IMG/VR virus record: IMGVR_UViG_3300032236_002285
Coordinates: 124,001 to 188,000 of that record
Reading direction: 5' to 3' (one strand)
Length of the DNA: 64,000 bases
The translations under genes were made by a program, and so were the position numbers. Position 1 is the first letter of the stretch; each line of letters starts with the position of its first letter. Shown here piece after piece: positions 1-64,000 of the stretch. The notes beneath the pieces were generated by a model that was given only the letters and a program-made list of their open reading frames with translations, searched no databases and was not told the origin of the DNA.

Positions 1-1
1 G

Positions 2-151
2 AAACACTCACCAAGTCACAATGAAGTTTTAATGGATCCAAAATATAAATACGCAGGTGTTAGTTGTAAGTTACAAATTACATCAAGTGGATTTAAGAAC
101 ATCTTACACTACTTCTCTTTTGATAGTATGGAGTTTTTTGATAAAAAATAA
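2..151 (+). CDS. partial CDS (3' end), CAP/SCP-like domain C-terminus
   Basis: Manual translation from base 2: KHSPSHNEVLMDPKYKYAGVSC...FFDKK*; resembles the CAP C-terminal SPxH..NML.P.Y...GV motif. Confidence 0.55.
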   Translation, partial: KHSPSHNEVLMDPKYKYAGVSCKLQITSSGFKNILHYFSFDSMEFFDKK

Positions 152-173
152 AACCTCTCAATTGAGAGGTTTT
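150..173. terminator. bidirectional intrinsic terminator, perfect 24-bp palindrome
   Basis: AAAACCTCTCAATTGAGAGGTTTT between convergent genes; identical copy at 60061-60084. Confidence 0.85.
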
Positions 174-176
174 TTA

Positions 177-1073
177 TTAAAATCCAAAACACTTTGATAT
201 ATTCTTATAATGCTTAACTTTTCCGTGATGATGGAATAGTTTAATATGTGGGAATTTAATTTTAATTCTGTGATATTCTTGAGATTTAACATCCTTACTT
301 AAATAGTAAGTTTTTGATTCTTCCGGTGATATTTTTTTAATAGTATTAGATTTAATTACTACATCATTCTCTAAGTAAATAATTTTTACAGTTACAAATC
401 TTGCTGATGGATCTTGTTTTCCTTGTCCCATTTCAAAAAGATGTGCAGTATCAATTAAGCTATCATCAATACCTTCATTCTCAATGATGTATTTTGAAAT
501 AGATTCACATCTTGCTTTAGCTAAACCTTTATTATTTGGTTCGTAACCTTTTGCTTTAAGTTCGTTTTGTAGTTTTATTGACAAACCTTGTTTATCAGTT
601 GATGATTGAATTTGAATACCAATGATTGTATGGTTACTTGATTCAATATTATTAATTACTTGTGAAACACTATCAGCCATTTCAGGTGAAATAGTATAAA
701 CGCCAGAAGCAAAATATTGATTATCGCCAAAAATAATCTTTTCACCTTTTATAACTGTTTCAGGTGCTGTTTCTGTCAATTCTTTAAAAAGTGTATCAAC
801 AACTGTTGAGTCTAAGTTATAACCTTTTTTTTGTAATCTTTCTAATGATTTTTCATCAGTTACTTTTTTATGTAAAGTTTTTGTAACTTCTTTACCAGGC
901 CACTTAACCTCGATGCCACTTTTGTTTACTTTTATAGGTCCAGGTCCACTTGGTGATGCCTTCATTTGACCGGGTAATAATGAACCAGCAGCTATAGCAG
1001 TACCTAAAAGAGCATCTTTCCAACCCTCTTCCTCATTGATTTGAAATTCATCAAATTTTTTAATATTCTTCAT
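177..1073 (-). CDS. OmpA/MotB-like peptidoglycan-binding domain protein with capsid-targeting-like N-terminus
   Basis: N-term MKNIKKFDEFQINEEE, hydrophobic LLGTAIAAGSLL; C-half YFASG...SSTD...NKGLAKARCESISKYI...SARFVTVKI matches the OmpA C-terminal pattern. Confidence 0.6.
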   Translation of the reverse strand: MKNIKKFDEFQINEEEGWKDALLGTAIAAGSLLPGQMKASPSGPGPIKVNKSGIEVKWPGKEVTKTLHKKVTDEKSLERLQKKGYNLDSTVVDTLFKELTETAPETVIKGEKIIFGDNQYFASGVYTISPEMADSVSQVINNIESSNHTIIGIQIQSSTDKQGLSIKLQNELKAKGYEPNNKGLAKARCESISKYIIENEGIDDSLIDTAHLFEMGQGKQDPSARFVTVKIIYLENDVVIKSNTIKKISPEESKTYYLSKDVKSQEYHRIKIKFPHIKLFHHHGKVKHYKNISKCFGF

Positions 1074-1084
1074 AAGTGTATATA

Positions 1085-1888
1085 TTATTTAAATTTATTT
1101 GGGAATATATGTCTCCACTCGTGACCTTGTGGAACATCTGAGACTTTAACACCAAATATCTTTTTTTCTGGACAAGTGTCCTTACCATCCATTAAGAAGT
1201 TATTATTACAAGCCCAAACTTCTACATTTCTTTGTAGTAATTGACCTACTGAAAAAGGAAATCTAATTCCTGTTTCATTTTCAATACCAGTGATTCTACC
1301 ATCTGGTGATTTAGTAACAACTATTTCTAATCTTGGGTTTCTTTTATTAGTGAATTTAACTTCTCTTTCGTGTATAGACTCATCAATTAAATCAGCCGCT
1401 GGATTGATTTCAGTTTGAATTCTATCCATTCTTTTTCTTTCGTTATCTTCTTTATAGATTTTATCTATTAGTTTGAATAATTTAATTCTATAAGATTCTT
1501 TAGATCTAATTCTTTCACATAAACCGGAATTATTACCAATAAATAGTTTCCATTTATTTACACACTTTTCTTCTCTTGCTGGAAGTCCAGTATCTGTGTA
1601 TACTAGAGTATGTCTATCATTTGATATAATTAAATCAACATCATCAAATCTAACAACATATATAACGCTATAATATTCTGATTTAACTCCATTTTCAACA
1701 CTATCTGCTGCTTTAGACATCCAAGCAGGTAACCTCATTTCTTCACTCTGTATATCATGAATTTCATATGGATTATTGTCTTTGACTTTTTCAAGACGAT
1801 GTATCATATCCAATGTGATTTTATCATCATTGGTATCTTTCTTAAAGTAATCTAAGAACCCTTCATTATAAGATTTTAAGTGTTTCAT
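1085..1888 (-). CDS. hypothetical protein with MKHLKSYNE N-terminal motif
   Basis: ORF track 1085..1894; ATG at 1888 lies 6 nt downstream of AATATATA. Confidence 0.75.
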   Translation of the reverse strand: MKHLKSYNEGFLDYFKKDTNDDKITLDMIHRLEKVKDNNPYEIHDIQSEEMRLPAWMSKAADSVENGVKSEYYSVIYVVRFDDVDLIISNDRHTLVYTDTGLPAREEKCVNKWKLFIGNNSGLCERIRSKESYRIKLFKLIDKIYKEDNERKRMDRIQTEINPAADLIDESIHEREVKFTNKRNPRLEIVVTKSPDGRITGIENETGIRFPFSVGQLLQRNVEVWACNNNFLMDGKDTCPEKKIFGVKVSDVPQGHEWRHIFPNKFK

Positions 1889-1906
1889 TAACACTATATA
1901 TTATTT

Positions 1907-2779
1907 TTAGAAACAAGAAAGATATTTTTCTCCTCTATCACATAATATAGTAATGATATTACCTTCCATATCTGGGTATTTTTCTAACAATCTTTCTGAT
2001 GCTAAAATATTAGCACCTGAACTAATACCAACAAATAAACCTTGTTCTTTAGCTAATCTTCTAGCTCTTTCTTTAGCATCTTCTGTTGAAATAACCATAA
2101 TATCATCTACTTGTGTTAAATCAACTAAGAATTTAGAACCATCACCAATTCCTTGAATTCCGTGAAGACCTGGTTCACCACCAGACATAACAGGTGATTC
2201 TGCTGGTTCAACGGCTACTACTTTCATACCTGAGTGATACCATTTTAAAACACGAGAAGTACCCATAAGAGTACCTCCAGTTCCTGTTCCATCCACAAAT
2301 GCCGCAATTTTATTAGTATGTTGATGTAGGATTTCCACAGCAGTTCCTTTTTCATGTGCTTCAATATTCAAAGGGTTGTGAAATTGATTAGGATTAAAGT
2401 AACCATTTTCTTGAGCCATTTTATTTCTTAAAGCAATTGCTGCATCAAATTGACCATCTTCTACTTCGATTAGTTCAGCTCCATATAATCTTAACATTTG
2501 TTTTCTCTCATTGCTCATATTAGAAGGCATAACAATTATACATTTATAACCTCTTTCTGCTGCTAAGAAGGCAAAAGCAATTCCAGAGTTTCCTGATGTT
2601 GCTTCAATGATAGTATCACCTTTTTTAATTAAACCATTTTTTTCAGCGTGATTTATTATGTAAGAAGCCATTCTATCTTTTATCGAACCGCTTGGGTTTT
2701 GACCTTCAAACTTTGCGAAGATTCTTTCAGATATTTTAATTAAAGGAGTTTGACCAACGGTTTTAGATAGATTTGACAT
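1907..2779 (-). CDS. cysK: cysteine synthase (O-acetylserine sulfhydrylase, PLP)
   Basis: SGSIKDR PLP lysine, ATSGNSG, GTGGT, GIQGIG, GISSGAN motifs; start moved to ATG 2779 (MSNLSK) because an AATATATA motif lies at 2803-2810. Confidence 0.93.
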   Translation of the reverse strand: MSNLSKTVGQTPLIKISERIFAKFEGQNPSGSIKDRMASYIINHAEKNGLIKKGDTIIEATSGNSGIAFAFLAAERGYKCIIVMPSNMSNERKQMLRLYGAELIEVEDGQFDAAIALRNKMAQENGYFNPNQFHNPLNIEAHEKGTAVEILHQHTNKIAAFVDGTGTGGTLMGTSRVLKWYHSGMKVVAVEPAESPVMSGGEPGLHGIQGIGDGSKFLVDLTQVDDIMVISTEDAKERARRLAKEQGLFVGISSGANILASERLLEKYPDMEGNIITILCDRGEKYLSCF

Positions 2780-2838
2780 ATTATAGTTGTTTTTTTGTAT
2801 TTTATATATTAGTGACATGTAAGTTTATTTGAAAAAAA

Positions 2839-2869
2839 TTGATATTTTTCAAAAAAATTCATATATTTG
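2839..2869 (+). promoter_or_regulatory. Bacteroidota-type sigma70 promoter (-33 TTG, -7 TATATTTG)
   Basis: TATATTTG at 2862-2869, TTG 20 nt upstream, ATG 4 nt downstream. Confidence 0.65.
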
Positions 2870-2873
2870 CTGT

Positions 2874-3473
2874 ATGAATATATGGTTTACATCTGATACA
2901 CACTTTGGTCATACAAATATTGCGGGTCCTAAAGTTTCTAACTGGAAATCTGGTTATAGAGATTTTAACTCTGTTCATGAAATGAATATGGCTTTGGTTG
3001 AAGGTATCAATAAATATGTTAAAGAAGATGATATTCTCTATCATCTTGGTGATTGGAGCTTTGGGGGAGTTCATAATATTTTACAATTTAGAAATTATAT
3101 TGTCTGTAAAAATATACACCTGATTTTAGGTAATCATGACCAGCATATAACTGACAAGGAAATAAAGTATCATGATACTTCATTTAATCCAATTCAGCTT
3201 TTTTCATCAGTCCAAGATGTTTTACACTTGAAGTTGGGTAAAACTGAGTTGTTTCTTTCTCACTATTCTCATCGTGTTTGGTTAGGTAGTCATAAAGGTG
3301 TTATACATCTTTATGGTCACTCACATGGTTCAATTCCTGACTATGGAAAATCAATGGATGTTGGAGTTGATGTTGCTTTTAAGAGATTTGGTGAGTATCG
3401 TCCATTTAATATTGGTGACATAACAAACATTATGTCTAAAAGAGAAGTAGAAAAAATAGACCACCATGGATAG
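2874..3473 (+). CDS. calcineurin-like metallophosphoesterase
   Basis: SDTHFGH, LGDWSFG, GNHD, HGHSH motifs; likely ATG at 2874. Confidence 0.9.
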   Translation: MNIWFTSDTHFGHTNIAGPKVSNWKSGYRDFNSVHEMNMALVEGINKYVKEDDILYHLGDWSFGGVHNILQFRNYIVCKNIHLILGNHDQHITDKEIKYHDTSFNPIQLFSSVQDVLHLKLGKTELFLSHYSHRVWLGSHKGVIHLYGHSHGSIPDYGKSMDVGVDVAFKRFGEYRPFNIGDITNIMSKREVEKIDHHG

Positions 3474-3636
3474 TTTATATAATAGATTATCTATTCTAAA
3501 GATGATTCTTAATTCGAGTTATGGTGAAGGTAAGACCGTAACTAATGTATATGAGGAATCTTATAAAATAAGAAAAAAGATACACTCAATAAAAACTAGA
3601 AAAGAAAAAATTAAACGAATATTCTATTTGAAATAG
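3466..3636 (+). CDS. 56-aa micro-protein: PolB motif-B-like segment plus RKEKIKRIF helix
   Basis: Not in ORF track; manual translation MDSLYNRLSILKMILNSSYGEGKT...KTRKEKIKRIFYLK*; start overlaps upstream stop (ATGGATAG). Confidence 0.7.
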   Translation: MDSLYNRLSILKMILNSSYGEGKTVTNVYEESYKIRKKIHSIKTRKEKIKRIFYLK

Positions 3637-3656
3637 AAAAATAAAACAAGACTATC

Positions 3657-4526
3657 ATGAACGATGTGAAAGGATTTTGTAAGTTAATGGATATCAGTGT
3701 TCCGGATTACGAACACTTTGATTATTATATCCATCAACTATCAAAAACAGAAAAGTGGAAAAATATTTACGACCTTATTAAACTATTTGAAGACGCTGAA
3801 AGTAAATACGGTGATCTTTACGAATATCGTTTTAAGAAGGCAAATGAAATTATTGAATTTTTAAAAACAACAAGAGCTTATAATGAGCTTCAAGATGATA
3901 ATTTATTACCTGACTATCCAACAACTAAAAACTTTGAGTATTCAGATGATAAAAAATACATTTCTATTGATATTAGAAAGGCAAACTGGGTGGTTCTTAA
4001 AAAATATGACCCAGAGTTTGCACCGGAATTAGGAAATTCATATGAAGACTTTATAGCTAAATTTGATGTACCTGAAATATTCAATCATTCAAAACAATTA
4101 AGGCAGTTTATCTTTGGTAATATCAATCCAAAAAGACAAGGTAAAGCACAAAGAGTTATTATTGAGAGTTTACTGAATAAATATAAACACCTCAATTTAG
4201 AAATTGCTTGTATAAAAAATGATGAGGTTATTTATTCTTTTGATAGCTTTGAAAAAATTGAAGAAATCTTAAATACAATTGATAAAGATTTATTTAAAAC
4301 TAAACTTTTTATCGTTGAAAGAATAAAAGATTTTCGAATCAATACATACTTATCTGAAAAAGGTGAGAAATTACATAGAGAAATGGTAGGATGTAATGGT
4401 AATTTATTTTTCTTATATTTAAAGAAGTATGTGTTGAATGAGCCGATTGATATAAGAGATTTATATTTTAAAATGGATGGTAACCTAGCTATCTGGAATG
4501 TTGAAGGTTTAAAAGTAAGTCTGTAA
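3657..4526 (+). CDS. hypothetical protein
   Basis: 289-aa ORF; ISIDIRKANW and IKNDEVIY segments, function not recognised. Confidence 0.75.
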   Translation: MNDVKGFCKLMDISVPDYEHFDYYIHQLSKTEKWKNIYDLIKLFEDAESKYGDLYEYRFKKANEIIEFLKTTRAYNELQDDNLLPDYPTTKNFEYSDDKKYISIDIRKANWVVLKKYDPEFAPELGNSYEDFIAKFDVPEIFNHSKQLRQFIFGNINPKRQGKAQRVIIESLLNKYKHLNLEIACIKNDEVIYSFDSFEKIEEILNTIDKDLFKTKLFIVERIKDFRINTYLSEKGEKLHREMVGCNGNLFFLYLKKYVLNEPIDIRDLYFKMDGNLAIWNVEGLKVSL

Positions 4527-4528
4527 TT

Positions 4529-4786
4529 ATGTCTTTGTTGGTCAATGTTTATTATGGTGAAGATAAAAATCTTGTAGAATCTTTCTCAATTGAAATAGGA
4601 AGAAAAGTAACATCAATAGATGATGCTAGATTGTTGATAATTGAACATTTAGATAGTTTTTATTTTGATGTTAAATATAAAATAAATGTATTTTCATCTT
4701 TTGATGGTGATACAAGTATTAACTTAAATTTTGAAAAAGATATTTGTTTAAATAGAGAACTCTTAATAAGAAAAATATTAGAATGA
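4529..4786 (+). CDS. hypothetical protein, C-terminal RELLIRKIL helix
   Basis: 85-aa ORF in tight operon. Confidence 0.7.
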   Translation: MSLLVNVYYGEDKNLVESFSIEIGRKVTSIDDARLLIIEHLDSFYFDVKYKINVFSSFDGDTSINLNFEKDICLNRELLIRKILE

Positions 4787-5412
4787 TTGATATATTTGAT
4801 AAAAAGCCTATTAATCTGACAAAAGTAATTTGTCACTCTGGTGGTGCTCTCGGTTCTGACACCTTTTGGGAAACTGAAGGTGCTCTTTACGGAGTTACCA
4901 CCAGAGCTTATTCGTATAAAACAAAGAATCATATATCACCTAATAAGATTGAAATATCAGATGATGATTATAAAGAAGGTGTTATAGAAGTTAATAAAGC
5001 AAATAAGTGGCTTAATCGATATGGGATTCATAAGTATATGAATCTTTTAGCACGCAACTGGGCTCAAGTTAAATACTCTGAACAGATTTTTGCCATTGGT
5101 ACAATTATCAAACCTGGTGATAAAAATACAAAGGGTTACTATAATAAAGGCAAGTATGATATGGTCGATGGTGGTACTGGATATGCCGTTATGATGGGTA
5201 TTAATAATAAAAGAGAAGTATTTGTTTTTGACCAAATAAGAAATAAATGGTTTAGATGGTCTTATTCAACACTTCAGTTTGTTGAAATGAAAGAAGTCCC
5301 TACTATTGATGTTCAAAACTTTGCTGGTATTGGAACAAGAGAAATTCAAGCCAATGGTATTCAAGCCATCAAAGATGTTTATGAAAATACATTTAATAAA
5401 AATAAAAAATAA
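4783..5412 (+). CDS. SLOG superfamily (DprA/YspA-like) protein
   Basis: HSGGALGSD, GGTGYAV and FAGIGTRE motifs. Confidence 0.65.
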   Translation: MIDIFDKKPINLTKVICHSGGALGSDTFWETEGALYGVTTRAYSYKTKNHISPNKIEISDDDYKEGVIEVNKANKWLNRYGIHKYMNLLARNWAQVKYSEQIFAIGTIIKPGDKNTKGYYNKGKYDMVDGGTGYAVMMGINNKREVFVFDQIRNKWFRWSYSTLQFVEMKEVPTIDVQNFAGIGTREIQANGIQAIKDVYENTFNKNKK

Positions 5413-5414
5413 AA

Positions 5415-5882
5415 ATGAAAACAATCCTAACAAAAGAGGGTAAGGAAAAACTTCAAGAGGAATTAAACTTTTTAATGACTACTGAGAAAAGTCGTGTTAT
5501 AAATGACTTAGCTGAGGCTCGTGAAAGTGGAACTCTAGAAGAAAACACACAATATTTGATTGCTAAAGAAGAATATGAAAAGGTTCAAAAAAGAATTGAA
5601 AAAGTTCAATCTATCTTATCAAATGTTGTAGTAGTTGATGCTTCTAATATTAAAACTGACAAAGTTGCTATTTTAACAACGGTTAAAGTTTTGAATATGG
5701 GTAGTAACAAAGAAATGACATTTAAAATTGTGCCGGAAAATGAGATAGATGTTAAAACAAGTAAAATATCAACAAGTAGTCCAATAGGTGCGGGACTTTT
5801 TGGAAAAGTATTAGGTGATATTTGTGATATTAAAACACCGGCTGGTTTATTAAAATTTAAAATATTAGAAATAAGTATATGA
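5415..5882 (+). CDS. greA: transcription elongation factor GreA homologue
   Basis: LTKEGKEKLQEEL...AREsGTLEENTQY..AKEE coiled coil; C-term IVPENE...ISTSSPIGAGLFGK..GD...KTPAG. Confidence 0.92.
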   Translation: MKTILTKEGKEKLQEELNFLMTTEKSRVINDLAEARESGTLEENTQYLIAKEEYEKVQKRIEKVQSILSNVVVVDASNIKTDKVAILTTVKVLNMGSNKEMTFKIVPENEIDVKTSKISTSSPIGAGLFGKVLGDICDIKTPAGLLKFKILEISI

Positions 5883-6280
5883 TAATAAGCTTTGATTTTG
5901 ATGGAACTTTAGTAGATGAGTTTGGTGGTCACCCATCAAATAGTCAAAAAGAAGAAATTCAAGGACTCGCTAAGAAGTATATTAGTTTAGGACATGAAGT
6001 AATTATTATTACTAAACGATTTGGTCCAGAAAATGCAGATAAAGGTATCAAAAATGAACATTTAGAAGTTCAACATCTGGCTAATAAGTTGGGTATTCAA
6101 AAGGTTTACTTTACTAATCGTGAAATGAAATTTTCATATATTATTAACTTGAAAGTTGATAGACATTTTGAAAATGATGATTATGAGGTTTCTTTAATTA
6201 ATCAGGTTTGTAAAGAAAAAGGCCACAACTGTTTAGTTGTTCCGGTAGAAGACCCTTATTGGAGAGATTTAATATATTAA
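5879..6280 (+). CDS. HAD-superfamily phosphatase-like
   Basis: SFDFDGTL motif I, IIITKR motif II, HFEND. Confidence 0.7.
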   Translation: MIISFDFDGTLVDEFGGHPSNSQKEEIQGLAKKYISLGHEVIIITKRFGPENADKGIKNEHLEVQHLANKLGIQKVYFTNREMKFSYIINLKVDRHFENDDYEVSLINQVCKEKGHNCLVVPVEDPYWRDLIY

Positions 6281-6282
6281 AA

Positions 6283-6654
6283 ATGAATAAAACAAATTTT
6301 ATAGAGTTTATTAAAGAGTTAGGATTTGCGCAAGTTTGGCAGACAAATCCTAACTATTTTAGTTTAACAACTGACGTGATTGGTCTCGCTAATCAAAATT
6401 ATCAAGCTTTTTGTGACCAATTAAACGTTCATCTTGATGATGAAAATGAATTGGCACAATTATCACTCTCACAACTGAGTACTCATACGAGTGCTGGTAA
6501 AAGTTTTGGTAGATTTGACTTAAAAACATTTGGTGAACCAGGTGATTTTCAGATGCAGATCTTTATGAGTTTTGTGAAAGGTGCTTTTAAGAATCCACCA
6601 AATAATATAATTCAATATATGAGAGATAAAAAAATCAAAAGTATTCTAAAATAA
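6283..6654 (+). CDS. hypothetical protein, C-terminal RDKKIKSIL helix
   Basis: ORF track 6259..6654; likely ATG 6283. Confidence 0.7.
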   Translation: MNKTNFIEFIKELGFAQVWQTNPNYFSLTTDVIGLANQNYQAFCDQLNVHLDDENELAQLSLSQLSTHTSAGKSFGRFDLKTFGEPGDFQMQIFMSFVKGAFKNPPNNIIQYMRDKKIKSILK

Positions 6655-6667
6655 CTAATAAAATTTT

Positions 6668-6675
6668 TATATTTG
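6668..6675 (+). promoter_or_regulatory. Bacteroidota-type -7 element TATATTTG
   Basis: Exact TAnnTTTG, ATG 4 nt downstream; no clear -33 box seen. Confidence 0.5.
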
Positions 6676-6679
6676 TAAT

Positions 6680-7066
6680 ATGAATTATGATCAAGAAATA
6701 ATAATTATAGAAATGACACCTTTTATATTTGAAGATGGTAATACTTACTATTTTAAAATAGTTAAAAGAGGTTCTTCTAATGATTATCATGATCTTTTTG
6801 TTTATGAAAAAATCAAAACAGAAACCAAAAATATCTTTGGTAGAGTAAAAATTGATGAGTGTTTCAATAAGATAAACAAAAGTCCTGAGCTCGTATCTAC
6901 AAGTTTAGATACGAATGAAATTAAAAGAAATATTAAAAAAATATTGATTGCTACTAAAGCTAACCACCGATTAAAAAATTGGGATGGTTTTGTTGGTGAC
7001 ATACCTAATGATGTTAAAACGGCTCTTAAAAGAGAGAGTTCTTTGAAAAACATTTTAGGTGAATAA
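6680..7066 (+). CDS. hypothetical protein, C-terminal RESSLKNIL helix
   Basis: 128-aa ORF. Confidence 0.7.
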   Translation: MNYDQEIIIIEMTPFIFEDGNTYYFKIVKRGSSNDYHDLFVYEKIKTETKNIFGRVKIDECFNKINKSPELVSTSLDTNEIKRNIKKILIATKANHRLKNWDGFVGDIPNDVKTALKRESSLKNILGE

Positions 7067-7076
7067 TATATAGTAA

Positions 7077-7559
7077 ATGATTAAATTTAGTAAAATGGTA
7101 ACTGAAAATGCTAGTACATCTGGTTTTAAGTTAGGATTAGATGTTCATGGAGTTATAGATGCTATGCCTGAGTTCTTTGCTTTTCTAACTGATTCATTTG
7201 TTAAAAATGGTGGTGAAGTTCACCTAATAACTGGTGGTCATTGGAACGAAGGATTTGAAAAACAACTAACTGAATGGGGTATAAAATGGTCACATAAATT
7301 TTCAGTTTATGACCATCTAATTGAAACTGGTGCTAATATTGTTGGTGAAATTCAATTCCCAGATGGAACAATTCAAAAGAAATTTGAAGATGGTCTTTGG
7401 GACCATGTTAAGTCTGACTATTGTAAACAACATAATATATCATTACATATTGATGATACCTTGGTGTATAATGATTTTTTCCAAACACCATTTGCTAGAT
7501 TATGGTCACATAATCAAAAACCAAAAGCGTCTCATAAAGACCTAAGACACTTAAAATAA
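7077..7559 (+). CDS. HAD-like protein (degenerate motif I)
   Basis: GLDVHGVI, LITGG, LHIDD; preceded by AATATATA at 7065-7072. Confidence 0.55.
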   Translation: MIKFSKMVTENASTSGFKLGLDVHGVIDAMPEFFAFLTDSFVKNGGEVHLITGGHWNEGFEKQLTEWGIKWSHKFSVYDHLIETGANIVGEIQFPDGTIQKKFEDGLWDHVKSDYCKQHNISLHIDDTLVYNDFFQTPFARLWSHNQKPKASHKDLRHLK

Positions 7560-7987
7560 TGAAAAAATCCGCTGGTGTAGTTATTGTCTTGAGAAAAGAC
7601 AAGGTATTTCTTTGTCATCCAACCAACTCAAATTGGTATGGAACTTATTCTTTTCCAAAGGGTGGAGTTGATAAAGATGAAACCACATTAGATGCTGCTA
7701 TACGAGAACTAAAAGAAGAAACATCTATTGTAGTTAATACAAAACAAATATCAAATATTAAAGATCCTATTGTTGTTTATTACCAAAATAAAAAGGGTAT
7801 CTTATATAAGAGTATAGCTTTATATACGGTTTATATAAATAGTGTCTCTGAGATTGGTTTAGAGTCAGAAATTCTTCCAAAAGAAAGACTTCAATTAGAA
7901 GAAGTTGACTGGGCCGGTTTTCTTACAAAAGAAGAAGCTAAATTAAGAATTTTTCATAAGACCGCTTCTGTATTAGAAACAATTTAA
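7559..7987 (+). CDS. Nudix hydrolase
   Basis: FPKGGVDKDETTLDAAIRELKEETSI Nudix box. Confidence 0.9.
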   Translation: MKKSAGVVIVLRKDKVFLCHPTNSNWYGTYSFPKGGVDKDETTLDAAIRELKEETSIVVNTKQISNIKDPIVVYYQNKKGILYKSIALYTVYINSVSEIGLESEILPKERLQLEEVDWAGFLTKEEAKLRIFHKTASVLETI

Positions 7988-8023
7988 TACTAATGGTGTA
8001 TAAATAAAAAATAAACTTTATTT

Positions 8024-8440
8024 ATGCCTTTACCTTTTTCCAATAATTTAAATTCTGCTGTTAATACATCAATACCTATAGCAATGATGTATCAAGGAGA
8101 AGAAAAAATTGAAATAAATTTAGACCATCCTATTTTTGTAGTTTATGTTAATACTAAAAATGTAAGTCCTCAAGTAGCTGAGGAGCATTTATATAAAACA
8201 AAAAAGATGTTTGATATCTATAAAAACATTACCGTTTGGGTTTTATCTTCTGATGAAAACAAAGTTGAATGTGTTTATGATGGTCAGTGTAGACAAAGAG
8301 ATATGGAAATAAGTGACTTAATAAAAGAAATAAATACAAGAATTGACATTATGTCTAAATCAAACTCTTTTGAAGATTTCAAAATTAACATTAGGGATTG
8401 GCGAATAAATGAACTTGTAAATGGCTCTAAAGAAGAATAA
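8024..8440 (+). CDS. hypothetical protein, C-terminal RDWRINELV helix
   Basis: 138-aa ORF. Confidence 0.7.
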   Translation: MPLPFSNNLNSAVNTSIPIAMMYQGEEKIEINLDHPIFVVYVNTKNVSPQVAEEHLYKTKKMFDIYKNITVWVLSSDENKVECVYDGQCRQRDMEISDLIKEINTRIDIMSKSNSFEDFKINIRDWRINELVNGSKEE

Positions 8441-8792
8441 AACAGAAATACTTGATAAGATAATAACCAATGAAGAACTTGGTTATTATCATTGGAGTTG
8501 GTTGGATGATGATGATTGGGATTATCATGATGGTTATTGTGATTGCTATATGTGTATGCCTGTTGACTATGATTACTTACCAGATGAGTTTCAACCTAAA
8601 CCAATTGAGCATATTAGTAAGAGAGGTATTAGAGTAACCATAAGTTCATATCAAACAGGTAGATTAATAGATATGACTTCTATTTATTCTAAAGAAACTC
8701 TTAGGCAAAAAAGAATCAACCATATTTTAGGCATAGAATCAATGGAACATTCTCGTCCAACTTTTGCGGATATTTTGAATATTAAAAAATAA
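8421..8792 (+). CDS. hypothetical protein, acidic/Cys patch and RQKRINHIL helix
   Basis: 123-aa ORF with DDDDWDYHDGYCDCYMC. Confidence 0.7.
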   Translation: MALKKNKTEILDKIITNEELGYYHWSWLDDDDWDYHDGYCDCYMCMPVDYDYLPDEFQPKPIEHISKRGIRVTISSYQTGRLIDMTSIYSKETLRQKRINHILGIESMEHSRPTFADILNIKK

Positions 8793-8804
8793 TCCTTATC
8801 TTTG
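8774..8804 (+). promoter_or_regulatory. Bacteroidota-type sigma70 promoter upstream of tRNA unit
   Basis: TTTG 8774-8777, 19-nt spacer, TATCTTTG 8797-8804. Confidence 0.75.
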
Positions 8805-8823
8805 TATAACAAAATTAAAAGAT

Positions 8824-8964
8824 ATGGATATAACATTATTAGTTTCAGACGTTCTTGACAATCAGAATTTGGATGTTAATGGTGTAGGTGATTTTCTTCA
8901 GATGGCTGAAGATTATAAATATCAACTTTTAATGGATGAACTCAATGCTGAGTTAAATTCATAA
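8824..8964 (+). CDS. 46-aa acidic hypothetical protein
   Basis: Manual translation MDITLLVSDVLDNQNLDVNGVGDFLQMAEDYKYQLLMDELNAELNS*. Confidence 0.55.
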   Translation: MDITLLVSDVLDNQNLDVNGVGDFLQMAEDYKYQLLMDELNAELNS

Positions 8965-8970
8965 TAATAA

Positions 8971-9042
8971 GGTCGGGTGACCGAGTGTTTTAGGTGGAGG
9001 CCTGCAAAGCCTTTAACGGTGGTTAGAATCCATCCCCGACCT
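8971..9042 (+). tRNA. tRNA-Cys (GCA), CCA not encoded
   Basis: Acceptor GGTCGGG/CCCGACC, D stem ACC/GGT, anticodon stem GAGGC/GCCTT with loop CTGCAAA (GCA at 9004-9006), T stem GGTGG/CCATC, discriminator U73 as expected for Cys. Confidence 0.92.
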
Positions 9043-9056
9043 CTAATTTTATATTA

Positions 9057-9650
9057 ATGGCAAATTCATATCGTTTAGGTACGGTTCATACCAACTATTT
9101 ATCAAATGATGAACTAAAAACTGAGTTCAGAGATTACAAGTTAAAAGTTATTAATGGTGACGTAAAGTTTACACCATCTGAAAGGTTCATAGAGAAATAT
9201 AAAGAAACTTTGTATTTCATTTCAGATAAATTTCCTAATGATATTATCAGTGGCTCACTAGCATTGAATTTATTTGGTCTTATTAATCGAGACACAAATG
9301 ATATTGATATCATAATTGATGATAAAGATAGATATCCTAAATATCATAAAGACCATTATGATGATGAATTCTCTTCAGTAAACAGATTGGGTTTTATTGC
9401 GTTCAAATATAAAAGAGGTATTTTTACTTCTGAGAAAAAATATAATGTGGATTTCTTCCATAATACTTATGGTGCTTCTTTTATTACATTTAATTTCAAT
9501 GGTAAGGAACTTAAACTTCACAATCCTTTAGAGGTTATGGATTATAAGTTAAATATGGCTATTGATCCAAAAATTAGTAGAACTACTTCTTTTAAACACA
9601 ATGAAGATTTGACAAGAATTTTTGGTCAAATGTCTTGGCAATTAATGTAA
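9057..9650 (+). CDS. Pol-beta-superfamily nucleotidyltransferase
   Basis: IISGSLAL...RDTNDIDIII (hG[GS]...DxD) and later VDFF; N-terminal RDYKLKVI helix. Confidence 0.7.
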   Translation: MANSYRLGTVHTNYLSNDELKTEFRDYKLKVINGDVKFTPSERFIEKYKETLYFISDKFPNDIISGSLALNLFGLINRDTNDIDIIIDDKDRYPKYHKDHYDDEFSSVNRLGFIAFKYKRGIFTSEKKYNVDFFHNTYGASFITFNFNGKELKLHNPLEVMDYKLNMAIDPKISRTTSFKHNEDLTRIFGQMSWQLM

Positions 9651-9657
9651 ATTTTAG

Positions 9658-9665
9658 TATCTTTG
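9658..9665 (+). promoter_or_regulatory. Bacteroidota-type -7 element TATCTTTG
   Basis: Exact TAnnTTTG, ATG 4 nt downstream. Confidence 0.6.
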
Positions 9666-9669
9666 TGTT

Positions 9670-10305
9670 ATGGCAAAGTACCTCAGTTATCGTTATATTT
9701 TTCCTCCACGTCCAAAAAACGCAATTCCAGACTCTGAATTATCTTTCTGGGATAATGGATCTTTGATTGCTCAACCAAAATTAAATGGTTCAAATTGTGT
9801 TATCTTTACAAATGGCGAAAAAACTATTGTAATGAACCGTCATAATCAAAGACTTACTAACTTTAATCTATCTGATAATGAAATCAAAGATATTTATCAT
9901 GGTGAAGGCTGGATGATTTTGAACGGAGAGTATATGAATAAGTCTAAGTCTGATGAAAATAGCCAAGTATTCAATCACAAGTTTGTTATTTTTGACATTC
10001 TTAGTTATAACGGTGAATATCTTGTAGGTAAAACATTTGAAGAAAGAATTAAATTACTTGATAGTCTTTATGGTCAAGTAGATTCTGAAAAAGAATATCT
10101 ATTCAAAGTAACAGAAAATGTTTATCGTGTTAAATCTTATGAAGTTGATTTCAAAAATATTTTTGATAAATTAACTCCGATTGATATGATTGAAGGCTTG
10201 GTGATGAAGCGTAAGAATGCTCGTCTTGAATTAGGTACTTCTGAAAATAATAATACTAAAAGTCAGTTGAAATGCCGCAAAGCAACCAAAAACTATAAAT
10301 ATTAA
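9670..10305 (+). CDS. ATP-dependent ligase adenylation domain, probably RNA ligase
   Basis: Motif I QPKLNGSN, III ILNGEY, IIIa FVIFDIL, IV EGLVMK, V LKCRK; ends without an OB domain. Confidence 0.8.
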   Translation: MAKYLSYRYIFPPRPKNAIPDSELSFWDNGSLIAQPKLNGSNCVIFTNGEKTIVMNRHNQRLTNFNLSDNEIKDIYHGEGWMILNGEYMNKSKSDENSQVFNHKFVIFDILSYNGEYLVGKTFEERIKLLDSLYGQVDSEKEYLFKVTENVYRVKSYEVDFKNIFDKLTPIDMIEGLVMKRKNARLELGTSENNNTKSQLKCRKATKNYKY

Positions 10306-10308
10306 TTT

Positions 10309-10536
10309 ATGCCAAGTAACTGGAATCATTTTTGTCCTTATTGTTTAACAACGACAAAACAAAATATTAAATGTGGTACTTGTGGTCAAGAGACTATGAC
10401 TATATCAAAACAAGCCAGAGTTCCTAAAAAAGGAGCTAGTAAAAAAGAGTGGAAATTACTTTTTGATACATTTCCCTATATTTTGGCTAATGCTCCTAGA
10501 ACAAAATCTTTAGTTGATTTGGGGTTTCAAAAGTAA
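10309..10536 (+). CDS. small zinc-finger protein
   Basis: CPYC...CGTC. Confidence 0.65.
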   Translation: MPSNWNHFCPYCLTTTKQNIKCGTCGQETMTISKQARVPKKGASKKEWKLLFDTFPYILANAPRTKSLVDLGFQK

Positions 10537-10576
10537 TTCTATTAATTTAATATATAAGAAAAACAATCAAGATAAC

Positions 10577-11146
10577 GTGGATAAATTCTCAAAATTAAAG
10601 CCAAAAGACGAATTTGCAGAAGGTAAAGAAAAAGTTCTTTACAAAGATAATCACTTTCAAATTGTTAAATTTGAAGATTGGTCAATCTTAAAAGAAAGAG
10701 ATGCGGTTTGTTGCATTCCTTATTTGATTGAAACAAATCAAATAGTTTTGAGATATGAATATGTTCCTACTTTCAAATATGCTGATGGTCAAGAATATCA
10801 TGTTACTTTAGTATGTGGTGGTATAGAACAAGGTGAGTCTGTTGAGAAAGCCTTGAGAAGAGAACTTGAAGAAGAAGCTGGTATTGTTATAAGAGACGAT
10901 TTTCAATTTGAAGAAGAAATGAAGCCACTTTTTATCAATAAGGCTACTGCTAATAAATATTATCCATTCCTTATTCCCTTGAATGAAAGAGATTATCACG
11001 AGGTAGTTGCTAAAGGTGATGGATCTAAAGAAGAAGAACTAAGTAAGTCTGTAAAAGTTGATGTTAAATATATCAACTCACTTAATCCATCTGATTTAAT
11101 AACAGATTATATGCTAATGAAACTTAAAGAATATCTTAAACCATAA
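10577..11146 (+). CDS. Nudix hydrolase (ADP-ribose pyrophosphatase-like)
   Basis: GGIEQGESVEKALRRELEEEAGI; likely GTG start 10577, downstream of AATATATA 10549-10556. Confidence 0.88.
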   Translation: MDKFSKLKPKDEFAEGKEKVLYKDNHFQIVKFEDWSILKERDAVCCIPYLIETNQIVLRYEYVPTFKYADGQEYHVTLVCGGIEQGESVEKALRRELEEEAGIVIRDDFQFEEEMKPLFINKATANKYYPFLIPLNERDYHEVVAKGDGSKEEELSKSVKVDVKYINSLNPSDLITDYMLMKLKEYLKP

Positions 11147-11152
11147 AAAACT

Positions 11153-11178
11153 AAAAACCCACTCTAAAGTGGGTTTTT
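11153..11178. terminator. bidirectional intrinsic terminator
   Basis: AAAAACCCAC-TCTAAA-GTGGGTTTTT between convergent genes. Confidence 0.85.
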
Positions 11179-12512
11179 TATTTTAAGTATCTTTCTAAGT
11201 CAGATTTTATTTCACTATTAAGTAATTTTGAATCTACATCACCATAGTCTGAAAAGTTTGGTTGCATTTCATAGGTAAAATATTGTTCACCACACCAGTC
11301 CTTGAATATATCAAATAAACTATTATCCTTTAGTCTATCTGCATCTTCGTTATCTATCCAGTCATTGCTATAAGGGATAGTATAAAATGTATCAAGTTCT
11401 TGATACTCTTTTCTTGTTTGATTTCCATCAGCATCTTTAGTTGTATAGTATTTAGTGACTTCTCTTTTTTCTTTTGTATATGTAAATTCCTTTTCAACTA
11501 TCTCATCAAACTCATTTAGAATTTCTTGGTAGTTAGCATCAACATGAGCATTCATTTCCCAATCTCCAATAGTTTGTTTAACCTCTTGACAGATTTCAGA
11601 ATTTTTACATAGTTTTTTTAATGTATCATAATATCTTTCTTTTAGTAAATAGTTAATAACTTCTTCTTCTGATTTACCTTCCAAGTTTTCATTTTCTGAT
11701 TCTGATATAAAATTTTCTAAACCACCAACTTCTTTAATCATAGCTTTGACTAATAGAATTCCATTTTCTTTATCTAATGTATATTGAAACATTGATGATG
11801 TATCTGGTTGATAATCAGAACCATAGTAATTATCATACATATTTTCTTCTCCGTTTACTAAAATATCTTTATAACTTGACTTTCTTGATAACATAATATC
11901 AGACATGTCTTCTAGATTAACTTCAACATAAACTTTACCTTCTTTGATAATAGCATCTGACCAGTTGTAATATTTTACAAGTTCTTCTTCAGTGAATTCA
12001 AATGTATCTTTTGATTTAGCAAAAATAGCAATATAATCATTTGCTTCTAATAATTCAGGCTCACTGGAATTCCAGTTATCTGTAAAAAATAAACCACCTT
12101 TAATTTCTACACCATCTATATCGCCAATATTACCATCCGCGTCGTGTATTGATACTTCAGCATTTGCTTCTTCTGCTATAATTGAACAAGCAAATTGAAA
12201 TGTAGAAGTAACATCATCGTTTTTAATTTTTTGTCCTTTATGAATGCTAATCCAGTAAGAAGGTATAACTTTATCACCAGCTTTTACTTTATCAGTAAAA
12301 ACATCTTTTTCACTTTCTACCCATTCTCCATTTTTATAAGCACCTCGTTTAACTTTTTCTGAAAATCCAAATTCTACTGAAACAAAATATCCAGCATCTG
12401 TTATTTCTAACATATAGTCGGTGATATCTTCTTCGGTTAGTTTCCAAAGAGTTTTCTCTTCTATTTGCTCTTTAATAGATTCTTTAATAAAGTCTAGATA
12501 CTTTTTAATCAT
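11178..12512 (-). CDS. acidic hypothetical protein with MIKKYLDFIKE N-terminus
   Basis: 444-aa ORF; TATATATA 4 nt upstream. Confidence 0.8.
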   Translation of the reverse strand: MIKKYLDFIKESIKEQIEEKTLWKLTEEDITDYMLEITDAGYFVSVEFGFSEKVKRGAYKNGEWVESEKDVFTDKVKAGDKVIPSYWISIHKGQKIKNDDVTSTFQFACSIIAEEANAEVSIHDADGNIGDIDGVEIKGGLFFTDNWNSSEPELLEANDYIAIFAKSKDTFEFTEEELVKYYNWSDAIIKEGKVYVEVNLEDMSDIMLSRKSSYKDILVNGEENMYDNYYGSDYQPDTSSMFQYTLDKENGILLVKAMIKEVGGLENFISESENENLEGKSEEEVINYLLKERYYDTLKKLCKNSEICQEVKQTIGDWEMNAHVDANYQEILNEFDEIVEKEFTYTKEKREVTKYYTTKDADGNQTRKEYQELDTFYTIPYSNDWIDNEDADRLKDNSLFDIFKDWCGEQYFTYEMQPNFSDYGDVDSKLLNSEIKSDLERYLK

Positions 12513-12523
12513 AGTCTATATAT

Positions 12524-12556
12524 AAAAAAAGAGAGACTATTTTGTCTCTCTTTTTT
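12524..12556 (-). terminator. intrinsic terminator
   Basis: A7-GAGAGAC-TATTTT-GTCTCTC-T6. Confidence 0.85.
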
Positions 12557-12576
12557 AACTGTTCGCTTATTTAATT

Positions 12577-13524
12577 TTAGATTTTACTTAGTAATTCTGC
12601 TTTCTTTTCAGAAAACTCTTCATCTGTTAAGATACCTGCTGAATGTAAATCGCCTAATTTTTTGATTAGTTCAATTACTTCATCAGATTCTTGTTTAAGT
12701 ATGTCTTTAAGACCTATTTTTTTCACATCTTTAACTTCTGCTGGCTTTCTACTTTCAGGTAAAATTTGGATAATAGTAGAAGCAATATAATGCTTTTCAA
12801 AGTCTATATCAACTTCAGTGAATTTTTGATTAGAAGCTTCACCTTTTTCTACTCTACCTGTTTCAACGGAATTGATAGGGGTCATATTACTTGATAGAGA
12901 ACCATATGTTTTTGATAAATCAACATCAGAAGTGTAACTACAATTTACAGCATTGTTACTTGAGTAATAAGCATTTGTTGTAGTTGTAGAGCCTATAATA
13001 CCTGATCCGTTTGTTGTTAAGCAACCACTATAAGTTGGAGTTGTTGTTCCAAACCAAACACTAGGTCTGTAGTAAGGATAAGACGGATAGGTTGGGTAAT
13101 AAACCGGGTACCACTTTTCAACAATGATTTTATCAAATTTTGACTTCCAGTTATCTAAAGTAATAACATCTTCTTTATAGAAGAAAACTTCTAAAAGACC
13201 ATTGTTCTGAGTAGCATCTAATGCTTCTCCAGAGTTTTCAATTTCGTAAGTTGAAAATTTGAATTTTTTTCTATCGTCAATAAAGCAGTCAAGATAAACC
13301 CTTTGTCCTGGTTTTACTACTAATCCTGTTTTTGAGATTGATTGACCGTTTAATTTAATATCAGCGAGTACTGAAACGGTTAGTGGGTTAAATAATTCGA
13401 TTTCGAATTCGTCTCCATCAGTTAAGAAGACTTTCCCATTTTTAATTGATTTTCTCCCTCTGTCGTTAGGAGATACAATCCAAGCATTTGGCTTGGAATT
13501 GCTACTTGCAATTGTTTTTGCCAT
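12577..13524 (-). CDS. hypothetical protein with C-terminal SHOCT domain
   Basis: C-term LIKKLGDLHSAGILTDEEFSEKKAELLSKI is a SHOCT pattern. Confidence 0.75.
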   Translation of the reverse strand: MAKTIASSNSKPNAWIVSPNDRGRKSIKNGKVFLTDGDEFEIELFNPLTVSVLADIKLNGQSISKTGLVVKPGQRVYLDCFIDDRKKFKFSTYEIENSGEALDATQNNGLLEVFFYKEDVITLDNWKSKFDKIIVEKWYPVYYPTYPSYPYYRPSVWFGTTTPTYSGCLTTNGSGIIGSTTTTNAYYSSNNAVNCSYTSDVDLSKTYGSLSSNMTPINSVETGRVEKGEASNQKFTEVDIDFEKHYIASTIIQILPESRKPAEVKDVKKIGLKDILKQESDEVIELIKKLGDLHSAGILTDEEFSEKKAELLSKI

Positions 13525-13637
13525 AGTTATTCATTTTTATTTTATCCTATATCTTTGATTCATTTCTAAATCTCAAAGGCATCCTGATGATACCCGACAT
13601 AAGTGTAGCGAACAGCTAAATTATATATTGAAAAACT

Positions 13638-14171
13638 TTATGCTTGTTGTAAATTTGTTCCACAATTTGGACAAAACTTATAATTATTGTTGACTGAACC
13701 ACAATTATAACAATATTTAACATTACTAGCAGTTGGTGAAATGGTAATATTTTCTGTTTTTTCCATATAGATAAAATTTGTATTTGGATATACTTTATCT
13801 CTTTTACCTTGTATAGTAATTTCTGGATTGTAGTCTATTCTATACACCCATGGACTTTTTATCCATCTTGTAAAAATATTTGTTTTTTGGTCTATTTCAT
13901 TTCTATCATTACCATTTATATAAACTATTATTTTAGAGGCGTTTGTCTTTTCTATCAAACCACCACTACCTGTTAAAATATTGTATAATGTACCCATTGT
14001 TGAAAATACTTCAGAGTTGTCAGGTGTGCCACTTACTAAATTAAACTCTAAAGTCCATAAACCAGATCCACGAGTAGTCTCAACCAATCGTATTGAGTAT
14101 TTAGTTCCGTTATCAGATGTAAAAATTATTACATTTGACCATAAAAGAGATTTATCTATTGTATAAGACAT
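13638..14171 (-). CDS. hypothetical protein with C-terminal double zinc ribbon
   Basis: YCYNCG...FCPNCGTNL. Confidence 0.75.
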   Translation of the reverse strand: MSYTIDKSLLWSNVIIFTSDNGTKYSIRLVETTRGSGLWTLEFNLVSGTPDNSEVFSTMGTLYNILTGSGGLIEKTNASKIIVYINGNDRNEIDQKTNIFTRWIKSPWVYRIDYNPEITIQGKRDKVYPNTNFIYMEKTENITISPTASNVKYCYNCGSVNNNYKFCPNCGTNLQQA

Positions 14172-14198
14172 AAATTATATATTAAAAAATCAACTCCA

Positions 14199-14230
14199 TT
14201 TGTTTTTTACTAATAAATGTTGTATATTTG
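14199..14230 (+). promoter_or_regulatory. Bacteroidota-type sigma70 promoter
   Basis: TTTG 14199-14202, 20-nt spacer, TATATTTG 14223-14230. Confidence 0.75.
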
Positions 14231-14254
14231 TATATAATTAATAATTTAGATAAA

Positions 14255-15481
14255 GTGGATATAAAAGAAAATATAATTTTAGAAACCTTCCTAAGACTTA
14301 CTAGTCGTACATATCCTCATGGTAGTGAGGATGTGTTGGTAGAATCCATGATTGAACAAGGTATTTTTCCAGTAGATTTACAAAAAGATATACACGGTAA
14401 CTATTTCTATAAAATAGGTGAGTCAAGAACTATATTTGCTTCACACTTAGATACCGTTAGTAAAGAAGAAACTGAGGTTGTTCATACATTTGATGGTGAT
14501 ATTATTGGTACTGATGGTAAGACTACCTTAGGTGCTGATGATAAGGCGGGAGTTACCGTTATGTTACATTTAATGAAGAATGGTATTCCAGGTCTTTATT
14601 ACTTTTTTATTGGTGAAGAAGTTGGTTGTATTGGTTCTGGTTTAGCTTCTTCAATGTCTATTCAAGACTTCAAAGGTAAATATGATAGAATTATTTCTTT
14701 TGATAGAAGGGATGTTGATTCTGTTATTACTTATCAATCATCAACAAGATGTTGTTCTGATGCTTTTGCTGATGCTTTGGCAAAACAATTAAATTATTCC
14801 GGATTAAAATATAGAAAAGATGAAGGTGGTGTTTATACAGACTCTGCTGAATTTACTTCTATTATACCAGAGTGTACTAACTTATCTGTAGGTTATTACA
14901 AAGAGCATACTTTTAACGAGACTCAAGATATTAAACACCTTGAAAGATTAGCTAATGCTTGTTTATCAGTTGATTGGGAAAATCTTCCAACTGAAAGAGA
15001 CATGACTAAAAAAGAATATCGCTCTTATGGTTCATATAACTATGGTGGTTATAAAAACTATTCTAATTATGCAACACCTGCTACCAAATCTAATGATTGG
15101 AGAAGAAGAGATTATGGATATCACGATGATTGGTATGACCAAAGCACAAGTAGTTGGGTTACAGATGATGATGCACCAATAGATAATAGTGTAGATGATA
15201 TTGACTGGGAAATTGAGTATGGTAAATACAAAAAAACACGCAGAAAAAATAAAGGTAAAACTTATTTTGATAACGGATCTGGTGGTTTAGTTCCATTCAA
15301 AGAAGCAAAATATCCTAACTATCTTGGTGATAAAAATTATTATGATGGTTTGATTGATAAAATTGTCAAAGATGATTTAACAAGAGAAGATTTAGAAATT
15401 GTTAAAGATCAATATTTAGATATGACTAAAGAAAATGATAGAATGTTTTACCAATATCTTTTAGGAAATATTATCGACTAA
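14255..15481 (+). CDS. M20/M28 family metallopeptidase with low-complexity Y/D-rich tail
   Basis: ASHLDTV, LGADDKAG, GEEVG, SFDRR, YTDSA, NLSVGYY..H; probable GTG start 14255. Confidence 0.85.
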   Translation: MDIKENIILETFLRLTSRTYPHGSEDVLVESMIEQGIFPVDLQKDIHGNYFYKIGESRTIFASHLDTVSKEETEVVHTFDGDIIGTDGKTTLGADDKAGVTVMLHLMKNGIPGLYYFFIGEEVGCIGSGLASSMSIQDFKGKYDRIISFDRRDVDSVITYQSSTRCCSDAFADALAKQLNYSGLKYRKDEGGVYTDSAEFTSIIPECTNLSVGYYKEHTFNETQDIKHLERLANACLSVDWENLPTERDMTKKEYRSYGSYNYGGYKNYSNYATPATKSNDWRRRDYGYHDDWYDQSTSSWVTDDDAPIDNSVDDIDWEIEYGKYKKTRRKNKGKTYFDNGSGGLVPFKEAKYPNYLGDKNYYDGLIDKIVKDDLTREDLEIVKDQYLDMTKENDRMFYQYLLGNIID

Positions 15482-15683
15482 AATCAATAATATCAGAAGA
15501 TTTAATAATTTCATCAGGAGCATTTTTTATTTCAGAATTTGGAACATTATGGCTAACTTTGTAAGAAACTTTAGATATTTTCTCAACAATTTTAACAGGA
15601 GTAATCATGTCATTGTACCAGTATTCTATAAGAACGATGTCACCTTCTTTATAAAACGATTTAAATTCTAATAAAAACTTCAT
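15471..15683 (-). CDS. small SH3/KOW-like protein
   Basis: GDIVLIEY...VKIVEK...YKV; divergent from a shared TATATATA. Confidence 0.5.
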   Translation of the reverse strand: MKFLLEFKSFYKEGDIVLIEYWYNDMITPVKIVEKISKVSYKVSHNVPNSEIKNAPDEIIKSSDIIDFSR

Positions 15684-15698
15684 AAAGTATATATAAAA

Positions 15699-16652
15699 AT
15701 GTCATTACTTATTTTTGATAAAGAAATGCTTGAGTTTCTGAATCTTGCTCAAAGAGATTCAATTATTGCTGCCTTGCTTTTACAAGGTAATTCATCACAT
15801 ATTAATGATGAAGGTAATTATATTAAAAGAGTTGATGATGAAATAGATGCTGTTTCATTTTTGCCTAAATCTAAGTATGAAAAAGTTGAGGATCCTTGGA
15901 ATCAAGGTCGTGTTAAAATAAAAGTAGGTAGATTTCTTAGAAAATTCCTAACTAGCTTTTCAATTAAAAACTGGACTATAAGTGACGCTATGATTGAAAG
16001 ATTTGTTAATCTTTACAAGTCTTACTTTTCAAGAGATATTTCTAAATTAAAGATTGTTGAGGGTAATGATATTCCTAAGTATTACTTAGAAGAAAATTAT
16101 CACACTTTTAATGGTAATACTGCTGGATCTCTTTGGAATTCTTGTATGAGACAAAGAGAAAGAAATAAGTTTATGAAACTTTATGCCATCAATCCAGAAA
16201 AAGTTAAAATGTTAATTTTCTTTTCTGATGATAATAAAGTAAGAGCAAGAGCACTTCTTTGGCAAGATGTTAAAGATCATAAGGATTCTATCAAAAGTTA
16301 TAAGTTCATGGATAGAATTTATTATGTATATGACCATGATATTAACTTCTTCAAAGATTGGGCTAAAGAAAATGGATATCTTTGTAAATGGGAGCAAAGT
16401 GCTAAAACTGAAATGTATTTTGATGATGGTAGTGGAAAATCAGTTACAAAAGATTTATATGTTGAGTTAGACTCTAATGGTTTACTTTACTTTCCTTACT
16501 TAGATACATTTAAGTTCTTTAATGATGGAAAAGGTAGATTTTCAAATTCACAATCATATAATTTTGACTATATTTTAGTTCAAAGTAATGGTGCTGTTGA
16601 AAGAGAACAAGAGCCTGAACAGGAATGGGATGAATCATATGATGAAGATTAA
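15699..16652 (+). CDS. conserved phage protein (SCM / RALLW / DRIY / PYLDT family), paralogue of 45745-47154
   Basis: LWNSCM, RARALLW, FMDRIY, FPYLDT shared with the 471-aa ORF. Confidence 0.75.
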   Translation: MSLLIFDKEMLEFLNLAQRDSIIAALLLQGNSSHINDEGNYIKRVDDEIDAVSFLPKSKYEKVEDPWNQGRVKIKVGRFLRKFLTSFSIKNWTISDAMIERFVNLYKSYFSRDISKLKIVEGNDIPKYYLEENYHTFNGNTAGSLWNSCMRQRERNKFMKLYAINPEKVKMLIFFSDDNKVRARALLWQDVKDHKDSIKSYKFMDRIYYVYDHDINFFKDWAKENGYLCKWEQSAKTEMYFDDGSGKSVTKDLYVELDSNGLLYFPYLDTFKFFNDGKGRFSNSQSYNFDYILVQSNGAVEREQEPEQEWDESYDED

Positions 16653-16678
16653 AAAAACCCACCTATTGGTGGGTTTTT
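16653..16678. terminator. bidirectional intrinsic terminator
   Basis: AAAAACCCACC-TATT-GGTGGGTTTTT. Confidence 0.88.
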
Positions 16679-16681
16679 ATT

Positions 16682-17437
16682 TTATATCTCTTTTTGTTCT
16701 GAACGATATTTATCGTACCTGTTTGCTATTTCAACCAAGAATTTATTTCTAACAATATCCTCATTGTTAAATTCAAACAAACATAGTTCATTCATACCAT
16801 CAACCATTTTAATAAAGTCATTATAACCTGAATCTCTCTTTTTAACATCATATTGTGATGTGTCTCCCATCATAACAGCTTTTGAATCTTGACCTAAACG
16901 AGTTACCCATAACATTAATTGTTTAATTGAAGCGTTCTGACACTCATCAAGAAGCATAATACAATTATCATAAGTAGAACCCCTCATATAAGCAAGTGGT
17001 TCAAACATTATCTCCTCAGTTGAAAATAAAAATTCAACCGTAGCTTTTCCCAATATTTTACAGAATGTTGTATAATATGATTGACGATATGGATCAATCT
17101 TTTCATTAACACTACCAGGAAGCGCTCCTAAGTTTTCACCTGATTCTTGAATTGGTTTGGTAATAATTATTTTTTCTATCTTTTTATCAGCTAAAAGAGC
17201 TAAAGCGGTGTAACAAGTTGTGTAGGTTTTTGATGTTCCAGCTGGTCCGTGGACTACGGTTAGTGTGTTGTTTCTAATTCCTTTGTAAAGTTCGTTTTGT
17301 TTATCACTTAGACGAACATTTGATTTTTGAAATTCCTCTTTAGTTAAAGAGTTCTTTTTTCTAAGGTTTTTCTTGTACTCAAATTCTTGAATTCCTTCTT
17401 GAACTTGGCTTCTTAATTCGCTTTTTTGCTTACTCAT
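16682..17437 (-). CDS. phoH: PhoH family protein
   Basis: GPAGTSKT, ITKP, GENLGALPG, PLAYMRG, LDECQN, GDTSQYD, DIVRN. Confidence 0.92.
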   Translation of the reverse strand: MSKQKSELRSQVQEGIQEFEYKKNLRKKNSLTKEEFQKSNVRLSDKQNELYKGIRNNTLTVVHGPAGTSKTYTTCYTALALLADKKIEKIIITKPIQESGENLGALPGSVNEKIDPYRQSYYTTFCKILGKATVEFLFSTEEIMFEPLAYMRGSTYDNCIMLLDECQNASIKQLMLWVTRLGQDSKAVMMGDTSQYDVKKRDSGYNDFIKMVDGMNELCLFEFNNEDIVRNKFLVEIANRYDKYRSEQKEI

Positions 17438-17542
17438 TTAGAAGATTATTTTCTCTTATATATTGATATTTTTTACCGACCCTTTTCTATTTATAAGAGA
17501 TACTAAAATTTAATATATAAGTCAAACATTACTCTAAAGGAA

Positions 17543-17758
17543 GTGAAAAAGGAGGATGACTTAATTTATGACCTGATTTTCTCAGAAAAAGAAAAATTCA
17601 AAATAGACATATCTGAATATATTGCGGATATATATACCTATGAAGAGTTTATAGAGAAAATAAAAAAGATTTTAAAAAAATCAAAGGTCACTATTGTAAG
17701 TAGCAGTACTTTAATGAGTAGTAAAACCGTAGTTTGGGAGTTAAAAGTTAAAAAATAA
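17543..17758 (+). CDS. hypothetical protein
   Basis: 71-aa ORF (GTG) after AATATATA 17512-17519, heads the structural operon. Confidence 0.6.
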   Translation: MKKEDDLIYDLIFSEKEKFKIDISEYIADIYTYEEFIEKIKKILKKSKVTIVSSSTLMSSKTVVWELKVKK

Positions 17759-17761
17759 AAT

Positions 17762-20700
17762 ATGTGGACATACAATAGTGATTACAATAAATGGTTTGCC
17801 AACGATGATTCAATATCTAAAAATGATTTTGATTATCTAAAACAAGAATTAAAAGCTACTAGATATTATTCTAGAATTCTAAGTGGCGCCACATACTTAC
17901 CAGTAAACGATCTTACCAATATCTATGATATTTTAGGTGATTATCAGTCAAGAGATTGGTATGTAAGTGCTGATCCTACTACTGGATCTCTTTATAGTGT
18001 TACTGCTATACCACCTCAACATGCTACTTCAATTGATTATAATAGCTATAATGATTATTCAAAGTATTTAACAGAATATGGTTTAACATTAAAGAATTTA
18101 TTTACTCCTTATAGATTGATAAAAGATGCTTCAAAAAACTTTTATTATGTAGATGTTGCTACAACTGAATCAATTGACCTTACTGCAATTACTAAAAACT
18201 ATACAATTGACAACATCTTACTAAAAGAAGGTCATCGTGTTTTAGTCAAAAACCAAGTAACAAATATTGTTTTATTATCAACAGCTGATCCAAATACTTA
18301 CTTTACTGGTAATTACACAATAGTTCAAGATTTGGGTGCTACCATTGAATATCAATATTATAATGAGCAGAATGGTATTTATAAGTATATAAATGGTAAT
18401 TTAGTAAGAGAAGCCGATTTAGATATTTATGATCAATGTGTTAGATATAGTGTTTCTGTTAAATTAGGTAATGTTAATGCTAATAAGCAATTTCATTTAT
18501 CAAGATTATTAAATGGTTACTATCCAACAACTCTTTTAGTACAACCAATCGAATTTATTGAAAGACATAACTGGATATTAAGAAATCGAGTTGATTATAA
18601 TAACTTATTTGAAATTAATTATTATGACATCATTAAACACGATTCGCAAACTTATAACTATCAAGGATTTACTTATAGTATTCCTGAAAGAGCTATAGCT
18701 ATTGGTGAATTTGGAGTTATCTTAAATACACAAGAAGGTAAATCAAACATAATAAAGAATAAATATAAAGTTAATTTAAGAGGTATTTCTCAAACAACAC
18801 AATATTATTGGATTTGTGGTGATGAAAATACGCTTTTAAGAGTTAGGAAGCACGATTTCTTTATTGATAGAATACTACTTGAAGACATACCTACAACATT
18901 ACCTCAGTTGATTAAAACAAATTTAAGCTCTGTTTCTTTCTTTGATGATTTGAATGGTGTTTGTGTTGGTGAGTTAAATAGTGTTTTTTATACTAAAAAT
19001 GGTGGTTTCCTTTGGGAAAGAATAGAGGTTTCTGACTTTAGTGAATACAACTATAATAAAGTTTTATACTCAACAAATTCAAGTTTTTATGTTGCTGGTA
19101 ACACCGGCGTTTTAATTGAATTTGTTAATAGTATATCTGGTTGGACTGCTTATAAAAGAAGAGTCTCTAAGATTGAGGATGCTGTTGATGAGTACTTATT
19201 GGTTGAAAATATCAATGATTTGTATAAAACTAAAACTTCTTCTTGGAACATTAGTTACAATTATTATACACAATCCATACCAGCTGATAAAGAATTGCTT
19301 TTCTTAGTTACTAATAACAATAATATTATAGCTTATGATATTAATAATTCATTTTCTCAAATAGGTTCAGATTTTATTTACTTTGACTTTGGTCAAAAAT
19401 ATGGCGATATTAGAAATATTACACAAAAACAAAATAGCAATATTTTTTATTTTACAGGTGTTGACTCAGTTAGTGGACATGATGGTATATTTTCTTTTGA
19501 TATAAATAACTTTAGTACTTTAGGTACTGGTAGCTCTTATTCAAATACTACTATTGGTGATACTGGTGCTACTTTTGAATATACTGGTTATGTAAATCAA
19601 ATATTTGATTATAGTGGTAATGAAATGTTAATTTGTGGTAATACATCTTTATTGGGTGTCTCTACTTATTCTACTTTAAACTTTCAATCTCTTGATACGA
19701 CATTTGAAGATAAGTTAAAATCTAAAATGTTGGTTGTTGATTATGATATTGCTTCTAAGTTGAACTTCTTTACTGATGCTGGTGATTATAGATTACCTAA
19801 CTCAATTACATTTAGTAGTGTTATAAGTTCTAATATTGGTTTTAGTCCTATACAACATAATCAAACATCAACAAATAATGGTACATATTCAGAAACAAAC
19901 TGGATTACATATTGGACAGATACTCAAAAAACATTTGAATATTTTACTAATACACCTATGGATAATTCAAAGGTAGTTCTAATGTCAACTACTTTTTCAT
20001 ATAGTTCTATTAGTGCTTCTAGTTCATTTACAAGTAATTTTATTACATCATCAGCTTCACTTGTTTCCTTATTAGGACCAACCGTTTTATATTCTACACA
20101 AAGTAGATTTGATTCTACTGGAATGCCTGCTATATCAGCACCATCTGGCTCTTATAAGCTTTTTATTTATGATTATTTATTAGTTTATAAAGTAAATACT
20201 AATTACCCAGTTAATGTTGGTGATGTTATGGCTTTTGAAAGTGATGTTGTTAGTGCTCAACTTGTTGTTAACAAAATAGTTACTATATCCACATATAAGT
20301 ATATTTATATGTATAACGATTTTAATGAAAATATAATTACGGATCTTCAACTAACATCGAATAATATAACATTAACTAACTTAAACACATATACAACGGC
20401 TGATGACTTAAAATATAGATTTAATATTCATCCTATTTCAAATGCTTATAGAATGGATTATTTAGATTCTTATGGTAATATTACATCATCAGCTTCAAAT
20501 GTTTTTCAACTAAGTGGTGTTTTCAATAATCTAACATCTTATTATAATTTACAAACATCTGTTAATCTTGGTTCTACTCAGTCTAATATGATTTATACAT
20601 CAGGTTTCTTGAAATTTGGTTATTCGCCTACATATAACTTAATGGATTATCTAACAGGTTTGAATAATCCTAATGATGTTAATCCTAGATTTTATGCTAC

Positions 20701-22909
20701 TAAAGAATATTTAGCAATGCCTGTCTATAAAGGAATACCTTTGGGTAGCTTGACTGCTTCAAATGCTTATATAGATTATAATGGTATGACCGCTTCTTAC
20801 GATTTAAATTCACAGGGTAATAAAATTTTATTTGGTACAGGTCTTAAACTTGAATACGATACTATATTTATTAATACTTTTGTTGATGTTGTTATTCACG
20901 GTTCATCTGATTATACAACCGAGAAATTGCTTGTATTGAATAAATACTATGATTCTATAAATAATGCTTATGTTATTGAGTTTCATAAAAGATTAAATTT
21001 CTCTTTAGGTGATTCCATTATTGGAAATGGTGGTTCACTAGATATTATATCTAGAAGAACGTTAGCTCAAATAAGTGATGATTTACAAGAGTTAAATAAC
21101 ATCCAGAGAGCTAAGATGAAATCAAATTCTTGGCAAGGTCAAGGAGTATTTACTTATGACAATTATCAAAATGAATTAAATTTCAAAGTACCTACTGACT
21201 CATATACTAAAATTTTATTATCAGATTCTGATACGGTTCAACAATTATCAGCCGTTATTTATGTTGATTATAAGAATGAGTTAGCAATGAATATAACTAG
21301 ATTGGCTAAAGAATATAATGTACCTATTTTAAATACTATAAATTATACTAATAAGCTTTATATTTCTTGTTCTGAAAAACATGATTTAGTTACAGGAGAA
21401 GGTGTTGTTTTAAGTTTTATTGGTGGTACTGGTTCTTCACAAGAATTAAATCCTCAATATTTTGGTTATCATGTTATTACAAAAATAAATGATTATGACT
21501 TTTTAACAGATATCGACTATGGTATCACACCAAGTGTTGGTTCTGATATTGGTTATGTTACATATACAAAACAAGATCCTTTCTTAAATTATCAACCAAT
21601 TGACTTAATTGACTTAGGTGTTGATGCTAAGGGTAAAATAGCTTTAGAATTATCTATAGAAAATCTTAAATTAGCAAATAGTGTTTATAGTTTAATTAAT
21701 GTTGACTTTGAGAAATATAGATTTAGACTGATTGATGGTCTTAATATAGAAATTGTTAACCTTTATTATGCTTGGTTACTTGAGGCTGAATTATCTGGTG
21801 CTATTATTGGATTGAATAATAATGATTTAGTTTGGTATGATGGTACTTGGATATACGGTAGATGGTTTGGTGGTACTTGGCACTCTGGTGTTTGGATGGG
21901 TGGTGATTGGTATGGTGGTACTTGGAATGCTAATACGATTACTGATAAAATTTTAACGGTTGATGTTGATACAAAAACTATTAACTTTGAGCAATCTTTC
22001 TGGTATGATGGTAGATGGTATGATGGTACTTGGAATGCTGGTATTTGGAATAATGGTAGATGGTATGGTGGTACTTGGAGTAATGGTATGTGGCATAATG
22101 GTATTTGGAATGATGGTACTTGGAACAATGGACATTTCGAGGGTGGTATTTGGGTACTTGGTACTTGGAATAGTGGTGTATTTAGTTGTACTAATGAACC
22201 AGCTTATTGGTTAGATGGTAAATGGTATGGTGGTGATTTTGAAAATGGTATGTGGTATAATGGTTCTTGGGAACAAAGAAATGGTTTATCAAGATTTGGT
22301 ACTAAAGCTTATAACAGCAGAACAGCCAATTGGCAGTCTGGTAAGTGGATAAGCGGGTCTTTCTATTCAGCTATAGATACAGATGATAATGGAATTATTA
22401 TACCATCACTTGTAAATAAATATTCTATATGGAAAACAGGTCAATGGTTATCTGGTGAATGGTATGGTGGTATTGCTTATAATATGGATTTTAAAACTGG
22501 TACTTGGTATGGTGGTATATTAGAAGAAATTGAAGTTATAGAAATTGATTCTGTAAATAATACTATTACATTAAATGGTGAGTTTTATTTTAATATAGGA
22601 GATACTATTTATATAATTGACAATCAAATAGGTAATGCTAATTCATCTTTGGGTTCTGATTCAAATCCTGGTTCTTATCAAATTTTATACTCATCACAAG
22701 ATGCAACAAATAAGAAAACTATAGTTTATATTGATTATAATATAGTAGGGTTAACACAATCTTCTCCGGTTGATACTGGTTTAAGAGTTGTTTCTAAATT
22801 TAGTAATTTAAATTGGAAAGGTGGTATTTGGACAAATGGTATCTATGATAGTGGACTTTGGGAAGGTGGTATTTGGTATAACGGTGTGTTCAATGGAACT
22901 TGGACATAA
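17762..22909 (+). CDS. 1715-aa putative virion/baseplate structural protein with C-terminal W-x-x-G pentapeptide repeats
   Basis: Size, N/S/T/Y-rich composition, structural context, repeats such as WYDGTWNAGIWNNGRWYGGTW. Confidence 0.7.
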   Translation: MWTYNSDYNKWFANDDSISKNDFDYLKQELKATRYYSRILSGATYLPVNDLTNIYDILGDYQSRDWYVSADPTTGSLYSVTAIPPQHATSIDYNSYNDYSKYLTEYGLTLKNLFTPYRLIKDASKNFYYVDVATTESIDLTAITKNYTIDNILLKEGHRVLVKNQVTNIVLLSTADPNTYFTGNYTIVQDLGATIEYQYYNEQNGIYKYINGNLVREADLDIYDQCVRYSVSVKLGNVNANKQFHLSRLLNGYYPTTLLVQPIEFIERHNWILRNRVDYNNLFEINYYDIIKHDSQTYNYQGFTYSIPERAIAIGEFGVILNTQEGKSNIIKNKYKVNLRGISQTTQYYWICGDENTLLRVRKHDFFIDRILLEDIPTTLPQLIKTNLSSVSFFDDLNGVCVGELNSVFYTKNGGFLWERIEVSDFSEYNYNKVLYSTNSSFYVAGNTGVLIEFVNSISGWTAYKRRVSKIEDAVDEYLLVENINDLYKTKTSSWNISYNYYTQSIPADKELLFLVTNNNNIIAYDINNSFSQIGSDFIYFDFGQKYGDIRNITQKQNSNIFYFTGVDSVSGHDGIFSFDINNFSTLGTGSSYSNTTIGDTGATFEYTGYVNQIFDYSGNEMLICGNTSLLGVSTYSTLNFQSLDTTFEDKLKSKMLVVDYDIASKLNFFTDAGDYRLPNSITFSSVISSNIGFSPIQHNQTSTNNGTYSETNWITYWTDTQKTFEYFTNTPMDNSKVVLMSTTFSYSSISASSSFTSNFITSSASLVSLLGPTVLYSTQSRFDSTGMPAISAPSGSYKLFIYDYLLVYKVNTNYPVNVGDVMAFESDVVSAQLVVNKIVTISTYKYIYMYNDFNENIITDLQLTSNNITLTNLNTYTTADDLKYRFNIHPISNAYRMDYLDSYGNITSSASNVFQLSGVFNNLTSYYNLQTSVNLGSTQSNMIYTSGFLKFGYSPTYNLMDYLTGLNNPNDVNPRFYATKEYLAMPVYKGIPLGSLTASNAYIDYNGMTASYDLNSQGNKILFGTGLKLEYDTIFINTFVDVVIHGSSDYTTEKLLVLNKYYDSINNAYVIEFHKRLNFSLGDSIIGNGGSLDIISRRTLAQISDDLQELNNIQRAKMKSNSWQGQGVFTYDNYQNELNFKVPTDSYTKILLSDSDTVQQLSAVIYVDYKNELAMNITRLAKEYNVPILNTINYTNKLYISCSEKHDLVTGEGVVLSFIGGTGSSQELNPQYFGYHVITKINDYDFLTDIDYGITPSVGSDIGYVTYTKQDPFLNYQPIDLIDLGVDAKGKIALELSIENLKLANSVYSLINVDFEKYRFRLIDGLNIEIVNLYYAWLLEAELSGAIIGLNNNDLVWYDGTWIYGRWFGGTWHSGVWMGGDWYGGTWNANTITDKILTVDVDTKTINFEQSFWYDGRWYDGTWNAGIWNNGRWYGGTWSNGMWHNGIWNDGTWNNGHFEGGIWVLGTWNSGVFSCTNEPAYWLDGKWYGGDFENGMWYNGSWEQRNGLSRFGTKAYNSRTANWQSGKWISGSFYSAIDTDDNGIIIPSLVNKYSIWKTGQWLSGEWYGGIAYNMDFKTGTWYGGILEEIEVIEIDSVNNTITLNGEFYFNIGDTIYIIDNQIGNANSSLGSDSNPGSYQILYSSQDATNKKTIVYIDYNIVGLTQSSPVDTGLRVVSKFSNLNWKGGIWTNGIYDSGLWEGGIWYNGVFNGTWT
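21835..22510 (+). repeat. coding 5-residue Trp/Gly repeat array (approximate bounds)
   Basis: Degenerate 15-nt units such as TGGTATGGTGGTACT; further short array at about 22810-22905. Confidence 0.85.
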
Positions 22910-22937
22910 TTTATAAATTAAATTTAATATATACATT

Positions 22938-23327
22938 ATGATAAAGAAATATCTACAATTTATAAAAGAAGCTGATGAAACAACAGAGGCTCAACCTGCT
23001 GAAAAATATCAAGATACTGGTAAATATACTGAGCTAAAAGATGAGGTTAAATCAATGATTGAAAAAACCATTGAAAAGAATGGTGGTGAGTTCAAATCAT
23101 TTGTAGATAAATTTACAAAATCTCCAGAAGATACTAAGATTGAAGGATTTATTAACGATTCTGATATTTATGAATTTTATTTAAAATTCAGAAATGATAT
23201 TGATGAGTTATTAAATAATATTAAGTATTTTAATGAGGTTCCAAGTGACTCAAACACTTTTGGTCTTTATGACTATATCATACATGGAACTGAAAAAGCT
23301 GTATCAGAAATCGTTAAAGAGTTATAA
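22938..23327 (+). CDS. hypothetical protein with MIKKYLQFIKE N-terminus
   Basis: 129 aa; AATATATA 22926-22933. Confidence 0.8.
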   Translation: MIKKYLQFIKEADETTEAQPAEKYQDTGKYTELKDEVKSMIEKTIEKNGGEFKSFVDKFTKSPEDTKIEGFINDSDIYEFYLKFRNDIDELLNNIKYFNEVPSDSNTFGLYDYIIHGTEKAVSEIVKEL

Positions 23328-23769
23328 ACTTCTTCTTTTCTTTTTTCTTTGTTTCTATAAATTCAATACCTTCAATACTTTTTACATTTTCACCTAATTC
23401 AAAGTGGTGTAGCGTATTTAATACTGATATAAATTTTATTTTTTTGTAGTCTTTTTCAATTTTAGCTAGTCTATCCAACATATTGATAAGTGTTTCACCA
23501 TCATAGTGGCAAACTAAATTTAACGGATCGATAACAACATAAGATAGTTTGTTTTGAAAAAGTCCACCGTGACTTAATATTTCAAATTCCAAATCAACTA
23601 AAAAAGAATTTTTAAAGGCAGTAACTTCTAAGTTTTTGTTTTTTAACTCTAACGACTTTATACTTTTATCAAAATCTAGCGCAAAGTATAAACATTTTTT
23701 ACTTAAATCTATTAGACTAAGTGCTTTAGAAGATTTTCCGGAATTAGATTCACCATGAATAACTACCAT
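23314..23769 (-). CDS. minimal RecA/KaiC-like P-loop NTPase
   Basis: VIHGESNSGKS Walker A, YFALD, YVVIDP Walker B; only 151 aa. Confidence 0.6.
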   Translation of the reverse strand: MVVIHGESNSGKSSKALSLIDLSKKCLYFALDFDKSIKSLELKNKNLEVTAFKNSFLVDLEFEILSHGGLFQNKLSYVVIDPLNLVCHYDGETLINMLDRLAKIEKDYKKIKFISVLNTLHHFELGENVKSIEGIEFIETKKKEKKKFITL

Positions 23770-24206
23770 TTTATGTAATGTTTAACTATGTTATATGTGT
23801 TTTGATGTAAATAAAAGTGATTTACTATCAAATACAAATATAAACATAATCTACTTAATAAAAAAGTAAATGAGAATAATTTGTGAAGTATTGAAAACTT
23901 AAATGGTTTTAATATGATATTAAGCAAGTATGATATAGATAATACTACACCAAATAAATACCAACTAGTTGTAAAAAATCCACCTATAATCCAGAGTAAT
24001 TCAAATAAGCCAAGTATACCGATTGACTCTGATAAAGAATATTCAGTTTTACTTCTATATTCTTTTTTTGATGGTTTTTTACCGGTGATTTTTTCATATT
24101 TTTCTTTCCATTCACTTATTGAATAAATTTTTCTAAATTTTAGAATAATTGATAACACAGAAAGTAATACTAAAACGCCTATTAAATAATATATATTTCC
24201 TAGCAT
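23763..24206 (-). CDS. membrane protein
   Basis: Four hydrophobic segments. Confidence 0.7.
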   Translation of the reverse strand: MLGNIYYLIGVLVLLSVLSIILKFRKIYSISEWKEKYEKITGKKPSKKEYRSKTEYSLSESIGILGLFELLWIIGGFFTTSWYLFGVVLSISYLLNIILKPFKFSILHKLFSFTFLLSRLCLYLYLIVNHFYLHQNTYNIVKHYIKW

Positions 24207-24299
24207 GATTATTATATTTATTAAATATCGATTGTTTCCTTTTAAGAAACAGAAGGTGTAAATAATTATATATAGATAATAAAATTAATTGACAATTAA

Positions 24300-27029
24300 A
24301 TGGCATCTACACCTCTTTATAAGTTTTTAAAATCGAACGGAACTTCGTTTTATGCTTTCCCAGGTGCGGCTGAGGATATATCAGCGGCTTACCAGAACTC
24401 GAATTACAAGATGTACTTCTCAAAATTTGTGTTATTAAACTTTCCTAAACAGAACTTAACATCTGGTACAATGTCAAATAAAATAGTATTTGACTTTGAT
24501 AATTCATTCCAAAAGTCAGTTAATGCTACACCACCTCCTACATATAATGAAGCTATTATAGAATCTTTGAGAAACTATGTAGCTAACCAAGAGGTTGTTA
24601 TTAGAGAATCAAGATTAAACAATACTAAATATTATTACGATACAAATGCTTTAGAAACACCAACTGAAAAGATATTTTTCAAATGGGCTAAAAAACTAAA
24701 TCTTATTGATTTTGAACCAGCTATTCCTGGCGATCAATATTTTAGTAATTTATCAGAGTTTCAAAGAAATAATATTAATGATGACTCTTATTTTCCAGAA
24801 TATTTATGGAGAGAAAGACAAGTTATTGCTTGGGATGCTATTTCATTTTATCAAACAGGTGTTTCTGGTTATAGTCAAAAGTTAGAAATTGAATTTAGTG
24901 GTACTACTAATTTCAAAGTAGGTGATAAAGTTAATATTTTTAATGTTAGTAATTCAAGCATTTATAACAATGATGGTTATAATACTCAACTTGTTGATTC
25001 TCAATACTCTACAGGTGTTAATACAAATGTTCTTTATATTATTCCTGCTGGTGCTACACAAGGTCAAAAAATTGTAATGGATATTGATTCTACAATGTCT
25101 CAACATTATGAAACTACTGGTCAAGTAAAATTAGTTTATGATAGATTTGTTCAATATATTGGTGAAATCACAGGTATTTCTAATGTTCAGGAAGCAAATA
25201 GAAACTATACAGAGGTGCAGGCTCTTATTCCTGACCAAGCTGGTGCTACTCCTGATATTTTATTTAGAACTAATTATGATGTTAACTATAAACCAAACTT
25301 AACATTTCCAATTTTACCAAGTCAATATCAGCCAGAGATTTTAGGTGCTGAGTTATTTACATCCCCTATTGTTAATACTCCTCAGAATTATCCTGGTTCT
25401 TATTTTGCTCAATTTGATACTCCAGATTTTACTTATGAAACAGCTACTGGTGATTCTTTAAGAAGAAGTGGTGCTTATTTTGGTGTTTCTGGTGATATTA
25501 ACAACCCTATTGTTAATGGTTCAACAATTGATGGTGTTGGTGTTGATTTCAATACTAGTCACTATGTTAAGATGAATATTTATAACAGAACGCTAACAAA
25601 CTTTGACCAATTTAACGCTTTGGAAGTTAACAATACACCACCATCCGATTTTGAATATAATGCTATTTTATGGTATTACACCGTTCAAAAAACTGATTTA
25701 ACAGGTATTGTTACAACTAAGACAAATCTATATGGTGTTTCTTTCTTGGATAATCCAGATAATAATCCAGTTGATGCTGAAATAGGTATTAGATTTCCTA
25801 TTTATAAGAAAATGGTTTCTAATGGTAAGCAAGATGGTACTTCTTATGCTTATAGCTTAAACTTAAATTTCAATATAGTAAATGATAACCCTCAAATGGC
25901 TTATAACCCAGAGGCTATTAATTCTTTATTTAGCATGAATTTATTTAATCAGGCTATGTCAAGATTGTCATCTACAAATGATAGTTTTATGAATGTTTTA
26001 TCTAACCAAGGTGTTTTAGAAGATGAATTGAATTCTATAAAACAATTACTTTATACACAAACTGATATTTCAACAATTAATCAAAAAATTGCTAACCTTG
26101 AAAATCTTTTAAGATTGTATTCTTCAAATCAGTTAGTTAGTACTGATAGTATTTCAGTTGTTACAAATCCTGGAACTCCGGTTTCTATATCTTTGTATAA
26201 TACTGAAACATCATATACGACTATCAATAACATTAATACAACAGACTTGTACAATACAAGTGGTATAATTCCTTTGAATTTAGTTGTTCCTCAAAATAAA
26301 AACTTTTTATTAAATATTGTTAATAACGATTCAGTTGCTTTAACACTTCCTAATAATGATAGATTGACTATTGTTTTAGATACTGACTTAGCTTATAAAC
26401 AAAGTGTTGATGTTATGATAACTGGCACACAATTAGCTTCTCAAAATAAAAAGTTAGATATTTATATCAATACAACGGTGCCTTCAACTACAACTACGAC
26501 ATCTGCGACTACAACAGAAGCACTTTTAATTGGTAATATTGATTTACCTGTTTATTATAACACAACAACTTCATTACCTAACTCAGCTTATTTGTGGTCT
26601 GATTTTAACTTTGGTATTGATCTTAATCAAACTATACAATATACGATTGGTAATTTATTAGAAGTTCCTTTGTCTGGTAATACTTTAGTATTGAGTAACT
26701 CTATTAAAGCAGGTGATAGTTTAAAATTAAATAATTTATTTGTTGGTACGGCTTCTGTGTTTAATTTCTCAGGTCAATATAAAGTTGACTCAGTTGTTGG
26801 TTCTACAAGTTCATACATTAGATTAGATGCTACTAGCAATCCTGATTTAGTTGCTTATGGTGCTTCATCTTCATTACCTCTTTATATTCATGGAACATCT
26901 TCAACATTATTATCAAATAATCCTTATTTTAGTTTGAATAAAGGTTTGAAGATAAGAGTAACAAGAATCAATTCTTCAGATGTTTCAATTGCTGATAAAT
27001 ATCAAATAGACGTTCAAGATATAAAATAA
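24300..27029 (+). CDS. 909-aa putative virion structural (baseplate-type) protein
   Basis: Large N/T/S-rich ORF heading the tail/fibre operon; family not identified. Confidence 0.6.
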   Translation: MASTPLYKFLKSNGTSFYAFPGAAEDISAAYQNSNYKMYFSKFVLLNFPKQNLTSGTMSNKIVFDFDNSFQKSVNATPPPTYNEAIIESLRNYVANQEVVIRESRLNNTKYYYDTNALETPTEKIFFKWAKKLNLIDFEPAIPGDQYFSNLSEFQRNNINDDSYFPEYLWRERQVIAWDAISFYQTGVSGYSQKLEIEFSGTTNFKVGDKVNIFNVSNSSIYNNDGYNTQLVDSQYSTGVNTNVLYIIPAGATQGQKIVMDIDSTMSQHYETTGQVKLVYDRFVQYIGEITGISNVQEANRNYTEVQALIPDQAGATPDILFRTNYDVNYKPNLTFPILPSQYQPEILGAELFTSPIVNTPQNYPGSYFAQFDTPDFTYETATGDSLRRSGAYFGVSGDINNPIVNGSTIDGVGVDFNTSHYVKMNIYNRTLTNFDQFNALEVNNTPPSDFEYNAILWYYTVQKTDLTGIVTTKTNLYGVSFLDNPDNNPVDAEIGIRFPIYKKMVSNGKQDGTSYAYSLNLNFNIVNDNPQMAYNPEAINSLFSMNLFNQAMSRLSSTNDSFMNVLSNQGVLEDELNSIKQLLYTQTDISTINQKIANLENLLRLYSSNQLVSTDSISVVTNPGTPVSISLYNTETSYTTINNINTTDLYNTSGIIPLNLVVPQNKNFLLNIVNNDSVALTLPNNDRLTIVLDTDLAYKQSVDVMITGTQLASQNKKLDIYINTTVPSTTTTTSATTTEALLIGNIDLPVYYNTTTSLPNSAYLWSDFNFGIDLNQTIQYTIGNLLEVPLSGNTLVLSNSIKAGDSLKLNNLFVGTASVFNFSGQYKVDSVVGSTSSYIRLDATSNPDLVAYGASSSLPLYIHGTSSTLLSNNPYFSLNKGLKIRVTRINSSDVSIADKYQIDVQDIK

Positions 27030-27074
27030 GTGTCTTTAATTTTTAATATATAAGTTAAAATAAAAAGATACATT

Positions 27075-28250
27075 ATGGGAGTTACATGTGGTGCAAGTCT
27101 ATTCGGTAGTAATAACAACCAATTTATTAAAACTAATGGTGGCGATTTTATAGCTGTTGATGGTTCGGGTACCAGAGAAAGACTTATTCTGTCAGATTTA
27201 AGAATACCTTACAAACAAATTCTAAAAAGTAGAATCATACTTAAAGTAGGACAAACAAATTATTTACTTAATTTTTTAGGATTAGGTGATAATGCTACTT
27301 TTCTTTGCATGAGAGCAAGGTATGATAGTAAATCTGTTATTGAAGCCGATAATTATATAAACTGGAGTTATGCAGATGATTTAACTAGAGTTAATTATTT
27401 TGCTGATATGATGGTTTTAACAGGCAATTCAACAAATAGAGTTCCTCAATTGTATCTTACAAATCCAAGTACCAAATATGCTGTTTCTATTGATATTATG
27501 GTTGGTATTATAGATGATTCTTATTCAATATTTACAGACACTTTAAATCAAAGTGGTACATCATTTGTTAATCTTGAATATACTGATATTCATAGTCATA
27601 TTATTGGTGAATCTATTGTTATTAATGATAAGAGTTCTCCTGTAAAACCTTTAATTTATATTAGATTAAGTGATATTAATTCTATTGAAAGAAGTGGTCA
27701 AATTTTAATTATTGACGATTCAAGCTTAGGTATTATTTTCTTACAATTCTTAACATTAAATGATACTTATCAAGCTCACTCGTTATTAAACTATGTTTTA
27801 CAACATCCAAATACAAATATAGATACTTTACAACCAACGGTTGCTGATTACGCGGATCCTGTTCTTTATTTCTATGGAAATGTTGGTAATACCGCAAGTG
27901 GTGATTATATCACATTTAGTGGTGCTACAACAAGTATTCCTTATAATACATCTCAAGGATTTACATTCTCAACATCTATTTCGTTGGGAACATTTGGTAC
28001 TGGTAGTACTGGTGGTTCAGCAAGTGCTTATTTGGATAAATCACAATTAATTTATTTACTAGTTGATCATATCACAGATAATAGAGATGGTAGTATGTAT
28101 ATGTTACCTTCTAATATAATAATATCAGGTACTGGTGGAAGTGTTAGTAATATTGCAGCTGCTGGCACTTATTCATTAGCATTTGATTTCTCTGATATAG
28201 CTCATAACTATTTAGATGGTGTAATAGTAAACCTTAATATAACTGCTTAA
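27075..28250 (+). CDS. putative structural protein
   Basis: 391 aa, beta-rich, AATATATA 27045-27052 upstream. Confidence 0.6.
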   Translation: MGVTCGASLFGSNNNQFIKTNGGDFIAVDGSGTRERLILSDLRIPYKQILKSRIILKVGQTNYLLNFLGLGDNATFLCMRARYDSKSVIEADNYINWSYADDLTRVNYFADMMVLTGNSTNRVPQLYLTNPSTKYAVSIDIMVGIIDDSYSIFTDTLNQSGTSFVNLEYTDIHSHIIGESIVINDKSSPVKPLIYIRLSDINSIERSGQILIIDDSSLGIIFLQFLTLNDTYQAHSLLNYVLQHPNTNIDTLQPTVADYADPVLYFYGNVGNTASGDYITFSGATTSIPYNTSQGFTFSTSISLGTFGTGSTGGSASAYLDKSQLIYLLVDHITDNRDGSMYMLPSNIIISGTGGSVSNIAAAGTYSLAFDFSDIAHNYLDGVIVNLNITA

Positions 28251-28267
28251 AAAATTAAAATAAAAAG

Positions 28268-30181
28268 ATGATTTTTAGTTACAATACATTTTTGAGACCG
28301 GTAACACCAACTGATAATAATATTCAAATATTAGATAATAATGGTGTTGTTGTTTATACAATAAACCCATTTTCTATAGGAACTACAAGAGTTTCAAATA
28401 ATGTTTTAGAAATATCTTTTAAAAGTGGTAAAACAATACCTCTTCAATTTTCTTCTCAAAATGAAGCTAAAGTGGCTTTAAGTTTACTTCAGTCACAAAT
28501 TGATATACTTTTAACAAAGACTCCAACCGTTATTGATACTCAAATTAAAAACTACATTGAATATGTAGTTAGTTTAAGTAGCTCTTCTGGTACATCAGGT
28601 AGCTCAGGTTCAAGTGGTTCTTCAGGTGTTGATGGTACATTTTATGGTTCGTCAGGCTCTTCCGGTATTAATGGTACTTCAGGTATTAATGGTACTTCAG
28701 GAGTTAATGGCACCTCTGGTCATAATGGTACCTCAGGTGCTAACGGTACATCGGGATCTGATGGTACATCCGGACACAATGGGTTAAATGGTAGCTCAGG
28801 TACATCGGGGACATCAGGCATTTCTGATATTTTACATGGTACATCTTCTACTTATCTTTCGGTTCCAGATGTTGAAGAGTTTGTATTTTTAACAACACAA
28901 CCTGGTTTAGGTTTTTCAACAAATCAAACAGTTGTTGTTTTTGATGATGTTAATGGTTACGCTAACTATTATTATATTGATGGTGATGATACTTTAGGTA
29001 TATTTTATGGTTATATTGACTCTTATGATCAGCAAACAGGTGACATGAGTATTTACACAGCTTTATCTTTTAATGTTGGTTCAACATCAAGTAATTGGGG
29101 TATCAATTTAGCTGGTATACCTGGATCGAGTGGTTCAACTGGTGTATCTGGTACATCTGGTTCAAGTGGCACATCTGGTCACTCTGGTACTTCTGGTTCA
29201 AGTGGATCATCAGGGACTTCTGGTTTAAATGGCTCTTCGGGTACATCTGGATCAAGTAGCACATCTGGATCAAGCGGCACATCGGGTAGCTCAGGATCAA
29301 GTGGGTCAAGCGGATCATCAGGAACTACATCAACTGGTCCTCAAAACTATACTCAAGTTTTAGGATCAAAAGTAACTGGTGTAACAACCACAGGCGTCAC
29401 TCTTGTTTCTGGTAGTATTACTACAAATGGTGGACCTGTTAGTATTACAGCTACTGGTGATGCAAACCCTCAAGGTGGCACAGCTTGGGTAAGATTGCAA
29501 ATATACAGAAATAGCACACCAGTTGGTCAAATAATACAAGCTGAGAATGGTTCAAATTTAAATATACCTTATTGTGTTACATTTATTGATACACCAAGTG
29601 CAGGTACTTATACCTATTCAATGAGAACTGTTAGTGGTATAGCTGGAACATTGGACTTTGGTGAAGTTAATGGTCCAACACTAACTATGATTGAATTAAC
29701 GGGTTCTGGTACATCTGGATCATCAGGTTCTGCTGGTACATCAGGTAGTTCGGGTACTTCACCATCAACAGATTTAACATTAAGTGGAAATTTAGTTGTT
29801 AATGGTCAATCAACATTTACAGAGGTAACAGAGGTTATCAATCAAATACCAGCTGGTGCTACTGCTTCAACTGTTACATATGATTTCAGTAATGGTGATA
29901 TTTGGTATCATGGAACAGCTTCTCAAAACTTTACAGCTAATTTTATAAATGTACCTACTACAACTTGGAGAACAATTACTACTACAATTTTAATTAATCA
30001 AGGTCCTACTGCTTATATACCAACTACTGTAAAAATAAATGGTACTGCTTCTACTGTAAAATGGGCAGGTGGAACTGCTTCAGGTACAGCTAATGGAGTT
30101 GATATAATTGGATTTAGTTTTATCTATACAAATAGTGGTATTCCTACTCAAGTGTTAGGTCAAATAAATTCATTTAGTTAA
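28268..30181 (+). CDS. tail fibre-like protein with Gly-X-Y (SGT/SGS/NGT) repeats
   Basis: Three tracts of SGTSGSSG / NGTSG triplet repeats separated by globular domains. Confidence 0.7.
   Translation: MIFSYNTFLRPVTPTDNNIQILDNNGVVVYTINPFSIGTTRVSNNVLEISFKSGKTIPLQFSSQNEAKVALSLLQSQIDILLTKTPTVIDTQIKNYIEYVVSLSSSSGTSGSSGSSGSSGVDGTFYGSSGSSGINGTSGINGTSGVNGTSGHNGTSGANGTSGSDGTSGHNGLNGSSGTSGTSGISDILHGTSSTYLSVPDVEEFVFLTTQPGLGFSTNQTVVVFDDVNGYANYYYIDGDDTLGIFYGYIDSYDQQTGDMSIYTALSFNVGSTSSNWGINLAGIPGSSGSTGVSGTSGSSGTSGHSGTSGSSGSSGTSGLNGSSGTSGSSSTSGSSGTSGSSGSSGSSGSSGTTSTGPQNYTQVLGSKVTGVTTTGVTLVSGSITTNGGPVSITATGDANPQGGTAWVRLQIYRNSTPVGQIIQAENGSNLNIPYCVTFIDTPSAGTYTYSMRTVSGIAGTLDFGEVNGPTLTMIELTGSGTSGSSGSAGTSGSSGTSPSTDLTLSGNLVVNGQSTFTEVTEVINQIPAGATASTVTYDFSNGDIWYHGTASQNFTANFINVPTTTWRTITTTILINQGPTAYIPTTVKINGTASTVKWAGGTASGTANGVDIIGFSFIYTNSGIPTQVLGQINSFS
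28585..28820 (+). repeat. coding Gly-Ser-Thr triplet repeat tract 1 (tracts 2 and 3 at about 29120-29330 and 29705-29765)
   Basis: Degenerate 9/18-nt units such as AATGGTACTTCAGGT. Confidence 0.85.
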
Positions 30182-30182
30182 T

Positions 30183-32267
30183 ATGATATCAAGAATTAGT
30201 AACTTTTCAGGACCTTTATCACCAGCTTTTAGAATACTAGTTGGTGGATTTACAACTGATGGATTAATTTTAAGATATGAAATATCTGATAATAATTCAT
30301 ATTCAGGTACTAATATTATTACCGACTTAGCTTTTAATAGTAATGCCACATTATATAATGGTCCAACATATTCTATAAACGGCTACATAAATTTTGATGG
30401 TGCTAATGATTATTTACTTACAAACACATCACTCAATTCTAAATTATCACCGATTAATACATCATCTATAATATCACATTTTATTTGGATTTATCCAACT
30501 GATAATGGTGTTATTGTTTCTGAACAAGGAAATCCACCATTAAATTCAGGTTGGCATGATTCTCAAATTGAAATAGTTGCTGGAAATTTAAAATTTGGAT
30601 TATGGCAATCTCCTGGTGGTGTATCAAGTCTAAACTCATCAATTACAACTCCATTTTATAATTGGTATTATGTTGGTCTTACTTATGATGGTGCTATAAT
30701 GAGAGGTTATGTAAATGGTCAATTTGCTGGTTCTAAATCGGTTTCAAGGTGGACACCATATAATAACGGAGGAGGTGTTGGATTAAACTATGCTATTGCT
30801 GCTAATGATGTTACAAGTTTAGGTGATGGTAGTCCAGCTAAAATGAAGTTAGGTGCTTTTCATGTTTATAACACAGCTCTTAGTCAGCAACAAGTTCTTA
30901 ATAATTACAATTATACTAAATCTGATTATATTTATACTGGTAGTATGTCTATTTGGCTTGATGCTAATGATCCAGAAAGTTTCTCAGGTGGTTTAGTTAA
31001 TGATTTAAGTGGTAATAATTATACACATACTCTAACATCAGGTGCTACTTCATCTACAATATTTGGTTTTAAATCTTTTGACTGTACCACTGGACTTAAA
31101 AGAATTGAAGTTAATGGTACAGGACCTACACTACCAACAACTGGATATACATATGTTGTATGGGCACGACTTATAAGTGATAATTTCTCATCATATAGAA
31201 CTTTACTTTATACAAACATATCAGGTGATAAATATACACCAATTACTGTTCCCAATGGGACAAATACATTAGGATGGTGGGATAGAAGCGCCGGTCAGTT
31301 CAGATCTTCTGGGTATGGTCTAACATCTTCTGTTGATGTTTGGGTCCAATATGCTGTTGTTGGTGATAGTTCTTCACAAACATACTATATAAATGATACA
31401 CAAGTAGGAAACTCAGTTCCTTACGGTATTAGTGGCACAACTACACATTGGGGATTAGGTAATAATGCTATAGCTGGTCAACCTTTTGGTTATGTTGGAA
31501 ATATGATGTTTTATAGTAAGAAACTAGCACTGAGTGAGATTAAACAAAACTATGATGCCTTAAAGCATGTTTATGTTAATGGAAATTTTGTAATTAATAA
31601 TTTAAGACTTTATTTTAATCCAGATAGTTATTTAAGTTATCCAGGCTCTGGAACAACTGTTAATGATTTAAGTGGAAATTCATTAAATGGTACAATTTCA
31701 AATATTACTTTTAATAAATCATATTTTACATTTAATGGTTCTAATTCACAAATTGCTATTGCTGATAATGCTTTATTAGAGTCCGGCTCAGGAGATTGGA
31801 CTATGGAGTCTTGGTTTAATACTAACACCAGTTCCGGAAGTCAAGTTGTTTTAGGTAAATTTAGTGGAGGTAACTCATCTGATGTTTCTTATTCTATAAG
31901 AATTAGTGGTACATCATTATTCTCTCAAATTGGTAATGGATTGGGTGGTACATTAAATGTAAACTATGCTAATTCTACATCTTATACAATAAATACCAAT
32001 ACATGGTATCAAATTGTTTACGTTTATTCAAATAGTACTGATACTTTCAAAACTTATATAAACGGTAGTTTGATAGGTTCTATTTCTTGTACTATTGGTA
32101 ACCTACTTAATAACTCAGCAAATTTATACATAGGTTCATTTAATAATGGTCAGTTTGCTCAATATTTTAGTGGTCAAATTGGTATAGTAAGATTATATAG
32201 CTCTGCTTTAAGTGATTCTGATGTTTCTAAAAACTTTGAAGCAAGTAGAAGTATCTATAGTATTTAA
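30183..32267 (+). CDS. tail protein with three LamG/concanavalin-A-like domains
   Basis: Three repeats of L...D...SY.G.G..V.DLSGN...; FDGANDY; WY.V..TY...YVNG; Y..ALS..EI.QNY. Confidence 0.8.
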   Translation: MISRISNFSGPLSPAFRILVGGFTTDGLILRYEISDNNSYSGTNIITDLAFNSNATLYNGPTYSINGYINFDGANDYLLTNTSLNSKLSPINTSSIISHFIWIYPTDNGVIVSEQGNPPLNSGWHDSQIEIVAGNLKFGLWQSPGGVSSLNSSITTPFYNWYYVGLTYDGAIMRGYVNGQFAGSKSVSRWTPYNNGGGVGLNYAIAANDVTSLGDGSPAKMKLGAFHVYNTALSQQQVLNNYNYTKSDYIYTGSMSIWLDANDPESFSGGLVNDLSGNNYTHTLTSGATSSTIFGFKSFDCTTGLKRIEVNGTGPTLPTTGYTYVVWARLISDNFSSYRTLLYTNISGDKYTPITVPNGTNTLGWWDRSAGQFRSSGYGLTSSVDVWVQYAVVGDSSSQTYYINDTQVGNSVPYGISGTTTHWGLGNNAIAGQPFGYVGNMMFYSKKLALSEIKQNYDALKHVYVNGNFVINNLRLYFNPDSYLSYPGSGTTVNDLSGNSLNGTISNITFNKSYFTFNGSNSQIAIADNALLESGSGDWTMESWFNTNTSSGSQVVLGKFSGGNSSDVSYSIRISGTSLFSQIGNGLGGTLNVNYANSTSYTINTNTWYQIVYVYSNSTDTFKTYINGSLIGSISCTIGNLLNNSANLYIGSFNNGQFAQYFSGQIGIVRLYSSALSDSDVSKNFEASRSIYSI

Positions 32268-32342
32268 AGTTTTTATCTACTCAAATTGATAAAATTATAT
32301 TTTATAATTTAATATATACCTTATAAAAATAATTAGACAAAA

Positions 32343-35300
32343 ATGGGTTTAGTATTAAGAACTTCACATATGCCTATGCCAATAGGAGCAACCGTATCTA
32401 ACCATAGATTAACAGTTGAGCAAATGGATAACAACTTTATCTTTTTGCAAAATTTATCACATAGTATATCACCTTTAACCGTTAGTGAGGCAAAAGATTT
32501 AATGTCTTCATCTGGGGTTGTAACTGGTCAGTTCTATTTAATCACAGATGCTGCTCCTTATTTATATGGCACACAGAGTGATTTTGGGTTTGGAGATGGT
32601 ACAAATATAATTGTTCAAGGTTTAGATGAAAATACATTTTCTACAAATGGTTGGGGTAAGTTTTATAACCCTAAATATAACGATTATGATGTTTGGGATT
32701 ACGGAGCTTCTTATAGCGTAAGTTCTATTGTTATTTATGGTGGTCGTGTTTGGCATAAGGCTACCAGTACAGGTAATGATGGTAGTAATGATTACTTGAA
32801 TCTTGATACTGACTGGGTTCCATTGTCTCATCTTGATGAAACATATTATAATGTTGTTTGGGATGAAATCGAACATATTATTGATGCTGAAGTTTATGGG
32901 TATGGTGATCCAATTTCTTTTATATCTTCTAGATATGATGCTAGAAATAATAACTTAGTTAAAAATAATCTTGCTGTTTTATTTTATTACTGTCAAATGG
33001 ATCCTATTCAAGGATTTAGATGGGGTCACGATTTAAATTTGATAGATAATAAAGGTGTTGGTAATTGTGAGGTTATTAACTCATACTTGGGTTGTTTGAA
33101 TTTTGTCTCAGGTTCAATTTATGATATTTATTTAACAGGATTTTCTCATATTTATGATATAAATTTAAGATCTTCTTCACTTTACGGTATTAAACTAAGT
33201 AATAATTCGGGTTTACATAATTTTAGTGTTGTTGATGGTTCAAGTATTTATGGTGTTGAGATAGATAATGATTCTAGCTTTTATAACTTTGATATAAGTG
33301 GTTATATATCAAACGTTAAAATATCCAATAACTCTGATATACATAATTTTGCCTTAGAAGGTTATATGAATGATATAACAGTTGAGAATAATTCTGTAAT
33401 TAATTTAGATAATGAGTTATATGGTACATTTGAATCTATATTGGTTAGTAATTCTTCATCTTTTAATAGTATCTACCTAGATAACAATAATTCAATTTCA
33501 AATATTACTGTAAGTGATGGCTCGGAATTTTCAAATGTAAGTTTATATGATAATTCATATATTGAATATGTAGAGGTTCGCCTTAATTCTAATTTTGGAT
33601 ATATGAATTATTATAATGATGCTTATGTTGAGAACATTATATGTGAGAATGAGAGTTCAATAGGTTATGCTAGTCTATATGATACTAACTTGGATTCTAT
33701 TAAAGTTAGTAATGATTCCTATATTGAATTTAATAGTAATTTATATGGTGGTTATTTATATGGAATTGATATGACAAATGACTCTTCAATCTATGACTTA
33801 TCAATGACAGCTTCTTCTTATATTGACACTGTTAGAATGGATAATGGTTTAATTCAAAATATAGAGATGACTAATAGTGGTTATTTGGAAACATTAACTA
33901 TAGAAACAAACTCTTATATAGAAAACTTGTACCTTGATAACTCATATATTCAATATGTTAATATTTCTGAAAATTCTAGTATTTCTTACTTACAAGATGA
34001 CTATGGGATGTACAATTCATATTTGACCTATATTGAAATATCAAATAATTCGGCTATTGCTTATACATATATGGATAATTCATATATGGAATATATTAAA
34101 CTTACCAATGAATCATATATAGGTGGTTTATTTTTGAATAGAAATAATAGCACATCCGAGTCTTATCTTTCAAATATTGATTTAACAAATAACTCATATA
34201 TATCTGATGATGATGATACTATCTATCTTGATAAAGGTTCTTATTTCCAATATGTAAATTTGGAAAATAACTCATATATAACTGGTTATATGAAATTAAT
34301 TAGTTCAAATTTAAGTAATATAACACTTACTAATGATTCTTATATTGATGCTGGTTATCATGCTGATGGTGACAATGTTGATAATTATGGTAATTATAGC
34401 TATAAAATGGAGTTACATAACTCTAATATATCTCAGTTAACACTTAATAACAACTCATATGTAGGATATGGTCATATATCTTTAACAGCTTCATCTGCTA
34501 TATACAATGTTACTTTAGACAACTTCTCTTATATTAGAAGCTGGATATCATTAGATGATTCTGGTATGGGTCATTTCTCATTAACTAACCACTCTAAATT
34601 TGGTAAAACAAGTAGCAATGGTTCAATTGAATTATATAATGGTTCGGCTATTGAATACTTAACTATGGATAATGCACTATTAGATGGTTTTATTTATATG
34701 GATAACTCATCTATGATACAAGTTAATTTAAATGGTTTGCCTAATCCAGATGATGGTAATTTTGGTAATAGTAATTATTCAAACTACTATGATTTTGATA
34801 TCAATAGCGCAACATTTGGTGAGGATATTGAATTATATGATTCGTTCTTACAGGATATACAAGTTTCTAATGGTGGTCACTTTGGTGGTAATTATGGTAG
34901 CATTTATCTTGAATCTAACTCATTTATGAGATCTATAAAATTAGATAATGGTTCTATTTTCACAGATGTTTATTTAGGTAAGTCAAGAATGGAGTATGTA
35001 GAAGTAACTAACGGTTCTTATATCTATAATATAGATTTAGAAGGTACTGATGGTTCATCAATTACATATTTAACCGTTAATAACTATTCATATTTTGGTG
35101 ATTATATTTATTTAGATAATGCTTCAATGCAATTTATTGAAATTGATAATAACTCACAACTACAAGGTAGTAATCACGGTGATGGTGATATTAGTTTGTA
35201 TAGCGGTTCTTATTTAGAAAATATTAAATTATCTAACTACTCTCAAATTACAGGACCTTTATCTTTACATGACACTTCATATTTTACTTTAATTGAGTTA

Positions 35301-37382
35301 AGTAACTATTCTCAAATTACTGGTGCTAATAACGAAATTCAATTACATAGTGGATCTTACTTTGAAGCAATTAAATTAGATACTGAATCTGCTATAACAG
35401 CATATGATACTGATAATATTTACTTATCATCTTCTGATATTAGTAGTATTGACTTATCAAATCGTTCAACATTCTTTGGAGATGTTTCTCTTTATGATGG
35501 TTCTTATATGAGAAACTTTAATATCACAAATAATTCATCATTTGGTGGTGGTATTTACTTAGGAGATTCTGGTGCTGGTTACATCACTAACCTATCAATA
35601 GATAACAATAGTCAATTTGTTGGCTATATAGATAATGATAGTATTAATTTATATAATGGCTCTACAATTGATAGTGTTAAATTATCTAATGATTCAGCAT
35701 TTACTGGTTATATAGAAATGGGTGAAGGTTCTTACTTTACAGATATTTCTATTGAAAATAACTCTTATATAAGTGGTGATATTTACATCTATTTAGGTTC
35801 TACCGTTAAAAATATTAATATACTAAATGATTCTTATATCGAGGGTTACATGGATATTTATGGTGGTTATGTTAATGATATTAATATTAGTAACTACTCA
35901 TTTATGGGTAATACAACTGAACAAGGTGGTATAAAAGTATATAATAATGCCACATTGGAATATATTACAATTAATAATTATTCAAGATTTAATAGCGTTT
36001 ATTTAACTGATTCTAATACTAAGTTTTACTATGTAAGCTTAAATAACTATTCATATATTGACCCTAATACTAATTTTTATGGCAACTCTTATTTAAATTT
36101 GAGTAGTGCCTCTGAGATGAAGTATATTGAGTTAGATAACCACTCTCATATTAAAGGAAATCTTTTGTTATCTGCTTCTTATATTAAGAGACTACAAATG
36201 GCTAACTATTCTAAAATTGATGGTGATAACTATCTTTCTAATTCACATATTCAGTATTTCTCAATGTTGAATGTTAGTGATAACTCTGGTCAATCTTGCT
36301 ATGGTCCAGGCTTTAACAATTTCTATTTAAGTAATAGTTATATGGAAGGCATCGATCTTAAATGGTCAACTATGGCTGGTTTAACTATAGAGAATAGTTC
36401 TACAATAGAAGGTTTACAAGTATCTAATAGTGGTATATTTAATACACAATTATATAACAACTCTCATATCTATTCAACCAAGATTAATGATTCTTATATT
36501 GATGGTAATGTTAATTACAGTAATGGTTATAGATATGGTGGATTATATTTAGATAGTTCATCAATTATAGCTAGTGTTGATTTTAATGATGTTGGATTCC
36601 CTAATTGGAATGATAGTGAAAATGGTATCTACTTACATAACTCATCTTTTACTAATATATCTTGGAATGATGCTTATACTCAAAGAGTTGTAGCTACTTC
36701 TTCTAATATTGATTCACTTACGTTATTAAGTAACTCTTATTTGGGATATGTTAATTTAAGTGATTCTAATATATATGCTAGTGAGTTAAAAATATCATCA
36801 TTGGATACAATATCTCTTAATAATGCTACCTGGTTTGGTTTATTCTTGAAACAATCTACTATATATGATTATAGACCATCGAGTGGGTTAGATATTTACA
36901 ATCTTGATATGACTGGTTCAGAATTTAACTTAGGTAATACATCAGATACTTATGATTTTAACGAAACATTTGCTCAATATAACACTATAAAACATCAGTT
37001 CGAGTTTAATTTTAGTGGTTCAACTGGTAATGGTGCGGTTGGCTTAGTTGATATTCCAAGAGTTCTAGTACCTGGTGATTATTGGTATATAGAAAAAGTA
37101 ATATTAGACTCAACTAACTTAACAACTTCTGGCACAGCTTCTTTAAGTTTAGGTATTCAAGATACCGATTCTGATTGTGGAGTTGACCATGCTCTTGTTA
37201 GTGATTTGAATAATAGAGTTAGAGTTTTTGATTTATCAAATGGCTTGGCGAATGGTGCTAAATCTTATTCACATGCTATTGACCAAATATCAATGAATGT
37301 TCACACTGCTAACATAACAGGTGGAAATATTAAGGTAGAAGTTACCCTTAAAAATACAAATTATTATAACAGCAATGACTAA
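32343..37382 (+). CDS. 1679-aa long beta-helix tail fibre/spike
   Basis: N-term LTVEQMDNNF.FL fibre-type motif; very long run of about 10-11-residue repeats (I.NI.L.N.SYI). Confidence 0.7.
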   Translation: MGLVLRTSHMPMPIGATVSNHRLTVEQMDNNFIFLQNLSHSISPLTVSEAKDLMSSSGVVTGQFYLITDAAPYLYGTQSDFGFGDGTNIIVQGLDENTFSTNGWGKFYNPKYNDYDVWDYGASYSVSSIVIYGGRVWHKATSTGNDGSNDYLNLDTDWVPLSHLDETYYNVVWDEIEHIIDAEVYGYGDPISFISSRYDARNNNLVKNNLAVLFYYCQMDPIQGFRWGHDLNLIDNKGVGNCEVINSYLGCLNFVSGSIYDIYLTGFSHIYDINLRSSSLYGIKLSNNSGLHNFSVVDGSSIYGVEIDNDSSFYNFDISGYISNVKISNNSDIHNFALEGYMNDITVENNSVINLDNELYGTFESILVSNSSSFNSIYLDNNNSISNITVSDGSEFSNVSLYDNSYIEYVEVRLNSNFGYMNYYNDAYVENIICENESSIGYASLYDTNLDSIKVSNDSYIEFNSNLYGGYLYGIDMTNDSSIYDLSMTASSYIDTVRMDNGLIQNIEMTNSGYLETLTIETNSYIENLYLDNSYIQYVNISENSSISYLQDDYGMYNSYLTYIEISNNSAIAYTYMDNSYMEYIKLTNESYIGGLFLNRNNSTSESYLSNIDLTNNSYISDDDDTIYLDKGSYFQYVNLENNSYITGYMKLISSNLSNITLTNDSYIDAGYHADGDNVDNYGNYSYKMELHNSNISQLTLNNNSYVGYGHISLTASSAIYNVTLDNFSYIRSWISLDDSGMGHFSLTNHSKFGKTSSNGSIELYNGSAIEYLTMDNALLDGFIYMDNSSMIQVNLNGLPNPDDGNFGNSNYSNYYDFDINSATFGEDIELYDSFLQDIQVSNGGHFGGNYGSIYLESNSFMRSIKLDNGSIFTDVYLGKSRMEYVEVTNGSYIYNIDLEGTDGSSITYLTVNNYSYFGDYIYLDNASMQFIEIDNNSQLQGSNHGDGDISLYSGSYLENIKLSNYSQITGPLSLHDTSYFTLIELSNYSQITGANNEIQLHSGSYFEAIKLDTESAITAYDTDNIYLSSSDISSIDLSNRSTFFGDVSLYDGSYMRNFNITNNSSFGGGIYLGDSGAGYITNLSIDNNSQFVGYIDNDSINLYNGSTIDSVKLSNDSAFTGYIEMGEGSYFTDISIENNSYISGDIYIYLGSTVKNINILNDSYIEGYMDIYGGYVNDINISNYSFMGNTTEQGGIKVYNNATLEYITINNYSRFNSVYLTDSNTKFYYVSLNNYSYIDPNTNFYGNSYLNLSSASEMKYIELDNHSHIKGNLLLSASYIKRLQMANYSKIDGDNYLSNSHIQYFSMLNVSDNSGQSCYGPGFNNFYLSNSYMEGIDLKWSTMAGLTIENSSTIEGLQVSNSGIFNTQLYNNSHIYSTKINDSYIDGNVNYSNGYRYGGLYLDSSSIIASVDFNDVGFPNWNDSENGIYLHNSSFTNISWNDAYTQRVVATSSNIDSLTLLSNSYLGYVNLSDSNIYASELKISSLDTISLNNATWFGLFLKQSTIYDYRPSSGLDIYNLDMTGSEFNLGNTSDTYDFNETFAQYNTIKHQFEFNFSGSTGNGAVGLVDIPRVLVPGDYWYIEKVILDSTNLTTSGTASLSLGIQDTDSDCGVDHALVSDLNNRVRVFDLSNGLANGAKSYSHAIDQISMNVHTANITGGNIKVEVTLKNTNYYNSND

Positions 37383-38136
37383 TAAACAAAACAAAGGTTC
37401 AAGAGGAACCCAGAGTATCAGCAAAAATTATAGTTTGACTACATCAGACTCAGCTACATTTAGTTATGAACAAGGTAATAACTTATTTAGTCAACAATTA
37501 GCTAGTAAAGGTATTACATTTAGTTCAATGACTGAATCTGTACCTAGAACACCTAAAGGTAAAACTCAAAGTGATTACAAGGGTTCTACATTCTCATATG
37601 ATAAGAATTTATATTTGAGAACTAAGGAAAATACACCTCAAACTTTTACTTATAGTTTACAAAAAGGAACTCAAAGTCATGGTGTTACACCAAGTCATAA
37701 TCCTTTAAATTTTACTAAAAATACTTTATCATTTAGTAAGAAAACTACAACTACTGGTTATAGAGCATTCAGAGAAGGAGTGGGTACTCAAAGTCATTTT
37801 GAAGTTAAAACTCAAATGCTTAGAAGTACACCAAGTAACTTTTATGTAGCTGGAACCGTAAGTGCTGCTTTTAGTAGACCAAGTATTAAGAAGTTTTATA
37901 TAAAAACTACAGATACAACACCTAAGTTAGATGCTAAATCTCTTGCTGAATTTGTTTCAACTTTATCTAAAACAACAACTGAAGAAGCCACTAAATCAAT
38001 AAAACTAAATAAAGTAACGGTTAATGGGAATTTAGTTACAGATCCTAATCACACGCTTGTTTCGGGTGATGTTGTTAGAGTTGGTTCGGTAGGACACTAT
38101 GTAAATAACAATGAAGGGATAGCAATAGTAAAATAA
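37375..38136 (+). CDS. basic repeat protein with C-terminal S4-like RNA-binding domain
   Basis: C-term EEATKSIKLNKVTVNGNLVTDPNHTLVSGDVVRVG; internal GTQS and TFSY repeats. Confidence 0.6.
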   Translation: MTNKQNKGSRGTQSISKNYSLTTSDSATFSYEQGNNLFSQQLASKGITFSSMTESVPRTPKGKTQSDYKGSTFSYDKNLYLRTKENTPQTFTYSLQKGTQSHGVTPSHNPLNFTKNTLSFSKKTTTTGYRAFREGVGTQSHFEVKTQMLRSTPSNFYVAGTVSAAFSRPSIKKFYIKTTDTTPKLDAKSLAEFVSTLSKTTTEEATKSIKLNKVTVNGNLVTDPNHTLVSGDVVRVGSVGHYVNNNEGIAIVK

Positions 38137-38137
38137 C

Positions 38138-38167
38138 AAAAAAAGAGAGTTTTTAACTCTCTTTTTT
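38138..38167. terminator. bidirectional intrinsic terminator
   Basis: AAAAAAGAGAGT-TTTTA-ACTCTCTTTTTT. Confidence 0.85.
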
Positions 38168-39230
38168 ATTTTACCAATGAAACAAATTCTTCAAACTTAT
38201 AATTTGGAAAATCATTAACATATTTAATACTTACATTAATTTCCACACCAAGTGCCGATTTTATTGTTGATATTAATGACTCTTCTTTTTCCAATAAAGG
38301 TTTTGATATTACTTCTACAATTAAATCTTCAATTGAAGTTTGAGTCATCTTAAACCTTTTTATACCATATTCTTCATGAATATCTCTTGTTCCAAGTAAA
38401 GGCCATTTTTTATCACCATTTGGTAGTACAAACATATTTCTTACTCTACCTTTTATTTCGGTTATTGTTTGTAAAGTTCTACCACAATTACATTCACCTA
38501 ATTCAATATGGTCACCATGTTTATATCTTTTAATATAAGGATTAGTTAAACTGGTTACAATTAATCCGCCATCTTCATCAACCTCACAAATTATATTTTC
38601 CATAACATGTTTTACATTTGGATTATCTGGGCACTCAATAGCTATTGTACCACATTCTTCAGATGAGTATAAAGACCCACCCATTTCACCACTTCCTTTA
38701 ATATCAATAATATTTAATTTACTTAAATCCAATTGTTTTACAATTGAAGGGTTACAATGTAAGTAATCAGGATTCTTTTCTTCCAACCATTTTTGTATAA
38801 CTGAAATAGGTTCATAACCTATCTTAAATGTTTTGCCTTGTATTGGTTCTATATTTCTTGGTATACCCCAATCATTGGTATCTATTGTTTTAGAACCAGG
38901 TCTTATAATAGCTATGTTTTTAGTAACATCCCATTTACGCCATCTTATTTCTCTTATATTTGTAGCTAAATACCATACATAATCTAAATAAGACTTTTGT
39001 ATAGTAACTGGTTCACCGGTGGACCCAGATGTTTTAGACATGTAATAACCTTTTTCCATTTCAATCTTTCTAAGATCCTGTCTGGATATAATAGGCATTT
39101 TATTTATTAGAAAAAAGTTTGGTTTATGCCTCCATTGAGTTTTTTCAAAACCGTCTAAAACCCTTTTAACATCAATATCTAACTTAGAATTCCCAGACAT
39201 AGAATGTATATTCGTTGAAGACTTCAACAT
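38166..39230 (-). CDS. phenylacetate-CoA ligase/CapK-like adenylate-forming (ANL) enzyme
   Basis: TSGSTGEP, YSSEECG, RYKHGD, GRVRNMF motifs; start may be ATG 39200. Confidence 0.8.
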   Translation of the reverse strand: MLKSSTNIHSMSGNSKLDIDVKRVLDGFEKTQWRHKPNFFLINKMPIISRQDLRKIEMEKGYYMSKTSGSTGEPVTIQKSYLDYVWYLATNIREIRWRKWDVTKNIAIIRPGSKTIDTNDWGIPRNIEPIQGKTFKIGYEPISVIQKWLEEKNPDYLHCNPSIVKQLDLSKLNIIDIKGSGEMGGSLYSSEECGTIAIECPDNPNVKHVMENIICEVDEDGGLIVTSLTNPYIKRYKHGDHIELGECNCGRTLQTITEIKGRVRNMFVLPNGDKKWPLLGTRDIHEEYGIKRFKMTQTSIEDLIVEVISKPLLEKEESLISTIKSALGVEINVSIKYVNDFPNYKFEEFVSLVK

Positions 39231-39630
39231 GATTTGGTTTTATTGAGAAGTCTGATTCTTTTGGAAAATTAGCAGCTATTCTCATTTTATCTAATTTATA
39301 ATTAAATGACCTAACTATAAATCTTTTACAATATTTAGAAGCCATTTTTAATAAATTTTCTTGTAGCTCTTTTGTAAAATTAACAACACCATCACCTATT
39401 ATATTATCATAGTAGGTTTTATTATCAGACCAATCACCTATTATCATAGTATCTGATTTATACATAGGGTCTATATCCATCTGATTATCGGTAAATGGTA
39501 TAAGTTTTTTGGTATAACCTAATAGTAATGTAGTACCATTAGTCATATACTTTCTATAAGTATTAACATTCTCTTCAGATGGGCCGTATGGATAAGGAAA
39601 TTCTTGAGCCCAATAACTATTTTCTATCAT
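39184..39630 (-). CDS. small class I methyltransferase-like fold protein
   Basis: TLLLG, MDIDP, IIGDW, IIGDGV pattern, degenerate. Confidence 0.45.
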   Translation of the reverse strand: MIENSYWAQEFPYPYGPSEENVNTYRKYMTNGTTLLLGYTKKLIPFTDNQMDIDPMYKSDTMIIGDWSDNKTYYDNIIGDGVVNFTKELQENLLKMASKYCKRFIVRSFNYKLDKMRIAANFPKESDFSIKPNHVEVFNEYTFYVWEF

Positions 39631-39660
39631 TAAATTTATAAAACTAAAAGTATTAAAAGT

Positions 39661-40395
39661 TTACTTAAATTTAGATTTGATATCATCAAGATCTTTCATT
39701 CTACTTTCATGTGTAGCACTTAACAAAGTATAACTACTTGAGTAAGTACCAGCTGAATATGTTCCGTGTGTATTACCATAAATATCAATAACTTCATAAT
39801 TATCAATAATAATAGCATAACCACCTCTATCAAGAGTTAATGGCGCACTTAAAGTATTCATTCTATTAAAAGGTCTAGAAGTTGAATCTGGACTAAACCA
39901 ATTAGGTAAAACATAATCAGACAAACCAACCTTAATATTACCTGCTAATGTATAAACTATTAAATTACTTTCAACTGGGTCACAAAGTTCAGCCGCCCAG
40001 AAAATACCATTATTATCTAAACACCATTTATTAACTACATTATTACCCATCATCTCTAATAACTCATGACATACACATTGAGCAACGGTAAATGTTGAAT
40101 TATCTTTATAAAGAACAGCACCACCATAATTCAATATTGTTTTAGCAAATACTTTAGCATAAGCTCTGCCAGATGTTTCATCATGATAACCTAAAGCACC
40201 TGGGTAATCAGTAAGATCCATTAAAAATATACTATTGTTTGGATAGTTTCTACCAGTACCTATAACTAATTGTGTAGGTGCCAATCCCCAATCATTACAA
40301 ACATTTGTAAGAAATGAATTTATAGCTTTAACCATATTTTGTAGATTAGTTGTATTAACAACCGTGCTTTGATTGAATATTGTATAGTTTATCAT
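39661..40395 (-). CDS. zincin-like metalloprotease candidate
   Basis: ALGYH, CHELLEM, ELCDPV; canonical HExxH not intact. Confidence 0.45.
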   Translation of the reverse strand: MINYTIFNQSTVVNTTNLQNMVKAINSFLTNVCNDWGLAPTQLVIGTGRNYPNNSIFLMDLTDYPGALGYHDETSGRAYAKVFAKTILNYGGAVLYKDNSTFTVAQCVCHELLEMMGNNVVNKWCLDNNGIFWAAELCDPVESNLIVYTLAGNIKVGLSDYVLPNWFSPDSTSRPFNRMNTLSAPLTLDRGGYAIIIDNYEVIDIYGNTHGTYSAGTYSSSYTLLSATHESRMKDLDDIKSKFK

Positions 40396-40450
40396 AATAG
40401 TTTTTTATTTATTGTATATATTAATAGTAAAAAATTTAATATATACAATT

Positions 40451-41419
40451 ATGATTAAAAGATATTTAGAGTTTATAAAAGAATCAAATTATAATGGCTT
40501 TAACTCACTTGGTGAGTGGGTTGAAACTCTTATGGATGATGAGTATGTTAGAAACATAATCGCTCGTTATACAAAAGATTCTGATGCTTCTATTAATTTA
40601 TCAAATGCTATTAATATCTTAGATGAGAAAGCTCAATCTGAAATTAAATCACAAATTGATAATTATTTACAAAATGGTATTGAAGAAAAAGAACCTCAGT
40701 TTTTAGTTTCAACTGATTTAGAAGAGTTAACAGAAGCACTTGCTGAAGAAATAACAATGGCTGGAAAAGGCATATTTACTTCTTTCTTAAAGGCTTTAAC
40801 ATCTTTAGGTCAAAAAGAAGTTGGACCAAATTGGTCTAAATGTCCAGATGACTTTTTACTATACTATTATTATCCTAATTTACAATCAGAACATGTAAAA
40901 CAAGTATTTTCAAGATTTAAATCTTTAAGTAGATATTTGGACCACGTTGATTATCAAAAGAATGAAGTTGATTTATACTTTGGTATTAAATGTGACGGCA
41001 ATTTTGAATATGGTTTACATTATGATGAACCAACACCAATTGGTCAATTTAAACTAAATCAATCTGTTATTAAATGGATTTGTCAGATTGAATCTAAATC
41101 CGCTCATTCATTAAAGAAGGAATTAGTTAATTTAAGTTTAGCTGATGTAATGACATTGAGTAAGATTAAATTAGATATGAAAGACTTTAATCCTGGGTTC
41201 CACGAGTCAAAAGATGTTGTGAAAATTCAAGATAAGATAATCTCTTTTGGTTACAAAGGTTTAGGTAAATGGGATAATGGTAAATTTGATGAAGGTGAAT
41301 TTATGAATATTAAAAATAACTTTACAACTTGGTTACTTACGAAGAAATGGGGTAGTAGAGTTTTAATTAGTGTTAAACCAACATCATACTATGTTTACAT
41401 ACATATAAAATTAAAATAA
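40451..41419 (+). CDS. hypothetical protein with MIKRYLEFIKE N-terminus
   Basis: ATG 40451, 5 nt after AATATATA 40438-40445. Confidence 0.8.
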   Translation: MIKRYLEFIKESNYNGFNSLGEWVETLMDDEYVRNIIARYTKDSDASINLSNAINILDEKAQSEIKSQIDNYLQNGIEEKEPQFLVSTDLEELTEALAEEITMAGKGIFTSFLKALTSLGQKEVGPNWSKCPDDFLLYYYYPNLQSEHVKQVFSRFKSLSRYLDHVDYQKNEVDLYFGIKCDGNFEYGLHYDEPTPIGQFKLNQSVIKWICQIESKSAHSLKKELVNLSLADVMTLSKIKLDMKDFNPGFHESKDVVKIQDKIISFGYKGLGKWDNGKFDEGEFMNIKNNFTTWLLTKKWGSRVLISVKPTSYYVYIHIKLK

Positions 41420-41422
41420 GAT

Positions 41423-41734
41423 ATGAAATACTTAAAGAAATATAACGAGAATGTAGAACAACAAGACCCTGAGTTTGCTATTGCTAAGATTAAAGGTAGA
41501 TATCCTGAAGATATGGCTAAAGAAATGTTAGACAAAGAAGTTAAACAATGGATTCCAGATGATAAGGATCCTGATTTCTACTCCACTTCAGGAAATGGTG
41601 AAGCAGAAGATGTTATTATTGATCAAATGATTGGTTGGTTTGAGAAAAAGTATTATGCTTTATCTGAAGAAAACTTTCAAAAGGTAAAAGAACTGATTCT
41701 AAAAGAGTATGAATTCTTAAACTTCAACTACTAA
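41423..41734 (+). CDS. hypothetical protein with MKYLKKYNE N-terminus
   Basis: 103-aa ORF. Confidence 0.75.
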   Translation: MKYLKKYNENVEQQDPEFAIAKIKGRYPEDMAKEMLDKEVKQWIPDDKDPDFYSTSGNGEAEDVIIDQMIGWFEKKYYALSEENFQKVKELILKEYEFLNFNY

Positions 41735-41779
41735 ACTAATAAAAAAAAATTTTCTATAACAAGAAAAGTTTTTTTGTTT

Positions 41780-42214
41780 ATGGAAAAACCAAGTAAAGAA
41801 GATATAATGAAAAAATGGGCTCCTGTTTTAGAGTCTATGGGTATGACTGGATCTCAATTGGATAATTTATCACAACTAACCGAAAATCAACCAAATCAAA
41901 TATTAGAAGAAACTAAAACTGAAGAGTTTCCAAGTTTATTACCAATAGCTATGAGGGTAGCCGCTAGAACAATATCAAATGATTTAATATTTGCTTCACA
42001 AGAAGAAATTGACCAAGTTAAAAAGAAAGTTCAATCTGAAAATCGTGATGGTAAGATTGAAGCCATTATAGAAGATAAAGAATTTACTGAGAAGAAATTA
42101 GAAGATGATGAAGAGTATAAGGAATTGATGAAAAAAGGTGTTAAACCTATGTCGGCACCTTCAGGAACTTTATTCTATTTAGATTATAAGTATGGAGGAG
42201 ACAAAGATGAGTAA
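41780..42214 (+). CDS. mini protein resembling the N-terminal part of a T4 gp23-type major capsid protein
   Basis: KEDIMKKWAPVLESMG, LLPIAMRVAARTI, KPMSAPSGTLFYLDYKYG; about 144 aa; internal RDGKIEAII helix. Confidence 0.7.
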   Translation: MEKPSKEDIMKKWAPVLESMGMTGSQLDNLSQLTENQPNQILEETKTEEFPSLLPIAMRVAARTISNDLIFASQEEIDQVKKKVQSENRDGKIEAIIEDKEFTEKKLEDDEEYKELMKKGVKPMSAPSGTLFYLDYKYGGDKDE

Positions 42215-42392
42215 ATATGTAAGTCCTGGAGTTTATATTAAAGAAACTGATTGGAGTGGTATTTATCCAGTATTTCAAAGAAATCTTTTAAGAAAGAATA
42301 AAATAGCTAAAATCTTTGGTTTAGATGTTAGATCGCTTATTATAACTTCAACTCCAAAAGGTCCAAATAATTTTCCAATTATTGCTTGGTGA
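42207..42392 (+). CDS. 61-aa chimera: tail-sheath N-terminal motif, RKNKIAKIF helix, terminase motif-III-like segment
   Basis: MSKYVSPGVYIKETD...LRKNKIAKIFG...LIITSTPKGPNNF; ATG 42207 overlaps upstream stop (ATGAGTAA). Confidence 0.7.
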   Translation: MSKYVSPGVYIKETDWSGIYPVFQRNLLRKNKIAKIFGLDVRSLIITSTPKGPNNFPIIAW

Positions 42393-42421
42393 GGAACATG
42401 AGTGTATAATATATACTCATA

Positions 42422-42754
42422 ATGATTACCGTTTATCTTATATGTGCTGAATTTGACGGCACAAGATTATTTAAAATAGGACATACTCGTAGAAGAGTAG
42501 AAGAAAGAATGAAAGAGTTTAGAACGGGAAATGGCTCTGATCTTTATATAGTCAATCAGTTTAAATCTAAATGGGGCACTAAAATAGAAGCTCAACTTCA
42601 TAGAAGATTCAATTCAAAAAAAGCTAATGGTGAGTGGTTCGCCTTAGATGATGATGATGTGATGGAATTTAAACCTTATTGTGAACTAGCACATAATAAC
42701 TTTGAATTAATAACTACACAAAATAGTTGGTACTTAGAAAGAGGTAAATTCTAA
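42422..42754 (+). CDS. GIY-YIG-related T5orf172/MUG113-like protein
   Basis: VYLI...FKIGHT...EERMKEFRTGN...E.QLHRRF...GEWF. Confidence 0.8.
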   Translation: MITVYLICAEFDGTRLFKIGHTRRRVEERMKEFRTGNGSDLYIVNQFKSKWGTKIEAQLHRRFNSKKANGEWFALDDDDVMEFKPYCELAHNNFELITTQNSWYLERGKF

Positions 42755-42794
42755 ACAATCTAAGTTTTTAATATATAAAAATAAAAACATTAAT

Positions 42795-43061
42795 ATGGGT
42801 TCAATGAAAGAAATAGCAATTAGAGATTATATTTCTAAAATAGACTTCAAGCACGATGATTGGAAGCTTTCTCAATTAAAAGAAGACATGCGTAGATTCT
42901 TAGGTGAAGAACCAGGAATTGAAGTTGTTTATAAAAAAGATGTAATGGTGAATGAAGTATCCGGAGAATCTAAAGAATTCTTAGATATTGATAAAATTCA
43001 AATTGTATTCACTGATACAGATGACAGATTTAAAAAAATAGAATTTACATTAGGTGTTTAA
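42795..43061 (+). CDS. hypothetical protein
   Basis: 88 aa, AATATATA 42770-42777 upstream. Confidence 0.75.
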   Translation: MGSMKEIAIRDYISKIDFKHDDWKLSQLKEDMRRFLGEEPGIEVVYKKDVMVNEVSGESKEFLDIDKIQIVFTDTDDRFKKIEFTLGV

Positions 43062-43284
43062 TATGAATTTTGAAAATTACTACTTAGATATACAAAAAAT
43101 ATCTCAAATACCTTCACTTGAAGATAGGGACCAAATACATAGATACTATATGGATATGCTTATTTTTTTTACTGATGGTTCTGGTAGAGAAAAAGTATCA
43201 CAATCAATTATGAAAACACTTATCAAATCTGGGTATTTAATTGATTCTCGTGATGAAAAATTAGGTGAATTGTTAAATGGATAA
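43054..43284 (+). CDS. hypothetical protein, C-terminal RDEKLGELL helix
   Basis: 76-aa ORF containing IFFTDGS. Confidence 0.65.
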   Translation: MFNMNFENYYLDIQKISQIPSLEDRDQIHRYYMDMLIFFTDGSGREKVSQSIMKTLIKSGYLIDSRDEKLGELLNG

Positions 43285-43630
43285 CCAAATAACCGCTGAT
43301 ATTATTGACTATCTAGGTAAATACGAGAATGGTGTTCTTGTTTTACTATCTATAAACTATAAAGATAACTTTACAGAAGGTACTATTTATTATTCTGATA
43401 AAGCATTGGCTTTAACCGTTGATGAGAGTATAGAAGAAGACTTAGGTATGCGAATTGAATTTTGGCCTGGCTATAGAGATTTACTAATCTCAATTCTTAG
43501 AAGAGTTGTACCTTATAATGAAATTATTAATCGTTTAGATGAGATTGATGTTTCTAAATACTCTGATGTTAATATAGAATCAAAAGAAGCTGAAGATGTA
43601 AACGAAGACGATATTAAGAAGTCAGAATAA
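43277..43630 (+). CDS. acidic hypothetical protein
   Basis: 117 aa, start overlaps upstream stop. Confidence 0.7.
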   Translation: MDNQITADIIDYLGKYENGVLVLLSINYKDNFTEGTIYYSDKALALTVDESIEEDLGMRIEFWPGYRDLLISILRRVVPYNEIINRLDEIDVSKYSDVNIESKEAEDVNEDDIKKSE

Positions 43631-43675
43631 ACTATTTTTGATTATTTTGATATAAATAAAAAATAATCATTATGA

Positions 43676-45424
43676 ATGTTAATTAGTGAATTAGGAATTA
43701 GAGGATTCAAGTCTTATGGCAATAACGAACAAGTATTAAAATTAAACACAGAAAAAGGAGAATTAATTCTCCTTGTTGGAAATAATGGAGCTGGTAAATC
43801 ATCTCTTTTAGATTCCTTCGATTACACACTTTATGGTAAAGTTAGAGGTCGTAAAAAGAAATGGGCCACTTTATCAACACTTCCAAACAGAATTAACGGT
43901 GAATTACTTAATAGAATTAAATTTAATTCTTTAGGTACCGACGTTGAAATCAAACGTGGTATTTCACCAAGCGTATTAGAACTCATTGAAAATGGAGTAA
44001 CCAATGAAAGAGCTGGTAAAGGAAACATTGATGAAAAGATTGAAAAGTATATCGGTATGGATATTGAAACTTTCAAATCATTTATCTCAATGTCTATCAA
44101 TGACTTCAAAAACTTTATCTCTTTATCAAATGAAGAAAAACAACTTCTTTTAGACAAGTTATTTAACTTAGAAGTTATCAATATATTAAATGGTATCTTA
44201 AAAGATATTGCTAAGAGTAATAAAACCAAAGCCGCTTCTTTTGATGCTGAAATTAGAACTTTAGATGACTCTATAGCTTCTATTCAAAGGTCTATTGATA
44301 AAGCCATTGAAAGACAAAAAGAAGAAGCCAGACTAGCCTTAGAACGTGAAAAAGAAGATATTCAATCAGAGATTGATAGAATCACAAATGAGATGAATTC
44401 CAGAAAAGATGATTATAAGTCTTTGAAAGAAAAGATGGATAAAATCAAAGAAAAAGATTCTGAACTTTCTGATGAGATGGATAAAGAAAAAAGACAACTT
44501 ATCAACTGTCAGAATGATATTAAGAATGTTCAAAAAGAATTAGATTTGTATGATTCTGGTAAATGTCCAACTTGTAAAACAGATTTTGATTCAGTTCACT
44601 TTGCTAATTTAAGAACGGCTTTAGAAGAAAAGAAATTAGGCTTTGAAAATATCAAAGCTGAAATTGAAGCCAATGTTACTAAAGTAAGAGAAAGGCAAGC
44701 TAAGTTAAAATCTTTATCAGAAACTACAACAACTACTTTTAATGATTTAAGTTATTTATTGAAGAATTATAAATCAGAGATTGATAAATTAACTCAAAAG
44801 AAAGCTAGTCAAACTGCACCGGTTAATACTACACCTTCTGTCGATATTCAAGAGTTTAAAAATACAATTGATGAACTTGAAGAAAAGAAAGTCATCAGTA
44901 CTGATAAAATTACTGAGTGTAAAGAAAAAGATCTTTACTACAAAGAGTTAAATAGAATTTTTGGTGAAGATGGTGTTAAGAAATCTATCATTTCTGGTAT
45001 TATCAAACCAATCAATCACTTTATTGCTGAGAATATCAAAAAGATGGGTTTACCATTTGAAGTTAAGTTAGATGAGACTTTTACAGCTGAGATTAAACAA
45101 TTAGGTTCTCAAATTGAACACGATTCTTTATCAACTGGTGAAACTAAAAAAGTAAATATTAGTATCTTAATTGCTTACTTGAAATTGATTAGAACTAAAC
45201 GTCATATCAATATTCTCTTCTTAGACGAGGTTTTCTCATCTATTGATATAGAAGGTATAGATTCTATTTTAGCACTCTTAAAATCGTTTGCAAACGATTA
45301 TAACATCAATATCTTTGTTGTTCACCATGCTATTTTGAATCAAGAGATGTTTGATAGAATATTGAAGATTAACAAAGAAGTCTTTTCTTCAATAGAAGAA
45401 GTAAATCTTAACTATGGAAATTAA
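43676..45424 (+). CDS. SbcC/Rad50/gp46-like SMC ATPase
   Basis: GNNGAGKS Walker A, long coiled coil, CPTC zinc hook, LSTGE signature, LFLDE Walker B, VVHH. Confidence 0.92.
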   Translation: MLISELGIRGFKSYGNNEQVLKLNTEKGELILLVGNNGAGKSSLLDSFDYTLYGKVRGRKKKWATLSTLPNRINGELLNRIKFNSLGTDVEIKRGISPSVLELIENGVTNERAGKGNIDEKIEKYIGMDIETFKSFISMSINDFKNFISLSNEEKQLLLDKLFNLEVINILNGILKDIAKSNKTKAASFDAEIRTLDDSIASIQRSIDKAIERQKEEARLALEREKEDIQSEIDRITNEMNSRKDDYKSLKEKMDKIKEKDSELSDEMDKEKRQLINCQNDIKNVQKELDLYDSGKCPTCKTDFDSVHFANLRTALEEKKLGFENIKAEIEANVTKVRERQAKLKSLSETTTTTFNDLSYLLKNYKSEIDKLTQKKASQTAPVNTTPSVDIQEFKNTIDELEEKKVISTDKITECKEKDLYYKELNRIFGEDGVKKSIISGIIKPINHFIAENIKKMGLPFEVKLDETFTAEIKQLGSQIEHDSLSTGETKKVNISILIAYLKLIRTKRHINILFLDEVFSSIDIEGIDSILALLKSFANDYNINIFVVHHAILNQEMFDRILKINKEVFSSIEEVNLNYGN

Positions 45425-45701
45425 TAATCTAATAATTGAATATTTAGAAACAAGATATAATAAAGTTATTAATATCAAGCGTCAAAATTATGATATGGCG
45501 GCTAATTTTAGAGATCTAGAAAGAGAGTTGTCTATTAAGATATTTAGAATTATTAAAGGTGATTATAATGATTTGAATTATAAACAATCAGAAGATGAAA
45601 TTGGTAATTATTGCTTAAAAGAATTTAATTGTAGTATTTATGATTATAATTGTATAAAAGCGATTAAGCGACATATAAAATTAAAGGATTTAGGAATATA
45701 A
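45414..45701 (+). CDS. small protein with UVR (ClpC/UvrB-type) coiled-coil motif and RHIKLKDL helix
   Basis: KRQNYDMAANFRDLEREL. Confidence 0.6.
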   Translation: MEINNLIIEYLETRYNKVINIKRQNYDMAANFRDLERELSIKIFRIIKGDYNDLNYKQSEDEIGNYCLKEFNCSIYDYNCIKAIKRHIKLKDLGI

Positions 45702-45729
45702 AAAAGCCTCTGATTTCTCAGAGGCTTTT
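45702..45729. terminator. bidirectional intrinsic terminator
   Basis: AAAAGCCTCTGA-TTTC-TCAGAGGCTTTT. Confidence 0.88.
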
Positions 45730-45744
45730 CTTTTAATATATTTT

Positions 45745-47154
45745 TTAGCAGTCGTAACAATCTACTGTTCCTCTACCACTACAATTATCACATTCTACTG
45801 TACCATCTCCGTTACATTCTGGACAATCTGTTTCATTTCCCTCTTCATCTTCAATGTGACCTAATCCTTCACAATTTGAACAATCAACACTTCCATCTCC
45901 ACCACAATCGTCACATTCCATTCTACCCGTTCCGCCGCAAGTATCACAAGGTCTAACATAGTCACCACCTGTATCTTCTAAGAAATAACAACCACCAGTA
46001 TCTTCACTTGAAATAGTTTTTTTACGAGGATTGAAATATTTAAGTGTATCTAAGTAAGGGAAATTATCCATACTAGCATCAGTTAAATTAACCGTTAAAT
46101 CTAAATTAACTCTACTTCCATCCGGTGCTACAGCTTGATTACTATCTGAACTATTATTATATTCTTTATAATACCAACCATTTTCTTTAGCATAATCTCT
46201 GAATAATTGAACATCTGAATCATTTACCGTATAAACTCTGTCTAAGAATTCTTTACCATCTCTTAACTTCCAAAGTAAAGCTCTACCAACAATTTTTTCA
46301 GTATCATCCATTGATTTGTAAATAACTAAACCAACTTCTGGATTAGCAGTGTAAACTTCTAACCAACTATCTGGAGCACCAGCCATACAAGACGAACCTA
46401 AAGTCCCACTTCTTTGATAATAATTTGAGTTATGATACCAGTGAGCAATATCAGAACCCCTAACAACTTCAAAGTAAGAGAATTTATCATTCATCTTATC
46501 AATAGTAGCTTTATATAAATTTACAAATTGTTCAAAATCTCTATCAGCAAATGTAGTAATACCAGCAGCTCTTAAAAGTGCTCTCATAGCTCTACCTACT
46601 TTTACTTCTTGTCTGTTTGTTGACCAAACTTTTTTAATTCTCTCATCAACAGCTCTTATCTTTTCAACATTATAAACACCTTGACCAACATCATTACCTG
46701 ATTGGTCTTTGAATTTAACCCAAGCATAAGTTTTACCTGATTGTTCAGATGTTACTCTAGCAATAACCTCACCTAAATCTGTAGATTGTGGTTTATAAGG
46801 CTCAGAGCCTTCTTCAAATGTATAACCTAGTTGAGTAAATAATTTTGCATTTGAATCTTTGTGTTTTAACCAACCACCACCAGAACCGATAAATCTAACT
46901 ACTTCTTTAGTATCACCTAAAATCTCTTGAGCTTTTCTATCAGGAGTAAAAGTAATTGTATCGTTTTTTGTGAACTCAATATCAAGGTAATTAGCTTGAA
47001 CATTGTAGTCATTATTTTCAGCATCTAAAATAGCTTTCGCTACAGGGCTGTCAATCTTAGTCATTGCTTTTCTGAAGTTATCGGAATAAACAACATTAGA
47101 TTCTAGAATAAATTCTAGGTTTTCGTTTATAAAATCTGAATATTTTTTAATCAT
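45745..47154 (-). CDS. SCM/RALLW/PYLDT family protein with capsid-targeting-like N-terminus and C-terminal CxxCxGxG zinc finger
   Basis: MIKKYSDFINE; LGSSCM, GRALLW, FLDRVY, FPYLDT; six CxxC units at C-terminus. Confidence 0.8.
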   Translation of the reverse strand: MIKKYSDFINENLEFILESNVVYSDNFRKAMTKIDSPVAKAILDAENNDYNVQANYLDIEFTKNDTITFTPDRKAQEILGDTKEVVRFIGSGGGWLKHKDSNAKLFTQLGYTFEEGSEPYKPQSTDLGEVIARVTSEQSGKTYAWVKFKDQSGNDVGQGVYNVEKIRAVDERIKKVWSTNRQEVKVGRAMRALLRAAGITTFADRDFEQFVNLYKATIDKMNDKFSYFEVVRGSDIAHWYHNSNYYQRSGTLGSSCMAGAPDSWLEVYTANPEVGLVIYKSMDDTEKIVGRALLWKLRDGKEFLDRVYTVNDSDVQLFRDYAKENGWYYKEYNNSSDSNQAVAPDGSRVNLDLTVNLTDASMDNFPYLDTLKYFNPRKKTISSEDTGGCYFLEDTGGDYVRPCDTCGGTGRMECDDCGGDGSVDCSNCEGLGHIEDEEGNETDCPECNGDGTVECDNCSGRGTVDCYDC

Positions 47155-47184
47155 TTTCAACTATGTTATATTTTAAGATATAAG

Positions 47185-47201
47185 TATATATTAAATATAT
47201 A
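47185..47201. promoter_or_regulatory. back-to-back AATATATA late-promoter candidates
   Basis: TATATATT (47185-47192, minus) and AATATATA (47194-47201, plus) between divergent genes. Confidence 0.55.
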
Positions 47202-47224
47202 AACTACAAAAAACAATTTTTAAT

Positions 47225-47413
47225 ATGCTAGAAATTAAAGTAGAAGGTGTTGGTATTGAAAAAGCCTTAAAAACACTTAAAAGAAAATTTGACAAAACTA
47301 AAACTCTTAGACAATTAAGAGATAGAAAAGAATTTGTTAAAAAATCAGTTAAAAGAAGAGCTGAAATAAACAAAGCTAAATATGTTCAAGAAAAGTTTGG
47401 TAACAACGATTAA
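47225..47413 (+). CDS. rpsU: 30S ribosomal protein bS21
   Basis: IEKALKTLKRKFDKTKTLRQLRDRKEFVKKSVKRR...KAKY resembles Bacteroidota bS21. Confidence 0.92.
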   Translation: MLEIKVEGVGIEKALKTLKRKFDKTKTLRQLRDRKEFVKKSVKRRAEINKAKYVQEKFGNND

Positions 47414-47693
47414 GAATTTATTCAGTGATAATCAAAGAACATTTGATTTAGGTAAACTACAAAAGGTTGGTTTTATAAAACCTTTAGAAGATCTATCTGG
47501 TTGTCCTAATTGTAAAAGTAAAAACATATCTTGGAAGTTCTTTATACCAGTAGATGGCTCAAAACCTACACAACCATCTTTATCTATCTGTAAAGATTGT
47601 GGATATCAAGATATAAGAGGTGAATTTGAAAAAACAAACAAATCATTACTTAGAGAAAAGAAAATTAATAAGATATTAGATGGGATTCAATAA
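47382..47693 (+). CDS. zinc-ribbon protein with REKKINKIL helix
   Basis: CPNC...CKDC. Confidence 0.7.
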   Translation: MFKKSLVTTIKNLFSDNQRTFDLGKLQKVGFIKPLEDLSGCPNCKSKNISWKFFIPVDGSKPTQPSLSICKDCGYQDIRGEFEKTNKSLLREKKINKILDGIQ

Positions 47694-47895
47694 GAGATAT
47701 ATTAATAAAGATAGTTTATTATCAGCCGCTTCTAATGGCTTAGATTATTTAATTAACTATGTAGTTAAGCCAGATGCTCTTATTATAGAGTCAGATGGTA
47801 TATCACATCAAATTTGTGATATTGTTGGTCTTACAAAGGACAAAAGTGAGATGAAGAAAAAATTAAAAGAAATAGGATTCTATGAATTTGAATAA
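47680..47895 (+). CDS. hypothetical protein
   Basis: 71 aa, overlaps both neighbours. Confidence 0.7.
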   Translation: MGFNKRYINKDSLLSAASNGLDYLINYVVKPDALIIESDGISHQICDIVGLTKDKSEMKKKLKEIGFYEFE

Positions 47896-48592
47896 AAATT
47901 ATTATGCTATTCTTGGAGTTGATAATAACTCTGATGAAAAGACTATTAAAAAAGCTTATTATAAATTATCATTTACACATCACCCTGATAAGAATGGCGA
48001 TCCTATAGTTTTTGGTGAAATGACCGAGGCATATGATGTTCTTTGTTCTGATAAAAGAAAAGATTATGATGTTAAAAGTAGATTTGGTAACAACTATAAC
48101 GAATATTTTGAGTTATTTGATATTAAAATAGACTTTGACTATACTAAGGAAAAATCTAACTATGAAAAATTTAAGAAAAATGAGGTATTGGATATCTATA
48201 TTAACATAGATGAGACTTTTGATGGCACCTTAGAATATGAAAGATGGGTTAAATGTAAAACTTGTGATGGTACTGGTAAGGATCTTTCCGCTAAAATTGT
48301 TATTAAAGACAATGATGGTAATATTATAAAAACTTTTGACGCTGATGATGGTTGTGATTTCTGTGAAGGTTCTGGTAAAGACTATAAAGGAGATGATTGT
48401 AATTTCTGTCAGGGTAAGGGTAAAGTAGGTTTAACACCTTGTAAAAAATGTAATGGAGAAAAAAGAATTTTAGGAAAGCAAAAGTTATCTGGTATTAAAT
48501 TAACCGGAGATGAAACTAAAATAGAATCCATGGGTAATTGCTCTAAAGATATAGCTGGTATGGTTGGTTATCTTTTATTAAAAAAGAGTTAA
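47882..48592 (+). CDS. dnaJ: DnaJ-like co-chaperone (J domain plus zinc finger, truncated C-terminus)
   Basis: NYYAILGV...KKAYYKL...HPDKN; four CxxCxGx repeats. Confidence 0.85.
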   Translation: MNLNKNYYAILGVDNNSDEKTIKKAYYKLSFTHHPDKNGDPIVFGEMTEAYDVLCSDKRKDYDVKSRFGNNYNEYFELFDIKIDFDYTKEKSNYEKFKKNEVLDIYINIDETFDGTLEYERWVKCKTCDGTGKDLSAKIVIKDNDGNIIKTFDADDGCDFCEGSGKDYKGDDCNFCQGKGKVGLTPCKKCNGEKRILGKQKLSGIKLTGDETKIESMGNCSKDIAGMVGYLLLKKS

Positions 48593-51500
48593 AATCCTGA
48601 AGAAATTGGTCCAGTTGGAACAGAAATTGGAGTAGTATATATAGTAGTACCACCTGTTGGTGCAGAGCCAATACCAGCTCCAACCCCACTAACTACTGTA
48701 TTAGAATTTTGAGTATTAATACTATCTAATCCAATTGATATATTATCAATAAAATTAAAATTAGCATTTGAATAATCAATAAAAGGTGATATCCCTTGGA
48801 ACGGAATTTGAATACCTTGATTTATATTATCATCAGTAAAATATTGAAAGAAAGGTATCATATCTACTTCATAAAAATGTAAATTATCAATTACATATTC
48901 CGCTGTATCTGTCAATGCTGGTGATATACCATAAAAGTGCATAGCTAAATTTCTCTTATTATAGAAATATTCTGTTTTCTTCTTTTTTGGTGTAGTTATA
49001 TGATTTACATTTTGATACACCGGTAAATATGTAGCATTAACCGTCACTGATGCTGTTGAACCGTATACCGCAGATGAGAGACTAGCACTTCTATTAACAT
49101 AGTTTAAATTATTAAAGTGTATAGGTGGTTCCGGTAACAAAGCATTTAATCCAATCAATTTATATGAATAAGGCGAATGTTTAAGTACGGTAAAAGCATA
49201 TTTACCACTACCAACCACATCATATCTATATTGACTAATATTATTTGAATAAGTAACTAAATCAAAATCAATTTTAGTATATCTAAATCTTTGAACATCT
49301 TCATATATTTTATTCTCTACAAAAATATCACTAAATGGTGTTATGTCTAATATACCACCATTTCCAATTGATTGTACTTTTAACTCCTCACCTATTATTG
49401 AGTTAATTCCTATATCCTCAGTTCTTGAGAATGTTAGTGATGAGTCATCCCATCTTGAGAATGTCCAGCCATATTTTACAAAAGTTGATTCACTACTTGA
49501 ACTATATGTTCCGTAGTTTGATGCCCAAGAATCTGTGAAATTACCAGAGTCACCAATAAAGTCACCAAATATTTTGTATTTTGTTCCTAATCGGTACTTT
49601 CTAACAGTTTTTGAAAAACTATCTCTAAATGTTGAATTACTTTCAAGAACATCATTTGTTATATAACCATATAAGTTATTTTCAGAATATGTTCTATTTG
49701 ATAAATAATTTGTTAATGTTTGTGGTTTACCTATATTAGAAGCATATGAACTATTATATGTAACATCTATCCAAGAATTATAAATAAAAACCGCATTACT
49801 TTCTAATGAGCTATTTGATGTTACACTTGATATATTGTTAGATCTAAAATCCACTCTTTGTAAAAGACCTTTAGATTTATCTATTGTTATTTTTCCAGTT
49901 TCTGGTAAAAGATCATTACCATAATCAACATCTATAACTACTTGATAGTTATTAACCACTGATGTAACATAGTGATCCCCATCATATTGAGGATTTACTA
50001 GTTTATTATCTTTATTTACTGTTATTAAATCACCAACCACTAAGCCATGTGGCGATGAGAATGTTAGTCCTAAACTACCAGACTGATATAATGTTCCAGA
50101 GAAATTAGGAACTGTATATAGTGTTGTATTAAAGTGACCACCATCAAATATACCATCTATCCAATGAGAGTCATACATCTCTGTAATTAAAGGGTAACCC
50201 TTAAATAAACCATAGTTCCAAATTCCGGTAAAGTAACCGTTCAGGAATCCACCAGATAACCAAACATTTTTAGTTACATAAATTCTATGATTGTCCGAAT
50301 CTTTCTCAATTCTTCTAATAGGGAAGTTATTATCAAACTCAACAACAATTGTAGTATCTGTTTTATTAATAATTGTATAATATCCTTTCAACAATTTTCT
50401 TTCCTCATTTATATCAATTGCAACAATATTACCTATTGACACATTGTCACCAATATTAAAATTAGCAACTGAAGATGTCGGACCAGATATTTGAACTCTC
50501 CATCTCTTATCTTTATTATAACCAAAAAACTGATAAATATTATAGAAGGTGTGCATTTGATTATCAACTCTCCAACCACTATTCCAAACACCATTTTCCC
50601 ATATACCTGCTTTGAAAGTACCGTTTCCTATTTTTGCATATATCTTACTAATACCTGGATTAATAAGAGAGGATGTCGCATTAACTGTATTACCAGCTCC
50701 AACAAAAGTTGTATATGTCGCACCAGTTAAGCCAGTTATTGTTGAATATGTTACATAATTAGACATAACATATTGTCTATTATTACCTGGATGATAACCA
50801 CCTTCAATTCTAAGATTTCTTAAATATACTGATGAGTATGTTGTTCCTGATGCAGATGCACCCACAAATGGACCAACAATATATAAGTATTGATTTCCTC
50901 TTAGACTATAAAAAGACTCAGGTATATAATAGTTATATGATGAATATGTTCCTGAAAAACTTTGTGTCAAAGAAGCTATTAATACCGCATCAGATGGAGG
51001 TGTAAATGTATTAGTTACTATAGTTGCCCAATCAGAAGCAGCATTACTAGGTTGTGTATAAGATGTGTATATTTTTAATGGAAAATTACTTATGTTTTGA
51101 TAATCAAAGTACAAATTAAAATAAGAATAAGGAATAAATTTTATTAAAAAGTTATTTAATCTATACCCTACACTTTGCCCTTTACTATTGTTCTGACCAC
51201 CAACTGGTAGATAACCAGCAGATGTTGCATCTGATATTAAAGATGGTGAACCAGTAACTCTATCATACCAGTTATAAACATCAGCCGACTTATCATAATA
51301 CCAACCAAGTGAGTTTGATGTAATTGGTTGTAATTCACTACCGGTTACTTTATAATAAGAAAATCCTTGTAAACCAAAATCTATTTCATTTACTGAAATA
51401 TCTGTTATACCTGGTAAATGTGATGCCGTATTACCGAAATCACCATTAGCCTTATAAGTAACTTGTGCAGTTGAACTTACAGGTGATGTTGGTGTTGAGT

Positions 51501-51813
51501 AGTGGAAAAAACTTTGAGTAGTAGAAGGTGCTGTAGAAGAAGCAGTCAAACCATTAGAATAGTTTAACTGATCTGTCCAAGACCCAGGACTAACCGAAAA
51601 TGAGCCATGTGCTGAATATAAATTCCAAGTATGTGTTACAAATTGATATGTCTTTTTAGTACTATATGAATAATTAGTACCATAGTGTGTAATTGGATAA
51701 ATTGATGATACTGCCGCTGCTCCTATTGCTGAAGTATTTACTTGCATTCTGCCTGGAGCAGGTGATGCTGAGTAAATCCAATAATTATAACCTGTTGGTA
51801 TTGGTGCTGGCAT
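48589..51813 (-). CDS. 1074-aa putative structural protein with W-x-x-G repeats
   Basis: GIWENGVWNSGW, WLSGGFLNGYFTGIWNYG, HWIDGIFDGGHF. Confidence 0.7.
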   Translation of the reverse strand: MPAPIPTGYNYWIYSASPAPGRMQVNTSAIGAAAVSSIYPITHYGTNYSYSTKKTYQFVTHTWNLYSAHGSFSVSPGSWTDQLNYSNGLTASSTAPSTTQSFFHYSTPTSPVSSTAQVTYKANGDFGNTASHLPGITDISVNEIDFGLQGFSYYKVTGSELQPITSNSLGWYYDKSADVYNWYDRVTGSPSLISDATSAGYLPVGGQNNSKGQSVGYRLNNFLIKFIPYSYFNLYFDYQNISNFPLKIYTSYTQPSNAASDWATIVTNTFTPPSDAVLIASLTQSFSGTYSSYNYYIPESFYSLRGNQYLYIVGPFVGASASGTTYSSVYLRNLRIEGGYHPGNNRQYVMSNYVTYSTITGLTGATYTTFVGAGNTVNATSSLINPGISKIYAKIGNGTFKAGIWENGVWNSGWRVDNQMHTFYNIYQFFGYNKDKRWRVQISGPTSSVANFNIGDNVSIGNIVAIDINEERKLLKGYYTIINKTDTTIVVEFDNNFPIRRIEKDSDNHRIYVTKNVWLSGGFLNGYFTGIWNYGLFKGYPLITEMYDSHWIDGIFDGGHFNTTLYTVPNFSGTLYQSGSLGLTFSSPHGLVVGDLITVNKDNKLVNPQYDGDHYVTSVVNNYQVVIDVDYGNDLLPETGKITIDKSKGLLQRVDFRSNNISSVTSNSSLESNAVFIYNSWIDVTYNSSYASNIGKPQTLTNYLSNRTYSENNLYGYITNDVLESNSTFRDSFSKTVRKYRLGTKYKIFGDFIGDSGNFTDSWASNYGTYSSSSESTFVKYGWTFSRWDDSSLTFSRTEDIGINSIIGEELKVQSIGNGGILDITPFSDIFVENKIYEDVQRFRYTKIDFDLVTYSNNISQYRYDVVGSGKYAFTVLKHSPYSYKLIGLNALLPEPPIHFNNLNYVNRSASLSSAVYGSTASVTVNATYLPVYQNVNHITTPKKKKTEYFYNKRNLAMHFYGISPALTDTAEYVIDNLHFYEVDMIPFFQYFTDDNINQGIQIPFQGISPFIDYSNANFNFIDNISIGLDSINTQNSNTVVSGVGAGIGSAPTGGTTIYTTPISVPTGPISSGF

Positions 51814-51857
51814 ATTTAATTTTTTATTTTATATATTAATTTTTTTAATATAGCTTG

Positions 51858-54800
51858 TTAGAAAGGCGTAAGTAATACCAAGTCATTAGAATTTCCAAAA
51901 ACCCAACCACTACTTGTAGAAGCAGTTGCGTTTACTATTGATACTTCCTGACCACTTGAATCTAAGAATATATTCCAAACATGGCAAGATGAAGTGCCAC
52001 TCCAAGACATACCTCTGTGTAATATCTGTAAAACATAGTCATTTGTTACAGAGCCATTAAATTCAAACGATGAACCATACCAGTTACCATTTCTCCAATC
52101 ACCATTTTCCCAGAAGATATTAAAAGCATTCATATAGTTTGCTGTACCATTCTTCCAAATCATACCAGATGCGGTTCCTATATTAAAAGTACCATTTCTC
52201 CATTGTGATATGTAAAACTCACTCTGGTCTAAATAACCATTCTCCCAATAGCAAGTACTATCATTTAGATTAAATGATGATTGAGTTGATCCATTTCTTT
52301 TAACATAAGGATTAAATGAACTTCCAATGAATTTACCTTTTTCAAAAGCACCATCTAACCAAACCGACCCATTCATTTCACCATTTGGGTGACTAAACGT
52401 ACCAGATAACCATAAGCTATTTTTAAATTTAGCTGTTTTAGGCGGCTTATTACTTAATTCTAAGTTTATTGCTCTAACCGGTGTTGTGTAGAATTTTTGA
52501 TCTTTAATGAATCTATCTTTTGTATTAGTAAATATACCATTTCTCCAAAGACCCCAATATGATTGACTATATGAATCAACAAAAGCACTAGCGTTTGAAC
52601 AAGTTAGACCAGATACTGGACTACTTGTACCACTACCTTGTAATTCACCATAAGAGAAAACACCATTGTTCCAAACTCTACCCTTAAATATACCACCATC
52701 AAATTCACCAGTGAACCAAGTTGAATTAGTTAATCCATTTGCATTACCAAATTCACCACCATTAAATGTACCACTTTCCCAACCATAATCAGATTGAGTA
52801 GCAGAACTACTTTGAGTCCAACCATATGCTGATAGAAACTTGCCACCATTGAAAGTACCATTTTTCCATCTACCCATACTTATAAATTGACCTCCGTTAA
52901 ATGAACCATTGTACCAAATTGCGGAATTTTTAGCTGTTTGTGATATATTAGAACCAAAAACACCATTATTAAACACACCGTTTAACCAGTTTATATTTTG
53001 ATTTATATTACCACTATAACTTGTATCAGATGCGTATAAAGTAGCATTATCAACAGTTGTATAACTTACTGTACCGTTATAGATTCTAGTATCGGTTGTA
53101 GATACTTGATTACTTCCTATAACACCACCAATAATATTACCGTTGTAAAAATTAGAATAGTAAAATCTACCACCTGAGAAAGTACCACTTTCCCAATCGC
53201 CTTTATAAAAATCACCGTTTATGAAAATACCATCTTGCCATGAATTTCTATTATTAGGTAATGTACCACTCTTATAATAAGAGTTTATATTTTCTGAATA
53301 ATAATAAGGATTTGAAGTAGTAGCATAACCATTAAATGTTTTTGAGTTATAAAACCAACCATTTAAGAATGTACCATTTACCCATCTTGAATCTCTAATA
53401 ACACCATTACTGAATGTACCATTTATCCATATTGAGTTTTGTATAATACCACTATTCCAAATATCTGAACCATTATTTAAGAAGAACGAGTTTTCATAAG
53501 TTGCATTCGATAGTATATTTCCATTATTTGAAAATATAGAATCTGAAACTACCAAACCTCTAATATTATCTAAGTTGGATAAGTCCTTGTCTAAATAATT
53601 CAAATCTAAATTTTGTATTAATGAACCGTTTATATAAGATCTTCTTAAAAATCCAGATTTAATATTTGATTTATCTATTTTTAGTTTTTTAATATGACCA
53701 TATCTATTTTGAGCACCATTTGTATAAAAATAACCATTTGAAGCTGATAAGCTAATCAACTGACTAACAGTTCCTATTTCTTTTAATTGATAAACACCAC
53801 TTGTATTTGAAACAACTTTATAAGTATCTGGTATTCTTGATACAGAACCATAATTAAAATCAACTGAGTCTAAGAATACAATATCTCCTACACTTATTAA
53901 ATTAGATTCATAATTAGCTGAATCATATGATGTAGTAGCCACAATATAATTTGAGCTATTAATTGATAAGTTATAAGTGCCTCCTGATATTGATGGTATT
54001 GTTATATTATTATCATTATTTGATTCTATATGAGACCCGCTATTCCAGTCAGAATTTTCAATTAAACCACTATCAAAATCAGAGTCAACAATGTAAGCAG
54101 ATGTTACATCAATTACATTTCCTATAGTATTAGGACCTTGTAAAGTAGTAGCATCATAAACCGATGTATCGGTGTTAAAGTTTAAGTTTTCACTTGTTAT
54201 ATTATCATTTATATCAAATCTACTAACCCATAAATCAATTGAGTAGTAACTACTATTCGGATTAACAACATAGTTTATTGTTTGATATTTAATACCTGAG
54301 TATGAAAATGTAGCACTCGTAAACTTATAAGAATTATCTAATGGAGTTGATAAAAAGGCTGAATATTGATAGCCTCTTTTACCACTTGCTGTTAATCCAG
54401 CATACTCTTCTGTATATTCTACCCAAGATCCTATTTTAAACTTTTTATCAAAATAGTTAATTACATTTTTGGTTTTATCATTTATTCTAAGACCTTTTAT
54501 GTAAAAAACATCACCTAACTGAAGTCTCTCATATCCATTTTTGTCTATGTAAAATTTATAGACCTTCTGTACAACATCATTTACATTACTATATGTTTGA
54601 CCAACAATACTAGGATGTTCTGAGGCTGTTAATTCATCATAAGCAAATATTTTAATGATATTATCACTATTATAACTTGAGTTCTTTAAAACAGATTTTG
54701 TAAAGTAAGAATTTATTGATTTTGTTTGTTCAAATTTAGAGTTATTAGCTACCGTGTTTTTTAATTCAACATTAATTAAATGAGAGTTATTAAATTCACA

Positions 54801-56150
54801 ATTATTAAAAAATGCTTGTTTAACAATATTTGAAAAAGGCGAATCATATCCTAATAATTCATTTTCTACTATTGAGTATGTAGCGGATTGTGTACCAAAT
54901 GTTGTTGTATAAATAGAACCATTAGCAATCGTTGACTGATTCATATTAGAATTTACTACAAAGTTATAACCTCTACCTGCGTTGTTAGGTGAGTTAGCTT
55001 TTTGATAAGGTAAACCATAACTATCAAAGCTAGCAAAATAACTTTGAGATGCTGTATATAGCGAATTTAAAGTACCTTTTTTCCAATTAGTATTAATAAG
55101 TGTTCCTATATTCCAAACAGAACCATTACCATCCCAGTTTATTTTGTTATAATATTGGCCAAATATACCAGAATTCCATTTACCGTTAAAAACACCTCCT
55201 CTAAAGTTACTTTTACTTAAATATGGTGGAAAATAAGTTACATCAACAATCCAACTTGATTGTGTTGGTCCAATATTCCACTTATAAATAAATCCTTCTT
55301 TGTAATCTACTCCATTATATGTGAAGTCACCATTCATTATTTTTATTCTATTAGTAATAGAAGCGGTTGCATATGAATAAGAGCCTGTTGTTGTAAAATC
55401 TGATGTAATATTTGTCCAACTTGCTGTTGAGCTTCTAACATAAAATCCAGTACCAGAAACACCACTATTTTTACCCCAGTTTTGAGTAGTTACATAAATG
55501 TTATCAACATATATAATATTATTTTGATAATAACTAAACTTATTGTCAAAGTAACCACTTTTTGTTGTTATAGACCTATTGGCATGTAAAAACTCAGAAT
55601 TGTTTCTTATGTAGTATATTTTAATAAAATCATCATCAGTATGTGATAAATAAGGTAAAACTCCTTTATAATCTATATCTAGTGTAACCTTACATTTATC
55701 TATAGCTAATACTTTATAACCATCTCTTCCTTTTTTATACTTATTCTTTTGAATTAGTAAATCACTATCATAAGTACCATTTAGTATAAATACTTTATCA
55801 CCTACTTTTAATTCTGAGTTAACCTCTGTATAAAAAGTTGTTTTATATGTGCCGTCGTTATTATCATAAGGTTCTACCCAATTTAATAATTTAGGACTAA
55901 ATGTTTTATTTGAGTTTGAAATAAGACCTGCTAGTGGGTCATAGCCTACAAGATTAATATTATTACCAAGATTATTAAGTTCAGCCTTTGTTATTAATTG
56001 AGGTTTTGAAGATATTACATTAGCAACGGTGTTAATACTTGAGTTTGTTAAAGTAGGAACATTACTAGTAGAATAATTAACACTTATAGGATCTGCTGGA
56101 ATATCAAATATTTTTTTTCTAATATTTGGATCTACTGAATATGTTGCCAT
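51858..56150 (-). CDS. 1430-aa putative structural protein with extensive W/F-x-x-G repeats
   Basis: WINGTFSNG...WENGDWRNGNWYG; AATATATA upstream (56174-56181). Confidence 0.7.
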   Translation of the reverse strand: MATYSVDPNIRKKIFDIPADPISVNYSTSNVPTLTNSSINTVANVISSKPQLITKAELNNLGNNINLVGYDPLAGLISNSNKTFSPKLLNWVEPYDNNDGTYKTTFYTEVNSELKVGDKVFILNGTYDSDLLIQKNKYKKGRDGYKVLAIDKCKVTLDIDYKGVLPYLSHTDDDFIKIYYIRNNSEFLHANRSITTKSGYFDNKFSYYQNNIIYVDNIYVTTQNWGKNSGVSGTGFYVRSSTASWTNITSDFTTTGSYSYATASITNRIKIMNGDFTYNGVDYKEGFIYKWNIGPTQSSWIVDVTYFPPYLSKSNFRGGVFNGKWNSGIFGQYYNKINWDGNGSVWNIGTLINTNWKKGTLNSLYTASQSYFASFDSYGLPYQKANSPNNAGRGYNFVVNSNMNQSTIANGSIYTTTFGTQSATYSIVENELLGYDSPFSNIVKQAFFNNCEFNNSHLINVELKNTVANNSKFEQTKSINSYFTKSVLKNSSYNSDNIIKIFAYDELTASEHPSIVGQTYSNVNDVVQKVYKFYIDKNGYERLQLGDVFYIKGLRINDKTKNVINYFDKKFKIGSWVEYTEEYAGLTASGKRGYQYSAFLSTPLDNSYKFTSATFSYSGIKYQTINYVVNPNSSYYSIDLWVSRFDINDNITSENLNFNTDTSVYDATTLQGPNTIGNVIDVTSAYIVDSDFDSGLIENSDWNSGSHIESNNDNNITIPSISGGTYNLSINSSNYIVATTSYDSANYESNLISVGDIVFLDSVDFNYGSVSRIPDTYKVVSNTSGVYQLKEIGTVSQLISLSASNGYFYTNGAQNRYGHIKKLKIDKSNIKSGFLRRSYINGSLIQNLDLNYLDKDLSNLDNIRGLVVSDSIFSNNGNILSNATYENSFFLNNGSDIWNSGIIQNSIWINGTFSNGVIRDSRWVNGTFLNGWFYNSKTFNGYATTSNPYYYSENINSYYKSGTLPNNRNSWQDGIFINGDFYKGDWESGTFSGGRFYYSNFYNGNIIGGVIGSNQVSTTDTRIYNGTVSYTTVDNATLYASDTSYSGNINQNINWLNGVFNNGVFGSNISQTAKNSAIWYNGSFNGGQFISMGRWKNGTFNGGKFLSAYGWTQSSSATQSDYGWESGTFNGGEFGNANGLTNSTWFTGEFDGGIFKGRVWNNGVFSYGELQGSGTSSPVSGLTCSNASAFVDSYSQSYWGLWRNGIFTNTKDRFIKDQKFYTTPVRAINLELSNKPPKTAKFKNSLWLSGTFSHPNGEMNGSVWLDGAFEKGKFIGSSFNPYVKRNGSTQSSFNLNDSTCYWENGYLDQSEFYISQWRNGTFNIGTASGMIWKNGTANYMNAFNIFWENGDWRNGNWYGSSFEFNGSVTNDYVLQILHRGMSWSGTSSCHVWNIFLDSSGQEVSIVNATASTSSGWVFGNSNDLVLLTPF

Positions 56151-56197
56151 CTATTTAACAAAAGAATTTTATGTATATATTATTTATTAAGACTTTC

Positions 56198-56228
56198 TTT
56201 GGTATTAAACTTTATTTGATTATATTTG
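56198..56228 (+). promoter_or_regulatory. Bacteroidota-type sigma70 promoter
   Basis: TTTG 56198-56201, 19-nt spacer, TATATTTG 56221-56228. Confidence 0.75.
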
Positions 56229-56237
56229 TAAAATAAT

Positions 56238-56972
56238 ATGCAAAAGAAAAAGATATTGATTTTTACCGGAGCTGGAGTTTCTGCTGAAAGTGGCGTTGCT
56301 ACTTTTAGAACAGGAGATGATGGGCTTTGGTATAATCACAAAGTAGAAGATGTTGCCACACCTGGTGGATGGCGTAGAGATAGAGAAAAAGTTCTTAATT
56401 TCTACAATATGAGACGTGCTCAACTTAAAGATGTTGAGCCAAACATAGCGCATAAAATAATTACCGATTTAGAAAAAGATTATGATGTTACTGTTGTAAC
56501 TCAGAATGTTGATGATTTACATGAAAGAGCTGGTTCAACAAATATAATTCATCTACACGGTGAATTAACAAAAGCAAGAGGTTGTATGTATGAACATAAA
56601 TCATCTGCTTTAGATAGTATTATTGATATAGGTTACGAACCGATTAAAATTGGTGATAAGTGTCCAACAACTGGTTCACAATTAAGACCTCATATTGTTT
56701 GGTTTGGAGAAGGATTAGATCAATCTGATATAGACAGAGCATCAGCAGCTGCTAATGATTGTAATATTTGTATTATTGTTGGTACTTCAATGCAAGTAGC
56801 ACCGGCTAATACTATTCCATTTTTAACAAAAGAATCAACTAACATTTACTATGTAGATCCATCTGATGCTGATTTTTATGTAGCAGAATATAGAAAAGAA
56901 CTCTTCCACCACTATCAAGAACTAGCATCAACTGGAATGGTAAAAGTTATAGAAGATATAAAAAAATTATAA
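56238..56972 (+). CDS. cobB: Sir2 family NAD-dependent deacylase
   Basis: GAGVSAESG, TFR, QNVDDLHERAG, HLHG, LRPHIVWFGE, VGTSMQV. Confidence 0.93.
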   Translation: MQKKKILIFTGAGVSAESGVATFRTGDDGLWYNHKVEDVATPGGWRRDREKVLNFYNMRRAQLKDVEPNIAHKIITDLEKDYDVTVVTQNVDDLHERAGSTNIIHLHGELTKARGCMYEHKSSALDSIIDIGYEPIKIGDKCPTTGSQLRPHIVWFGEGLDQSDIDRASAAANDCNICIIVGTSMQVAPANTIPFLTKESTNIYYVDPSDADFYVAEYRKELFHHYQELASTGMVKVIEDIKKL

Positions 56973-56974
56973 TT

Positions 56975-57247
56975 ATGAAAAAGGAATATTACAGTTACGA
57001 TTGTTACAAGTCCGCTTCATCATATGGTGATTTTATTAAGTCATTAGGCACATATACCTATGATGATGAAACTGACTCTATCGAATATAATGGTTATATT
57101 GATAGTTCTAGTGTTTATTCAGATTTAACAAGTCAAATAATGAAGTACTATAAAGATAGAGAAACACCTGAACAAAAAGCTATCCGTGAAGCTAAAGAAA
57201 AAGCTGAAAAAAGAAATAATACTATTAATCAAATTTTAGGTGAATAA
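56975..57247 (+). CDS. hypothetical protein, C-terminal RNNTINQIL helix
   Basis: 90-aa ORF. Confidence 0.7.
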   Translation: MKKEYYSYDCYKSASSYGDFIKSLGTYTYDDETDSIEYNGYIDSSSVYSDLTSQIMKYYKDRETPEQKAIREAKEKAEKRNNTINQILGE

Positions 57248-57810
57248 TGTCACATATATCAATTATTGATTGGATTACGGCTTTACTAATAGCATTGCCT
57301 TTATTTACTTTGTTTATTTCAATTCCAAGTTTTGTTGCTATGTATAAACTTGGTTTCAAAGCTTATCGTCAACAACTTCGTGTTTTGAAAATTATGAATC
57401 GTAAGATATCAAGTGGTTATAAAGTCATACATAATCAAGTTTATACATATGCTGGAACGGGTTATAATGTGCCAAATACAGTAACTAGAGTTGAAACTAA
57501 TCATTTTTTCCCAATTGTTATTGATAAAGACCATTTAATAATCTTAACAAAGAAGGAAGGACCTTTCAATACACTTTATATGCAATATTGTGAATTTAAA
57601 AATAAAGAATGGTCAAATGACAATATTGAAATAAAAACTTCAACTTGTTTATTTACTCAACTTCTTAATGATAGATTTCAAAAAAAAGTTGATAATCTTA
57701 TGAAAGAATCTGTTCAAATTGAAGGTGTTGAAAATCTAAACGAGTTATTAAATAGCCAAATAACTTCTATCAAAAGAGAAGAAGTATTAAATTCTATATT
57801 AAATGGATAA
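57247..57810 (+). CDS. membrane-anchored hypothetical protein, C-terminal REEVLNSIL helix
   Basis: N-terminal TM segment. Confidence 0.7.
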   Translation: MSHISIIDWITALLIALPLFTLFISIPSFVAMYKLGFKAYRQQLRVLKIMNRKISSGYKVIHNQVYTYAGTGYNVPNTVTRVETNHFFPIVIDKDHLIILTKKEGPFNTLYMQYCEFKNKEWSNDNIEIKTSTCLFTQLLNDRFQKKVDNLMKESVQIEGVENLNELLNSQITSIKREEVLNSILNG

Positions 57811-57976
57811 GAAAGATATTGTTATAGTAGATTATTTTACTAAACTAACAACTACTGAGCTTTCTGATGATGGTATTGAGGCATTTCGGAAATTAAACTT
57901 TCGTGTTTTAAATATTCGCAAGTGGAGAGGAAAAATAGAAAGACGAAAAGAAAAAATTAAAAGAATCTATGGATAA
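57803..57976 (+). CDS. 57-aa micro-protein: SF4 helicase Walker-B-like segment plus RKEKIKRIY helix
   Basis: Not in ORF track; manual translation MDKKDIVIVDYFTKL...IERRKEKIKRIYG*; ATGGATAA overlaps at both ends. Confidence 0.7.
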   Translation: MDKKDIVIVDYFTKLTTTELSDDGIEAFRKLNFRVLNIRKWRGKIERRKEKIKRIYG

Positions 57977-58157
57977 CAGAGACGTTATTGAAATCTTTGG
58001 TCAATTACTTAATAGTAATAAAGAAATTATGATGTTGAATTCTAGACAAACTGGTAAATCATCATCAGCGGCTCTTGTTAACTGGAGAAAAACATTTGAT
58101 AAGTATAATCGTGCTCAAGATAGAAAAGAAACCATAAAACGACTTTTTAATATATAA
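57969..58157 (+). CDS. 62-aa micro-protein: terminase Walker-A-like segment plus RKETIKRLF helix
   Basis: IMMLNSRQTGKS...DRKETIKRLFNI. Confidence 0.7.
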   Translation: MDNRDVIEIFGQLLNSNKEIMMLNSRQTGKSSSAALVNWRKTFDKYNRAQDRKETIKRLFNI

Positions 58158-58170
58158 TTAATAAAAAGAA

Positions 58171-58737
58171 ATGAATATTATGAATTTACAAGAATTATTA
58201 AATAAATGGGGTATCAAATGTGATGTTAATACTTTGCTTGCTATGTGGAATGAATCTCATAGATCTTATCACACTTTAACTCACTTAAATGATTTAATTG
58301 AACAAATTAACGAAAGTAAGTCAAAGTACTCTGAAAAAGAATATGAGAAGTTGATGTTAGCCGCACTTTTTCATGATTGTGTTTACGATCCAATGAAAAG
58401 TGATAATGAGGAAAAATCAGCTGACTTCTTTATGGAATGTTGCTCTGATAAATCAAATCCAGACGTTTTAGAAGTAAAACAAATGATTCTTGATACAAAG
58501 ACTCACGAAGCTACAACAAACCTTTCAGAGTCGTTTAATCATTATGATATGAGTATTGTAGAAAGAGATTTTGACCAATTATTAGATTGGGAAAATGGTA
58601 TTCACGAAGAGTATAAAGCTTATGGTGAAGCTTACAAAGAAGGTAGATTGAAATTTTTAGAATCTGTTTTAGATAAATACCCTCATAATACAGAAAACTT
58701 ACTTAAATTAATTGAGTGGGTAAAAAATAATTATTAA
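58171..58737 (+). CDS. HD-superfamily metal-dependent phosphohydrolase
   Basis: RSYHTLTH, LAALFHDCVYDP, NEEKSA, HYD. Confidence 0.85.
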   Translation: MNIMNLQELLNKWGIKCDVNTLLAMWNESHRSYHTLTHLNDLIEQINESKSKYSEKEYEKLMLAALFHDCVYDPMKSDNEEKSADFFMECCSDKSNPDVLEVKQMILDTKTHEATTNLSESFNHYDMSIVERDFDQLLDWENGIHEEYKAYGEAYKEGRLKFLESVLDKYPHNTENLLKLIEWVKNNY

Positions 58738-58738
58738 A

Positions 58739-59629
58739 ATGTTTATTAAAAAATTTGAAGATTTTAATCAGTTTAATTTAATTATAGAAAGACTACATAT
58801 AAATAAAGAAATTGATGAATATTCTGATAAAATTTATCCTATAATATCCGATTCTGATAAATTTTATTTTGAATTTACCGATATACCCAGTAAATTAAAT
58901 ATATCTAAACTGGTTATAAATATTAAAGATATGGAACCTGGTTTATCTGGTCAATTAGATTTAAATAAATCTAAAGAGACTAAAAACGGATGGATTATCT
59001 ATGTAGATTTGAAGAAAAAATTTCATTTATATACACTTAAACATGAGTTGAATCATGCTCTTAGACTTACTTTAATTGGTAAGGATAAAATGATTAAAAA
59101 CCTAAACTATATAAAATCTCAAAATATATTCATATCTAAAGATAATGAAATGGAATACTTTTTCTATTTAATATATCTGGCAAATGATGAGGAAATAAAC
59201 TCAAAGATTATGGAAACTAATGGGTTTATAAGAGAAGTTATGACTAAATGGGAAGTTAATAAATTAACAAAAGAACAATTTGATTATATAATAAAAAGTA
59301 CTCATGCTTTTAAACAATCTAATGAATTAATTAATTTTAAATGTGATGATTTGTTTAAGAATTATGATGAAAATAAATTAAATAAGTTATTTTGTATATT
59401 AGAGGAAAATAAATCCGAACTGGACAGAATACAAGATAGTAAATTTTATAAATTAAAATTGATAATTAAGATATTTAAAGATATATTTAACAATAAGACC
59501 GGTTTTAATCAAGATGATAAAAATATCTATAAACCTAAAAAGGGTAAAAAATTTTATGATACTTGGATACCATCACAAGGAGATAAACTAAAAAAAAGAA
59601 TCTATTCATTATATGAACACTACCAATAA
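58739..59629 (+). CDS. protein with HExxH zinc-binding motif and MFIKKFEDF N-terminus
   Basis: LKHELNHA plus downstream DEE. Confidence 0.6.
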   Translation: MFIKKFEDFNQFNLIIERLHINKEIDEYSDKIYPIISDSDKFYFEFTDIPSKLNISKLVINIKDMEPGLSGQLDLNKSKETKNGWIIYVDLKKKFHLYTLKHELNHALRLTLIGKDKMIKNLNYIKSQNIFISKDNEMEYFFYLIYLANDEEINSKIMETNGFIREVMTKWEVNKLTKEQFDYIIKSTHAFKQSNELINFKCDDLFKNYDENKLNKLFCILEENKSELDRIQDSKFYKLKLIIKIFKDIFNNKTGFNQDDKNIYKPKKGKKFYDTWIPSQGDKLKKRIYSLYEHYQ

Positions 59630-60062
59630 CATGCAATATGGAGTAATTTATATTAAAATTTGCCCTAAGGGTTCTGGTGCTTGGATAAAACATTGTCATA
59701 TCTTATCAGCAACACCAATGTCATTTCAAAAAAATGTAGTTGATATTAAGAATAATATTAACTCAAAATACTCAGATGATATTGTGATTAAAATGGATCT
59801 TAGTATTCACCCCGGTTGTACTACAACGGCTGAAAGTGTTGAAAAGGTAGCAACTGATATGTATAATCAATTTTGTGAATTAGCCGAAAGACAAGGTATT
59901 CCTAATTCAATTAGATGTGTTTATTCAGTTGGTGAAATTAAAGATGTTAGTGTAGATTCAACACATCATATAATGCCGGTAAATGGTAAATATGATGATG
60001 TTATGATTAGAGTTGGTCACTTCTTAGACGAATTTGATGAACCTGGATTATTTAAAATATAA
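59613..60062 (+). CDS. hypothetical protein
   Basis: 149-aa ORF. Confidence 0.65.
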   Translation: MNTTNNMQYGVIYIKICPKGSGAWIKHCHILSATPMSFQKNVVDIKNNINSKYSDDIVIKMDLSIHPGCTTTAESVEKVATDMYNQFCELAERQGIPNSIRCVYSVGEIKDVSVDSTHHIMPVNGKYDDVMIRVGHFLDEFDEPGLFKI

Positions 60063-60084
60063 AAACCTCTCAATTGAGAGGTTT
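60061..60084. terminator. bidirectional terminator, identical to 150-173
   Basis: AAAACCTCTCAATTGAGAGGTTTT. Confidence 0.85.
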
Positions 60085-60087
60085 TTT

Positions 60088-60432
60088 TTATTTCTTTCTA
60101 ATTATCATTTTATAAACTTTATCATTATTGATAAAATATTCACCACTTTTCTGTTCAAATTCTGGTCCTATTGTTTTTGCAATCTCACTTCCTAAATCTT
60201 TGATTTTATCTTTAATTGCAAATGCCCAAATATTAATTGTTAATATACCATCTTTTATAATCAGTGCTGAATTATTAGATTTATCTAACTTTACATTATC
60301 AGAAAAGTAGTTTGGATTCAAACCGTATTTTTTCAAGATAGAAAATATATTTTTTGATATTGATTTTAATTCTAAATCTGTATTGGCATCTTCATTTATC
60401 GACCAATTTTCAAATAATTTTAAATATTTCAT
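60088..60432 (-). CDS. hypothetical protein with MKYLKLFE N-terminus
   Basis: 114 aa; AATATATA at 60455-60462. Confidence 0.75.
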   Translation of the reverse strand: MKYLKLFENWSINEDANTDLELKSISKNIFSILKKYGLNPNYFSDNVKLDKSNNSALIIKDGILTINIWAFAIKDKIKDLGSEIAKTIGPEFEQKSGEYFINNDKVYKMIIRKK

Positions 60433-60465
60433 AATGATTATTTTTTTATTAATGTATATATTAAT

Positions 60466-61188
60466 TTAAAAATTCATAATTATTAATTCTGTACCCATAA
60501 TTGTTATTTTAGAATCAAATTTACAATTAGGATAAAGCTCTTCTATTCCATCAAAGTAGTAATAGCTTAGTAAAAATCTACCTTTAATATTATTTAGAAC
60601 TTCAGCAAGTTCTTTATGAGTTTCTTTATTGAAATCGTGATTGATGTAATATTCTTCTTTACCAAAATAAGGAGGATCTACATAAAAGAATGTTGATTCA
60701 GAATCATACATCTCAATTACTTTTTTATAATCGTAGTTGTGTATTTTATTTATTTTATACAAGTGATACTCATAAGCTCGATATTTCATTTTAAGTATAT
60801 TGAACTCACTATTATCTCTCCAAGAGTCTTTTCCTATTTCATATGGTGATGAGCAGCAAAGTACAACTAACCAGTAAAGAGAAAGTAACATTTCATCCTT
60901 TTCGGTTATCATGTTTTTCAAGCAACTTCTGTAGTATTCTTCATCTACTTCAGTTTTTTTGAATATCTCAATAAAGTCAGGATTTTTTAGATTTTTGAAT
61001 AGTAAATAGTTTAGATTGTTTTTATCATTATAGATAAAATTAACATCCTTAAACTTAGTAAAATCTAGTGCAAAAAAAATACCAAACATTCCACCAAATG
61101 GTTCCACATAAGTGGAAATATTCGTAGGTATGTTTGGTATTATGAAATTCGCAAATTTAGATTTTTCTCCTAAGTAGGGTATTAGCAT
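60466..61188 (-). CDS. Dam-like (D12 class) N6-adenine DNA methyltransferase
   Basis: IPYLGEK, YVEPFGG, IYND, FFYVDPPY, FLLSYY. Confidence 0.88.
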   Translation of the reverse strand: MLIPYLGEKSKFANFIIPNIPTNISTYVEPFGGMFGIFFALDFTKFKDVNFIYNDKNNLNYLLFKNLKNPDFIEIFKKTEVDEEYYRSCLKNMITEKDEMLLSLYWLVVLCCSSPYEIGKDSWRDNSEFNILKMKYRAYEYHLYKINKIHNYDYKKVIEMYDSESTFFYVDPPYFGKEEYYINHDFNKETHKELAEVLNNIKGRFLLSYYYFDGIEELYPNCKFDSKITIMGTELIIMNF

Positions 61189-61197
61189 CTAAACTTA

Positions 61198-61431
61198 TTA
61201 ATTTTTTGACTTCACAGATTTCTTAATTTCTTTGTGAAGTTGCTTGAAGATAGATTTAACTTCTCCAAATTTCATTTCCCCACTAATTGCTGCCATATAA
61301 TCAGTTTCTAATTTACTAATTTTTTCATGAACAGGATAAACGGTTATAGCTTTTGTAGCTCTTGGTTTTCTTGTCTTTACATTAGAATTTGCTTCGGCTT
61401 TCATAGAAGGAGTTGTTTTTGAATTTTCCAT
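61198..61431 (-). CDS. small basic hypothetical protein
   Basis: 77 aa, Lys-rich. Confidence 0.65.
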   Translation of the reverse strand: MENSKTTPSMKAEANSNVKTRKPRATKAITVYPVHEKISKLETDYMAAISGEMKFGEVKSIFKQLHKEIKKSVKSKN

Positions 61432-61476
61432 ATGTTTTTATGTTATAAAAGTTATATTAAAAAAATGTTATTTGTT

Positions 61477-62586
61477 TTATTTTTTAAATTCTTTTTTATC
61501 ATTAGAAACATAAAAGTTATCAAAGTTGTAATATTTTTTATAGACTTCTTTAATCTTTTTCATATTAACATCATCTAGGATATCATAAACTGACCAACCT
61601 TCTGGATTAATATATTGATTAACATTCTTATATCTAAGAATCTCGTCTTTTTCCATTCTTACTTTATAATAATCTTTAACAAGATTGAATCTTTCTTTTG
61701 TTAAATACTTATCAGGATTTGTAATTACCTCTTTAACTGAATCAACTACACCATTAAAGTTTTTGTTAGAAGTTTGAGTTGAAATAGTATTAATACCTTG
61801 ATTATTAACTCTTGATAAATAACAATGTACATAATAAACTAAGCCTCTTTTTTCTCTAATTTCTTGATAAAGAGGAGATTTTAATCCTAATGATAACATA
61901 GCATTAATAAAGTGAACATAAGCAAAATCCTCTTCAATTATTGGAGAAAGAATAGCAATAGATGTTTTATCTTTGAATTCATTACTTAATTCCAAATCAA
62001 CATCATGATTTCCAAATTCTAAAGTTTTCTTAATTTCTCTTTTAGCAAAATCAATAGTGTTGTTTTTATAAGGCTTGTTCTTAGAAACATTAATGATTTT
62101 TGTTGGCTTAGCATATTGAAGTTCAAAAAAGTTCAAACAATCCATATACTTTAAGTTTTCCAAATCTTCTTTCAATCCAATTGGGTCAAAGTCACCAAAT
62201 AATTTACGAGAAAGATTTAACATATGTGTTTGAGTTTGGTCATTAAAACAATCCATATACTCTTCAAGTACGATATTTCTTTCATTCTCAAATTGTTCCT
62301 TAGTAACATTAAATTCACCAAGTAAGTCCATAAACTCACCTTTCCACTTATTTACTTTTTCATCTAAACCTGTTAGATAGAAAACGATTTCATTTGAACT
62401 CGTGTAAGCATTCCAATCAATACCATCTTTATCAAAATCTTCTTGAAGATGATCAAAGTTTTTACACATTAAATGTTCCATTAAATGGCTAATACCATAC
62501 CAACCTTTTTTCTCAAGGTTTGTTGAACCTTCATAAACTACATAAAAACCAGAAAGGTCTGTTTGAGATTTTAAATTTATTATCAT
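61477..62586 (-). CDS. M16 family zinc peptidase
   Basis: GISHLMEHL (HxxEH), NAYTS, ERNIVLEEY, LYQEIREKRGLVY. Confidence 0.92.
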   Translation of the reverse strand: MIINLKSQTDLSGFYVVYEGSTNLEKKGWYGISHLMEHLMCKNFDHLQEDFDKDGIDWNAYTSSNEIVFYLTGLDEKVNKWKGEFMDLLGEFNVTKEQFENERNIVLEEYMDCFNDQTQTHMLNLSRKLFGDFDPIGLKEDLENLKYMDCLNFFELQYAKPTKIINVSKNKPYKNNTIDFAKREIKKTLEFGNHDVDLELSNEFKDKTSIAILSPIIEEDFAYVHFINAMLSLGLKSPLYQEIREKRGLVYYVHCYLSRVNNQGINTISTQTSNKNFNGVVDSVKEVITNPDKYLTKERFNLVKDYYKVRMEKDEILRYKNVNQYINPEGWSVYDILDDVNMKKIKEVYKKYYNFDNFYVSNDKKEFKK

Positions 62587-62636
62587 TTATACACACTTTT
62601 ATTTAGTGTTATATATTTAGTAAGTAAGAATGTTTA

Positions 62637-63566
62637 TTATTTATTAATGTCAAATTTAGACCAAATAACAAGGTCACCATCTACATACTGTACTTCAGTA
62701 GGAACCCACTTTAAGTAAACAATAAATCTAGAAGATATTTCTTCACTAGTAATCTTAGTTCCAAATTTTGAATTTATTTTATCAGCAATACCTTGACAGA
62801 AAATAATTAATCTATCTTCTTCAACTACTGAAAATTCATTTATTGTTATAAATTGTTCAACATAGCTTTTTACCGATTTATTATAGTTTGCGGTTGTTGG
62901 ATTATCTGTTAGGTTTTTAGTAATTATTTTTGACCAGTTTTCTTTTAAGTCATCTTGTAAATAAGTAAGAGCTACTTCATGGTATTTTTCCATTAAACCA
63001 GGAATTTCGTTAATATAAAGCTGACCATAAGGTGTTTGATGATATCCATATTTATATCTAATTATGATTTCATCAACACCATTAAATAAAGCCCAACCAT
63101 CACCACCAAGAAAAATTTTATTTTTATCAAGTCCTAATTTATCGGCTGTAAAGTAAAGATAAACATCACAAAAACCATTTGTGCTATCTAATCTTGTTGA
63201 CTTATACCACTCAAAGAAATCCCTACCTGTTATTTTATTTGCTTCCTCTGAGAAGATAAGTTTAATAATTTCAAAAGTCCAACCTTTTTTCTCAAGTTCT
63301 GATTGTAGATATTGATAATCTTCTTCTGGTTTTGCATTTTCTCTTTTACAAAGGTCAGAAAAAGACAAAGTACTAAAATTTTCAGTTACTCCAATAATAT
63401 CATCAGAAAAAGTATCTCTTAATTCTATAAGTTCCTGTCTTTTATTATCAGCAATCATTTTTTTAACATCTGATTCTGATATAACAATTTGTTTTCCATT
63501 AACATCATAAACTACAATGTCTTCCTTAATGAATTCATTATACTTCTTCAACAACTTCTTCTTCAT
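62637..63566 (-). CDS. hypothetical protein with LKKYNEFIKE N-terminus
   Basis: 309-aa ORF. Confidence 0.75.
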   Translation of the reverse strand: MKKKLLKKYNEFIKEDIVVYDVNGKQIVISESDVKKMIADNKRQELIELRDTFSDDIIGVTENFSTLSFSDLCKRENAKPEEDYQYLQSELEKKGWTFEIIKLIFSEEANKITGRDFFEWYKSTRLDSTNGFCDVYLYFTADKLGLDKNKIFLGGDGWALFNGVDEIIIRYKYGYHQTPYGQLYINEIPGLMEKYHEVALTYLQDDLKENWSKIITKNLTDNPTTANYNKSVKSYVEQFITINEFSVVEEDRLIIFCQGIADKINSKFGTKITSEEISSRFIVYLKWVPTEVQYVDGDLVIWSKFDINK

Positions 63567-63684
63567 GTAAAATTTGTTCTTTTTCTAATTCTTTTTTTGC
63601 AACTTCAGCAACATAATTAGCCCACTCTTCATCCATATAGCCGATGTCGCTATTGTTATAAAATGATATTGGTTCTTTTTTCAT
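63538..63684 (-). CDS. 48-aa acidic hypothetical protein
   Basis: Manual translation MKKEPISFYNNSDIGYMDEEWANYVAEVAKKELEKEQILHEEEVVEEV*; ATG 5 nt after AATATATA. Confidence 0.5.
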   Translation of the reverse strand: MKKEPISFYNNSDIGYMDEEWANYVAEVAKKELEKEQILHEEEVVEEV

Positions 63685-63695
63685 AAGAGTATATA

Positions 63696-63998
63696 TTAAG
63701 AAATTTTTCTGTTTTTTAAGTAATTTAAAAAATCAAAAGAGTTATCTTGATAAGTATTTAATATTTCTTTATTGATATTTATTTCTAAAATATCATCTAA
63801 ATATTGGTTCTTTTGGAAGTAGTGTTCAGCCGGATCTTTAGCGACTTTACTGATAACAGTTTTAGTTTTAATATTATTGAGTTCAAAAAAATCTTTTAGA
63901 ATAGCTGATGATCTTAACCCTACTTCATCTTTATCGGAAAAGATAACAATTGAAGAAGGTTTCTTTTTTATTACTTGATAAAGTTGAATACCTGACCA
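63696..63998 (-). CDS. partial CDS (3' end), TOPRIM/primase-like C-terminus
   Basis: Manual translation ...SIVIFSDKDEVGLRSS...KDPAEHYF...; DxD.G and KDPxE resemble the DnaG TOPRIM domain. Confidence 0.5.
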   Translation of the reverse strand, partial: WSGIQLYQVIKKKPSSIVIFSDKDEVGLRSSAILKDFFELNNIKTKTVISKVAKDPAEHYFQKNQYLDDILEININKEILNTYQDNSFDFLNYLKNRKIS

Positions 63999-64000
63999 CA

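What the first reader, a model, noticed from the sequence alone, without database searches (positions are those of the whole stretch)
57803..58157. Tandem coupled micro-ORFs carrying a helicase Walker B and a terminase Walker A
57803-57976 (absent from the ORF track) begins KDIVIVDYF, like SF4 DnaB/gp41 motif H2 (hhhhDY). 57969-58157 carries LNSRQTGKS, like T4 gp17 SRQLGKT. Both end in the shared helix and are chained by ATGGATAA overlaps downstream of the sirtuin, in a unit with a host-sigma promoter. Inference: early-expressed ATPase-motif decoys present before the real packaging and replication motors appear.
Basis: partly seen in the sequence, partly recalled or inferred. Interest (0 to 1): 0.8.

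Follow-up and report, generated by a model that had tools for sequence, protein, structure and literature searches.

The report
Megaphage micro-genes; one terminase-derived
Two overlapping genes for tiny proteins in a giant freshwater phage are real and conserved; one looks like a 40-residue piece cut from the phage's DNA-packaging motor and fused to a short basic tail that many small proteins of this phage share, while the "helicase" look of the other is no better than chance.

Summary
ORFs 57803-57976 (A57) and 57969-58157 (B62) exist, are chained by ATGGATAA start/stop overlaps, carry the quoted motifs and share a C-terminal helix. Both are real genes: 36 and 63 clusters of intact homologues of the same length, all in uncultured freshwater jumbo and megaphage contigs, with dN/dS of about 0.3-0.6.

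B62 residues 4-45 align to the terminase large subunit (TerL) segment from the Q-motif helix through strand 1 and Walker A to helix 1 (hhalign probability 90%, E 1.6e-6). The flanks add signal beyond the motif, and the match is specific to TerL. But the Walker lysine is lost in distant members, the protein is only 42-70 aa long, and AlphaFold predicts helices. It is a TerL-derived relic, not an ATPase.

A57's "Walker B" is motif-only: shuffling the flanks gives the same score, and hhhhD[YH] is common.

The tail (RKE.IKR[IL][FY]) ends 10 of the window's 71 genes, against 0.09 expected. One of these, at 3466-3636, carries DNA polymerase B motif B.

A conserved Bacteroidota-type promoter-like site precedes the sirtuin. 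B62's last codons overlap a recurrent phage promoter-like 11-mer.

The decoy idea and the claim of early expression are untested. No RNA data were available.

The parts
57803..57976 (+). A57: a 57-aa micro-protein gene whose start overlaps the stop of the upstream 187-aa gene by 8 nt (ATGGATAA)
   Evidence: ORF. 36 homologue clusters. Alignment A2 has invariant M1 K3 I6 D10 N37 and the block R48-K53. dN/dS. No Pfam, PHROG, PDB or PADLOC hit.
57815..57835 (+). A57 block DIVIVDY (residues 5-11), which looks like Walker B / helicase motif H2
   Evidence: The best hhalign match to gp41-type helicases falls here (score 26.7, E 5.6e-4). hhhhD[YH] is expected 0.3 times per window.
57926..57973 (+). 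A57 C-terminal basic tail, WRGKIERRKEKIKRIYG
   Evidence: R48, K49, E50, K51, I52, K53 and Y56 are invariant across 40 sequences. The tail aligns with the B62 tail. AlphaFold predicts a helix at 38-56 with low confidence.
57969..58157 (+). B62: a 62-aa micro-protein gene whose start overlaps the A57 stop by 8 nt (ATGGATAA)
   Evidence: ORF. 63 homologue clusters. An exhaustive profile search found 50 representatives, all 33-108 aa (most under 75) apart from two spurious repeat proteins. Alignment A1 has invariant R26 Q27 G29 R52 K53 F60 N61 I62.
57978..58103 (+). B62 residues 4-45: a segment resembling TerL from the Q-motif helix through strand 1 and Walker A to helix 1
   Evidence: hhalign of A1 against 8 TerL sequences: probability 81%, E 1.2e-5. 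Against 9 TerL sequences including Lak-B6: probability 90%, E 1.6e-6, 39 columns aligned to T4 gp17 144-182. With the motif kept and flanks shuffled: 23.0+-2.9 and 26.0+-2.9 against real scores of 37.7 and 42.4, with 0/200 and 0/120 shuffles reaching the real score. Against polymerase and helicase profiles the score is only 14.8 and 14.9.
58041..58061 (+). B62 motif SRQTGKS (residues 25-31), in the same register as T4 gp17 SRQLGKT
   Evidence: The pattern is unique in the window, with about 0 expected. The lysine is replaced by A, R or S in 7 of the 17 real distant members read.
58119..58154 (+). B62 C-terminal basic tail, DRKETIKRLFNI
   Evidence: R52, K53, F60, N61 and I62 are invariant. AlphaFold gives pLDDT 96 for this helix.
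58146..58156 (+). Phage promoter-like 11-mer TTTAATATATA, overlapping the last codons and stop of B62, 23 nt upstream of the conserved ATG of the HD phosphohydrolase gene (58180)
   Evidence: The sequence TTTAATATATA[AG] is invariant at nucleotide level in 10 loci, including two where a different gene follows. The window holds 10 exact copies, all 4-30 nt upstream of an ATG on the same strand.
56198..56228 (+). Bacteroidota-type promoter-like element (TTTG-N19-TATATTTG) 9 nt upstream of the sirtuin's ATG; the probable start of the transcription unit that contains A57 and B62
   Evidence: One search gives the match. One search shows the TAnnTTTG part directly upstream of the sirtuin ATG in most of the relatives fetched. 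The window-wide count of this pattern is at chance (4 found, 3.5 expected), so the case rests on position and conservation.
56238..57810 (+). Upstream genes of the same unit: Sir2 (56238-56972), o90 (56975-57247, tail ...NTINQILGE) and o187 (57247-57810, hydrophobic N-terminus, tail ...EEVLNSILNG)
   Evidence: The genes are joined by TAATG and ATGGATAA overlaps.
58171..60062 (+). Downstream genes: HD phosphohydrolase (58171/58180-58737), o296 and o149
   Evidence: phrog_19425 phosphohydrolase, 5.9e-19. The HD gene is syntenic with B62 in most relatives.
60061..60086 (.). Bidirectional terminator-like hairpin that closes the + strand gene run
   Evidence: 11-bp stem with T runs on both strands.
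3466..3636 (+). C56: a third micro-protein of the same build (56 aa; KMILNSSYG plus the tail RKEKIKRIF), also joined to the upstream gene through ATGGATAG
   Evidence: 25 homologue clusters with K12, N16 and G20 invariant and Y19 nearly so. hhalign places it as a paralogue of B62 (probability 74%). Its best match in DNA polymerase B is motif B (25.5, E 1.3e-3), but this is motif-only.

Best explanation
A57 and B62 are two real, conserved, translationally coupled micro-protein genes of a lineage of freshwater jumbo and megaphages (130-635 kb, about 29% GC, probably infecting Bacteroidota). They belong to a larger set of small proteins in this phage that share one C-terminal module, a short basic helix of the form [RK][RK]E.IK.[IL][FY].

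B62 is that tail fused to about 42 residues that most likely derive from the phage terminase large subunit: the helix after the Q motif, strand 1, the terminase-type Walker A loop and helix 1. It cannot be an ATPase. It lacks the rest of the fold, and its wider family does not keep the Walker lysine. It is therefore an exapted gene fragment, used as a small binding module.

A57 is the same tail fused to an unrelated 40-residue head. The head's DIVIVD[YH] block is conserved, but its likeness to Walker B / helicase H2 cannot be told apart from chance.

Inferred, not shown. The tail is a docking peptide that brings these small proteins to one common partner. Its spacing, K..[IL]..[IL][FY]G-stop, is that of the clamp-binding C-terminus of T4 DNA polymerase. 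The genes are transcribed from the host-type promoter in front of the sirtuin, and translated by reinitiation at the overlapping start/stop sites.
For: Real genes: searches show intact ORFs of constant length in dozens of clusters, conserved synteny and dN/dS below 1.

TerL derivation of B62:
- hhalign probability 81% then 90%, E 1.2e-5 then 1.6e-6, covering residues 4-45.
- The best single TerL is from the Bacteroidota megaphage Lak-B6 (score 36.0).
- All 8 single TerLs align at Walker A, and 7 of 8 score above every unrelated window protein.
- The flanks contribute about 16 score units.
- Off-target enzyme profiles give only 11-15.
- The helicase alignment contains its own Walker A, yet B62 does not match it.
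- The motif is unique in the window.

Not an enzyme: length 42-70 aa. The exhaustive search found no family member longer than 108 aa. The lysine is variable. AlphaFold predicts helices, with low confidence at the loop.

Shared tail. The tail is anchored to the gene's own stop codon, not to the next start (gaps from -14 to +25 nt). Codons vary under a conserved peptide. The T4 gp43 C-terminus reads KASLDFLFG.

Transcription unit.
Against: - HMMER profile searches of B62 against PDB, Pfam and 1.84 billion proteins found no terminase. Only 1 of 41 members touched Terminase_6N, at E 0.068.
- The aligned stretch is short (32-39 columns).
- hhalign E-values for such small profiles are optimistic. 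One other short ORF (42192-42392) scored 33.4 against TerL, and its nature is unclear.
- AlphaFold does not predict a strand before the loop, and Foldseek found nothing.
- No function of the tail was tested. Its helical hydrophobic moment is low (0.12-0.35).
- The phage's own TerL was not available for comparison.
- No expression data exist.
Confidence: 0.5

Rival explanations
1. Immune decoys. The micro-proteins display catalytic-site segments of core phage enzymes (TerL, helicase, DNA polymerase) early in infection. They occupy or blunt bacterial sensors that recognise those enzymes, such as Avs-type STAND proteins or motif-reading abortive-infection systems.
For: Three tail-bearing micro-proteins each match the nucleotide-binding motif of a different core enzyme, in a clean diagonal pattern: 37.7, 26.7 and 25.5 on target, against 10.9-15.4 off target. 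TerL, DNA polymerase (family A in that study) and helicase/RecA ATPase are all documented triggers of Avs families (PMC13581612). The unit has a host-type promoter-like site.
Against: Characterised Avs sensors bind whole conserved folds by shape complementarity, independently of catalytic residues. Two of the three matches are motif-only. B62 is predicted helical. There are no hits to known defence or anti-defence models. Expression timing is unknown.
Confidence: 0.1
2. Pure coincidence. A57 and B62 are ordinary lineage-specific small phage proteins of unknown function, and all motif resemblances, including B62 to TerL, are chance or convergence.
For: No HMMER-level hit to any ATPase. The A57 and C56 matches are motif-only. 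The target enzymes were chosen after the motifs had been seen. hhhhD[YH] is common.
Against: B62's flanks add about 5 SD beyond the motif. The alignment spans the whole non-tail part of the protein. The match is specific to TerL over other P-loop proteins. The motif pattern has about 0 expected occurrences.
Confidence: 0.2
3. Replisome or packaging regulators built on a hub-docking tail. The tail is a sliding-clamp-binding (PIP-like) or other hub-binding peptide, and the heads compete with the full-length enzymes for that hub.
For: The tail pattern K..[IL]..[IL][FY]G-stop has the same spacing and terminal position as the T4 gp43 clamp-binding C-terminus KASLDFLFG. Ten genes share the tail. The heads resemble DNA-handling enzymes.
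Against: The phage tails are basic, whereas the T4 peptide is acidic. No clamp gene was identified in the window. No complex prediction was possible. The resemblance is a 4-position pattern.
Confidence: 0.12
4. Membrane-targeted small proteins. The tail is a C-terminal amphipathic membrane-targeting helix of the MinD/FtsA type, assembling the coupled products at the membrane together with the transmembrane protein o187.
For: The tail IKRLF resembles, from my memory, the E. coli MinD C-terminus ...FLKRLFGG. o187 has a hydrophobic N-terminal segment. The genes are translationally coupled.
Against: The hydrophobic moment of the tails is low (0.12-0.35) and their mean hydrophobicity is negative.
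Confidence: 0.05
5. Not protein-coding. The conservation reflects regulatory DNA or RNA such as promoters and coupling signals. Alternatively, the pair is a toxin-antitoxin module.
For: The last 12 nt of B62 are invariant as DNA and match a recurrent promoter-like 11-mer. The pair consists of small overlapping genes.
Against: ORF length and frame are kept over deep divergence. Synonymous changes occur within conserved peptide blocks. The tail is anchored to the stop codon rather than to the next start. There is no PADLOC or Pfam toxin-antitoxin hit.
Confidence: 0.03

Closest known systems
Terminase large subunit, T4 gp17 type (Pfam Terminase_6N), N-terminal ATPase subdomain
   Same: B62 residues 4-45 align to gp17 144-182. 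The Walker A register matches ([SA]RQxGK[ST]), as do the preceding hydrophobic strand and the following helix with a conserved W. The closest single TerL is from the Bacteroidota megaphage Lak-B6.
   Different: B62 is 62 aa, against about 600 for a terminase. It has no Walker B, coupling motif or nuclease domain. The lysine is dispensable in its family. It carries an unrelated basic tail. HMMER finds no terminase.
SF4 DnaB / T4 gp41 helicase, motif H2 (Walker B)
   Same: DIVIVDY in A57 matches PDIVIVDYLG in phage gp41-type helicases.
   Different: Only 7 residues match and the flanks add nothing. There is no H1, H1a, H3 or H4. The aspartate is followed by H in most homologues. A57 is 57 aa.
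microProteins and dominant-negative fragments: small proteins evolved from one piece of a larger protein that act by binding its partners (a concept known from plants and animals; cited from my knowledge)
   Same: A short protein made of a recognisable piece of a large enzyme plus an interaction element. It is conserved and expressed from its own gene.
   Different: No partner is known. The retained piece is a buried catalytic segment rather than a known interaction domain. I know of no such class described for phages.
Short phage peptides read by abortive-infection systems (the Gol region of T4 gp23 read by Lit; capsid motifs read by CapRel), as cited in PMC13581612
   Same: Short segments of core phage proteins can be recognised by host immunity.
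   Different: Those are parts of the full-length protein that trigger defence. They are not separate genes, and no decoy of this kind is known.
C-terminal clamp-binding peptide of T4/RB69 DNA polymerase (T4 gp43 ...KASLDFLFG)
   Same: Located at the extreme C-terminus, with the spacing K..[LI]..[LI][FY]G.
   Different: The T4 peptide is acidic and the phage tails are basic. Binding has not been tested.

Membership tests
P-loop NTPase / terminase large subunit ATPase (Terminase_6N) | Walker A with an invariant lysine (GK[ST]) | tested here: not met
   K30 is at least 90% conserved among close homologues. In 7 of the 17 real distant family members read it is replaced: GAS, GRS, GSS or GAT.
P-loop NTPase / terminase large subunit ATPase (Terminase_6N) | A complete ATPase core: Walker B (hhhhDE), coupling motif and about 250 aa of alpha/beta fold | tested here: not met
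   B62 is 62 aa. The exhaustive profile search found only 33-108-aa relatives. AlphaFold predicts two helices.
P-loop NTPase / terminase large subunit ATPase (Terminase_6N) | Significant sequence-profile match to the family | tested here: inconclusive
   hmmscan: 1 of 41 members at E 0.068, below the cutoff. hhalign against TerL alignments: probability 81-90% over 32-39 columns. This supports local homology of a fragment, not membership.
SF4 DnaB/gp41 replicative helicase | Motifs H1, H1a, H2, H3 and H4 in a RecA-type core | tested here: not met
   Only an H2-like heptad is present. There are no Pfam or PDB hits. The hhalign score is explained by the motif alone.
Family B DNA polymerase (for the related micro-ORF C56) | Motifs A, B and C in the palm and fingers domains | tested here: not met
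   Only KxxxNSxYG is present, in a 56-aa protein. The match is motif-only. There are no Pfam or PDB hits.
Anti-defence decoy of Avs-type sensors | Binds the sensor, or suppresses its activation by the cognate phage protein | not testable with these tools
The literature says recognition is at the level of the fold. There is no match to PADLOC models.
Type II toxin-antitoxin pair | A recognisable toxin or antitoxin domain | tested here: not met
   There are no Pfam, PHROG or PADLOC hits.
Translationally coupled operon genes | Start codon overlapping or abutting the upstream stop, conserved in relatives | tested here: met
   The 8-nt overlaps ATGGATAA, ATGATTAA or ATGAATAA are present in the window and in L002, L009, L010 and L013.
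MinD/FtsA-type C-terminal membrane-targeting helix | Strongly amphipathic terminal helix | tested here: inconclusive
   Hydrophobic moment is 0.12-0.35 and mean hydrophobicity is below 0, which is weak for such a helix.

The most novel reading that the evidence does not exclude
This megaphage lineage encodes a class of micro-proteins, each made of a nucleotide-binding catalytic segment copied from a core phage enzyme and fused to one common basic docking tail. The segments are TerL Walker A in B62, polymerase B motif B in C56 and helicase H2 in A57. In this reading they act as mimics of those enzymes, either as decoys for host immune sensors that read core phage proteins or as competitive regulators at a shared hub such as the sliding clamp.
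Probability: 0.12. Interest if true: 0.85.

Novelty: new variant of a known kind. Interest (0 to 1): 0.55.

Why it matters
If B62 really is a domesticated 40-residue piece of the terminase ATPase, it would be a natural example of a strand / P-loop / helix fragment living on as an independent, conserved protein. That bears on how gene fragments become new phage genes. It also bears on the minimal phosphate-loop peptides that have so far been studied only as laboratory constructs.

The shared C-terminal tail on about one in seven genes of the window points to a common docking or targeting system in megaphages that has not, to my knowledge, been described.

The decoy reading would be a new anti-defence principle, but nothing here shows it.

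For annotation, the work adds three conserved micro-gene families, a recurrent phage promoter-like 11-mer and a host-type promoter. Together these allow a first split of this genome into transcription classes.

Tried and rejected
- Near-identity search in cultured and GenBank phages: none found.
- HMMER profiles of the A57, B62 and C56 families against PDB and Pfam: only noise. PHROGs and PADLOC: nothing.
- Exhaustive profile search of 1.84 billion proteins with the B62 family: only small relatives. The two long hits (P0120, P0131) are repeat artefacts.
- AlphaFold models: B62 has pLDDT 79 and is helical, with low confidence at the motif. A57 has pLDDT 63. Foldseek against PDB with the B62 model gave 0 hits.
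- ESM Atlas look-alikes: for B62, P-loop ATPase fragments at 0.79-0.84, below the level that means anything. For A57 and C56, nothing relevant.
- A57 as TerL Walker B or polymerase motif A: scores 15.4 and 13.6, which is background.
- Translational bypassing of the T4 gene 60 type at GGA-TAA: rejected. The take-off codon is not conserved (GAT TAA and GAA TAA in relatives).
- The tail as a by-product of the next gene's initiation region: rejected. The tail is anchored to its own stop, while the gap to the next start ranges from -14 to +25 nt.
- Sigma-70 promoters: at chance.
- Context of distant B62 relatives: contigs too short, or no DNA held. An alignment-based locus search returned only the known contigs.
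- RNA runs: none listed.
- The phage's own TerL, polymerase and helicase could not be reached. They are not in the window, and the tools cannot walk the 476-kb contig.
Full report
**Where the window comes from**

The window is part of the 476-kb viral contig IMGVR_UViG_3300032236_002285. It is about 29% GC and has no near match among GenBank phages. The same stretch occurs in lake-water and freshwater metagenomes.

Related contigs of 89-436 kb carry the same gene module, as does the 635-kb uncultured megaphage LR745206.1. LR745206.1 belongs to the group of the largest known phages (PMC9723777).

**The observation**

All the stated features are present.
- A57 is 57803-57976, 57 aa, starting MDKKDIVIVDYF.
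- B62 is 57969-58157, 62 aa, containing LNSRQTGKS.
- Each overlaps the gene before it by the 8-nt ATGGATAA.

The two genes sit in a run of + strand genes:
- Sir2 (56238-56972; Pfam SIR2, 1.8e-45);
- o90 (56975-57247);
- o187 (57247-57810), which has a hydrophobic N-terminus;
- A57, then B62;
- an HD phosphohydrolase (phrog_19425, 5.9e-19);
- two further ORFs.

The run is closed by a bidirectional hairpin at 60061-60086.

**Are they genes?**

Yes.
- A57 has 36 clusters, and B62 has 63, at 90% identity in a 5.8-billion-protein collection. Almost all are 54-64 aa.
- Both are intact and syntenic in related phage contigs at 43-70% identity.
- The overlapping start/stop arrangement is kept, although its letters change (ATGATTAA, ATGAATAA).
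- Pairwise dN/dS is mostly 0.3-0.6, and codons vary within the conserved peptide blocks.
- No Pfam, PHROG, PADLOC or PDB family matches either protein.

**B62 and the terminase**

The family alignment has invariant R26, Q27 and G29, with K24, K30, S31 and W39 nearly invariant. This gives hhhh-K-[SA]-R-Q-x-G-K-S ... W, followed by the tail RKETIKRLFNI.

The sequence-profile evidence is mixed.
- HMMER sees no terminase.
- Profile-profile comparison with an alignment of eight T4-type TerL N-terminal domains, taken from GenBank phage records, gives probability 81%, E 1.2e-5 and score 37.7. It places B62 15-46 on gp17 151-182.
- Adding the TerL of the Bacteroidota megaphage Lak-B6 (recoded stops read as X) raises this to probability 90%, E 1.6e-6 and 39 columns, with B62 4-45 on gp17 144-182. 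That is the whole non-tail part of B62.
- Lak-B6 is also the best single TerL (score 36.0).

The controls support the match.
- Shuffling all columns gives 12.6+-2.4 (maximum 21.7).
- Keeping the 8-residue motif and shuffling only the flanks gives 23.0+-2.9 and 26.0+-2.9. None of 200 or 120 shuffles reaches the real score.
- Against 70 other proteins of the window, the best unrelated score is 19.9. All eight TerLs align at Walker A, and seven of them score above that.
- Against polymerase and helicase alignments B62 scores 14.8 and 14.9, even though the helicase alignment has its own Walker A.
- The pattern [SAGCP]RQ.GK[ST] occurs once in the window's 20,241 residues, with about 0 expected.

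I conclude that the B62 head is probably a relic of the TerL segment running from the Q-motif helix through strand 1 and Walker A to helix 1.

It is not an ATPase.
- The family is 42-70 aa long.
- An exhaustive search of 1.84 billion proteins finds no family member longer than 108 aa.
- The Walker lysine is A, R or S in 7 of the 17 real distant members read.
- AlphaFold predicts two helices, with pLDDT 56-67 over the loop and 96 over the tail.
- Foldseek finds nothing.

One caution applies. hhalign E-values for such tiny profiles are optimistic. Another short ORF (42192-42392) scores 33.4 against TerL, and its nature is unclear.

**A57 and the helicase**

The family keeps M[ID]K[KR]DIVIVD[HY] and the tail RKYRGRIERRKEKIKRIY. 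Its best local match in T4 gp41, and in an alignment of eight gp41-type helicases, is indeed motif H2 (score 26.7, E 5.6e-4).

However, with the heptad kept and the flanks shuffled the score is 26.6+-2.1, and 54 of 120 shuffles reach the real value. All the signal is therefore in the seven residues.

The pattern hhhhD[YH] is expected 0.3 times per window and occurs twice. The broader Walker-B-like pattern occurs 12 times. AlphaFold gives a low-confidence three-helix model.

**The shared helix**

hhalign between the two families matches only the last 14 columns (E 2.3e-4). The pattern [RK][DEKRN][EKNDSL].[ILV]..[ILV][LFYV], followed by at most four residues, ends 10 of the window's 71 genes (10 of the 40 that are 200 aa or shorter). 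There are 5 internal matches in 20,241 residues, which gives 0.09 expected at gene ends. The pattern was defined after seeing the data, but the excess is more than 100-fold.

The tail is anchored to the gene's own stop codon, while the distance to the next start varies from -14 to +25 nt. Its codons vary under a constant peptide. It is therefore a protein feature, not a by-product of the next gene's initiation site.

Its spacing, K..[IL]..[IL][FY]G-stop, equals that of the T4 polymerase C-terminus KASLDFLFG, which I know as the clamp-binding peptide. This is a lead only. Amphipathicity is weak, which argues against a MinD-like membrane anchor.

**A third micro-gene of the same build**

ORF 3466-3636 (C56, 56 aa) is a paralogue of B62 by hhalign (probability 74%). 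It is again joined to its upstream gene by ATGGATAG. Its 25 homologue clusters keep K12, N16 and G20 invariant, and Y19 nearly so. This is family B polymerase motif B, KxxxNSxYG.

It is the top hit of a polymerase B profile among all window proteins (20.9, next best 19.1). Family against family it scores 25.5. But the match is motif-only (25.8+-2.0 with flanks shuffled). The pattern is expected 0.02 times per window.

The three families give a clean diagonal against TerL, helicase and polymerase: 37.7, 26.7 and 25.5 on target, against 10.9-15.4 off target. This is suggestive of a class of 'catalytic segment plus tail' micro-proteins. It is solid only for B62, and the target enzymes were chosen after the motifs had been seen.

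**Transcription signals**

Sigma-70-like sites are at chance. Directly upstream of the sirtuin lies TTTG-N19-TATATTTG (56198-56228). This fits the Bacteroidota -33/-7 promoter consensus as I remember it. Its TAnnTTTG part is kept directly upstream of the sirtuin ATG in most of the relatives fetched, but the pattern is not enriched window-wide.

The last codons and stop of B62 (TTT AAT ATA TAA) are invariant as DNA in ten loci, even where a different gene follows. They form the 11-mer TTTAATATATA. The window has ten exact copies of it, all 4-30 nt upstream of an ATG on the same strand, including in front of virion and tail-fibre genes.

This is most simply a phage-specific promoter-like element. 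If so, the HD gene and what follows have their own promoter, and part of the invariance of B62's FNI end is a DNA constraint.

Expression timing itself could not be checked, because no RNA runs were listed.

**The decoy idea**

TerL, DNA polymerase (family A in that study) and helicase/RecA ATPases are all known triggers of Avs sensors. However, the sensors characterised so far bind whole conserved folds over extended interfaces, independently of catalytic residues (PMC13581612). That makes a 60-residue helical peptide an unlikely decoy for them. Motif-reading systems (Lit, CapRel) exist but are not known for these enzymes. I keep the idea as a minority rival (0.1).

**Verdict**

The finding is real and more interesting than a pair of anonymous ORFs. 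Its headline is half right: 'terminase Walker A' stands and 'helicase Walker B' does not. Its functional inference is unsupported.

The best-supported statement has three parts:
- the two genes encode conserved, coupled micro-proteins of a megaphage lineage;
- one of them is an exapted terminase fragment;
- both carry a widespread C-terminal tail of unknown, probably docking, function.

Noticed in passing
window 10546, 14176-14186(-), 17509, 22923, 27042, 32308, 40435, 42767, 47185-47195(-), 58146: There are ten exact copies of TTTAATATATA, all at gene ends or between genes and 4-30 nt upstream of an ATG on the same strand. Some precede virion and tail-fibre genes. Three lie only 4-5 nt from the ATG, which may mean leaderless transcripts. 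This is probably a phage-specific promoter-like element (41 matches at up to 1 mismatch, against 23 expected).
   Followed up: partly
window 3466-3636, 4529-4786, 6283-6654, 6680-7066, 43063-43284, 47382-47693, 56975-58157: Ten of the 71 genes end in the same basic tail, [RK][DEKRN][EKNDSL].[ILV]..[ILV][LFYV], against 0.09 expected. All are small + strand genes followed closely by another gene. The spacing resembles the T4 gp43 clamp-binding C-terminus.
   Followed up: partly
window 3466-3636 (+): A 56-aa conserved micro-protein (25 clusters) whose invariant residues spell family B polymerase motif B, KxxxNSxYG, followed by the shared tail. It is a paralogue of B62 by hhalign. The polymerase likeness is motif-only.
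   Followed up: yes
window 41780-42754 (+): A cluster of pieces of core genes lies beside a homing-endonuclease-like gene. ORF 41780-42214 ends in a major-head-protein block (phrog_138, 6e-5). ORF 42192-42392 begins like a tail sheath (YVSPGVYIKETD, my reading) and then matches TerL 266-295, interrupted by a tail-like RKNKIAKIFG. ORF 42422-42754 is a T5orf172/GIY-YIG-like endonuclease (phrog_8130, 3.5e-15).
   Followed up: partly
window 56198-56228: A Bacteroidota-type promoter-like element (TTTG-N19-TAnnTTTG) lies 9 nt upstream of the sirtuin start, and its TAnnTTTG part is kept in most of the relatives fetched. Together with the lack of Shine-Dalgarno-like sequences, this hints at a Bacteroidota host.
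   Followed up: partly
window 3466, 43277, 57803, 57969: The start/stop overlap ATGGATAR is used at four gene junctions, so that the downstream proteins begin MD and the upstream ones end in G. The octamer occurs 19 times in the window, against 8.7 expected.
   Followed up: partly
L004 550-699: In contig IMGVR_UViG_3300045921_000484 the B62 homologue is interrupted. A 32-aa ORF carries the loop region, and the tail lies in another frame. This is either a pseudogene or an assembly error.
   Followed up: no
window 60061-60086 and 60466-61188(-): A perfect 11-bp bidirectional terminator-like hairpin lies between the converging gene runs. Next to it is a Dam-type N6-adenine methyltransferase (Pfam MethyltransfD12, 1.1e-17).
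   Followed up: no
L003 5193-5789, L007 5201-5797, L008 4681-5982: In some relatives the o90/o187/A57 genes are replaced by other genes: a 198-aa protein that looks by eye like a methyltransferase, or a 433-aa protein. Where the first of these occurs, B62 still sits next to the HD gene; the contig with the 433-aa protein has no B62 homologue. B62 is therefore the more persistent of the two micro-genes.
   Followed up: no
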